Source: Dimorphilus gyrociliatus
Lineage: Eukaryota > Animalia > Annelida
DNA length: 64,000 bases
Reading direction: 5' to 3'
NCBI GenBank assembly: GCA_904063045.1
Contig: CAJFCJ010000022.1
Location: forward strand, 310,001-374,000
A program made the translations under genes and the position numbers. The notes under the pieces were generated by a model, which did not search any database, was not told where the DNA came from, and saw only the letters and a program-made list of their open reading frames with translations. Below are positions 1-64,000 of the stretch, one piece after another; position 1 is the first letter of the stretch, and every line of letters starts with the position of its first letter.

Positions 1-3000
1 GTATTTTGAATAAATAATAGCACTTATCCATTTATACTCTAGATAACGACTTTCTAAATACACGAATTCAATTGAATAGCAATATTATAGATGTAATTGC
101 TTTCTCTAATTTAGAGATACCTTCTTCGTAAACTTTTTTAAATGGATATAAAATTCCATTTGTCTGGACAAACTCATTATTACCCTGGAATAATTCAGAG
201 ATTGTGATACGCATCATATTTACGCTAGACTCACTTTGGACACAAATTTTTATGCTTAGATGATTTTTCTTTTAATTAGGCCTAAATTTTCTATAAGAGA
301 ACATAAGTTACTTACAACAAATTATAGGGAGACTAAATTGGATAGCCTTTTCTTGGTCATGCTATTTTCTTAATACTACTTTACAAGGACGAAATTAAGC
401 GTAGTTTTCTTTCTATCCGTACGTATCTGTATAATGCTCTATCCTTGTGTCTCTCTGTCTCTGTCTCTGTCTCTCTCATACGCCCCCACACCCACATTCA
501 GATTTACATACATATACATATGCATACCCACTTTTTCAACATTGCCTAAATGTATATTTAGCTATCTTTAAAAATTTTCTTAGTCTCTTCTATTTAGAAT
601 TAATTAAAAGAAATACGCGGATGGAAAGCTAATAGGTCTTTTTCTTTTTACTGCAAACTAGAATCATTATAAAAATGACAAAACAAAATAAAAAGAGAAG
701 AAACTTTAGAAAATATTTAGACTAAAAGGTAAAAAATAAATTACTCGTAAATTCGTAAAACGTGGAATGGAATTCAATTTGAATTTTGGTCTCTACAATT
801 TGTTCTGCGCATTTAAACAAAGCGCTTTCCTTATTATACTTTGTTCACCAATAGCCTATAATTTATTAGTCACCACTCAACAAATTCGCAATCTCGTCTC
901 ATAGGTCAAAGCTTCCGTGAAACCTAATACTCTAGAGCATCGGCAACTTTCTCCTCTATAAAAGCCTACATGATTTCTTAGAGTATTATTACCAGTAATC
1001 TTACAAATAAACACTATTTCTCAGTTGTATGTTTTACTTATCGGCCCTTTGACAAAAATTACAACTCATTCTTTAGGCTATAAAAGTCAGTGACAACTCG
1101 GATGTCTCTTTACCATCTCTTTTTATTCACTCTCTCTCTCTCTCTCTTCTTTCCTTTCTCTCTTCCCTATCTCTCCCTATCTCTCCCCTTCATTCTATCG
1201 TTTTTTTCTAATATTTTTTAATATATATTCTTGAATAAAATTTAATTGAATGATAATTAAATCACTATTTCTTTGTAAATAAATCAAGTATAGCTTTTGT
1301 GGTAAGTTATGATTTTCACTAAAAGTTCACTTGTACATGATCCAGTATATCTAAACAATTTTTGTTCTTAATTAATAATCTAAACAAATATAAAGATAAA
1401 AAAAATTAATTAAGATTAATTTACTATCAAGGAAGCTACACGACTATTGCCAAGGTAGAAGCCTATTACCTAGGTACTACTTGTTATTGTGTAAATTTAT
1501 CTACAATCTTCAATATATATTCATGCTAGCATATATATATATATATATGTACAGTATATAAATTTATATATATACTGTATATTCTGTATATACATGAGCG
1601 CATTAATTTACTCAAGATGATAAATATGCTAGATAAATAGTAAATAAGTATTAGTGTATATATAGAAAATACAAATTTATATGTACTGTATATATAGCAC
1701 AGATATAAATATTTATATATATATATATATATATTTGATAAATCTACTGTAAGGGTGCACATCTGTGCATAAGTCTTGTGTATTAAATGTAGAGTAGATA
1801 CGATGACACCTACGCTTGTCTAAAGGGCACCTTGAAGAAAAAAAACAACTTGACAAATGTTCGATTTTTTAATGCTTTTCTTTCTTTTTACATTAAATTT
1901 ATAAAAGTGTAAAATAATTGGGACTTTATTGAAATATAATAGTCAGGTGAAACTTACATTTTTCAGTTTGCTATAGAAGAAGAATGAACGTATTGATAAT
2001 AAAAAAAACGAATAAATCTATTCTTTCAGTGAGAAATTGAAAAAAAATAGTAAGATAGACAACGAATTGAACATCAGATCAGGGATAATCTGTCATCAAT
2101 AAATGTATTAAATGAGTGAATTGTGTAAATTCGTTTGTTAACTCTCTTGAGATCTGTTTTTTTCAGAAAAGTCACTTAAGTAAATAGAATGACAGTTAAC
2201 TGTTTACATTCAACACTGCTGATATCCGACAGATCAATAGCTCTTACTTTTGCTAAGACGGAAAAACCCTTTTTTCTATTGAGTTCGATAGATAAGCAGC
2301 AAAGTGAAAACGAAAGAGTGTGAAAAATTTACGCCAAGTAAGACTGCTTCTCGAAACGGCGAATAGGAATAAAGAAAGAATGGATGTTATACACATGATT
2401 ATTAAAGACATAGAATAGGAAATAAAAGTTAAAAATGAAAACCTATTCATTTAGTTTGATATGTAATTAAAAATAAAGAGATTACGTAATAAAACCATTA
2501 GCTTCAGAGTGAAAAATCTATAATGAAACAGTTTATTTGCTGAGTATAAAAAATATGCTTATAGTGTTATACTGCAGTAGTATATAATGAATTGGATAAA
2601 AACTAAGAAGAATTAATAAAAGTTTGTAGCAATGGTAAACTATGTCAATAAAACCAACTTAAAAAGAAAGGTAGCTAACATTTCCAAGAAAATTTGACTA
2701 TAATTATAATAGCAAATAGTTTGCTTTCTTTTTCCATTTATCAACGATTGTTTATGAATGATATAAATGTTAGACAATAAGAGAAAATAAAAGTAAAAGA
2801 GCGTCTATTCTAGTGTTTTAGCAGAGATTGACAGGTGTACAACTACCTTCCTTAAAATATCTTATTGTCAGTAGACAAATCGTCATATTTCTAGTTGATA
2901 CTTTGGATTCGTTTTACAACTTACAAATAATCTAATGATCCAATCGAGCAACACATACCGAAAAATCAACTTGATATAACATGCTGCATATAACTATTAA

Positions 3001-6000
3001 TATACGTTTCTATCACATCGACTAGAAATTCGGTAAGTTACAAAGAAAGAGAGAAAAGAGGAACAAACAAAATATTTTCTTCCTCTTTTTCATAATTATT
3101 ATGCCAAACAGGCTGATTCTCCTTTGAGAAGTTGAAGAATAAATTTCATTACCATCAGCCTTTCAATCGAGTAATTTTTTCTGTCTCATCTATTAAAGAA
3201 GTTGATAATGGAAAATTTATAATTGTATAGCTGATTCCTTATATATTTTATATCAAGTTAACGATATGTATATGAAATGTATGTATTTTAAATTCAAAAG
3301 GAAATACCTCGCGGAAAAAATTACTTCCTGTCACGAGTTTCACAGGGAAGATGGAGAAAGAATAAAACTACTTCGTAACCTTATAAAGAGATTTAATTGA
3401 ATTTTAGTTAAAGCAAATTAAGTTATTACGACGAGTTAATAATCTTGTCTATTCTAATATCAATAACTTCATCGACGATTTAGATTCTTGTAAAATTAGA
3501 TTGATGTAGAAAAGAATGAGAAAAGAAAAGATGAGTGTATCAAACTATCAAAGTTAAGCAAGATATAACTGTCACTAGCAGTTTGTTTACTAATTTCTCT
3601 TCCCGTCCCTGTTATTGTTGTCCATGTTTCTAGTTCAGTAAGAATTTCATAAGTTCTTCTTATCGACGCCTTTCTCGTTGTGGTTGAGTAAAGAATGAGA
3701 TTTTCTTGAACGCAAAGGCCATTTATAATAAGATGAGAGATGGGAGAGAAGAAGAAGAGGAAAAGTTTTTACTGAAGGATTTTAATAACTAAAGGAGGAG
3801 AATATCTTTGAAAATGAAAGTAATTTCTTCTTATTAGTAGAAATTTTATTATAGAATGTTAACCTTAATGTATTGTGCTTGTTTTGCTTTCATACTAATG
3901 AAATATTATTAAAAAGACAACTTTTATGAAAATTTTCCTCTATTACTTATAGAAAATACGGCGCTGTTTTGAAATTCTATATAACATTGACAATGAAAAC
4001 GCACTAGATATTCATTTAATTTAGATGTATCTGTATAGTACCATTGCTTTACATAGCTAACACCACCTTTACTTTTAATATAGGCGATTATTTGGGATGG
4101 AGATGAGTAAATATTGAAAATAAACTAAACTAGGATTTATATTTAATTTTCATACCTTTGACTAGAAACTATATAGGGAAAAACTAAGAAATCAATTTAC
4201 CCTTTATTTCAATATGTAAGTTTAACTGAGTATAGACAAAATTACTTTATTCTATACTAATATTGATCAATAAATGTGATAATCAACCATTTTCAATTCT
4301 GTTTTATACACTTGATAAAAAAACAAGCCAATATTCATATATGTTGTTTATATTACACTAGAAAATATCTTGTAATATACAGGTTGATATTTCATAAGTA
4401 ATTATTTGATAATTGTACAAAAATAATTGTTTTTTATATAGCATTGGAGAAAGTAGTGCTAAGTTCTTCCTGCTTATGGTTCAATAAGCATCAAATACCC
4501 TATCACCCTCTCTTTATAAAGAGCTCTGCAGATTTTTTATATTTTTTTTTTCTACTCATTATTATCGACTTATCCTCTCTTTTTATTTGTTACGGAAGAA
4601 TGCTCTCCTCCATTTATTATTCGCTTAATAAATAATAATACCAGTAGAACATCATCACTAACAACAGCAACAACAAAGAAACAGCAATAGCGCAAAGTTT
4701 GCAATCATTTTCTAGTATGTTTCATTTAAAAAGGATAACAACATTGAATTATCTTGTTAGAAACTAGCTATCCTAATGATTCTTTGAAATTACTCTTTAC
4801 AACTTTATGTCACTTTGAAGAACTTAAGATAGTCAAAGTTCCACTTTTGCCTTCTGACAATCTACCTTTAAAAGCTACTATTCGTATATTCTTAATAATT
4901 GAATAGAGATGTGTCATTTTAATGAGCTAGGTAACTACTTACCGAACTATAGAGGTATATTAGTCTTACTCGGCAATGTATTTAATGATTAATCAACATT
5001 TTAAATATTAATTCAAGTTAAATAAGATCTATCAGCCCGTTGAAAAGAGGTGCTAGGAAAGAGTTGGCTTGAAAATAAATATTTCGTAACAGTTGAGCTT
5101 TTGGTGGTCTATCAGAAATTTTAGCCAATATGGAACGATAGCTAAAAACCAAAAGGGTAAATGCTCTTCTCAATTCTATCCGAAAACCTTTAAAATAAAA
5201 CCAATAGCATTAAACGAAAAAGGGTAGAGAATCGTTTTAAACCCTCTTTGATTCTTTTCATTCTGTCTTCTCATCCCTTTATGTCTTTCTTTTCTCTCTC
5301 TCTCTCTTTTCTTTTTTTCCGTTGTTTTATATATATATATATAGCCCCTTTATATCCTTTCAATTAATGATACTCCTACTATAGGAGAATATTGCAAATC
5401 GATCAATTCAATTAGCAATTAATCCATCTACTTTTAATAATTTATTGAAATATTTCTCTTAATAGATAAACGATTGTTAATCTATATGGAAAGTATACAT
5501 TTTTCTGTATATATAAGAGCGGCATGAAAGATTGCTGTATTAGAAGAAAACGGCTCTTTTCGCGTAACATTGTCATATTTATCTTCTTACAGTAATTCTT
5601 AAATGATAAATGAAAGGATGAAAGCCTTAGGAGGCCATAAAAGATATATTCCGAAGATGAAATCAAATAGGTTAGACGCGAGTAGAAATAACCTAGATTT
5701 AATTAATATATGATGATGACATAGTCTTCCTCTAACTACGATTAGGCATTATTCAAACTCGGCTGAATTGCACTTTTTGACTAATTGTATTGATCCTCGA
5801 ACTTAATATACACTATATGTATATATATATATATAGAGAGAGAGAGATATATAGATAATTCCGTATTATTTCATATCCAAAAGAACATAAGAACGTATTG
5901 TGTAGCATTAAAAGAAGAATCACAAAAATTTCTACTGAATTATAGATAATTCTTTATAAAAATTCTCTAGTTTCTATCAAGAAAATTTCATTAATCATTG

Positions 6001-9000
6001 AAAATAGATTTAATTGCAAAGTCTTTTGATGTTAGGCTTTAAAATAAAATTTTTTAGTACTTCCATCCTTTTTTTATTATTTTCTCCAATTTCTTTTTTA
6101 TTTGATAATAAACTGAAACCATACCTTCTCCTCTTTTCTAGCAACGAGAGAGAAAGGAAGAGAGAGATATACAAAGTATATATACTGTATATATATATAT
6201 ATATTGTTAGTTTATTTAGTTCAAACCTTTATTAAGTGACCTAATTAAAATTCCTCACAGTTTTACCCTTTTACCTATATTTTTGGAAATGTCTGGTGTT
6301 TCTGTTAGGAGAGTTTGGTAAAAACGTTTAATTTAATTTCTTGCGAAAAACTTCAAGCGCATTAGTGCTATAGTGACTTATTGTATTTATACGAACGTGC
6401 AGAAATTCGTTTATACGAGCTAATTTTATGATTTTAAATGCTTCCAGTGTTTAAAATAGTAACATACTAAAAACATAGTAGAAAAATAATTAATACGCTT
6501 CTTTTTAAAGATGAAAGCAATGACAATGAAAACAAGAAGAAAACTATTAAAATAAGAAGAAAATACCAGAATAAAATGTTGACATTTAAAAGATGAGAAC
6601 TGGACTTATCTTGGAGTTGGATTGTTATTTCATACATGAAAAAATGTATTTATTTGCTAGTATACTTTTCTTATTCAGTATTGAATTAAAAATAGCTTCA
6701 ATAAAAATTTCTACACATTTTCTTTATTGATTCTGCATGACTTGGAGAACACGAGGAAACGATAAAACACCCTGTTATCCTTTTATGCTTTACTTTCCAG
6801 TAACTTATGAAAAGATATGCTAGACATAATTAGGCCGAAGAAAGCCCATCTACTTAAAAATTGATACCTATTTTAAGTTTTCAACTCAGCTGCTGCTTAA
6901 ATAATGATATCTTGATAAAAAATTTTCTTCTGAAATGGAACCATATTAGGTTGTAATTACTAGGACCAGGTAAGAAGGCTGATCCTTTAACAAAGCTTTG
7001 TTCATTTCTCGAATAAATTTCCGCTCTTTTTTTCTCACATGTATTTAATACAATAAACTTTATAGTTATAATAATGATTGTGATACTAATTCTTTTCTAT
7101 TTATCTATTATCTCTCTCTCTCTCTCTCGCTCCCCCTTTACTTCTGTCTACAAATCTGTCTATCTATCTCTCTCTCCTTGTCGTCCTCTAAGAAATTCTA
7201 AGATGTTTTTCTCTTTCGTTTCTATAGCAAAAATCTCTTTTGTTTCTCGGTTAGGAAAGGATTAAGCACTAGTTTTTGTATAAACAGTTACTAATTCATA
7301 TTAGAATTACTGCGTTTCAAACATAAATCGTTACGCAACAATATTAATATTTAAGTTTTGATAATAGGTTACAATTGTATCTGCGATATAAATATATGTA
7401 GATGACGAATAATTTCATGTTAATAAGAAAATCTATCCGTTTACAGAGAATTAATACGCTCTACTTAAACAATAGATATAAAATATAAAGAGAGACAGGG
7501 AAAAAGTTCATTTCGCATTCCGAAATGAAGATTTTCCAATCAACTCATTGAAAAGAAAAGAAAATAGATTGTCCAAAGCGTATTTGTAGATTTTTATTCA
7601 TTATTTTCGTATAAAATAATCAGAGCCGTTAGAACTGAATAGAAATTCAATTTTTTCTCTTTACTATTTTCTATTTGGAATTTGAAATAAAACTTGTATT
7701 TTGACGTTTTACCTTTAGCTGGTTTTTTATCTAATTTTAGCTCTCAGTTTTCTTCTATTTAATTAAAAAAAGTCAGTAAAAAACGCAAAAACAGGCCTAA
7801 TAAATAAATAAAATATACATTTTTTATCTACGTTCCTTCTCGAAGGATTATAGAAAGAGAAACTCTTTCCATTTGGCCTTTAAATTGTTGGAATAAAATA
7901 TTACTAAAACTAAATACTCACCGCTTTACTTCGACGTTGACGAGAAAGTAGCTGGCAGACAAAAGTTTGCCTCTTCGTTTGCAGCTCCATCTGTATTTGG
8001 TGAATATTCATATTCTTTACTTTACATTATTTATATAAACATATACTCAACAATATTGACAAAACTGTATATGTTGTTATTTAAGGAAGATTGCATTCTT
8101 GTGTTTATATATTTATATGTATCATATGTTTGATGAAATGTAAATACACAAAAAAATCTCGCTATACTCAACCACATTCGTCTAAAAGGAAACTAGGAAC
8201 AAAATGATGAAAAAAAATCAAGAAAAGTGACTTATTTAATAAGATTAAATGTAATGAGAAAGCAAAGAATAAGGAAATATGAATTTCATAGTAGATTTAA
8301 GTAGGTTTACATCATAAACTAAGCGGATACGGAAAACAAGTATAAATACTAAACAACAAAATATTTCAATAATTAATAAATTGTTTTATCAATTAGCATA
8401 AATATTAGTCAATTATATAACTTTTCTTTGCTCTATTATATCAAAACGAAGGATACACTTTAAATTGTATCAGCTTTAGGTGTACACTTTATTTTTGTCC
8501 GCCTATTTTCATTCTCTGGTAGGGGTTTATTATTGAATAGTAGTGCTATTTAGAACTATTTTTCTACGTGGTACCAAATAGAAACTGATTCATAGTCTTT
8601 TCGTAATACCGATGCTGTTCGAATATACTATACACAATGTAAAATAAAGAGGAAAGCCACTGCAAAAAATAAAAAAGTAAAACAGCAATATATTGGTATG
8701 TGGGACTCGAAATAATAGATAATTCTTGGCCCTTTCCCCCTTTTTGGCCTAAAATTAACATTATATTTAATTATTTAACTAATATATTTATGAATGACAG
8801 ATTGAATGTTTATAAACAAATATATATTTACTGTATCTATATGTAAATTGATGTTTGATTAGAAGTAAACAAATTAGCTAAAACGTATGGGAAAGATAAA
8901 AACAAAACAGAAGGGAAAGAGAGAAACATCTCCTGATATACTTTTATATTTAAATAATAAGAATTATACAGAAAAGACGAAAGAGTCAAAACTGATTTCT

Positions 9001-12000
9001 TTTATCAAACAAAGAACGATAAACGATAAACTAGAGTGAAGTATTTATAAGAATGCGATTTAATGGCATCTCTCTTTCACTGAAAATTACTCGGAAAAGG
9101 AAAAAAATGATGAGACGTGACTCGGTGGATGAAAGGGCGAAAAAATTACGCGCAATCCACCCCTGTCACGACGTCTATGTATGAGGAAAAATGTAGAATT
9201 AGGCGGTAAATTTAAAAAAAAAAGAACTGAAATATTACCATCTTTTCAGTATAATATTCAATACAATTTTTGAAACACGACTGTCCCTGACAGTCTGATA
9301 ATTTTAGTATAGTTCATCTACAAATCTACAAACTAGATGACTTTATTACAGATACAAAAGGTGGCGCTGAAGAAGCTATTCCATTGTCACGGATTTACTG
9401 GCGCGGATTATAAGATTTTGACAACATTTTGGTCTATTTATGGAATTTATCAAATGACGAAAAACAAATTTATAATAAAGTCTCTATGAAAAGTGCAGTA
9501 TTTAAATGGTTGGCAGAGAAAAAAAGATGAAAGGAAAATGTAGGAGTATATAAATGAATGAGTCTACGTGCATATATATATATATATATATGCAATATAC
9601 ATAAATATATATAAATATAGTAAAAATTTGTGTGCATGTGATCATTTCTATGATTGTAAAATGAAATAATAAAAAGGCTAAAGACGTTTTTTACTGTGAG
9701 TAACAAAAATTGATTATATCATTTTATAAAGGCTAAAAAAGGTTACCTAGATGCTTTTTTTTTCTTCTCTTTTTAATAAAAAAAATGACAAAAATGATAT
9801 TTTTTTTACTATTGAAACTGAATTTTTCTGTTAAAATATGCTAAAAATATATATTGGATTGTTTACTCCTTTTATAAGATAGTTAGACGGTCTATAATGT
9901 AGTTAATTGAGAAATTGAATAGCCTTTTAATGAATACATCTACTACTCCTCGCTATTCAGGCAGATATTACTCTGATCTAGAGAAAAGGTAAAATTATCT
10001 TCTGTACTTTTCTAAATTATTGATTACCCAGTTATTTCAAAAATTGCAGCTATTTTTACATTTCGTGTTTTCTTTGGATCTTATAAAAACTTTTTTGGTG
10101 ATTAGGAGCTTTAGAAGCTACTCACTCCTCTCTTCTAAACAGAAAAAAGGAGGGATTCTGGAAAAAAAATCCTTTCTAACAATATTGAAACAAGTACCAA
10201 AAATTACTGGTTTTCTACTAATGATTTGTGTCCTCGGGCGTTGATGACTCGCGTTACCAAACAATGTATTGCAGTCAAGTATTAACGAGACTGTTTAAAT
10301 AGAATATTTGTTCTTGACTCTCCTTAAGAATATATTAGTTTATTTATAATCCTAGCATTTTTTCCCCTTTCCACAATTCTCCTCTACAATTAACTTACAT
10401 TAAAGAAATGAAAGAGTATCGTTACTTTAAATTTCATAAACAATAACCCAAAAGATTATTTGGATTTTGACGAAACAAACAAACTCTAATTGACTATGCT
10501 TGGCTTATGTTACTTCAACAATATTAAAGTAATAGGGGAAATAGGAGTTACTTTTAAGCCAGGAAGCTTAGGACGCCTTGTAATATTATTAAAAATAATA
10601 ATTTCTACGATGCTTTGTAATAGGAAGCTAAAACGAAAAGGAATTTGTAAGTGTTCAAATAACTTGCATCTTATTTTCTTACTTTACTTATTTCTTATAT
10701 TTCTTTTTATTGAGAAGACTTTTAAACTATTAATAGCTTTCCCTAAATTTTTAGATATTAAATCATTTTTTAATAGAATATTAATTAATTTTATTAACGT
10801 GCTTAGGCGGAAGCGGTAACTCATAAGGAACTGAAAATTTTGCTGTCGGAAGGAGACGTTCGTATCGCATAGGTATAAAGTAAAAACGGAAAAAAAGAGA
10901 AAAGAGCGAAAGAAGAAGAAGAGGAAAATTGACAGACTACAGAGTAAATAAGATGTAATTTCCCGATAAAGGAAAATTCATACTCTACAAGTTTCTTACT
11001 TCTCGCAGAGATAGTGTAAGATTTTTCTCTAAACATAAAAATGAGCTGCCAATTCGTCACGAATGTATGTAATAAATTTCAATCATGCAAATTATAACGT
11101 CATATTATATTTAAATTATTAACAATTAGAATCAGTTTTTTTATTTATTATCAATTTTTAAGATGTACTCTTCAAAAATCTAAATCTCAATTTATTGCAT
11201 CCATAAGACGTAACTCTCTACAAGAAGAGCATTCTTAAATAAATTAAACATGAAGTATATTTCAACGCCATATCATATATATTCAGTATATATACTCTTA
11301 ATAGAGATATACAAATATTCCCTCCATCCTTAAAGGAGAAACAAAGCAAAATTTTAAAAAAAATCTAAATAGGCAGGACCAACGTATTATGTAGTCTTTC
11401 TATTTATTTGTTTACTCATTTATCAATTCGTCCGACCTTCCAATTGTACGCCCCTTCATTCATCCGTAGAAGAACTTTTCATGACTAACATATTTTAAAT
11501 AAATCTCAATATTGATTATATTCTGAAAGCCTAAATGTCATATTGAGTTTTTTCCCTTAATCTTTATAGGACTGCCTTTTAATTTTCTCGACTCGTTATT
11601 CAATTAGAGATCAAAATAATAGCTGCTAACCGTTTCAAGCCGTCAAATCCATTCCCTAAAAGCCTTGTAATGCCCTCTAGTGAAATTTATTGGGCTATAG
11701 GAAAAACTGGAATAAATTATTTAATTCTACTTTGTAGGATCTTCACCCGTTTTATCTACTTCGTGGTCAAAAATTCCTCTGTATTACCCTCTCAAAAACC
11801 GTAATATGCAAAGAATTCTCCTTATCCTCCTTATCTTATTCAACTCGCATTCGATCGTGAATAGATTTAAGCAAACCTTCGGTATTTGTTTCTCATTCAT
11901 CAAATTGTTCAAATATCTTTCAGCCTTTGCTGATTAATTAAAAAAATCTTTCCTTTCTTTTATAAATTCCTTTACACAACTGATGAAGCCAAGATAAACG

Positions 12001-12360
12001 ATCAGATGACTCTGTTTCCACTCAAAGTATTAACGTTTACTAAAGCTTTTCGTATACATCAAGGCTAAGTAATTTCATACACTCGGATAGGCATTGTCAA
12101 CTAGAAGACAGTTTTTTCCACAACGAAGCAGACCGAAAGCTCTTATTTATTTAACTCTGCAACGATTACAACTTGCAATTGCCGATAACAACCAACAATA
12201 AGTATCTTTTCGTCATTCTACATCCCTTTGCTCTCTCTACCTCCCAATTTCTGCTAACCAACACCTTTGCAAGAAAATTGTATAGTGTCTAAAGAACGTA
12301 CGGGTCTATATACACAAAATTACACTCATAGAGTTCATACTCCTATACGATATTACCATT

Positions 12361-12364
<4 letters not shown>

Positions 12365-12395
<31 letters not shown>
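12365..12395. repeat. (TA)n microsatellite
   Basis: Uninterrupted TA run of about 15 units. Confidence 0.95.
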
Positions 12396-12397
<2 letters not shown>

Positions 12398-14116
12398 TCT
12401 TACAGTATATGGCATATGGATTGAGTTTAAACTTTCAAATATCATTCCATCAATAATTTTATGCTAAGCTATACACTAGCACAAAAGTTTTTTGATATTG
12501 TCTACAAGTGGCGCCATCTGTCGTTTTATTTCGTGTTTACTTTTCTATTCTACGCCTATTTTTATTTCTTAAGGAGGAATATAGTTCGAATTGAAAGGAT
12601 TCCGGCTTGTATTCTATTTCGTTAATATTCTTAATTTTGAAAGAATATTATATTTTGCACTGGATTCTACTTGTACTGATTAATTTCAATGCTAAATTTT
12701 AGGTATAGTATAACGTGAACTTTGAAATTCATCTGCTTTTATGACTATTTAATGAAAATATATAATTCGTACACTTAAAGGTTTTCTTTAGTGTTTATAC
12801 TTACTTCAAGCCCGCCCTCCCTCTCTCGCTTCTCTCATACCCCCCCCCCCACCTCCTTTCAACTACCATTCTCTCCTATCCAATCGCAATTTCGTTTCGT
12901 TTTAGGATATTCTCATCAAACTCTTTTCTAATGGGAAATTTAAGATGTTACTTTCTTAATGCCATCTAGTGTACAAATTATAACAATTTGACACTAGTAT
13001 ATGGTTTATGAATGTTTGGATGAAACGAGAAATTGAATTATGTTTGAGTGTATTCGGCAAGTAGCTCTTTTTATCTGACTAGGCCAGAATCATCGGGAGA
13101 CAATCCCGCAAAACTTTTAAGCTCCACTGTAAACTGTAAGGCAAGAATGATGTAATCTTATTCTTTTCTTATATCCGGCTATTTAACGGGAATACATTAA
13201 AGCTTACAAAAACTACTATTTCTCTCTCCTTAACTCGGTATCGATGTCATATAATCAATCATAACTAGGTTAGGGGCTGACAATTGTTCAGCTCATTATT
13301 GACTATACGCGGGCCAGAAGAAAATATATGGCGGATAGAGGGCGGCGTTGTAGTTTTTGTCCGAACAATTCTTTCTCACTCTATCATTTCGTAATTATAC
13401 AGCCTGACGATGTATTAGTGGCGATTTATCAGCGTAGATGAACTATTGTTTATTGAACATTCTAATAAAGAGAACACCACAGATTATGATAGCATATAGA
13501 CAAATACGATAAGTCTTTTATCAATCGGATAAAAATACGAAACTAACAGGTTTTAAAGAAAAAAAAGCAGGTAAGCACGAGAGTAAAAATTTTGTAGGCG
13601 TAATATATACTAATATATATATATATATATACTTAAGATAGTTTATCGTAAAGAATAGGTTAATACTTTCAATTCGACACTTTGGAATTCAAAACATTAG
13701 AATCTGTAGATATATCTGTACAAGTGTATACAAATATATATATAAATATATAGGTATAACCGTAGAGGTAAATATATAGATATAATACTATTTGCATATA
13801 TATCTATGTAAATTTTAGCCAATGCATTAATGAATCTACGTGCAATTGTATAATGTACATTTATATGTATATGTGCCAGCTTATTGTGTCCTACCAGTAA
13901 TTACGTTTATATCAATTACACAATAGACAAGATAAAACATATTTTTTCTATTCAATGTAAAAGATAATCATTTATAGATAAAACAACACTATTTATTATG
14001 CATGTCTTTCAATATATATATAAAGTATATATATATAAAGTATATATATATATATATTTGATAACAAGATATAAAACATATTTACAGTTGAAGAAAATCA
14101 ATCTTGTCGGCCAAGC

Positions 14117-15298
14117 ATGAACAACCGAGCAGTTTTTATTCGAATTTCTATTCTGATTTTCTTCTTCTTCTGCCTTCCTATCTATATTATAAAACAGAGT
14201 GGTCTCATCTCTACTCCTAATATAAAGCTGCTTAAAGAACCTAAAAATAAAATAGTACAACCAATTATCATTAAGCATTCCACTAACAAATTACAACCAG
14301 AATCAGACAAGTTAACACTTTCGGAAGAGTCGAAAAATGGCTACTTACCGAAACTTTTAGATGATGCCTTAAATAATCAGAATACATCAGGATTCCTTAT
14401 AGGAAATGCCACTTTCTTAAAATGGATGCCTTATGAAAGAGATGTAGAGTTACGAGTAATTGTTCTAGCTTATAATCGTCCAAAATCTTTGCTCAAGTGC
14501 CTTAAGAGTCTTTCAGCTGCTAATTATTTAAAAGATAAAGTTGCGATAGACGTTTGGATTGACAGGAATAAAAAAGATCAATCTGTTCATGAAGAAACGT
14601 TAAAAGCTGCCAAATCATTTGAATTTCCTCCGCATATCTCCTATAAAGTTAGAGTACAGGAACATCATAGGGGAATTCTTGGTCAATGGGTTAATACCTG
14701 GAGACCGGGAATCAACTCTAAAGAGGTAGGATTAATACTAGAAGATGATTTATCTGTATCAAGCATATTTTGGCTTTGGTTAAAAGCCGTCACTAGAAAA
14801 TATCGTTATAAAACTGATGTTAGCGGCTATAGCCTTTCTAAGCCATCAATGGCACACGCTCACGGTGGATTGTTATTTGTGCCCGACAATGCTTGGACCT
14901 ATATGTACAGATTAATATGCACGTGGTCTTTCTCACCTCATCCAGAGTCATGGAGAAACTTTCAAAAGAGTTTTTACATTTCAGAACATACAAAAGGATA
15001 TGAGCCACAAGTTTCTGGTGTCCTACCTTCCCAATGGTGGAAAGGTGAACAGAAAAAAGGAAAAGAGCGAGACTTGTGGGAGATGTGGCACATTGCATTT
15101 GCCCACGAAGCCAAACAGTTTACAGTTTTGTTAAATACACATCAGGAAGGTTTGTTGGCAGTAAATAGAAGAGAAGTAGGTTTACATGACAGTGGTGGTC
15201 AAGTAGAATCACTATGTAACGATTGGAATGATATGTTTGAGAAAATACCCGAGAAACCTATAAAATTAGATTATGATGGAACAATTATGAAAAATTAA
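14117..15298 (+). CDS. Intronless type II membrane GT-A fold (GT2-like) glycosyltransferase, 393 aa
   Basis: Single ORF. N-terminal signal anchor (AVFIRISILIFFFFCLPIYII), a stem region, then the GT-A nucleotide-binding start VIVLAYNRPKSLLKCLKSL and the acidic metal-binding motif GLILEDDLSVS. Confidence 0.88.
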   Translation: MNNRAVFIRISILIFFFFCLPIYIIKQSGLISTPNIKLLKEPKNKIVQPIIIKHSTNKLQPESDKLTLSEESKNGYLPKLLDDALNNQNTSGFLIGNATFLKWMPYERDVELRVIVLAYNRPKSLLKCLKSLSAANYLKDKVAIDVWIDRNKKDQSVHEETLKAAKSFEFPPHISYKVRVQEHHRGILGQWVNTWRPGINSKEVGLILEDDLSVSSIFWLWLKAVTRKYRYKTDVSGYSLSKPSMAHAHGGLLFVPDNAWTYMYRLICTWSFSPHPESWRNFQKSFYISEHTKGYEPQVSGVLPSQWWKGEQKKGKERDLWEMWHIAFAHEAKQFTVLLNTHQEGLLAVNRREVGLHDSGGQVESLCNDWNDMFEKIPEKPIKLDYDGTIMKN

Positions 15299-16370
15299 TG
15301 AAATAGTAAAAGAATGACAAGACAGTGATATCTTTCTTCGATTTTTTGTTTTATGCCATCTGTACTCGTGTTTTTTAATACGTTTTTTCAACTTCTTTAT
15401 ATGCACAATATACGAAAAACGATGAGTATATAAAAGCAATACCGTTCAAACATAACTCTATAAAGTTAAGTACTTGTAAGAAACCAACACTATTGGCAAT
15501 GAATACGTCAAGGAATCTTTTACTGTTCTTTTTTTTATTAATAATTTATAGATTTATTACAAGTAAAAAACCTTCTATCGGAAGAAAATTGATAAAAAGA
15601 GTAGATGAAATCTTTCTTGAAGCTTTATATATAAATATTTATATATTCTAATATATACAGTATACTCTGTATATACAAAATAATAGAATAATAGAATTAT
15701 GTTTTGTTTATTATTTATGCAGAGTATTGCAAGAGGCCATTTCGTAAAATATATAAGTCCTCTGCAGTATCTTATTTCAATGCAAATAAGGTTGTACTCT
15801 CATTAATATTCTACATAGCATATGTTCTCCCTCTGCATAATCCTCTTAAATTACCCGGTCGCAGTACATTTTTGGCAATGAAGTCTTTCATTCAACTGAA
15901 ATCAATAAAATTGTCGAGCTTGTTTATTAGGCCCATTTCATATACAAATCCAGGAGGAATTCTCATGCGCTTATAAATTATTGCCATTCATCTGGAAGAG
16001 TAAACAAGTGCAAATGAATAACGGATCCTTCCTTCTCTTCCTCTTCCTCTTCTTAACCTCCTTTTTTTCTAAGAAATTCTCCAACTTCGAATAAAACATT
16101 CTTTATTAATCACATTAATTTCTTATAATTCATTTATTATTTACCCCCCTTCTAATGAGTTCTCTCCTCTTTATCATATAAAATTTAAAGAAACGTCTTG
16201 CTCTTCGCCTTCTTCTACATTTATTTGATATATTTAGTTATACTTTTATTAGGTCCTTTCTCTCTCATTTTGATGCAATGCGGTACTCTGAAACTTGACA
16301 CTTTTTGTCGCGTCAGTCACCTGACTGTTAATTTATTGTTTTGATGAGGGATTTGTAATTCCCCATTGCG

Positions 16371-16577
16371 TGACGTAAATTTTTGCTATGGAACATTTTA
16401 GCTTAATACAGAACTTGTCAGCTTTTTTACACAGATGTATAAAAAGGACATGTCACGTAATGTAACGAAGAGAGGCAATGCAAGTTACGTTTACTCTATA
16501 ATTGCCTTAAATTACTAATGCACTAAAATGAGGAAAAGCCGCTGGCATGGTATATTTATTAGATATGATCACGTGAT
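16371..16577. promoter_or_regulatory. Cluster of ACGT-core (bZIP/bHLH-type) motifs
   Basis: TGACGTAA at 16371, TCACGTAA at 16453 and palindromic ATCACGTGAT at 16568 in a locally GC-richer non-coding stretch. The target gene is unknown. Confidence 0.3.
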
Positions 16578-19500
16578 AGTTAATTGGGCTGTATTCTTCC
16601 ACAAGGGGAATTTTTGCTATAATCACGAACAATTACGAGTGATAAGAGGGTGATAATGTTTTCCGTTCTACTAATAATAAAATAGGCGACAGCTAATGTC
16701 AATAATAACTTAATTCCTTTTAAACAAGAAGGAATAAGAGAAAACAAAGATGCTACTCTTTTTCCCTGTCTAATTTTAATAAAAGACTAATTAAATGCTT
16801 ATTCGACCATTGTCTTCTTTATCAGTTTTATGCACCCTTTGTCCTTTTTCAATTATTAACTCGAAAATTTAATTATTTCTCGATTAGCATTAGAACGCGA
16901 CAAGCTTTTCCCCGGACTCTATCTATGAATATTTCCTAGCCTCCAAGCTTACTTTATCTCGATATGCAGTAGCTTTATACCATATTCGGTAACGATTATC
17001 GTAAAAACCCTATAATTACGGAGAGAATCTAATAAATATCATAAAAAAACTCAATCAATTCATACTGCAAAATAGGAGAGAGTGCGTGGAAAGGGCGCGA
17101 GTACTTAGCGGGCGAGAGTAGCCCATCCTGTTAGCTATTCACAAAGTTGATAATTTGGGAATTTTTCCTACAACATAAGCGGAAGCGCTTGAGCTGATAT
17201 AGACGAACGTAGAGGGGATAAGAATAATTAGAGTGAATACTCTTTATTATTATATAATCTACGAAGAAATATGGAATCATGGGAGAATAGAAACTGATTA
17301 ACGTGACGAATAGAGAACGGGAAGGGGGAGGGGAGAGGATATAAAGAGAGAGCAGGGTGAGGGGAAAAGTGCAGGACAGTTGGGAGAGGAAGATAGAGGA
17401 TTGCAAAAGGGATTTAATATATAAGTAAGATAACCTCAAATAATTCGAATCTCTTATGATGACGTATAATAGATTATACAAACAACTTTTGCTGACCGAA
17501 TGATCAACAAAAGCCTAAATTAATAATTGAATTTCAATTTCAATTACTCTTCAAAGATTTTTTCATTTGTTAGAGTTGCAATATTTGTAAATCTAAATGT
17601 AAAATTTTTCCTTCTTTCCGAGAGCAGAGGAGGAAGAAAGAAAGAAAGAGAGAGAGGGAGAGTCAACTATTGAATTTAAATCGATAGGTATTATTTCATA
17701 AATTATACATTGAACAGTTCTCAGCTTAACCAAGGGATTTTTTTATGTTTTATTACAAAATAATAAAAATGATCTCTGGTTAGTTTGTGTTGAGTTTTTC
17801 TAATAAATAATCCATGTTTTATTGCCTTTTGTATTAGTATTTTTACTTTCATGTATTATGTAGGAAGTTAATTCGACACCTTTAAAAAGTTAATTAGGTC
17901 TTTTTGTTCATTGCCTTTGCATTTCAAGGAAATTCACAAGCTTGAAAATAATGTCGAGGTTAATTGATTCAGACGTTATTGAATCAGGTAAAGCGCCAGT
18001 TGGGAAGATTTATGATTCAACGTTCAGATTTGTTAGAAAGCTAATATTTCACTAGAAAGATTTTTAATTGAGCAGTACTAACAGTAATAAAATAATTTAT
18101 AACATCAGAATATATGGCAGGAGTTTAATTGATTAAATGCCGATAATTTTCCCAACTTCAACCTTTACATGAAATTAGACTTAAAAGGTGAAAACTCAGT
18201 TGTAAGGCTTATTACACAGTGATAAAGTGCTATTTACTGTTTGTGTCTAGGAAACAAATAAGCTTGTTATTATCGCCTGACTATGGCATTTTAATAGAAA
18301 AGAGAGAGGAGAGAAAGAGGTACAAAAAAAAATATTCTCACGCTTTCTTTTGTAATAGTATAAAGAGAGGGAAAAAATTCTAACAATTATGTAAATTTTT
18401 AACTCAACCGGAAAGCGTATGGCTTTAGCTTAAGCTGCGAAAAATCTTTCAGGGAGAAAAAAGGGAAAGAGGGATCTTTAAATATTGTAAAAAGAATTTT
18501 TTTTCCTATTTTTCTTTATAAAGGAAAAGCAGTATTCTCTGAGGCCTAAGATCAATCAATAAAAAGATTGAAATGATACTCTGCAAAAGAGGGAAATATC
18601 TTATAAGGAGCGATGAAATATCCAGCTAGAAAATTTATTTGATAGTCTAAGTTCATGGGTCACACGAATGAAATATTCAAGTTGTTTTGCTTGTCTATGA
18701 ATAGCTCTTCTTATCTCTTTTTCCAGAAGTCATTAATATCTACCAGAAGATGGAATAATCATCTAGTTGACTAAAATGTCGCCAAAAAGAGGAATACACT
18801 CCGGAATGACAGCCGAAGGCTTCACCCATCCCCGGACACTCATTAGACGCCTCCCGAAATTCCTAGAATATATAATGAAGCCAGTTGTAAGGCGCGTTGA
18901 GCATCCACGAAACAGATAGTGGCGTCTGGCATTTATGAATATTTGATGGAGAACGCATTACGGTCAATAGACGAAGAATGTGCGACAAACTAGTTTGGCC
19001 ACGACGCTTTGCAATAGCCGGCTGGAAACTGACCGGAATATCGAATGAAGCGTCTATTGTTCGCTTTTAGACGCCTAGCCTTATTCGATTTGCTTTATTT
19101 CATTTAGATGGAATGCCGCTTTCATTTAGTGACCTTTATATTTTAGATTATGTAAAAGAAATAAATTTCTCTCAATTATTCTCTTTGTCTCCCTTTAATG
19201 ACAATCACATTTGCTCTTTTTCCCACTCGGCATCTCACTCTTTCTCTTTCTTCTTACAGATGATTTCAGCCTATACAACGACAATATCAGTAAAGAAAGG
19301 ACAGCCAACTTTAATAATCTTTCCTCTAAGAAGTCTGCAAATAGAATACTATTTCCTTTTATTTCACTATAAAAATATACTAACGCCACCTATTGATACT
19401 ACGATAAATATGTTTAAAGGTGTTTCTACTTATCCTACCAAAATGAAGAAACGTAAAGTTAATCACCATAAAGGAAATTTTCTCCTTTGAAATTCAGCCT

Positions 19501-19704
19501 AAAGAAGTTGTTGAAATATTAGAAGTGATTTTTAGGCTAAATAATCAAGAGCTTGGTAGTCTAATTGATCTTTGACAAACAAACGTTGACATCCTGAAGA
19601 GAAATGCTGCCAGTAATAAAATTTTTACATGAGAAAGGAGCTATTTGTTTATTAGTAATTTTTTTTATATAGTTAGGCGAGCAAATTAATTAAATATGAT
19701 TATG

Positions 19705-19816
19705 AGAGGCAGAGAGAAAGAGAGAGAGATATATATATAGACAGACAGAGACAGAGAGGGCGATAGAGAACTGGAGAGATAGAGGGAGAGACAGAGACAG
19801 AGAGAGAGAGAGAGAG
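19705..19816. repeat. Compound GA/GACA/TA microsatellite
   Basis: Direct reading: mixed gagaga, atatat and gacaga runs. Confidence 0.9.
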
Positions 19817-21812
19817 TGAAAGAAGGAGATTTATGTCCACATTGTATATTTCCGCTTAAACAGTTTTTTAATCTTTGTATTTGCTTTTTGTAAATAAAAG
19901 ATCAAATCTCTTCAATTAGTAATTAAGGAAGGGAGTTATTAAACTTTCCAGTCCGAATCAGTATCAAATATCAATAAATTTTTTACTGTTTTTCTATTTG
20001 ATTGAATAAATATTGGACAGGGAAATATTGTAAAACTTCAATAAATGCATGTCAAGCCTTTGAAACATCATGAAAGAAAATTAATCACGTACTAATCTTC
20101 TTAATATTTTTTAGCTTGTAATTCGTTAAAATACAATAATACAGTTTTTATACTATAAAGAAAAAAACTAATAACAATAATAGTAATAATAAAAACGACT
20201 AACGCCTTTTATCCAGATTGTTAAGAACTGAAAGATTTACAGACTCACTTGGGCGTTAAACGTCACAATTTATAAGAGCTTTTCATCAGGATTTTTCAAA
20301 GGTTTCTTGAGATGAATCTGATAAAAAGAAATATTCTGCTCGAAAAGAAAAAAAATGGAAATAAATTATTCTAATGACCAATCAACTATTGGTTTCCTCG
20401 ACTAATTTGATTGTTTAGAATGAATTTGTGACTTGTGGTTTTTCATTAGGCACACATTTCCGCTGTGTTTTACTCACAATATGGCTAAGCTACATCTGTT
20501 GACGTTTAATATCTGTTGTGTAAACACTCTACAATATAACTAGAGAATTTATCGTTTCTGAGTAAAGGTTGTTTATAGGAAATTAGATACATAAAACAAT
20601 TCTCTTTGTCTCACTTGCCCTACCGGGGGAAATTTTCTCGTAACAAAGGAGAAAATATTCTCCCTTTTTCTCATTAGCCGTCTCAAGATACGTAACATTA
20701 GGGCTATTAGCTAATTAGCTGTTTTAATAATATATATTGACTATAAAACAGATATGCGAAGGGATAAGAGTTCAATTTGTATATATACAGAACAAGTAGC
20801 ATATTTTCATTGTTACTAAAAAAAACAACAACTATTGAAGCAATTTTGCACGTTTCTTTCACCAATTATGAGTAATTGCTTTGCTTTTCTTTTCCAAATG
20901 AGTTCTCTATCTGTTTTTAAACCTCATCATCTAATAAAGAGATCTTTTGTCTCACAGAGTCATCAATCTGCTTTTAGGCAGCTTTCACTATCAACAAAAC
21001 TAACATAAAAATTCTTTTTCCCACTTATAACAAATAGAGCATTTAAAATTAATTTACCAGTTTAGCATCACCAATTGCTTTTGCTGCACGACTTTGAGAA
21101 AAAATAACAAATTGCCTTGTTAGAAGATAATTTAAAACAGTAGATGGCGTAGTATATTATATATATACAATATATATACGTATTATCCAATAACGATTCT
21201 ATAAAAAGTGTTTACTTAACGATTATCTTTTTTACATTAAAACCAATGCAAGATCCGTATAGAAAGCCCCGAAAATATCTACCGAATTAGTAGAAAATAT
21301 ATAAATAGGAGAAAAAAATGGGACTGGGAAATAAAACAAAATAACTCAATATGTCTCTCTTTATTCCAGTAAAGAATTAGGGTTTGTGTGAGAGAAAGTA
21401 GAGAGGAAAAAAAGAGAGAGAGAGAGAGAGAGAAAGTGAGGGAGGAGCAAAACAGAGTAACTACGATGGAAAGAGAGCAAAAAGCAATTAAGAAAAAGAG
21501 CTGGTAGACGAAAAGAAGAAAAGGTTGAAAGAAGGAGTGAAAAAGACGAAAAGTTACTTTTTTATATAGTTAATCTAACGACAGAGGATTTGTATGCAAT
21601 TAAGTTGTTTTTGTTGTATAGATAATTTTCTTCCTTGATATCTTTTCGAAAGAAGAAAATACATAAAGAAAATAAAACACAAAATAATCAAATTGACATT
21701 GAAATTTAAAGAAAAGAATAAAACACAACAACAGCAATTTACTATGGATTGAGTAAAGATCAAAACGAAAATAAATTAAATATTAGATTAATAAGAGACT
21801 GAAAATCAATAA

Positions 21813-22815
21813 TTAATAATTAAATAAGCTAACATTCTCCATCATTTTTTGTAGGTAACGTTTAAGTAAACTTAGCAAAAGATAGCCACGACTCTGATTT
21901 ACACTCAAATCTGGATCTCTACCGCAATCAGCATAATTTGGTGGATCCAACAAATATCTATCCTTATCGGACACATATAATATCAGGTGACAAATAACTA
22001 GATAATTAACACCATTTCTTCCGTTTAATTTTTCTAATTTTGCTGACATGTTTGCGAAGGGAGAATCCTCGTATTTGCTATGGTGATCGTGATGGGCTTG
22101 AAGCCAGGCAGCTATGGCGCTCATACCTTTATGAATACTGTGAATATGTCCTTTGTTTTTTGGAGAATCAATTAGCTATGAAGGTAAATTGAAAACTCAA
22201 TAGAAAATAGCTAAAAATAACTCAAATTATTCTTGATATTTACTTTCCTAAATTGTTCGTCGATATCTCTGTATCTAGGAATATATTTTAGATAATAAGT
22301 AGAATTGCAGTTTGGATGGGCGATTGCAGAGCAGCCATTATCACCTTCTAGACAAGCGTTCAATCTTTTCAAATCAATTAGCCCCTTCTGTTGGAGAAAA
22401 GAAACTTGAATTTAGTTTTTTAATTTTTTCAATATGTGTCATCTCTCTCTCTCTCTCTCTCCCTTTCTCTCTTGCTCTCTTTCATTTCGTTAAGAATTAT
22501 CGCATCTCATAGATCACTCGAATGGCAAGTGAAAATAACAGTTAACTATAGTGAATTGATATGTATCGAGTACATTTTCATTCAGTTTTTAAATCTTATT
22601 TATTGCATTTCGAGTTGTTTCCTTTTTAATTATTTTAGTAAATACTACCCGTAATAAACATACACTTTCAAAAGTAAGATAATAATCCTATCTTCTATCA
22701 GAATTTTTCCTCTAGAGTTTTCTCTTAATCCTATAGAGTACAGAACGAAAAAAATGACTATTGCCGCTAAGATAGAAGATGACAAGGGTAGCCGAACCCG
22801 CACACTTTCAATAAT
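21813..22815 (-). CDS. Exons of an uncharacterised multi-exon gene (exact model unresolved)
   Basis: The minus frame is open for about 120 codons from a ttcatag acceptor (exon start 22175) to the stop at 21813 (LIDSPKNKG...DRYLLDPPNYADCGRDPDL...), with A/T-biased third positions. Candidate upstream exons are 22345-22387 (KGLIDLKRLNACLE) and one starting at 22815 that carries a hydrophobic segment (SSILAAIVIFFVLYSIG). No family recognised. Confidence 0.4.
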
Positions 22816-22944
22816 CTGACAAGACATAATCAATAGATTCTTATCGCTTAAACTGTACATTATCTTATTATTTATTAGTAAATGTCTATCAGTAAGGAAT
22901 ATCATCTCCCTCAAAAAGGAATCAGCGTCTCGCTAATTTCACCT

Positions 22945-22997
22945 ATAGATGGCGATGAAATCTTGTACAGTTAACTATTTATAGTTTCGCCATCTAT
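22945..22997. promoter_or_regulatory. Inverted pair of AGATGGCG (YY1/Pho-like) motifs
   Basis: ATAGATGGCGA (22945-22955) and its exact reverse complement TCGCCATCTAT (22987-22997), separated by 31 nt. Confidence 0.45.
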
Positions 22998-23648
22998 GTT
23001 ATTTTATGTAGAAACATAAGAAATAAAGGAAAAAGGAGAATACGTTAAAGCAGTAAGAATGTTATAATAAGAATTACTTATATGTTTAATTAATTAAACT
23101 AGATTAAATTGTTTAAAGTTGTATTATAGTGGAATAATACATTTCGCAGAGAGTCTTTAGGAGAAGTAATAATAGCGTTTTTTTTTGGAGCATTTTCTTG
23201 GATTATAGCTTAATTATCATTTATTCTCTCCTTATCCATTTATTCATTCGTTCATTCATTCATGCAATTCATTCATTCTTTCATTCTAATCAAAGTTTTT
23301 TAGTTTTCAAAAGTTGAAAACTTTTCTTAAATCTCTTTTAATTGTTGAAAAGAGACTGCTTATTCTAAATGTAATCGTTGTTTTTCTATTAAAAACACGT
23401 TTTAATATTTGTATAGAACACCTATAAATTTCCTTTATATCACTTTTCAGAGGAGGCGAAAAACGATTTAATAAATTTATAACAAACAAGAAATATACAT
23501 AAGAAGGATTATACGTACCGAGCCTGCTAACTGTTTAGAGAAAGAGAGTTGAAAAAGATGCATTAGGTGAATGGTTAAAGAAGAAAGAAAGAGTAAAAAG
23601 TATCTATTAACTAATTTATATGTAGATAGAGTAGTTTAAAACACTCAC

Positions 23649-23897
23649 GTAGGCTTCCAAAGAAGTCTCCACAGACTTCATTACACTTTCTATATTACCA
23701 GTCATATTTACATTACTTGTATCTGGAGTATGGGGCTTGAAAAGACGAATTTTTGACGGAATGTCGCAGGGACATTGCCATTGACTGTGGCAGTATAAAC
23801 TTCTGCTAGGGTCAATGTCAATCCTGGACGGAAGCTTTTCCAAAGCAAAGCTTCCACCACTCGACAAAATCAGGTAAAGAACAACGAAGGTGCGCAT
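23649..23897 (-). CDS. First coding exon of a secreted or type I membrane protein
   Basis: ATG followed by a signal-peptide-like MRTFVVLYLILSSGGSFA, a Cys motif CHSQWQCPC and an NMT sequon. The exon ends at a consensus GTGAGT donor (phase 0). Downstream exons are uncertain and may join the 21813-22815 exons. Confidence 0.55.
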
Positions 23898-24982
23898 ATT
23901 GTGCTTCTTCGATTAAAAGATGCACATTCTGTCTCTTTTATTGCATTTCCAACCTATGAATATGAGTCGCCACTAGTCGAATAAACAGTAATTTTTTGTG
24001 TGGGAAGTAAAAAGTTAATAACCATCAAGTTCGACCCAACGCTTATTGAAATATCTTTTCTGAAAGTTCAAATCCCTCTTTTTAGAATAAATAATAGTAT
24101 ATCTCTTAAATTTATAATTTGTTTACAGGAACAGGGTAAAATTTCCTTTCCTAGTATAATCAACATAAATAAAATTCCTCAGGTAACAACTTAACACCAA
24201 ACCCAATAAAACAATTAATTTTCTTTTATAACTTTTATTTACAAGAAGGAAAAAATAAGAGACGTTTGGTTAGTTTGTATTCTTTTTTTTTCTTTATAAA
24301 TACAGAGGGTTTTTTCTTTTTTACGCACTCTTTTCCGGAAGTAATATTTACATAATATTATTAATAATCGTTTTATGACTATTTAAAGACAGTATAATGA
24401 TAAATGAAAAAACAAGGAAGGATCTGGAAAACGTATCGAATAGTGAAGATTTCGAATGAAATACTCTTGTTAACTTTTATATCTCGATAAGAAATATGAA
24501 ATGTTTTAAATTGTAACATTCGACTGATACTTTTTAAGAAAGTATAGTTGTGTTTTTATTTTTCTTTACTATTAAAAGCTTCATTCAAAGTTGGCCAATT
24601 TTAGATTAGATGACTTGACTTTTAATCGATTTTTAGGATAAATTTTCATTAGCTCTTTTATTCTATTGTCAACTTCAGATAATTAAAGTATAAAAAAGTT
24701 TTGATTGTATATCTTTTATATTTGTTGAAAATGAAACATTCTACTGTTATCTTGTAAAAATTATTAGATAATTTAATGATAAATCGTCTCCGATTACATA
24801 GGTGGCGTAGCTTATTTACAAGTTCAACAAATGAACGGATAATCTCTTGAACATAGCTGAAGGGATTTCTTGAATGAAGCACGAAATATTTGTGAATGTG
24901 GATTATTGAACGCCAGCCGTTCAATAGAACCGGCTCAATTGTCAACACAGTTGCTAACTGTTCGTGTTAGTAGCAGAATAAA

Positions 24983-27900
24983 ATGGCGTCGAAGTACAAC
25001 GTTCTACCGCCTATACAAACTGGACAAACTAGAAATTCTTACTCTTTAAATAGTTCAAGACGCGATAGCCCAATTTCTAATCAAAGAAGTCGGTCGGTTC
25101 CTAGTAAGAAGCATGTCTCTCAAGCAAAACTTCCTAGCCTTAGGACTAGGTCGGAATCAGTAAGTTTAAATATTTATTACAAGATTAACAAAGCTTTATA
25201 TCGGAAAATTCGAGATTTATATATTACTAGAAACGTAAGATTATGTTATCGTATTAATATATTAGAAAAATAAGCATTGCCTAGTGTGGATAATCTGAAA
25301 AGAGTTCGACGACTGCACCAAAAAGCGGATAATTTTTATTCAATCCCAAAAAGAATATATATATATAAGTAAATTCAATAATCATTCTCAAGTTAGTAGC
25401 AAAGATCATTTGATATTAATGTATATTTAATTGTACCATTGACAATGGTAGAAAAACTAAATACGGATGATTGGAAAATAGAGTTCCTTTAATTCTCTTT
25501 CGCTTTCTATTAACTATTAGTAGGATAGTGTAAAAAATCTTATTTCGTCAATGATTTTTTAAGCCTGGACGACAAAATCCCTTTTGAAAGATACAAGTAT
25601 GCTATTAAAATAAAAAAAAGGCTTGAGATAGTCTAAATGCTTAAAAGACCAGGGATTTTGTATATTCTGTATATGAACAATAATAAAAGTCATGTTGTCA
25701 AGTGAACTACTTTGCTTTTTTCTCAAGTAAAGCCTATCTATAACCAGCTAATTAGCGAATATTTTATAATGTCAATAAGACAGATACGATGAGCCCCATT
25801 GAAAATGTATTAGACTTTTGCTTTGAAGATTTAACGCTTGATCAGAAGTAATAAGATTTACTGCTAGCAAATATAGCATAAAAGCTCAGTTTGAACAGCA
25901 TTTCTCTTTACCCTTTTAACTGAAAGGGTTTAAGTAATTCCGCAATTATTTGTTACGTAATGGATAATAGTTTACCAATTCATTAGTTCAAATGTAAATA
26001 GAAAATTTATGCATAATTAATAAGGATAATGAAATATTGTATTACAGCCCGATAGTATTCCTAATCCCTACGAAAATACAATATTCGCTAATTACTTTAA
26101 AAATGATGAAAATTTCGTCAAGAGAGTAAGTTTTATTAATTCAATCAAACGTTTTATTTACTATTATTAACTAATTCATTCATATTCCAAAAATAGTCGT
26201 CTTCTGAGGAATGTTTAAAATGTCTTTTAAAAATTAATCACGATAAATGCGAATCGCATAAATATATACGGGTAGGAGGAGGCTATAGGCATAGTTATTG
26301 GTTCGTTAAAGCAATGCTTGAACAAATTGAACTTGAAAGACAGCAAGCCATTTTGATTAAGCAACGTCTTGAAGCGATTGACGAAGGAGATCAATCCAAT
26401 GTTAGAGCTGTAAAAACTTACATCAGGACAAAGAGTGGTAGACTAGTTGAAAAAATGGTTTTTCTTACTGAGGATGAATTTAAAGAGTTTCTCAAGGGTG
26501 GTGAGAATGCCCAAAGAATACTAAAGAAAAATCTTAACAAAGATGAAGCCGCTGGCCTTCAGTCTTGGGAGAAAGAAGAACAGAAAGCCATTACAACACT
26601 AATTAGAACAAAGAGCGGGCGATTAATTCAAAAAACAGTTTACGTATCGAGAGATGAATATGATAAAATTAGAAAAGGTAAGCTAGATGTTAAAGACGTT
26701 ATGAAAAAATACATCAAACCGGAGGAAGGCGTTGTCGAGGGATGGAAAGAGTCGGATATGAAGGCTGTAAAAACGCTAGTCAGGACGAAAAGTGGAAGGT
26801 TAGTTGAAAAAACAATTTTGGTATCTAAAGAAGACTACGATCAACTCAAGGCTGGTGGCGATCCGTCCAAAATTATAGGAAAATATATGTCTACTGAGGA
26901 TGGTGCTAAAATTGAAGGTTGGAAAAAGGATAAAGGCCCAGCCATGAAGGCTGTTAAAATCAAAGTACGTACCAAAAGTGGTAGGCTGGTCGAAAAGACT
27001 GTACTGATGTCTGAAAATGAATATAAAGATTTTATGGAAAGTGGAGGAGACTTAAAACAGTTGAGAAAATTTGTTAAACTTGATAAGGATGACGTTATCG
27101 AAGCTTTCGAAGATGCTGGCGATGTGTACGCCGATTCGGAAGACGAAGAACAATTGAAACAAGCTAAAGAAGGAGAAAGATTTGTTGGAAAAGATGGTGC
27201 TGTCTACGAAGTTTATGTTGATCCTCTTACTGGAAAGAAATACAAAAAGTTTGTATAGGCTTTTAATAATTATAGTCATATTTTAATTATATTTATTTCA
27301 AAAGAAAAATCGGAGGTCCCGGTGATGCTGATGCTCTAATGACAAAAGGTAAAGGTAAAAAAGGCAAAGGAAAAGGAAAAGGAAAAGGAAGAGGTCTTGA
27401 TGAAGATCCAAACGAAAAAGGTATGACCGAAGAAGACAAAAAGAAATATAGGCAAGGAAGGCGAAGAAAGGAGAGCAATGAATCCTTATTTTCATATAAA
27501 TCTTTTGTGTCCGCTGGAGGAACAAGACACGTTAGACGAAAACGCAAAAAGGCTGATGGAACATATAGTGATAGTGAAAGTTATCATAGTGAACTAGATG
27601 CTGAGGGACAAAAAAGAAGACAAAACCGCCGACAAACTCGCAAACAGGCAGCTGTAAAGAAAAAGCTGGAAAAGATTAAAGCTGGAGGCAGACATGATGG
27701 ATCTGATTCAGAGTTCTCTTATCGGTCTGTTATAAGCGCTGGAGGTACCCGGCACGTTAAACGAAAAAAGAAACTGGCCAATGGAACTTATGGAGACGAA
27801 GAATCGTATCATAGTTCTCAAGATGAAGAAGGTAAGAAGAGAAGAAAAGAAAGAAGAAAAAAGAGGGAGGAAGCGATTAAGGAAGGTAAAAGGAATAAGG

Positions 27901-30761
27901 ACTCTGATTCGGAATATTCGTATAAGTCTGTGGTAAGTGCTGGTGGAACACGACATGTGAAAAGAAAGAAAAAGCTTGCAGACGGAACTTATGGTGATGA
28001 GGAATCTTATCATAGTTCTCAGGACGAAGCTGGTAAAGCTAGGCGAAAGGCTAGACGAAAAGAAAGAGCCAAAAAGATGAAAGTAGGAAAGAGAGACCCA
28101 GATAGTGAGAGTGAATATTCGTACAAATCGCATAAAAGTGCCGGTGGAACTAGGCATGTTACACGAAGAAAGAAGTTAGCTGATGGAACTTATGGAGATG
28201 AAGAATCGTATCATAGTTCCCAAGATCCCGACGGCCAAGATAGACGGAGAAGGAGACGTAGGGAAAGGAAACACGCAGGCAGCGCAAATTCATATTACAG
28301 CGTTGTAAGTGCTGGAGGAACGCGTCATGTTAGAAGAAGGAGAAAGAGGAAGGACGGAACCTATAGCCGTAGTGAATCTTATCATAGCTCAGACTCCGAA
28401 TTTTGGGAAGATCCAAAAAATAAAGACAAAAAGAATAAGAAAAGGCACGGCCCTAGTTCTGCCCATAGTTATTATAGCGAGGTAAGCGATGGAGGTACAA
28501 GAAGAAGATTTAGAAAGAAAAAGATTGTTGACAAAGATGGTAAAGTAATTGGTTATGAAGCTGCCGCACCATATGGTAAGAAAAAGCGCCATCTTCTGTA
28601 TTAAAATTTTAAGACATCAATATTTTTTAGTCCTATTTTCTTCATTATTTTATTATATTTAATAAGATAAATTAAGCAATATAATCTGTTTAATTAGTCT
28701 ATTTTCTTTTCATATATCGTCTGTAGAATCGGATTCTGAGTAAGTATAATAAAACATTATATCAATACTGTAAATTCTTGAAACATTGCAAACAAAAATT
28801 CACAACTTAGGCATGAATATATCTACGATAAGGATGGTAAACTACTTGAAAAGAGGAAGAAACCCAAAAATCCTAAAAATCGGAGAATTTCACAAGCGTC
28901 GAAAGACGGTAAAGGAAGAAGAAAGAAGGGAGGAGGGCCAAATGGGAATATGTCTGACTTTAGCGAGGATCTTCTCTCTACCGATTCTGAAGATGAGCCC
29001 GATCTTACAAAGATGACAGAAGAGGAGAAACAAAAATACCTAGAAGAAAAAGCAAAGAGGAAGGCAGAGCGAGAAAGGAAAAGAAAGGAAAAATACGGCG
29101 AAAATTATGAAGAAATGATGGAAAAACATCAAAAGTAATTTAATAAAAGATTTTCTATAACTATAAAATTAAAAAAACTATTTATAGAGCTAAAAAAGCA
29201 TCGAAAGAAGCTAAACGAAAGGCTCAAAATGAAGCTGGAGAAATGGATGACATATCAGGTTTTGGAGGTAAAAAGGGAAGGGGTAAAGGGAAGGGTAAAG
29301 GAGATAACGAGAGTGATACAGGTAAAAAAAAAGATATATTTTTAAGAAAATGACAAAAAACACTTTATAATAATACTCTTGTATAGAGTCGTACACTGAC
29401 GAAAAAGGCGTAAGACGATTAAGAAAGAAGAAGAATGAAGACGAAGAATCAGTATATGATTTTGTAAGTAATTTTTATATTTATTATTTAAATAACCTTG
29501 CGATACATTCTGTATTAGAGGGCTCTTGAAAAGTATTAGTGAAAGAGGTGTGTTGATTTCAATAGGATAACCTCAAAAGGATAAAAAAGGGTGAGGGTTA
29601 AACGAGGGAGTGAAAGGGAAAGAGTAAAAATTCCAGTAAATATATTATATTCTATTTGTACTCTATTGATTAGCTCATTGAAAGTAAGATTTTGTAAATA
29701 TTCGCAATCTATATGAAAAATCATATATACTATACGATAAACGTATAGATATAAATATAGGTAATTTACTACAACTAAATCGCTTGTTTCTAAATTAAAC
29801 ATAAATAGAAAGGAAAAATTGCCAAGAGCATAATAGAAAATTGAATTTCCACTTTGATTTGTCAAATGATAGACGTTCAACTACGATTTTCAATAAAGAA
29901 AGAAGGAAGAAGATGATTTAATACTACAATGTAGGATATATACTGTATATATTCTTCTGTTTGTTTTCCAAGCCAAATTGCATTCTAGCGTGAAAAGTAT
30001 AGGTTTTGTTATAGGAATTTAATTAATGTTTTGTCGATTTAAATAAAAAAAACAAATACTTTTGTTTAGTAATAAAAAAAAAGACCGATAATAAATTCAT
30101 TAAAAGAAATAACATTTTAATACAAAGAGGAAAGAAACTTTCAATAAATAACTACTTATTTCAACTAGTCTAATCTACTTCATTTAATATGTATATTATT
30201 TTGATATTGTTTCTAGGAGAGAGATACTGAGGGTAATATCGTATATGGTGCTGATGGTAAACCAAAACTTAGGAAAATTGGTACTATTAAAAAGGGAGGA
30301 AAAGGCATACCAGACTCTGATGATGAGTACGAATATGTTAGAGATAAGCATGGAAATCTGGTTCGCAAGAAAAAGGACGAGGACGTCGATGGATTTGGTT
30401 CGTTAATTGTTTTGAATATTTGATCGGTTGATTGTCGTCTATCGTTGGAACGTTCAAATCAATAATTATGTCACGTAAAGCTTGTAGATCTATTAATTTT
30501 TTTTTCATTTATCGTAATGGCGTCGAAGCGGCCTAGTATCCATATTCCGCGTTGTTCAACTTCAACTTCGCTAAGTTCATCGGATGACGATTTGACGAAT
30601 AATCGTCCTGTTAAGTCATCTAGCATTAGGCGTTTATGTGACAAAACGAAGAAAATATCATCTAGGCAGTGTAATTCAACTCCAACGATCAAGAAACGAG
30701 AGATAAAACAGGAATGAATAAAAAATAAAGATAGCTAAGAACGTAGATTGTTAAATAGAGT

Positions 30762-30792
<31 letters not shown>

Positions 30793-32507
30793 AATCCTAC
30801 TCTTATAAATTAATGAATCAAGTTTAAAAATGATCAAGTTGAAATATCTCGTAAATTTCGACTTTTTCATTTCTTTATATTATTCATTTCTGTTAAAATT
30901 AAGGTTGGAATAAGTAAAACTGTATCTTTAAAGACTTTTCGGCGCGAAAGCGAGGATTTATCTGCAATCTCAAATCTTGAAGCTACAACATCTCTAATTA
31001 GCCTTGAAACTTCTTTTTTAGAATCTGATGGAGATTACTTCGAAAGAGATGCCAAAGGTAATATTATTGGTGTGAAAAAGGGAAAAAAGAAGATAGACTT
31101 GTCAAAATTAACAAACGACGAGCTACTGGCTTTGGGCATTGACCCGGACGCTAGTCCTGGAGAAATTGCCCGTATTTTAAAAGATAAATTCGGTGATACT
31201 ATACGTATTGTTGATGGAGGGAAGTTGGTTGGTCATAAAAAATATTCCGAATACGCTAGAGATGTACCTGCAGAAGTTTTGGCAAGAGATCCAGAGTTAG
31301 ACGTCAATACCAGTAAGTAACATATAATTTTTTTTCCAATAGAATCGATATAGAAAAATTTGAACGCTGTTAAATAGTCACGCCTGGAATGAAAAGAGCT
31401 AATATTCTTTGGATAAGGGGAGGCAATGAAATTCAAGAACACGCTAAAAATATGATTAATATGTCAAAATTAACTGATGAAGCGCAACAACAATTGGAGG
31501 ACGAACGAGATGCAACAATCGATTTCATCAATCATTATCGATTGGTTGAAACTGATAAAGTACAGGGTTACGTAAAAGCTTTTGCAGTTGAAGACTTTGA
31601 CAGAGATTATGTTGTTGACTATCATGTAAATAGCATAACAATTACATTCCATAAGGTTCAGTTGACTAATGCATAGAAAAATAAACATTTTTTCAGGGCG
31701 TCGAGAAATCTCTAGCTGCAGTTCCATCTGTCGGTCATATAGGCGAAAGGGAGATGGAATATATCAAACTTTGTTTAGATATAACACCGGAAACAAATTT
31801 CAATTTTAGAATGTTTGCTGTTATGACTGCCTTAGCGGAACGAGTAACGCATATGGAGTGAGTATATTATTACATTAGAAACCAATTTTGACATCTAGTT
31901 TGTGAAGGGAGTGTCTAAAAATGAATATTAATTTTCTCTCTACAGTCCCCATTGTAAAAACTTATTAGAAATTTCGAATTTAGCTGATATTGAACGCAAG
32001 ATGGCACTGTATAAAGCAATGTTTTACCAAAATGTGCAATCGGATAGAGATTCAAATTACATTACTGCTGAATCTCTTCTTATTGAACTGATAGCGGGTG
32101 GTTTAAGTAAAGATCAACAAAACTTCATTATGGATCGAATGCTTCCAAATACATTCCGCGAAATTTCCTTCTTAGATTATCTGGCATATATTCCTCTCTT
32201 TCTATCCATGCATGACAATATGTGCGATAATCCTTTAGATATGGGGGAAAAGTATAAACCAAATAGGCCTGTTTCCCCTCAGAGAGACCAAAATCCACTC
32301 GGACACGATTTAAAAAAAGATTCGGTCTTCATAAAGCAAAATTATAAGAAGTCTGATAAAGACGATATGAGAAAGAAAGCAGAAGATTTAATTATTGGAA
32401 AGAAAACTCCTGACCCAAGGGATCATATGGATTTGTATAAAAAACATAATAAACTTCATCAAATGATTGATGGAACAGAAAGTTTCCCAAAAACTAAAGG
32501 AAAGTAA
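24983..32507 (+). CDS. Large (>1,500 aa) Lys/Arg/Asp/Ser-rich repeat protein with C-terminal EF-hand-like region
   Basis: Phase-consistent exon chain: 26048-26125, 26197-27248, 27305-28575, 28727-28739, 28811-29134, 29188-29321, 29387-29463, 30217-30397, 31022-31312, 31378-31625, 31697-31857, 31946-32507 (stop). Putative first exon 24983-25159 (MASKYNVLPPI..., GTAAGT donor); its link to 26048 through small exons is unresolved. An EF-hand-like loop EDFDRDYVVDY is followed by helical segments ending ...ISFLDYLAYIPLFLSMHDNMCDNPL. Confidence 0.85.
26407..27115 (+). repeat. Coding repeat family A: four 59-62 aa units with core RTKSGRL(V/I)(E/Q)K
   Basis: RTKSGRL codons begin at 26425, 26605, 26782 and 26968 (spacing 60, 59 and 62 aa). 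The first three units carry a late W(E/K)(K/E) motif; the fourth has AFED at the equivalent position. Confidence 0.9.
27492..28530 (+). repeat. Coding repeat family B: five full and one degenerate SYxSxxSAGGTRHVxRxxKxxDGTYxxxESYHSx units
   Basis: SAGGT cores (SDGGT in the sixth unit) begin at 27510, 27735, 27936, 28137, 28308 and 28485. Spacers are poly-basic, R/K-rich linkers of variable length. Confidence 0.9.
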
Positions 32508-34844
32508 CATTTCCAAAAGCCAAATAGAAGAAGACGAAGAAAGAGAATCCTATATATTTCTATGTCTAAACTTTAATTATAATAAACTGAGAACTGCAGA
32601 TATTCATAGATTGCATTTTTTATTGTTCATTTGAAAGCTCAAGAGTGATAGTTTCTGTTTTTTTTGTGTTTGGTGCTGTGTCTTTTTCCGTCATCTTTAA
32701 AAACAGAGTTTATATGGAATGTGACACTGATAAACGAAAAGTTTAAATATCTACTTTTCTTATAATATATATAGTATATATAAGCTTTACAATAAGTTTA
32801 TTATATAATTCATTTCGTCGTAAAGGATAAATTTTATCTTTTCAGGAAGCGTTTTAGCAGAAATCAATTTGTAAATTGTGCAAAGAGCTACCATTTAATA
32901 ATATATTGTTAAAATCTCTTAACTGTATGTAGGCATTTAGGATTCTGCAGCTTTAACAAGGCTATATCTTATAATATTGGTTTTATCATTAATAACTATT
33001 GTTCCTGATTACTGCGAGTATTAATAATTACATCTTTTGTTTTTAAGCGTTTATTTGTAAACCACATTTGTTGATTAAATAAAGAGAGATTTAGCTACTT
33101 AATCTCTTATTACCACTGTAAAATATCAAAGTAGTATGTAACATTATCATGACAGACTCGATCAATTACAGTTTAATGAACAAAAGAAAATGTCACTTTC
33201 AACTAATTGCCAAGTTTTTTTAGAAGGAGACCAAGAGAAGCTATTTTTAATGGCTGTTGTCGCAAACTAGACTGTATATATATAAAAAAAAGTCTATTGC
33301 AATATATTTAGCAAAGATCGCAAAAGGAAAAAGGAAGGTAATTGCCATCAGTTGTAGGTAAAAACAAAACATGTTTATCCTATAGACAGTACTTAAGCAT
33401 CTGTAGTGAATAATATAATCAAAGCTAAAAAGAGAAACATGATAAGTATATATGAAAACAATGGAAATAATGTAAAATAAAAACGAAAGAGTAATAGCTA
33501 ATTCTGGATATTAGATGAAAGTTTTAATATAGTGCCTAACCTGTTTTATCATCCATATGGCACTTAAAGATTGTTTGATCTGTTTGGTTACAATACAGAA
33601 AATCATATCAATAATTTATACGCTACTCGCTGGAAAACTGTATAAACTTATTGATAAATTGGCTAACGATTTAAGTCTAGAAATTTAGATATTAGATAAT
33701 GAAAGAGCGATTATTAGTAGAGTATATTAAAGTAAAATATTTATGATTTTTCCTGTTTATTGCTGCTGCCTTGAAGTAAACTATGTAGCATTAAAGATGA
33801 GATAAAAGTAAAATATCTCTTAACATTAGCCTTCTTTCCAGAGTTTGACCCCCATTGGCGCACTTGAAGAAATCAAAGAATATATTATTAGATCATAAAG
33901 GAAAAATCAATGTAACGATATTTTTAATGAAAATTGCAGATAGTTTAGGAATAAACTCAAATAGCTGTTGGTGAAGTTGATCGGCTGATAAACTATAATA
34001 AACGCTATATAATTAAATTATTTTCCGTAATACTGGATTGACAACACTTACAAAAATATTGCATTATGCAACCATTTCTTGGTAGAGAGTACTTTTGTTG
34101 CATCTATTCAGTTAAATGAATTTAAGCGCTTTTGTAGATCTCATCTCTGTGAAATACAAAACAATATAAATTCTATACTTTGTATCCGCCTATCTCAAAG
34201 GTATAATTTAGAGTTTCTTTTTTATTTCCAAGTCTAATCCCAGAATTTCTTAAAGTTTCATATGCTATGTTTATAAATTAAATGTAATTGTCCATGGCTT
34301 AATACGAATTATTATTACAACAAGCTTTGGGCTCATTTGGTTTATTATTACAGGAAATAAAAATCCTACCAAAATGTAACGAAATATTGAAATACACTTA
34401 AATTGATAAAAAGAAGGAATAGGAATTCGATGTTAAAACTGTAATGAGTTAGATTCTGATCTATAGAAATAAAAGTAGATCATTATACAAAAAAAAGGAT
34501 TCTTTTATTTTCAAGAGAAATAGGTTTTCAATAAAAATAAGGGCAGTTCCTTATCAATTTATCTATAATTCTATATCTTATTTGTCATTAGTTATAAGAT
34601 TGAAAAATGTTAATTTACCAGTGGAAAGAGGTAGATTGGTGGTTCGAAGTATAGCTAATAAAGTATTTATACCGTAAAGAAAGTTTATGAGAAACTTAGG
34701 AGAAATGAATCACTACTATAAATATTGTTTATTGATGTTTATAGAATTGGTTAGTCTTCAAGATCGAATATAAATCAATTAATAATCTTTAAGGGAAAAA
34801 TGTTATTTTGTTCATTGAAGCAGTACGAGATAGTTGGAAATAGA

Positions 34845-37800
34845 ATGCTGATAGTAACGAAGCTGTTCTTAACTATCCTACCAATTACATCAAGTAGTTT
34901 ATTTCAAAATCTTCAATTAACAACCTTTCCTCAACCATCAAGATATGCTTCATCAGTTCCAATCAATTTTGTGGAGTTTTTCCTTGAGGTAATCAATCAA
35001 AAGATGATTGTTGCTAGCTAAATCTATTTTTTAACTGTTTCTTACATAAATTTTAACTTTACTTTCCAGTTCCATATGTATCATTTAGGATTTAATATTA
35101 AAGATTTAAGTATTAATTGCTCGCTTTCCTTTCATGAACTTGCACAATCAACAAATGATACTTATATATTTAACATTTCTAACGAAATACAACTAAATAA
35201 TTACAAGGAATGTGAGAGGACGTTAGTTGAGCTAAAAACATATGGAATGGCGGCAATATTTATTATTAATAAAGGTATATTGTCTTTAAAAGAGTTCATT
35301 ATGTTAAAAGACTTGTTTTCTTGCAATAGAAATGGAAAATCTTGCCAGAACTGCATTTGAAAAAGTTAACCCAAGCATAACAATACCATTTGTTTTATTG
35401 AAAGCCTATGGGAAAACTTTTCATTATTATGATAAAATCATGATTTTTTCAACCGTCAATAATAATCAAACATTTTTAGATAGTACAGAACATAATTTAG
35501 CTGAAAATTCATCTTTTAAAGTAGATGGTGTCGACTCTAACAGTTTAATATTACAAAGTCTTGAAAAGTTTGTTCTCTCTTGCCATTTTTCATTCATTCC
35601 TCTCATTTGTTATTCATTAATTCTGTATGTAAATTTATTCTTTAGTGCTTCTGATAAAAATATTGAGACGTGTTCGCTTCCAATAAACCAGCCCTGGATA
35701 TTTTCAATAAAGATTTCCGGTTTTCGTATAAGGATCAATAATGTCCTGATAGAGTTTAGTCTGAACATTACTGGTACCTTTGAAACTACTATGCTATTTT
35801 TAGATGCATATTAATTCGATAAATGATTTTTATTAAAGATTATTCAAGTTGGTCTGCCGTTAATATATTTGCCGATGGTCGACAGGAAAACTGTACAATC
35901 GAGTCAACTGGATTAAAGACGATTGTTTATTATTGTCCTGAATTTGCATCAGAAGCGGATGATTATATTCTATTTTTGGAAAACAAACATTCTATTTGCG
36001 AATTTAAAGCAACTTCGTATAATTTAGCTTTAGATGCAAAATTTAAGAATTCTGATAAGGAACTAATATCAACTTTAAATGACCTTCAAAACAACTCCCT
36101 ATCAACATGTACCCGTATGGAACAATCCTCATTTTTATATATAGATTTTCCTACATTCTACTCCATAGAAATCACTTGCTTATTTATACGTGAGTATAAG
36201 TTGACTTTTCCAGAGAAAAAGAAAAAACTAAAGTGCTTATATATGCATTTCTCTCTTTAAAAAAAGGCGAAATTACTTCCGCTTCCGGAAAATTTCATAT
36301 ACAATTATCCTTTTTAACTTTTCAAACAAAATATTGTCAACTAGCTAGAAATATTAGTAGTACCATTGACTTTTGGATGAAAATTCCATGCCCGTTTGAA
36401 GATAAATCATTAAAGATTGAGAATATGGGAGTCGAATTTCTTTTGGACGAGATTGAATTTTATAGTAGGAATAAAACATGTAAGTTTTTCAATGAAAATC
36501 CATCAGTTATCTATAGAACATTAATAATATTAGACGTTGCTCCCGATTTTGATCTCGGTACTACGACCAATCTTGTGTTAAATGGTTTTTCGGAATGGAT
36601 TGCTGGAGATGTTGGCGACGATTCATATCTTTTAAATGATAATCTTAACGATACATGTAATAGCATTACTAATATAAATAAAGATGAAATATTATGGTAC
36701 ACGTTCTTTTGGAGAGAAAGCGCTATAAGGGCTTTTCTAATAAGAATTAAAGAGACTATATTGTCGGATGAAATAATTACATTGAAATTTACATCTTTAA
36801 ATGATCAAGTTACTATAAAAGAAATAAATTTGTTTAAACCTAATAATACTGCCGATTATAATGCTGACAAAGCGAGAACGAAAGATTTTAATTGGAATCC
36901 TATTTATCCTTGTTTATCTTCAGATTTATTGGTCAATTGGGGAAGCAAGCAGCTTACTTACTTCTCACCTTTAATAGAGCTTGTATTTGATAAATTTAAA
37001 AGTATATTTGAAATTTATCAAATTAGATTTACTGCTCCAACTGAACAGAATTCAATAGAGATATCCAGTTACTATAAACAACACTATGCATTTTTGAATA
37101 CAATAATTCCATTTACAATGGATTTTAGCAAAATACACTTTCCTAGAAATACCGAAAAGAGAGTATGCCAATCTGATATTAAAGTGAAGAGAGGGAATAA
37201 TTTAATCAATTGTACAAATGGCCATGTTGGGAGCGAAATTGTGTTTTCTAGTCTTATTGAAAATATTGCTAAAATAGAAATATGTGAAATTGCTATATGG
37301 GCAAAGAAAATCATTTATCAACCTTCCTTTCTTTTAAAACTTGTAGAAAATTCAAAAGCAAACAAATTGATTGATTTGGATGGACCTTCAAGGCTAACGG
37401 GAATTACGATTATTCCCTCAAATGGTTTCTTAAATAATTATATTAGTGATTTCTTATTTAACTCTTTTCTATTTTAGTCATCAATGAAAGTTTCTCAGTT
37501 GTTGGTATACAGTTTAAAGATTCCAAAAGGAGAGTTCAAGAGAGAAAAACGATTCTGGAATATGATCCTAACATATATGGACCGTTAGTAAATAATATGA
37601 AAGTTAACTTGAAAGTTTCATCGCCTTTTATCGACTCAATTCAAATTAATTCAACAACAAACGATTCATTAACTATAAAGGTTCAAGGGTTTTTTCATAA
37701 AGGAGGTAAATTATTGAAAATCGTTTATTAATCTCTTTTCATTTTATAAATAAATACTTTTTTAATAAATTTACCCTTTCATACAAAGATCAAGCTCGAT

Positions 37801-38186
37801 TAATTGCTGTTAATATGACTAGAATACAAAATGTACTTAATTATTCTATTTTCTTAGTTTTTCAACTATTTAATTAACTTTTCTTTTTTTAAATTACATA
37901 CCATCAGACCAATATGCCATCTGCAACAACTTTTAGCGCATGCAGTAAGTTATGCAAAGAGACGTCCACTTGTACAGGATTTATTTGGGAATTTCCAATA
38001 AAGAAACAATGTTGGTTGGACCATTTTTTCACGACAAGTGGTTCTTTAAAAGAGAAGAAATATATAAACGAAAATGCGGGTGCAGCATGTCTTCTCTCTT
38101 GTCCGTTACAAAATTCAATGTACTTTTCATACAGTACATCGGTTAATCGGTTAAAAGTTCAGTTACAAAATGAGAAATGCCCTTGA
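34845..38186 (+). CDS. Secreted ~916 aa protein with degenerate galactose-binding/F5-8C (discoidin)-like modules and a C-terminal PAN/apple domain
   Basis: Phase-consistent exons 34845-34988, 35070-35274, 35330-35567, 35646-35773, 35839-36189, 36267-37424, 37478-37705, 37789-37808, 37908-38186 (2,751 nt in total). Signal-like MLIVTKLFLTILPITSS; discoidin-like LIDLDGPSRLTGITII...FSVVGIQF; PAN pattern CSKLCKETSTCTGFIW...CWL. Confidence 0.72.
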
Positions 38187-39299
38187 TTGTTTATTAGTTA
38201 TTAAGTATCATTACTATAAGTCATTTGTTTGAATGCTTTTGTTATTCTATTGTAATATCTATAATAAATTTTCTAATTAACAAGGATTTTAGCAAATTAT
38301 TATATTGTACTAATTAAAATACGATATCCCTTTGAAAAACTATATTTTCTTTACAAAGTAATTAGTATAGGCCTACTTTTAATATTTCTAATAATTTTTG
38401 TCTATATTTTTCCTTTTTTTCCTTGCAGTTTGTAGCTAGCATAAAAGTACAAAGCTTTGCAAAATATAATAAGAGTTATGGTGAACTTGTAAAAAAAATA
38501 TAATCAATTATTTATATTTGAATAGTGCAGTAAACAATTAGCAAACAAAAGCTGAGCACTTTATAAGAAAATCTCCTTGTATTATGTTTTATCTAACGCA
38601 TAATTTTTTCAAAATTATTTAAATGTTGAGAGAGAGCAAGAGAGAGAGAGAGAGAGAGACTGAAAGGGATATAAATAGTGCATATATACTGTATACAATC
38701 ATATGCGAATGAGAATGGAACGGAAAAGAGTAAAAGAAAGACAAATATCTAAAAAAAAATAGCATATACAATATATACATGTGTATTTATTTAGTAAATA
38801 TAAAAGTATGAACAGTATTTTATATCTTCTATAAAGCATTTTCTTATCCTTATAGTCTTTTCATTCATTTATAGTTAAATACATTTTTTATGTATTATTT
38901 TAATAAAAAAAACGAGTATTCTTAATAAATTCTCTATCATTGCAGATCATAGATTTTCTAATACTAATTATATTAATATTCTTGATGGAACAGTAAACAA
39001 AAAATAAAGGGCAGTTTAAAAGTTGAGAAAAGAGTAACAAGCTTTTCCTTATGGTCTATAACAATAGTAGTAGTTATAGTAATATTTATAAACTAGGTAT
39101 AGTTTTTAAGTCTGACATTTACCGAAGGTATAAAATCGATTGATAAATTTATTAGTGTCTATGATACCATATAGACTTCTTGAGGTTATAAAAAGAATTG
39201 AGGTGCTGCGTGGAGAATGTGATTTTTTTTAAATATTTCTCTATATTATCTTTTATTTGAATAATGTAACTTTCATTTTCATATTCGCCATTTGTAAAA

Positions 39300-41072
39300 T
39301 TATATGTGACTATTCCTGCTGTAAGGCGGGGGAGGAGAATCGCGTTCACTTCCTGCTATTATGTTTCTGGGCTGAATTTCAACGTCAGGCAGGTTTGACG
39401 TCCTATCAATGTCATATCTTGAGCTTATCTGTGCTAATCTATCATCATCTCTTCTCTCTGATTGATCTCCTGCCGAAATATTAAGCCTATTATCATCCGG
39501 TGTCGATGATCTCGAGTCAAAAGCAGTCGAATGCAACTCTGCTATTGACTGCTCGTAAGAGGGAGGTGGTGCAATTGAGTCTTCATACTTCGGAGGGGCC
39601 ATAACAACTGCGTTAGATATAGCAAATAATGAAGATTCTGAGAAATGAATTAATGGAGGTTGCGATGAACTTGAAGGTAGAGATAATCGACTTTGAGTTC
39701 TAACAGCTCTTCTCCTAACTCTTGGAGTTGCTAAAGTCTTGTAATAGTGAAATACTATGCGAGATAAGTGGCCAAGCAAAAATACCGTGCAGATGAATAA
39801 GAATAACGCTAACGTGTTTGTCCTATCAAAGCCCTGAAATGAAAAATAAAAGAGAAAATCAAAGAGATGTCCGAATTCTATTGGAATTTCCTAATCGTAG
39901 TACTTTTAAGTATATTTATTATTGAATCTCAAGTTAAAAATAGTAGCATTTTTGTAGATGAGACATAAATTCACCTAATTGATTATTTTCGTTGAAAAGT
40001 ATCTAAAAAAAGAAGAAATCTATGAAAAATTAGAATTAAAATAGATGGAAAAAACGGAATTTTCACTCTTTTTATAATCATCTTTCTTTCTGTATCTCAC
40101 TTCTTTTCACACAGTTAAATAAATTAGTCTTCGGCAGATTTTCCCTTTTGCAAGAGTAAATATGAAAGCATTAAACAAAAGTCTTAATAAAAAACATTAT
40201 AGGAGAAAAGTTCCCTTTCTTTTATTTCTATCTATAGTGTTTTTGGGAGTTTGAGGGGCTTTTCCTACATCAAATAGAAATACGAAGACGACTCTCCACA
40301 AACCTATAATCTATATTCTTATATATATAACAGAATGGATATTACTTTTATTAAAGACTTATCAATAGTTAATTCAATGGGTTATTTAATTTAGCGGATA
40401 AATTAAATGTTATACATAAAATAAATATCTTTAAAGTGTTTGCTAATAATAAATTTATTAGTTATTTAGTTATACTATGCATTTAGTGTGAATTTAATTT
40501 ATAACTACTTAATTTCTCTATCATTCATATTATAACTGTTATATATATGGGTTTTAGAAAAGACTTACTATAAATTTGCAGTCTATCATGAACGTTGAAG
40601 CGGTTAGTACATGCAAAGGCCATAAACTTATTAACCAATACAAAAATAACACTCTGTTCTTTTCCTGAACTCCTTTTATAAGGACAGCAGCTGCTAAAAT
40701 AACCACCGCACACATACATAGAACTGATATGAAAAGGGATCTTTCCAATTCCGCTGTATACAAGTGTTGTTCAACAGCTGTTTGACTCGGTAGAGGACTG
40801 TTCCTCAAACCAATTAGCTTTGTTTTTTCCACATCTGATTTGAAGGCTTGGTATCTTTTTTGAAAAGTTCTTATATCGTAAAGAATATATGCCGAATATC
40901 CAGATAATAGAGAGCATGTAAAGAAGGTTGATGCAGCCGCTACATAGCAGCTATTTCGACTATTCCAACAGAGAAATCCACTTGGATGAAATCTGAAACA
41001 AGACTTATCTCTTGATAATATTCGCCTAGTTCTTTGAACATGAGTTGAGGATAGCCAATATGATTGAGACAT
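39300..41072 (-). CDS. Four-pass LAPTM-like membrane protein with PY-motif tail
   Basis: Two exons, 41072-40569 (ATG to GTAAGT donor, phase 0) and 39833-39300 (after a tttcag acceptor). Four hydrophobic segments, a LAPTM-like LIKGVQEKNRVLFLYWL, and a disordered tail with PPKY, PPSY and PPPY. Confidence 0.85.
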
Positions 41073-42114
41073 ATTTGCTGTAAAATTTTTTGCTGTCTGC
41101 TCCAAGTGCTACATAATGTACTGTATTTTGCACACCCGTATCGATTCCAACACCGTTTACCTTGTCGACGAAGGCGCCGCCAATATTTGTAGCTATGACA
41201 ACAGCAGGTAGGTAACAATCAGACTCTATCACATAAAAATGTTTATTTACTATATTTAGTTATAAAAATTAATTTTGTCAAAAATAGAAGAGAATTCTAT
41301 GCAAAACATAGTTTTGTGTTTAATAAGGATGACAGTAAAAAAAAGCATCCAAGCCAGAAATTTCATTTCGTTTCTTCAATATTGATAAACATTTTGAATA
41401 AATTATAAAAATTGATGAAAAAATAACAAACTTTGACTATTTCAACAGAAAATTATGAAAATTGAATGCTTCGAGGTCATTAAGTCAATATATAACAAAT
41501 AATTAATACGCCTATTACTTAGCCTCAATAGAGTATAGATTCTATTAATTGATAGATGTATGCGAGTATTATGCTAATATGTACATTGCTCAATAATTCT
41601 CTTTTTCTCTTAGGTTTTTTTAAAGACTACAGAAGATAAGAGAGAAGATGAAAAAAGGAGATAAAAAAAATATTTTGATAATTGTTTTAAAAGTAATTAT
41701 TTTTATCGATTTTGAATATCAAATGAAAGATGGAAGGAATTTACTGACTAAGCTATAATAATATTAAAAATATATATATATCTGAGAGGTAAAGTCTGCG
41801 GAGAAGGTCCGTAGAGTCGCGTTTAGAAAAGTGAGAATTTAAATTATTCATTACATTCTTACGTAAACTCTCTAGCCATTTCTTTTGGAAGATAAATTAA
41901 ACGATTACAATATATACTAGTATATACAATTTCAACAATTATGTACTTATAACTACGTATATGTACTTTTAACGTACAGTCTTTCAACTGTTCAATCGAA
42001 AGAATAAATTAATTTCCATAGTTTTCTCAATGTTCAATTGAGAAAATTGAAAGAATTCATTTATTTATGCAAAGAAACATTTAAAAATAGAGAAGAAAGA
42101 TAGATTTTAAAAGA

Positions 42115-42449
42115 TTAATTAAGAAATACAAATGCTGATCTCTTCAATCGCCACGGAGTAGGAGCGCATACCTTCCAAATACATATATTTAATGATGATC
42201 TTTCTATTGGTTTTTTCTTAAAGTTTTCTTTCCAGCCTTTTATTGCTTCTTCATATGAAATTTTCTTTTCTACTAACTTTAAAGTAAAATTTGTTCTATT
42301 AGATTAACTAAAGAGGATATTATTTCAATAAAAGTCTCATATACCTGCTGAAAAGAAGTTTTATCCATTAAATTGGTAATTGGTATAGTTGATATAACAG
42401 TTACAGCTAGAAGAAGCACAAGCCCGAAAAGTCTACTTCTATGGTTCAT
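42115..42449 (-). CDS. Urotensin II/somatostatin-like (CxWKxC) neuropeptide precursor, 88 aa
   Basis: Exon 1 42449-42345 (35 codons, signal peptide MNHRSRLFGLVLLLAVTVIST, CAG/GTATAT donor); 68-nt intron; exon 2 42276-42115 (tttaaag acceptor, phase 0) encoding ...KKKPIER-SSLNICIWKVCAPTPWRL-KR-SAFVFLN*. A further AG acceptor lies 6 nt upstream of the ATG. Confidence 0.88.
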
Positions 42450-44377
42450 ACTGGACTGCAATGAAAGAATTTTTGCATGCCATATCTATTGTTATATTTT
42501 CGATACTTTATATGAAACTGAAGAGAATATTTGACAGCTTGAGTCGACGCATGCAAGCGTACCAGTTAACATGAAAGATATATAAACTGTCTAATTCGTG
42601 TCTATAATTGTTTGGTTTGTAGCCGATATTCTTGTTTTGCAGTTATCAGCATTTTTTATTACTATTATCTTAATAAACACTCACATCCCATGAACATAGC
42701 TACAGGTTTAAAATCTAGATTTATTATTACCGCCATATTTTTGAAACATTATGACACATTTTATGAAATACAAAACTGGTAGTGGCTAATATTCTAATAG
42801 AATTAAGCATATCTTTTCCAGTAAAATTTAAATATAGCTGATCTTTACCAAGAAAGCAGAATTAACAAGATAAAAATACATTAAATTCCTTGTGAGAAAA
42901 GTAATAGTTCTTTTCTTTCTATGCTATTAAAATGTAACGGAAGAGTTTCACCTTATTACTAAATGTTAATACGAATGTATAAAGTATGCACGAGAACGTT
43001 ATGAACGAATGTTACTAAGTGTATAGTAGTACACTTGGAATAAAAATATAAACATGTATACTGTTATCAGGACATATAGATATATAGACATATACACATA
43101 CTGCACAATCGTACTATTTATTAATAAAAATAGAATAAAACACGTTCGTTAAATGCTGCAAAACTGTTGTGATTGAAAAATTCTATTATTTCTCCCCCTA
43201 TCTCCCCCTCTCCCCACCCTCAACTCCTACCTTCTCTCTCTACATAAAGTATTTTGCTATCATTTGAATTTATAAATAAATTAATATTACTAAGCACATG
43301 TGACTTATACTTAATATGGAATAAGCGCCTAAAGCATTTTTATGAAAAGAAACCGGTATAATCAATTTTTGGGTAAATGGACTTTTGCCGTGACTTTGTC
43401 ATTAGTTTGCCCAAAAAAAAATTTAAAGCTTGTGGTTAAAGTCCTCGCGAAAAAATGTGTAAAAATCTGATGCCTTTTTATTCTATTTCTATATTTTGAT
43501 TCCATTTTAGATTTCAAAGAAATGTATTCTATAAAATAAAATGTAAAGAACTGATAATGCAAAGCTATTCGATGAGAAAAGCAAAGGAAATCAGTCGAAT
43601 GTGCAAGCAAATAGTGAGTCTATTTACCAAGGAAAAGAATACTAGAGGGTCTTAGGCCAGAGTAATAAAATACAAAGCTGCAGTAGCGTTAGAAAGAGGC
43701 AAAGAGACAAAAACCATAAAGCAAATAGATAAAATAGTGATATAGGAGGTATTGGGAGGTATTCTTACAAACTACTCCATATTCAACAAAGCAGAATAAA
43801 TAGTGGATTTACCGTCTGGTTTCGCTACTGATTTAATGGTAGGACAAGTGAAAATTTAAAGTTTTAAGATTAAAGCTCTAAACTTCAATAGACATATACA
43901 AATTAGATAAAATAATTTTGGCTTATTTCCACTGTAATCAATCAACAGTAGTTACTTTGCCTAATTCTTAGAGTATATCCAACTGCAAAGCTTCTATTTT
44001 CCTATTATCTTTTATAATGAGTGATGGACAAGGAGGTTTTAGTAATGATTTTTTTAGAGGAAAAACGTTCTTTTGGGTATAAAAAAAAAGGTTATCCTTA
44101 ACTAATTAATCAATCTTTCTTTGACGCATTGCGAATCATTTGTCATCCCCTTTGCTACCGAAATAAAGAATCAGTTTCATCTTAAATTTACCACTTTATA
44201 GGAACAAAATAAAAGAAAGTGAAATTGTATTGTCAACACCAAAAAATGTAATTATGGACGCATGTCACATAGCAAGAATCAAGTTAATAAACGCAACTAC
44301 AGCTCCACCTACCGACCGCAAAATTTTCCACTGGCGCCAATTCTATCGATCCACACACGGAGTCGATATGCGAAAAT

Positions 44378-45676
44378 ATGGCGTCTACTGAACCGTCTTC
44401 TAAAATCCTATATACATTGCTTTTTCTTGCCTCATCTGGAGCCAGTATTGGCTATTCAGCCGTATGGAGTGAAGCAGCAATTCTGGCCGAAAGGCTACCG
44501 GAAGGACGTTATGTATCTATATGCCTTTTCATCCTCTTCAACATATCAAATGGTTTAGCTTTGCTTTATTGCCTGATTTCATTGAAAACAAAGTCGGCTT
44601 CAGCTTGTCAACTAATCACATGCTTAGGACTTTCGAGCATTTCGTCAACTGTTCTCGGGTTTTTTTGGAACCAGACTTTAAAAATTCGAGAAACTCAAAT
44701 CTCCTTAACTGCTTGGTGCTGCATTTTAATTATTTTCACCACCGCTTCATTGCACTCTGTAGCTGCTCCGTTATTTTGTTGGCGTTTACGAGCGTCGAAT
44801 TCGATAACTGCTGTATTGGCTGGCGAATGGTTCGGTTTAGTTATTGGTCACGTGATGATAATAGGACAGAAAATTGAAAAATGTGGACAGAAGCAGAAGG
44901 AAATCGTTAAGCTTAATTCAACATTGTTGAAAGACTCTCGCACGGACACACTGAGATTTAACGTTAACCTTTATATGTTCTTAACCGCTGCACTAACTGT
45001 AGTTGGCGGAATCGCAATAATATTGGCAACAAATTTGAAATGCTTATCAAAGTATTACGAGGATAACAGAAGAGAAAGCGTGCTTATTTTAGATGATGAT
45101 AGTATCCGACATACAACGCCTAGAAAGCAAAAGAAGCCAAGAGAGACGCCAAAACTTCTCTTATTATTAATTATATCCTTTTGGTCAAAATTTGTTAATG
45201 ATGGACCATTGTCATCAGTTCTTTCTCCTGCTTCATGCCCCTATTTATTTTTTTCTACAAAGACTCTTATCGTTGGAACTATAGGTTCCCCCTCTGCCTG
45301 CTTTTTAGCCATGCTTTTACTCCGTCTACTGCCACCACGTTCAAAAATGGCGTCTTTTATTTCTTTACCCTGCTTGGGAACTATACTATTGGCTTATTTT
45401 GTCGCTCTAGCCGCATTTTCATCCAGGAGTGCAGTAGATTCGGCATTATTTACAGGGAGTGGACAAATTTTAACAAGTGTTGCATGGGCCACAGTAGCTT
45501 GCTTGTTGGAATACGGCAGAGGAGGAGTGTTTCTATTTTGTAGAAAACTAAGCATGAAATATTTAATATTTGTCGTTCTAGCAAGTTTATTGGGAAGAAT
45601 AATGGGTTCTTACAGTTTCCTGGAAGATTTTACAGTCTGTAGATTATACAATACGAATAAAAAGGCTCTTTGTTAA
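44378..45676 (+). CDS. SLC52A: SLC52 (riboflavin transporter)-like multipass protein, divergent, intronless
   Basis: About 11 hydrophobic segments. Matches to remembered SLC52 motifs: AVWSEAAILAERLPEG (cf. GIWVELPLLVKELPEG), DGPLSSVLSPASCPY (cf. NGVLPAVQSFSCLPY) and GSPSACFLAM (cf. ANPLACFLAM). Confidence 0.8.
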   Translation: MASTEPSSKILYTLLFLASSGASIGYSAVWSEAAILAERLPEGRYVSICLFILFNISNGLALLYCLISLKTKSASACQLITCLGLSSISSTVLGFFWNQTLKIRETQISLTAWCCILIIFTTASLHSVAAPLFCWRLRASNSITAVLAGEWFGLVIGHVMIIGQKIEKCGQKQKEIVKLNSTLLKDSRTDTLRFNVNLYMFLTAALTVVGGIAIILATNLKCLSKYYEDNRRESVLILDDDSIRHTTPRKQKKPRETPKLLLLLIISFWSKFVNDGPLSSVLSPASCPYLFFSTKTLIVGTIGSPSACFLAMLLLRLLPPRSKMASFISLPCLGTILLAYFVALAAFSSRSAVDSALFTGSGQILTSVAWATVACLLEYGRGGVFLFCRKLSMKYLIFVVLASLLGRIMGSYSFLEDFTVCRLYNTNKKALC

Positions 45677-48138
45677 TAATGGTAATGAGAGTTATATTAA
45701 CAAGATGCATTTCAAGATTTTATACCGTCTATATTTATAAGAATATCATAGTAATGATAAAACAGTAAGAAAATAAAGTGAAAACAAAGAGAAAAGAAAG
45801 ATTTGACAATGAATTCTTTTATTAAAAAAGAAAGAAAACTGACATATTTTCATTGTAATGAATAATTAAAAAAGAAAATTAAACATAACAAGAATATTAA
45901 GAAGAGTAAAATAAAAGTTAAATAGATATAACATAAGCATATCTTTTATTTTCAGTTTCTATTTATCCAAATTTTCTCTTTATCTTCTTTTTCTTCCCAA
46001 AACTCTTATGTTAACTGAAAGATTATAAATAATTAAAAAAATTAGCTAGGTATGTTCTGCTTTTTAGACTAGATTTCTAACTGGTCTAATAAACTTGTAG
46101 TTGATATATGATTAATATATTATGGATAAATGCTTTCTTACTCTATACAGTGTATATAGAAGTATATATGTTATAATTTTCGATCATCTTTTTATATAAC
46201 TGTTTGAGTAAAAACGGGTAACATTCCAACAAAACTGTATTTACCACTTATATAAAAATTTGTATATATACCCCATAGATGTATATTTCCCTTTTGCTAT
46301 GATGTAATATATTTATCAAATAAGGCTTATACCTTTACTTGATCTTGTCAAACTAAAGGCTCGCTTCTCAAGCAACAAATTTATCGCTAACTGTTTAGAC
46401 TATTAGCTTAATTATCGTTTTTCTATCCTCATTAGTCTCCCAGTTGGTAAATCTTTATGATTTATTTAGAATCTTTCCATTTTTTATTAATGGGTCGACT
46501 GACCAAAGTCTCCGTAAGGACTTTTAGGCCACCCGAATGTGGGATGATAGTTATTTTTTATTATATACAAATAAGCGGGAGATATAGAGGAGACATTAAG
46601 GTATTATATCTGAAATAAACGATTTACCGTGTCTCCAATTCTGATGTTCTTATTTTATTATACAAAAGCTTCCTTGCAACGAAACATTGAATTTGTGCAT
46701 GTCTGGAAATTATATTTTTCTATGTAATACTTCAGAGCCTTTCTTTCGATGCAACTGTTTTTGTATTTGCCATTTGATCCTCCATAAGGCTTCAACTTGA
46801 CTAAAAATTCTAACTCTATTCGCTATGCAAACAGTAGCTAAGCATCTTTTGAGGATTCTATTCTAATCTACTTCCGGTCCCTTTCCGCCCTAATTCACAA
46901 AGGGTTTAGAAGAGAGAAATTTATTGCAGAGAAGATAGTTATATTCTAGTTCAGTTAAGTTAATTAAAATTTTAGACATACGGTCATTAATGGAAAGAAT
47001 ACACGCATGAAATTTTTTTACTATTCGCAAATGTAACATCCGATATTAAGTGAGGAAAATTCGTTAATTCAACAAGAAAAGGCGATATAATAACGAACAG
47101 CAAATTGCCTGGCTTGAGAAGGCACATTACGAATATAAATAATCTTCACGGTGACGCTAACGAACCAGACAATTCAAATTAAAGTAGAAGATTACAATTG
47201 AAATGGAAATCTCTTTAATTTTAATAGTCGAACGTTATTTTAAAGAAAAGTGGGAACATATCCGTTTGAAGAGGTCATTTTATTATCCTTTTAACTAGCC
47301 ATTTAAAGTACTATGACAATCTAGTATATATAAAAATACCGACAACTCGACCGTTTAGGAGTTTCTATATTTAGAATCAAATAAATAATGTTTACTATAA
47401 CTACTATAAAATTTATAATAAACAATATTTAAATATGTGATGGTTTTGCTTCTCTCTTTATCATCTTGGTAGATAAATAGAATCTCCTATAAATTTGTAC
47501 CATTTCTTCTCTTTTTTGTTTTCTTGTCCTTTTGCAGTCGGTGGATCAATAGCATTTATTCGATATATTGTTTAGCTTGTATGAATATTACATTAGGTCG
47601 AAGGTTAATCATAACATACTGCTATTTTATTAGCCAAAGTGTATATCAAAGCTGTTGGAATATTATATTTTTATTGATCACTTCATAGTTGATTTTTGAG
47701 TTACTCCATCAAATAATAATTTATTATCATTTACAACAGTGATGCTCATGTTAATTATTTATAATACTAAGATAAATGGACGTAAACAGGCTTCTGTTTG
47801 TATTGATACTAATAAAATGGTTGTGAGAAGAGAAACGCACAGTAATGAATCAAATTTGAATATAGGATAATATTTTGGATAAATTAAAAAAAAAAACCAA
47901 TAATAATGAAACAATTTGCAAAGTGTTTCTATTTAACAATAGAAGAACAGATGACGCTTTATCAAAATATAATAGCGTCACCACCTACTGACTAATAATG
48001 TAAAATAAAAATTAACAAACTAACGACATCTAGCCCACTTTCAAGCCGACGAGGCCTTTTCTATCGTCGAAGGATTATTGATCAACCTAGAAAAAAGCTT
48101 GCTAAAGATTTTTGTTTACGTTCTGTTTCGACTATTTT

Positions 48139-48150
48139 TAGATGGCGCTA
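48139..48150 (+). promoter_or_regulatory. AGATGGCG (YY1/Pho-like) motif in the putative AMPK gamma promoter
   Basis: TAGATGGCGCTA about 250 bp upstream of the ATG at 48399, in a locally GC-richer stretch. Confidence 0.4.
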
Positions 48151-48398
48151 GCGTTTCGAAATTCGACCTTGACGAAAATTTTCTAGCATTTATCGAAAAT
48201 TAGAATGACTGGAAAAGTGAAAAAAATCCTTTTTGCTATTAGAAGAAGGTCGAGATCAACATCTCTTCCTACAATACCCGAAACACCTGTGAGTATCAGT
48301 TTATTGTATTTTTCATTATATTTACTCAGAATTGAGTACTGAGTAAGAACGTTACCCATGAAACCGATTACGGGACAAAATTAGTTTAAGAGTGGAGC

Positions 48399-51300
48399 AT
48401 GGCCGGTGTGGAAGTTAGAAAAAGACACCCGGCTGAAGGCGAAAATGAGCCCCAGGACGAGCTACTGAGGGAGAAGGAAGAGAAGAAAGAGAAGAAATTC
48501 TTTGCCGCCTTTTTAAAGTATCCCGTAGATTGGCTTGCGCGGCGCCGTCGTAGGGCGTCCGAGGAACGTAAAAAGAATATAGACGATGATGATAGAACCT
48601 CGGAAGCTAAATTGTGGTATAGGAGGAAATTTTTTGTCGATAGGCCTAGTGCAGAAAATTTAATAGGCTGGATGGACGAAAATGACAGGATAATCATTGG
48701 TGAAGATAGACGGCGTTGTGTTAGTGAAAGTAGTGTGTTGAGCGATGCCCTAGCTAAGGTTGAGGTACAATAGTTTCCATTTTGTTGATATGTATAAGTA
48801 ATAGATACTTATTAAAAAGATTCATGAAATATTCGGTAAAAATATGATAGTTCGTTTTCGTCATTAATATACTGTTTCTCTTTCTCTCTTTCGCGCTCTG
48901 TCTGTCTCTCTCTCTCTCTCTCTTAGTGTCTGTAGTCTACCTACGTTGAGCAAACTATACCTGCTTTTTAAAAGATCTATCAGAATTTGCTACCAATCTA
49001 GGCACCTGTTGAAAATTTTCTGTTCTTTTGACCGTTATGTGTTTTTATCCTTTTGGTAGCATTTAAAAAGAGAACCTATGATTGTTTTTATTTTTATAAT
49101 TCATTCGAGAAGCTTCCATTAAAGACTGTTATTATATGCAATGTATATTAATATATACAGTATATATATATATATATATATATATAGCATACATATATTT
49201 TTACTTTGAAATAGTATAAAAACTTAATGAGACTAGCAAGCAAAACAGCCTATGATCTACATAAAGCATCTTTCATTGTATAAAAAAACAAAGAAATTAT
49301 AGTTAGAAATGTATTATCGAAATTTACTGATTTATTCTTTATTAGGGTTGTTAATTTTATGTTAAGCGAGATTTAAATTAGGCGATTATATTTCTTTTAA
49401 ATTAAATAGATATGTATTTTTAGATCTTAAGTTCCTTAATCAATCGTGAGTAAAGTATGTACACTGCAATGTTTTAATTCGAAGAGGATTGAATAATATC
49501 AGTAGTCTTGGAGGTTTAAGATATATGATAAATGAAATATATAACTATTATAAAGATAGGTTACAATAGGCTAGATAAGCTTTATTGGGGGAGAAGAGAA
49601 CAGTTGGTGGTGAATAATTAATTTAACTCATCGTACTTTCTCTTCTCAATTTGTTAAAGAGGAATCATACATATGAATAATTTAAAACCAAATATACCGC
49701 TCTCGTTTCTTTCTTTTTTTTATTGTAAGCGATTTTGGGTTAAAACAATTTGTGTCTATTTTTCTTCTTCCTCCGTTTAGAATGATTTATAAGGCACTGT
49801 TATTAATTACTTCCGACTTGTACAATATCCTATTGTTCTTGTAAGAAAAGTACCTTCTTCTTTTTGTGCATTGTCTTTTTTTTTTTGCTATTATACTGTA
49901 TAAATTATGAAGAATTAAAGTAAAAGGAAAACAAAAACAACAGAGAATGAATGAATCGTTTCATTTACATTTGTTATAAATATAATTCTATGGTAGAAAT
50001 ATTAATAATTTTTTAAGTTTTTTACTTTTTTTCTTCTCTGCAGCAAGAAAATTTTGATAGGATTAGACTGAAATTGGATATGAATGATGAATTAGTATTT
50101 GTAAAATTTATGAAAGCTCACAAGTGCTATCATGTGATACCAACTAGTTCTAAGTTGATTATAATGGATCTTGAATTAAATGTAAGTACATATTTTGTTG
50201 CATTCTTTGTAGATACATACTGTATATAAATTTATATAGTAGTATATGTACAGTATATGATAAACAAAGTTATTTTAATCATTTGTAATTTATACTATCA
50301 CGTGACTTTCTCGGAAATTGTAATTGCTATGTAAATCGAGATAATTTAAAGACCAAACTTAGCATATGTAAGAAATTTAAGTATTATTACAGCTCTAATA
50401 GACAACACAGACAATTGAGATTAGTACGTGAATATATTTAAATAAATAACAAAAACAGACTCTCTTTACTCTTATTTTTAAGGGAATGTTCATATGATTT
50501 TAAAGAAATATTTTGCACTTGTATGAATAGATTTTTGTTTAATTGATATAATACTGTGTATACTTGATACTATCTATTAAGAAGACAATTTTTAATGAAC
50601 CAGTTTTAGGTTATTAATAAAAAATAACAACATTTGCCAGTTCGCTCATTTTCGCTTTAATTTAATCAGATTAAAATTAATATTGAGTTGAGAATATTTC
50701 ACCGATAGCTAATTTTTTGGAATCTATTTTTATCAAATAACCAGATAACCAAAATCAATATTCATACATATTCATATATATTCATATACTGTATACTATT
50801 TATACATTTATACAGTACATGCTAATATGTAATACGTATGAAGGATATACGAATCTTTCGAGTGTTAATCTTTATAATCAATATATCCCTTTAATTTTTT
50901 ATCATTTGCCACTAATATGTTTACGACAATAAATTTACAAAGGAATATTCAAAACTCTACTACAAAATATTTAATATTTAACACTCTTGAACTGAAATAT
51001 AGAATAACGAAAGTAAAAGATATTAGAGAAATGGGGGAGGAAAAAATTTAGAGAAAGGCTATTGAAATTAATGGATAGGCCATCTAAAGAAATAATAATA
51101 TAGGAGGGATTTATATAGATAAATGCAAGCTATTTGTATTGAGCATTGGTATACCGGGTATGGAGTAGCCTATTCAGCAAAATAAATAAACAAACGAATA
51201 AATATATAAATAATAAATATATGAGAAATACAGTATATACTGTTTTCATTAATTTGTTAAATATGTTAACAATCTACTGTAATTGAATATTTTGTTAAAT

Positions 51301-52629
51301 AGAATTTTTGACAATGTTAGTTCAAAGTGTTTGTTTTTTAAGATTTCCAATTACAAACTTTAGTTTGTTTTTTATCTTGTTTTTATTATTATTATTTCTT
51401 TTATGGCCATTTAAACTTTGTCATTTTTAGTAGGTTTTTTCTTTTTAGTAAACATTGCGATAAGAAAGACAATATCTAAATATAGAAATAGATTTATATA
51501 TAAAATGTATATATATATAAAATACTTCTTAAGTTCTCTTAACTTATTAAAATTAGCCTGCTTTTTCTTTGTAATCAACTATTCTCATTTTTAACGCTTG
51601 ATAAATTTTCTTTATTGACTTTTTAAGGTGTTCTTGAATTGTATTTTAGCTTTGTAATATACACTAGATGTCCTTACAGGCTAGAAAAGCTTTCTTCGCT
51701 CTTATCCGTCAGGGAATTCGTGCAGCTCCAGTCTGGGACTCAAAGAAGCGTTATGTAATGGGCCTACTAACTATGAATGATTTTATAAGGGCACTCCATA
51801 AATTCTATACAACACCCGAACTAAAATTTGAACAATTCGACGGCATGACAGTGAGAGACGCGTATTTTGAAGTAAAACGGCCTTTTATTCGAATAGACGC
51901 CGAAGCTAGTTTAATGGATGCTGTTAAAACTTTAATAGACAATAGAATTCACCGGTTACCCGTTGTAGACGCGTCAACTGGAGACGCCTTATTTGTTCTC
52001 ACTCTTAAACGAATTTTAAGATATTTGTTTCTCCATTTGTTCGATATGACCCAACCTGAGTTTTTGGAAAAATCAATAGAAGGTACGAAACGTAACAGCC
52101 TATATATGGCATAGTGATAGCTATGTTGTTTGATTATTCACATTGCATATATTATTTCTGCTACATAGATAAATTCGTTTTCTTTCCAGAACTAAAGGTT
52201 GGAACGTTTAACGACATAATTTGCATTCAGGAAAATTCGGCAGTGATTGAAGCTTTACGTTTATTTATCGAAAGGAAAGTTTCTGCATTGCCAGTTATCA
52301 ATTCTTCAGGGATTTGTATTGATATCTTTACAAAGTTTGATGCTATAGAAATGGCTGCAAACGGATCTTATGCCGATTTGGATAAAGAAATACATGCAGT
52401 TTTTAATAATAAAATGAAACACACCAGGCAGATCGTTACTTGCAAAAGAACAGATAGTTTACGAACAGTTATGGAGAAATCTGTACTGGCTGAAGTTCAT
52501 AGGTTGATTGTTGTAGACGATGATATGAAAGTTGATGGTATCATATCCTTGACTGATATTTTAACTCATATAATTCTCAGGCCTTATTTGGCGAATGGAA
52601 GGAGAGCTTCTGAGAAGCCAAACGACTAG
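48399..52629 (+). CDS. PRKAG: AMP-activated protein kinase gamma subunit (four CBS motifs), divergent
   Basis: Exons 48399-48764, 50044-50181 (not in the ORF track: FMKAHKCYHVIPTSSKLIIMD), 51680-52082 and 52190-52629, all phase consistent. Hallmark motifs KAFFAL, GIRAAPVWDS, IHRLPVVD, VSALPVI, KFDAI, VHRLIVVD and GIISLTDIL. Confidence 0.92.
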
Positions 52630-53211
52630 ATGAATAAGTTTTAAAGAAGATGGTTTTTTTGAAAATGAATTACGTATTTTCTTGGTTATTTTCTTTTTTG
52701 TATTCTCAGTTTTCGATATTAATCGACGTATATAGTACTTTATTATCTATCTCTCTATCTGTCCATCTATCCTCTATTTTTTTCCCCTACGACCCGTTTT
52801 TCAGCTAAACCTTGTTTCCTTGCCTCGCTTAGTTTACTTTCCTCATTTTTTTTTTCATTTTGTCTATACCTACAAAACAAAAACGTCACTAAATTGAATA
52901 TTTACAATAATAATATCACTTGAATCGTCAGAATGCAAAAAAGAAAAGATTTCAAAATAATTTAACACAAAAAACTACCCAATTCTAATGTTTTTACATT
53001 GTTTTTCCGTTTATTTGTAGTAGTAAAGTACAATTCTTGTACTCATTTTGCGTCCTATTTTCTCTATGGATGTTATTAGCATCGATTAATTAAGTGCTTT
53101 GTGTTTGACTTTTAATTAATAAAGTCTTCTGAAAAATAATCTTTTTTTTCAGTTTAAAAAACAAAAAAGTTTAATAAAAAAGCATAAAATAAATACATGA
53201 GTATTAATAAA

Positions 53212-55500
53212 CTAGAGTTAAAAGCTTTGAAACTTTCTTTAATGGTTCTTACTATAAAAGTTTTTTGCGAAAAGGAAATACTTCGTTCGTCAAATACTTA
53301 TCGACTATCCTATACGGCATCCACAGCTTTTTTAATCTTCTCCAGTATATAGACATAATATTTTTGTTTTTCTACATCTTTCACGAAAGCAGTCTACTTC
53401 CTGGTTGGAAAATTTATAGTCATCTTATCTTGTTTTCACAGTTTTCTCTTCTCTTTTTCTTTTATAGCCATTTTCACCGAGAATATATTAAATCACTGAT
53501 ATTTCCCCCCACAAGATCCCGATTCTATTCAACTAAATGAAAGAATTATACAAACTTGTTTCTCAGTGATATGCTAGCTGTCATATTCTATAACTTCGTC
53601 TGTCTCCTAGTACCATTCGAATAGCCTAGTTTACTTGTCTATGGCTTTGTACATAATTTATGAATAGAACCAAAATGCAAGGTCTTTCCATCATTATCAA
53701 TCACTTTAAACCTTTTTAACGTAGTTTATAAGAAAACACGCACAGGTTTATTACTTTACTTTACTTAAGTAAATGAGGGGAAAAAAAAGTAAACTATTTT
53801 GATATAAATCAGGCAAGCTCTGATAGTTTTTTTCATAGAAATCATATGGTAAATAGGCTTGTAAAGTGATCGTAGACTTATCAACGATTATGTGACTAAT
53901 CTTTAATAATTTATTCCAGAAATAACCATCAATTTACTAATGCTTCATTTGTATTCATTTTACCAATATATCTTTCAGTCATCTCAATTAGAGAAATAGA
54001 TGTTTCTAATATTCTTGTTTTGAAATTTTTAGTATTCTATTTAACTGATAAATGAAAAATTCTTTACCTTATCTATTCTTGGACCGTTAACGCTTCAATA
54101 CTTAATTCAATTATATTGTTTTAACGCAATATATAAAGCTAATATATGAAATTTACCGACATTCATGTCCATTTGATTACTTCTACAAGGCTTTATCTGG
54201 CTTGAATATAGTACTAAAGCTGATGATTGCAAAGTGAACCATACATCGTATTTATCAACTATTAGAATACTATTCTAAAGCAGTGATGAAAACACAACAA
54301 CCCTGAAATTAGGGTCATTGACATTGCATAGTGCAGACGACATGTAACCAAGTTCTTCTATATTAAATATAATAATGGATGAAATGGTTTAATAGTTGAT
54401 ATTTAATTTTAAAGCACAATATTTTAGTACAATGGTCAGTTTAGCGTCAGGGTTTGAAAGTATATTACAGTATAACACAGTTGATTTGAATTAAAAGAGA
54501 GGGGTGCAGTGTTACTGGTAAAACTCATTATTTAACCTTTCGTGATACCTCATCCTCCGACCCGACAGAGTTGGCATTATTCACAATGTTATGATGAGAG
54601 AAAACAGCTGCCTTTGGGAATTTCAGTTGTACCCTGGAAAAAATTCGTCAATACTGCCCGGATAAGGGATGAAATCAACCGAACCGCTCTAAATTGAATG
54701 TCTATTGGATCATCAAAGTTTAGTTTACTTTGAACATCCTCAAGAGTGTTTCTATCTGTCGAATTTATAGTTTGCATAAGATCATTAAGTGGGAAACTGC
54801 CTCTAGAAGAAAAAGTTTTTTCTAATTACAAATACTGGATGTTTCATTATAAAATAACTAAATACCATCAAATAAGAAAATTATCTTTCAAGGTAATAAG
54901 CGATCGTAATTCTCGAACCAAGCATGAAACAGACTAGAATATAGCAATTACTTTAAATTGTTTATATCAAGTTTACATTAATTTACGAATGGTACAGGAT
55001 AGCAAATATGACACATTTCACTTTCTTGTTTTCTTCTTTTCTTATGTAGGAATAATTTGAAATGACTGATTTCTAAAGAGAAACTACAGCTCTTAAGAAG
55101 TTGACATCAAATTTCCTCATTACATGTTCCAATTCAGCTGCTTCGTACGATAGATTGACATTAACGAGAATCATACAGCATTTTGCAAGTATGTACTGTG
55201 CAATTACCCACTCTATTATTTGGACTCCAGAGTCCTTCTCTATCTCCTCGATGTAAGCCAATCGAAAAAGGTCCTCAGGCTAATTTTGTGGCCTAAAATA
55301 TTGATCCATAGACTGTTAGTTTATTGCCTCAAGATGTAATAGATATTTTTTAACCAATCATTGAACTAATAACAAGTTAAAGTAACGTAGTTCTTCTGAA
55401 CATTATCATTTTTTTATAAGGGCATTTTTTCAGCTCTTTCATCCGATAATTGGTTAGTAGGTTTTCTTCAGAACTATCATGAGCAAACTTTGAATTTCTT
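53212..55500 (-). pseudogene. ACSF2: Decayed, intron-containing acyl-CoA synthetase (ACSF2-like, AMP-binding family) pseudogene
   Basis: Collinear fragments on the minus strand: KLA*GPFSIGLHRGDREGLWSPNN (TGA at 55277-55275), a frameshift, then EWVIAQYILAKCCMILVNVNLSYEAAELEHVM; FDDPIDIQF, a 51-nt intron (54634-54684), GTTEIPK, an extra base, AAVFSHHNIVNNA; HCF...MYGS; KVIDNDGKTLHFGSIHKLCTK...LGY; GENGYKKE; TGED*KSC...FAKNF...KFQSF. Many stops and frameshifts. Confidence 0.85.
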
Positions 55501-55634
55501 TTAGCGGTCTTCTAAAGGCAGCTTTACAACATATGACAAAATAAAGTAAAAAGAAGTCTAGCAAATAGAGAACTCTAAAAGATTATTTAAGTTTTCAATA
55601 TAACCGAATAGTTTTGAACTATGGACATATGTCC

Positions 55635-55702
<68 letters not shown>

Positions 55703-55718
55703 AAAGAGAAAGAGAGAA
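55635..55718. repeat. Compound (TA)n(GA)n microsatellite
   Basis: A TA run with one TT interruption, followed by a GA run. Confidence 0.95.
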
Positions 55719-56384
55719 AGGCGATTAGGTCAGCATTTGTTAAAATTTAAGAAGATTCACTCTGGGAATAGAAACTCATTATCAATCTGAGGATCTCTTT
55801 TCCATATGATAGGATTGATGCTCTCGACTCACGTACTTTGTCTATTATGTAATAAATAATATAACAATTTTCACAGACGCATACAGCGGTTACATACTGA
55901 ACATATTGTAGATATTATTTTAATCTGGAATAGAAGCAGTTATATCTTTTTAAAGCCAATATGTTTGAAGAAATATGAAGAAACAAATGAATGGTACTAG
56001 ATATTGTGATATTACTATAGATTCTTTTCTCTTAGAAATTTAATTGTGTTTATACTTTTCACCTTGAAGTAGGTTATTATTATTACGAATATTTACGTGT
56101 TTTGGACTATGTTAGGAGCAAGAAATAAATATAGTGAGACATCTAGATTAAAGAAAATTGATAATCCGAAAAGTAATTTACAGTAGAAATTATGAAGAAG
56201 AGAATAATGAGATTGAATCTCATTGTAAAAAACTACTTAACTCACTTGATTCTAAAGAGAGAGAAGCAATTTGCTAATCATTAATTAATATGCCTTTATT
56301 GATAGTTGAAAGAAAACAGAATTATAAGGATAATAAACATAGAACTAAGAGAGATGACAGAAAATCGTACAATCTTGGCGCGGA

Positions 56385-57344
56385 ATGAACGACTCAGATG
56401 ATCTTGAATACATATTTAAAACATATAAAGCGTCTTATCCCCTTATAGCAGTTTATTCAATCGTCATCGCTTTAATATTAACTGGAAATCTGATATGTAT
56501 TGCTGTGATATTCAAATGGAAACAATTACAAACTAATGCAGGATGGTTAATGGTAAATTTATCTATTACTGATACTTTATTTGGTTTAAATCTTGGTATG
56601 AACCCTTTAAGTATTCTTTTTAGCGGTAAATTGCATATGGCCGTATGTAAGATAAATGCTTTATTAGTATCATTCTTTGGTGGTTTATCATTGGCAACAA
56701 TATTTTTATTAAATTTTGACAGATATCTATCAATTACTCGTCCAATGAACTATCATTTCTTAATGTCGAAAAGTAGAACCTTCTTATTAATTGGCTTTGC
56801 TTGGATTTTCTCTGCAATTTTGAATCTACCGTCATGGTTTACGAATAGAGTTTACTTTAATGTCAGTACGATGGTTTGTACGGCGGAAGTTCACAGTAAT
56901 AAAGTATTATGGTTAATTAGTTTATTTTGTTTATTTGGTTTAACTTCCTTTTCCCTTATATATATGTATATAAGACTTTCAATTATAAGTTTCAAAAAAG
57001 GTGTCAAGGGAAACAACAAAAAAGCTCTGAAAACGCTCGTTTTAATGCTTCTCTGCTTCTATCTATCATGGTTTCCAACAGTTTTGAGAATAGTGTTAAA
57101 AGCGAGTAAAGTGAATTTTGACTGGACTGCAATTGGAGAATTACTAATCACCTTAATCTTATTTTTGAACAGTTTCTGGAATTGTTTAATATACGCTTCG
57201 ACCAATCGTACTTTTAAAAGTTATCTACTTAAAACGATTGGTTTAAAATCAGCAACCGTATCTATGAACAACTCTCTTTCAGGAGGTCTTGCTAGGGTAA
57301 TAAATGCTGATACAGACCGGGATGGAGTGTCAATCATTAACTAA
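56385..57344 (+). CDS. Intronless orphan class A (rhodopsin-like) GPCR, copy 1, 319 aa
   Basis: Seven hydrophobic segments. TM1 GN, TM2 NLSITD, TM3 Cys and DRY, TM4 W, TM6 FYLSWFP, TM7 NSFWNCLIY, N-terminal NDS sequon. Confidence 0.92.
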   Translation: MNDSDDLEYIFKTYKASYPLIAVYSIVIALILTGNLICIAVIFKWKQLQTNAGWLMVNLSITDTLFGLNLGMNPLSILFSGKLHMAVCKINALLVSFFGGLSLATIFLLNFDRYLSITRPMNYHFLMSKSRTFLLIGFAWIFSAILNLPSWFTNRVYFNVSTMVCTAEVHSNKVLWLISLFCLFGLTSFSLIYMYIRLSIISFKKGVKGNNKKALKTLVLMLLCFYLSWFPTVLRIVLKASKVNFDWTAIGELLITLILFLNSFWNCLIYASTNRTFKSYLLKTIGLKSATVSMNNSLSGGLARVINADTDRDGVSIIN

Positions 57345-59267
57345 ATAATAGAAATGAAGATTTTTTCCTAATTAGGAAGGATTACTCTTTTTTCAAGAAT
57401 TAGCAATCTTTCAAACTATTTTATTAAAAAAATAGTTCCGGTTGTACTTGGCACGACAACAAAGATATGCTGCGATATAAATATATATTAATGCAGATAT
57501 TAGGCTATTAATATTTAATAAAAAAATTTTGGCAACTATTCTCAGTTATTTATTCTTAATTAAACATTCCAGCATCTTCGTTCAGAGTCTTTATTCCTTC
57601 CAAATGTAATTTCTTTCCTCTAGTATGGTATCATCTCTAGCAGTCATTCGATAGTCAGTTTCATCGGTTCCGAAAATCTAATAAACAGAACTGTCATCGA
57701 TACATCAAAGAATTAAATAACGTAACAAGCCAACTTGTTACCTACTTAAAGTCTATTTGGAAGAAAAGAGTTGCTTATTTTTCAAGAAAATGGACTTTTA
57801 TTCTTAAACTAATAGCAAGATTTCCTATGTGCTAATGTATAATAAAGACAGAAATAGGTATTCTTTCTATATAATAGGAATTCCCTGAAGATATGTTGTA
57901 TGGACAATAACCTATATAATTGGGAGAAATTAAAAAATAAATATTAAAAACATTTATACAACATAGCTTTTACATGTACAATATTTTTCATATAGACGGC
58001 GACAAGTGACAAAGAAACAACTACAGAGAAAAAGAATTTTAATCTGATGACAAATCTAATTTCCTTTGTGATGTACATGAAAGATTTGTTTTACATAAAC
58101 CTTAAACAGTTCACATTTCTTTCTTTTGTATCTGAAAGAAATGATAATAATCTCTATGATGAATTCTTAGTTGAATCGTTATTAACCATGTTTTCTACAT
58201 GATAAAAGCAACATTAGATATATACAGCTTAGACAAATCTCTTTTGTTGTTTCTTAAAACAGTTGCTATCTCATATAGGCCTAGTTTCATTATTGTAACT
58301 AGGGTCATATAATTTCCTTCAAAATGATATTTAATAGAATTGACATTAATAAGTAAAATTATATATTTCCCAGTTGCAAGGTTGTGTGGCGCTGTTTTTA
58401 GTATAAAAACAGTATGACAATAACATCAAATGTTTCTTTTTTTCATTTCAATAAAAATGGTCTAAAACTATGTTTTTCATTACTAAATATAACAAATAGA
58501 TTTGTCTAGCAACTGTATTCATTTGCTTTGATTTAATTATATAAAAACGCGACCAGTCTTAGGCTTAGATTTTGTATTCTGCTAGTGTTTAAGATGAAAA
58601 GAAATGGTGAATAACCAGCTAATACCCTGAACATTAATTAAACGAAACATTACCCTTAACTTGAATTACTTTATTAAATATGAAAAACTATATTATTAGC
58701 TTTAACTCGATTGTTTTTACATTATGTTCAAATGGAAAGAAAATCATAAAATATCATGAACAAGCTTGAACTTTTTATTCATACAGTATAAATACTGTAT
58801 ATAATATATATATCAAGTGCATATTGAAATATGCCCACCTCTTCTTTCTGCTATAGTCTTTAATCTATATAATAGAAAAATGTTGCTTTTAAGATTTGAT
58901 ACATTACAGAAAACTGTACTACTTAAGCTAGATTAGTATTTGATTTTTATCATTATCATAAGCTTTTTGTTATTCATTAAACAAATACAGTGTCCATATA
59001 ATATCGTCTATTTGTGTTAAGCTAGCTCTCCCTCGACTTGTAATCTTTTCATTTTCTCTCTTATTTTTTAATTGTCAACTGTTACATTGAAGATGCATTT
59101 TTTCTTCCCGGAGAAATAAGTAATAGCAAATTGACAATAGAGGGCTGGAGAATGATTCACTTGCAAAAAGCGATTTTCTATGATCATATGCATACTACCT
59201 GTTCCCTCAGTATTAAAATCTAACGGCTATAAATGAAAAGAGGTATGAATATTTGGAACTTTATAAA

Positions 59268-59332
59268 CTATATATATATATAAATTTATATATATATATA
59301 CTGTATAAATATATATATATATATATATATAT
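59268..59332. repeat. Interrupted (TA)n microsatellite containing a TACTGTA heptamer
   Basis: Direct reading; TACTGTA at 59299-59305. Confidence 0.9.
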
Positions 59333-60458
59333 AAAAGAATAAATAATAAATATTCATTAAAATCAGTCTAAACCATTTTTTTTATTAATAATACTTAATT
59401 AACTACAATTATTTATTTGTTTTGTTTTTGAGATTTAAAAGAATTTAGTCTTTCTATGATAAAAAAAAAGGTTCACTTTGTTAGTTGACCTTTATAGAGA
59501 CTTTTAAAGAAAATATACTCTGAAAACTTTTTCTAATGCTAAATAAAATACGTAGTGAAGACATAAAATATATTTTTTGCTATCTTCCGGAAATACATCC
59601 GGTATTATAAGTCTATTAATAAATTGTTGATAGATATTCTTCTAATATTTTATATATGCTTGTCCTTTTTTTATATATACACTAGGGACTTAGCTTGTTT
59701 TCTTCAATATCTGTTGAAAAACCTCAAAGAAAACCGTATAAAATAAATTAGGATTTAATTAAAATTTATCTTTGTAAAGCTTCTTTATCTTATAATTCTG
59801 TTCCTAAACAAAGTGTATATAAGACAACTAATTCGTAACCCTATCACTTTTGAAGCCTCGAAGAAATGAAACAGGTAAAAGAAAGGAATGTTTATCAACA
59901 TTCTAAAAGAGGATCAGTAATTTTTAAACAGATTTTTAATACAATACGTATTAGGGAAGACACAGTACAATTTATCAAGAAATTAAACCAGAAAAAAGGA
60001 ACAGATATTTAACGATAGGAGAATTGGGTGGACAGACAAAAGAGAAGGTAATTTAAATAATAAATTATCATACTTCTAAGCTTTACTTGAAATAGAAAGA
60101 AATCTTTCAGCTCTGTATCGACAAGTATTGAGTAGATTGCTTTCGATAGCATGCAATTGTAATAATAAACATCATAATTGATGAAGAAAAAAAGTAGGAA
60201 AGGAAAGAGGATAGAGTAAGAAGAGGGGAAGAGAAGTAGGGGGAGGGGAGTGAAAAGAACAAGGGAGGCAGGGACGATTAAGTGAAAATAGCTCTGCAAT
60301 TTGTAGAAAAGTAGTCTCTTTTGTAAAAGTTTATATTAGATTTGAATGGTTTGTGTATTAGTTAGATTTAAAAATAGAATTTGCTTTTAAAAAGAGTATA
60401 GGTCATGGGGAAAAGAAAGAGAATAAAAAAATTCGTTTGTCCTACCAGATTAACGAAG

Positions 60459-61352
60459 ATGAATGAAACAGAAAATATTTTCAAAGAATATACCATACCA
60501 GCTGCTATAACAATTACATTTACAATCACGACTTTGGTCATCGTCAGTACCAATATAATTTACGCGATCGTAATCATACGGTCAAAAGTTTTGCATAATA
60601 TATCTGGTTATTTGATGTTACATTTATCATTCAGCGATGTTTTACTTGGAATGCTACTTGTCTTTAGTAATTACGCAATCATTATAAATGGAAAACTAGA
60701 ACGGTATGTGTGTGCCCTTACTGCTGTTTGTACTCCCTTGTTGGCTTCTATGTCAGTCTGGACAATTCTCCTACTGAACATTGATCGCTACATCGCTATC
60801 ACTCAACCTTTTTACTATAATCGAATTGTTACTGTGAGAAATATGAGTATAGCGCTGTTGATGACATGGCTTTTGACGTTAAGCTTAAACTTAAGTCTAA
60901 TTATAAAAGGATCGTATACAGTTAACATTTTTACTTTAAAGTGTTCAGCAAGCTTTAAAGATAACAAAATCTTATGGACTGTAATCATCTTGTTTACCTT
61001 TATAATTTCGGTTATAGTATTTGTATTCCTCTATGCCCACCTAGGATACATAGCTACAAAGAGTAAACTATCAGGTTCCAATGTAAAAGCTTTGAGAACA
61101 TTAGCAATGCTTTTTTGTTGCTTTTTTGTTTCTTGGACCCCAATTGTTGTCAACATAGTCTCGAAAGCTACTGGAAAACCGATTAAGATGAATAGAGTTG
61201 GAAATGTCGCTATTTTAGTATTTATGTATATGAATGGGTTTTGGAATTGTGTAATATATGGAGTTACAAACAAACAATTTAAAAGAGAAATCTATAAATT
61301 TCTTGGTATAAAAACAATAAAGATAAGTGATGTTCAAACTTCTTGCACCTAA
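60459..61352 (+). CDS. Intronless orphan class A GPCR, copy 2
   Basis: ORF 60405-61352. The likely start is the second ATG (60459, MNET sequon), 10 nt after a cctaccag acceptor. HLSFSD, DRY, FFVSWTP, NGFWNCVIY. Confidence 0.92.
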   Translation: MNETENIFKEYTIPAAITITFTITTLVIVSTNIIYAIVIIRSKVLHNISGYLMLHLSFSDVLLGMLLVFSNYAIIINGKLERYVCALTAVCTPLLASMSVWTILLLNIDRYIAITQPFYYNRIVTVRNMSIALLMTWLLTLSLNLSLIIKGSYTVNIFTLKCSASFKDNKILWTVIILFTFIISVIVFVFLYAHLGYIATKSKLSGSNVKALRTLAMLFCCFFVSWTPIVVNIVSKATGKPIKMNRVGNVAILVFMYMNGFWNCVIYGVTNKQFKREIYKFLGIKTIKISDVQTSCT

Positions 61353-61797
61353 CTACACCCAAAAGTCCGACTATAGGGCTATTGCAGATGTCAACAACCC
61401 TACCGTAAGTTCTCATTTAGTAGTATCTATCTGTTCATTTCCGTTTTAGAAAATGTATATTTATTAATATTCAAATTTCTGTTTCTTTGTAGATTACGAA
61501 ATCTGATTAAATATAAAAGAAAAATGGGTCATTTTTGTTATCATTCATTAACTCTTTCCGAAAATTTCATTTGACAATTATACAATTATGATAGAATATT
61601 CTCCCACTGTTTCTTCCTCTATCTGTCTGTCTCTGTCTCTCTCTCTGTATGTATATCTCCCTCTCTCTTTCTCACTGTCACTCTATTTTTCCCTCTGTCT
61701 CCCTCTATATATCTACTTAATTCTATCTTCCCTTCATTATTGTTATAGTTTTGTCTGGAAAGACTTAAAAATTACTCTACGCTCCTAGTACGCTACG

Positions 61798-62700
61798 ATG
61801 AACAAATCGGATTATACTTATGATATTCAAACTGTACCAGCATTTATAACTATTACCTATAGCTTAGTTTGTTTCATTACAGTTCTTTTCAATGTGACAT
61901 ACATGATTGTTATTTTACGAAGGAAAGTAATGCATAACCCTCCTGGTTGGCTTATGATGCATCTATCGTTCAGCGATCTTCTACTTGGTCTATCTTTGAA
62001 TTTAAATGTTTACGTTATTTTGCTAAACGAGAGGACTGTACCTTTTGCATGCTTCCTTTCAGCGCTTTGTCCCGTATTATTATCTGGAACATCAATGTGG
62101 ACTCTTTTAATCTTAAATTTTGATAGATATATTGCTATTACAAAACCGTTTTATTATGAAAGAATATCGAATGGAAGGAATGTTCTAATTAGCATAATAA
62201 TTATTTGGATTGTTAATTTGACTACAAGTTTGACCTTAGCAATAAGAGGACGACAGATAATGAATATCAAAACGTATCAGTGTGTTACAGAATTTGAATA
62301 TAACGCGGAAATTTGGTTGTTTGCAATATCAGTGACTTATGGTGGAACTGGTATCTCTTTAATTTTTATGTATTCTCATTTGATTTGTATAGCTATAAAA
62401 AAGAAAGGACTTAAAAGGAGTAACAAGAAAGCCTTAAGAACTCTCTTACTTTTATTGTTCTTTTTCTATCTTGCCTGGACGCCAATTATATCCAATGTTA
62501 TATCAAAATCTCTAGGGAAGCCATTGAAAGTTAATCAAAACATAAACGTTATTCTAATTATTCTTATGTACTTGAATGGAGCGTATAATTGTATTATCTA
62601 TACAGCAACAAATAATAAATTCAAAATTGAACTATTTAAGTTTTTCGGTATCAAATCGTCGTCAGTAAGTGACTGTCACATTAGTGAATACAGAAGATAG
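61798..62700 (+). CDS. Intronless orphan class A GPCR, copy 3, 300 aa
   Basis: MNKS sequon, HLSFSD, DRY, FYLAWTP, NGAYNCIIY. A ctcctag acceptor lies 9 nt upstream of the ATG. Clearly paralogous to copies 1 and 2. Confidence 0.92.
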   Translation: MNKSDYTYDIQTVPAFITITYSLVCFITVLFNVTYMIVILRRKVMHNPPGWLMMHLSFSDLLLGLSLNLNVYVILLNERTVPFACFLSALCPVLLSGTSMWTLLILNFDRYIAITKPFYYERISNGRNVLISIIIIWIVNLTTSLTLAIRGRQIMNIKTYQCVTEFEYNAEIWLFAISVTYGGTGISLIFMYSHLICIAIKKKGLKRSNKKALRTLLLLLFFFYLAWTPIISNVISKSLGKPLKVNQNINVILIILMYLNGAYNCIIYTATNNKFKIELFKFFGIKSSSVSDCHISEYRR

Positions 62701-64000
62701 AAGAAAAAAAGTACTTATTACTTCTTTCACTTTTTTGTCTCTAAATAAATTAATATATTAATTAATACAAATATAAAAATAGAAGTACATTTATATAATA
62801 TTTCGATGTATAGAAATAGAGTATAACTATTGTCGTGCCTTCTTTTTATTTTATTACAATGTTCTTTTATCAATAAAGTTGTAAGTTCTAATTAATTCTT
62901 ACTGCAAAAAGTATTACTCTGAATGTTGTATTTGAAAATGTAAATGAGACACTAATACTTCCACTAAGATAAGCAGAGAACTACTAGAAGAGAAATGAAT
63001 TCGTGTTTTTCTGTTTTAGTAATTGCTCTTTTCTATATTCTCCTATACAGTATACATTATCTATGTATAGTAAAGTCATAACTACATTAAAAGTAATCCT
63101 GTCATTCTTCATTAATATTTTAGTAATATAATATGTTAAAATAGCAGAAATAAGAGTATTTATTTTTGCTTTGTTAGCGTAGTACAGTTATTTCAATACG
63201 AATGTTAGATTTTTGTTGTAAGTTGACTTTGTTATTCACAATTCTATGGTATTTATACATAATGTTCAAGTTAATTTTCTTTTATTATGAACAACTACAA
63301 AATGAATACTAATATACTTTGCCATAAGTTTGTGATTTAGCTTTAGAAAAACAGCGATAATTATGCCACCTACATTGAATATTTTTTGTTTGCCAATATG
63401 TATATATATATACTGTATATATAACGCATATATCTATATGAACACGTGATTCTCTCTTTTCCTTACGTGTTCTCATTATAAAAGGTAGATGGCATTATTA
63501 TAGGTAATTTCGGTATTCAAAAGTAATAATTACGTTGCTTATGCAAAGATAGGAAATGAAACGAATAAATATACTGTATATGCTGTATATATAATGGGAG
63601 AATAGTACAGTTCTTGGATATAAATAAGAAAAAGGGCAAATAATACCAAAAAAATGGAAGAAATAGAGAATTTCAGAAATTCCATTAACTCTTATAACTG
63701 AGAAATTTCACTAATGTAAAAGTTACATTATCATTAAAGGTTAGGGAAATCTTGATAAGAATAGCAATGAAATCTTGTTTACAGATTATAAACGAAAGAT
63801 TGTTTTTATTATTAATTAAAGATGAAAACTTAAAACTTCTATAAACTTGATCATTTCTCCTCCAAAATATTCTCTTAAATACTTTTCTTTTCGTATTTTC
63901 CATCCTTTTCATTTAATACTTTATGAATAATAATAATATAAAAGCGATATAAGAGAGTTTCACCTAAATGCGGTAATGAAAATCTCCTGAAACGTATAAT

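Follow-up and report, generated by a model that had tools for sequence, protein, structure and literature searches.

The closest described relatives of the gene analysed here belong to the SSRP-like neuropeptide family, which has been described for molluscs (2012) and, formally, for annelids including Dimorphilus gyrociliatus (2022). In Aplysia, the urotensin II-like peptide apUII' has the sequence SGGMSLCLWKVCPAAPWLIS, with a disulfide established by tandem MS (Romanova et al. 2012, PMC3493602). It is freed at a monobasic Arg and inhibits feeding motor programmes, and both long and short apUII forms were observed by MS (PMC3493602). The initial annotation of the locus had cited an Aplysia peptide with a CLWKVC core and a C-terminal extension containing Pro and Trp, which corresponds to apUII' as published (PMC3493602). 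Koch et al. [quoted passage not shown]

The peptides of this family share a four-residue loop containing WK, an aliphatic residue (I/V/L) before the W, a Pro-rich C-terminal extension with a single Trp, and Gly/Ser at the N-terminus (PMC9048919). The canonical molluscan/annelid gene is interrupted by two introns, one of phase 0 and one of phase 1, and encodes the ring on exon 3; the second, phase-1 intron splits the mature peptide ahead of the WK loop, and every SSRP, SSRP-like and ASTC gene examined has the phase-0 pro-region intron (PMC9048919). Three SSRP-like genes were reported in D. gyrociliatus, two of which lack the second intron, and in CLANS analysis the lophotrochozoan SSRP-like precursors group with UII/URP (PMC9048919). 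The Capitella receptor Ct-SSTL1 was deorphanised by its activation with Ct-SSRPL1 at an EC50 of 13.1 nM (PMC9048919). The ligand is near-identical to the D. gyrociliatus peptide described below, so that the suggestion in the initial annotation that the receptor in this lineage may be unknown no longer holds in principle.

The D. gyrociliatus neuropeptide gene was analysed within a stretch of 64,000 nt (the window; assembly GCA_904063045.1), to which all coordinates refer and from which the coordinates of contig CAJFCJ010000022.1 are obtained by adding 310000. It lies on the minus strand and has two exons encoding an 88-aa product, with the start ATG at 42449-42447 (-) and an A at position -3. 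Coding exon 1 (42345-42449, -; 35 codons) contains the start codon, the signal peptide and the start of the pro-region. The following 68-nt phase-0 intron within the pro-region (42277-42344, -; GTATAT...TTAAAG, GT..AG) falls directly after codon 35, between complete codons, and is exactly removed in an RNA contig. Coding exon 2 (42115-42276, -; 53 codons plus TAA) encodes the spacer, the cleavage sites, the peptide and the C-terminal tail, with the RNA contig lying on 42276-42155 only. The whole mature peptide is contiguous on exon 2, and the second (phase-1) intron is absent. The initial annotation had proposed the same two exons, 68-nt GT-AG phase-0 intron and 88-aa length, and every coordinate was correct. 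It had also stated that the ORF track holds just exon 1 with read-through into the intron, as is the case (42279-42461, 60 aa); exon 2, which encodes the peptide, lacks an in-frame start codon, and this is why the ORF list misses it. A predicted poly(A) signal, AATAAA (42060-42065, -), lies 50 nt 3' of the stop and is the sole canonical one within 300 nt past the stop.

The signal peptide and the cleavage sites were judged by rules (hydropathy, the -3/-1 rule and basic residues). The putative signal peptide in exon 1 (within 42345-42449, -) consists of the n-region MNHRSR and a 13-residue hydrophobic core, and is probably cut after S20 or T21. KKK at residues 55-57 (42211-42219, -) is a predicted upstream cleavage site; as in Aplysia, where apUII occurs in a long and a short form, a cut there is predicted to yield a long form in which PIER precedes the peptide. 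Arg61 (42199-42201, -), which abuts the peptide N-terminus and has Lys at P5-P7, is a predicted monobasic cleavage site by analogy with apUII', whose monobasic Arg occupies the equivalent position. The predicted mature peptide, SSLNICIWKVCAPTPWRL, comprises residues 62-79 (18 aa; 42145-42198, -) with a Cys6-Cys11 disulfide, as judged from the sequence and from the alignment with Capitella, Aplysia and Conus peptides. Its ring, CIWKVC (42166-42183, -), has four residues between the cysteines and an aliphatic residue preceding the W of the WK motif; SSLNI stands ahead of the ring and APTPWRL after it. KR at residues 80-81 (42139-42144, -) forms R-L-K-R together with R78 and is the predicted downstream cleavage site. 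It is followed by the C-terminal flanking heptapeptide SAFVFLN (42118-42138, -), which is outside the RNA contigs, and by the stop at 42117-42115. The order of signal peptide, spacer, KKK, monobasic R, peptide and KR is thus the one first proposed. The calculated [M+H]+ values are 2085.08 for the 18-mer with the disulfide and 2580.36 for the PIER-extended 22-mer.

Transcription and splicing were assessed with the Logan contigs of run X1, the sole public run found to contain the stretch (word share of the run, 0.56). X1 contigs were absent from the flanks, and run X1 therefore behaves as RNA. A spliced X1 contig (depth 145.8, zero mismatches) lies on 42155-42276 and 42345-42374 and skips exactly 42277-42344, the gap ends being CT..AC on the plus strand and hence GT..AG on the minus strand. 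Spliced RNA across 42344/42277, which the initial annotation had put forward as a check, was thereby found, with 42345 joined exactly to 42276. A second X1 contig is unbroken on 42345-42645 (mean depth 66.8) and includes exon 1 and a transcribed leader (42450-42645, -), giving a minimum 5' UTR of 196 nt with four upstream ATGs. Given the mean depth of 66.8 for the leader contig versus 145.8 for the spliced contig, the far leader is probably thinly covered, and most mRNAs probably start closer to the main ATG than 42645. The upstream ATGs at 42572, 42552, 42483 and 42478 (-) open short ORFs of 10-26 codons, and the ORFs from 42483 and 42478 extend beyond the main ATG; they may point to start-site heterogeneity or translational control.

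No X1 contig covers 42154-42035, a stretch holding the final 13 codons together with the 3' UTR, and the word share of 0.56 fits a real absence there. Support for the end of the CDS (W, RL, KR, tail and stop) therefore comes from the genomic sequence and from the PTPW/dibasic pattern seen in the relatives. One alternative is that the gene is real and has a different 3' end, exon 2 stopping at 42155 and being spliced to a further exon, which would change both the C-terminus of the peptide and its downstream cleavage site. The spliced contig indeed ends at 42155, midway through the Pro41 codon of exon 2, with GT following in the genome, and no X1 contig lies on 42154-41700, again as the word share would fit. 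However, the GTGGCG that follows 42155 is a poor donor compared with the GTATAT of the gene itself, and genomic read-through past 42155 gives PTPW, which is exactly the Capitella C-terminus, and then a dibasic site like that of the relatives. The AATAAA 50 nt after the stop also argues against an alternative 3' exon. Assemblers clip short dead-end tips, and the gap in the contigs at 42154 proves nothing. An onward-spliced exon 2 is considered improbable.

An additional 820-letter X1 contig (mean depth 55.7) contains exon 1 and the first 42 nt of the intron, continues at 41692 and reaches ~40945. The 42303|41692 join skips 610 nt (42302-41693) including exon 2, and its minus-strand ends are CT..AC, which are non-canonical; flanking direct repeats at the join were sought and none were found. 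The join is most likely a chimeric one with transcripts from below 41692, and it could also be a deletion allele or an odd isoform. Read as a deletion, the contig would favour a decaying or partly null copy in which some chromosomes or transcripts lack the peptide exon in the 610-nt gap and no functional peptide is made from them. Against this, the intact spliced form is deeper (145.8), the depth of a contig being a mean over its full length, and the gene retains an intact reading frame, both its cysteines, the WK pair and all cleavage sites. Moreover, a join with neither canonical intron ends nor a flanking repeat is what would be expected for a chimeric read or assembly join. A decaying copy is thus very improbable, even more so than a different 3' end.

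Returning to the two-exon gene ending at 42115, we compared its product with the published family features. The four-residue Cys loop with WK is present (CIWKVC, 42183-42166), as are the aliphatic residue before WK (IWK) and the Pro-rich C-terminal extension with a single Trp; at the N-terminus there is Ser and no Gly. By rule-based assessment, the precursor has n, h and c regions, sites obeying the -3/-1 rule after residues 20 and 21, KKK, R61 and KR. The gene has the phase-0 pro-region intron, which is used in RNA, and carries the signal sequence on exon 1. It has no second phase-1 intron as in the three-exon SSRP-like form, which is still no disqualification because two of the three published D. 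gyrociliatus SSRP-like genes lack it too. In an alignment with the mature peptides of Capitella, Aplysia and Conus quoted in the papers, C, W, K, V, C, P and W were invariant. With the features of Koch et al. 2022 present, the earlier assignment to a protostome UII/somatostatin-related family was right.

The nearest counterpart is Capitella teleta Ct-SSRPL1 (pQASSGAQICIWKVCPPTPW; PMC9048919), from the same phylum, which has the same ring size, is identical at 11/12 positions of the core ICIWKVC.PTPW and shares a Ser-rich N-terminal arm. Unlike the D. gyrociliatus peptide, whose N-terminus is set by the monobasic Arg and which has an extra RL before KR, Ct-SSRPL1 has an N-terminal pyroGlu and ends at W. 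The first residue past the ring is A in D. gyrociliatus and P in Ct-SSRPL1, and the receptor activation data come from the Capitella peptide. The D. gyrociliatus genes of Koch et al. are of the same species and family, and two of the three share the two-exon structure found here. Aplysia apUII/apUII' (PMC3493602) and Conus SSRP-like 1 (Cr-SSRPL1) share the C[L/I]WKVC ring, a Pro/Ala stretch and PW followed by 2-3 residues, together with monobasic-Arg release and an N-terminal Ser, with ~35% identity to the D. gyrociliatus peptide over the aligned region. In contrast to the molluscan SSRP-like genes, in which three coding exons are present and the ring is on exon 3, the D. gyrociliatus peptide is wholly on exon 2.

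Vertebrate urotensin II and URP likewise have a Cys ring of six residues in which W-K occupies positions 3-4, but their ring is CFWKYC (aromatic at ring positions 2 and 5), they have scarcely any C-terminal extension, and their genes contain extra phase-1 introns. The vertebrate urotensin II pattern of CFWKYC near the precursor C-terminus with a match to Pfam Urotensin_II was not seen in the D. gyrociliatus precursor: after its ring CIWKVC the peptide goes on for 7 residues, followed by KR and a further 7 residues, and Pfam gave zero matches at E up to 10. Somatostatin and cortistatin also present a W-K pharmacophore in a disulfide loop and have a single phase-0 pro-region intron, whereas they carry FWKT rather than IWKV and have loops of 10-15 residues (SS/CST, echinoderm SS2). 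Consomatins of cone-snail venom derive from the molluscan SSRP-like gene and have the WK motif and the loop in common with the peptide described here. They are toxins of the venom gland and evolve under positive selection, whereas the D. gyrociliatus gene is an endogenous annelid gene. The annelid SSRP-like system is likely of the sort that worm-hunting cone snails target in their prey.

An allatostatin-C-type precursor would likewise encode a small cyclic peptide and have a phase-0 pro-region intron. However, protostome ASTC peptides always have six loop residues, in most cases including Asn and often FxP, and lack WK (PMC9048919), whereas the loop here has four residues with WK. In addition, the genome paper lists ASTC 1 and 2 of D. 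gyrociliatus, which are different peptides (CLVNIVSCW and CLVNIVACW). Loop size and motif thus refute an ASTC identity, whose probability is negligible.

The word-index protein search with exon 2, and with a 62-aa stop-free reference for wider lengths (candidates of at most 108 aa), gave no candidate. Exhaustive HMMER against 1.84 billion representatives gave four matches only, all giant repeat proteins. These were rejected as spurious, their scores being summed over many weak stretches, and the two inspected (P0001 and P0004) had no Cys ring. The best ESM Atlas score, 0.66, was noise, and the JGI metagenome scan gave pattern matches, none of which was confirmed. A lack of significant homologues is usual for precursors of this size. 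As no search returned a significant homologue, the family assignment rests on the match of the 18-residue motif to peptides quoted in papers. Within the searchable literature text, CIWKVC occurred in the Capitella peptide alone, and IWKVCA, which is specific to the D. gyrociliatus peptide, was not found.

Six-frame translation of the 64-kb window gave a single C.WK.C, against 0.07 occurrences expected from 300 Markov-shuffled windows, and the extended motif C[ILV]WK[VILTA]C..PW (PW 2-4 residues past the ring) occurred in 0 of the 300 shuffled windows. A chance ORF in AT-rich non-coding DNA, which could be suspected from its shortness, the missing gene call and the lack of a database homologue, is refuted by the spliced, high-depth transcript contig, by a motif expectation of at most 0.07 per window with the extended motif in none of the 300 shuffles, and by the co-occurrence of signal peptide, cleavage sites and family motif, and its probability is vanishingly small.

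The sequence, the splice, bulk transcription and the match to the published family features were observed directly, and the locus is, very probably, an expressed two-exon D. gyrociliatus gene for a protostome SSRP-like ('urotensin II-like') neuropeptide precursor that would act as follows. The signal peptide would route the 88-aa precursor to the secretory pathway, where prohormone convertases would cleave it at RLKR as well as at KKK, Arg61 or both, after which a carboxypeptidase would remove the basic residues. The expected product is SSLNICIWKVCAPTPWRL, perhaps accompanied by the PIER-extended form. The Cys-Cys disulfide would close the six-residue ring and present the Trp-Lys pair. The peptide would be released from neurons and target a rhodopsin-type GPCR, the orthologue of Capitella Ct-SSTL1. 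Its most likely role, going by the analogy of Aplysia apUII, is that of an inhibitory modulator.

The gene is lacking from both the public annotation and the neuropeptide list of the genome paper. No gene call on CAJFCJ010000022.1 lies between window positions 38187 and 44377, as anticipated in the initial annotation, which had judged the gene small enough for automated annotation to miss. The neuropeptide precursor list of the genome paper contains neither a C[ILMVF]WK string nor a match to the N-terminus of the precursor. [quoted passage not shown] 2022 reported from D. gyrociliatus; if so, it is most probably one of the two without the second phase-1 intron. A further, unreported D. gyrociliatus SSRP-like paralogue beyond the three published in 2022 is distinctly less likely. 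If true, it would mean more SSRP-like genes than reported in a miniature, gene-poor genome, and would be unexpected for an animal described as having merely a 'canonical' neuropeptide complement.

The public gene list is hereby corrected by one expressed gene. Proteomic, single-cell and connectome-style work on D. gyrociliatus that uses the current list would miss a conserved inhibitory-type peptide system, and the exact masses and coordinates are supplied for peptide detection and for in situ probes. The locus also provides a clean RNA-supported case of the intron-poor SSRP-like gene form. No new question is opened by it, as the family, its relation to somatostatin and urotensin II and the annelid receptor are all published already.

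Several features of the surrounding window were recorded. An intronless SLC52 riboflavin-transporter ORF at 44378-45676 neighbours the neuropeptide gene, and its protein matches CAJFCJ010000022.1 of the published D. gyrociliatus assembly GCA_904063045.1 with exact identity. The 68-nt intron and the 29% G+C agree with this origin. On the other side, the 6.2-kb stretch without gene calls holds uncalled ORFs at 39300-41218 (-), including one of 183 aa with hydrophobic segments (40554-41105, -) and one of 159 aa with two PPxY-like motifs (39300-39779, -), neither of which matches Pfam. The 820-letter X1 contig indicates that at least 40945-41692 is transcribed, and a second overlooked gene with several exons may lie at 39300-41218 (-), immediately downstream of the neuropeptide gene. 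At 26314-28604 (+), two long ORFs of 314 and 421 aa lie side by side in a region with strong G and A skew, and their Pfam matches are all sub-threshold.

Three tandem intronless ORFs for rhodopsin-class GPCRs of 300-319 aa are located at 56385-57344, 60405-61352 and 61798-62700 (+), 14-20 kb from the neuropeptide gene, and all match Pfam 7tm_1 (E 1e-25 to 1e-30). The best solved relatives of the ORFs at 56385-57344 and 61798-62700 are trace-amine, 5-HT and orphan GPR21/52 receptors, at no better than E 1e-14 to 1e-15. These ORFs were rejected as the cognate receptor of the peptide, the two compared with structures being aminergic/orphan-like rather than SST/UT/opioid and the one at 60405-61352 having been assessed by Pfam scan only. 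The three GPCR ORFs look like a lineage-specific cluster that is not of the somatostatin/urotensin type.
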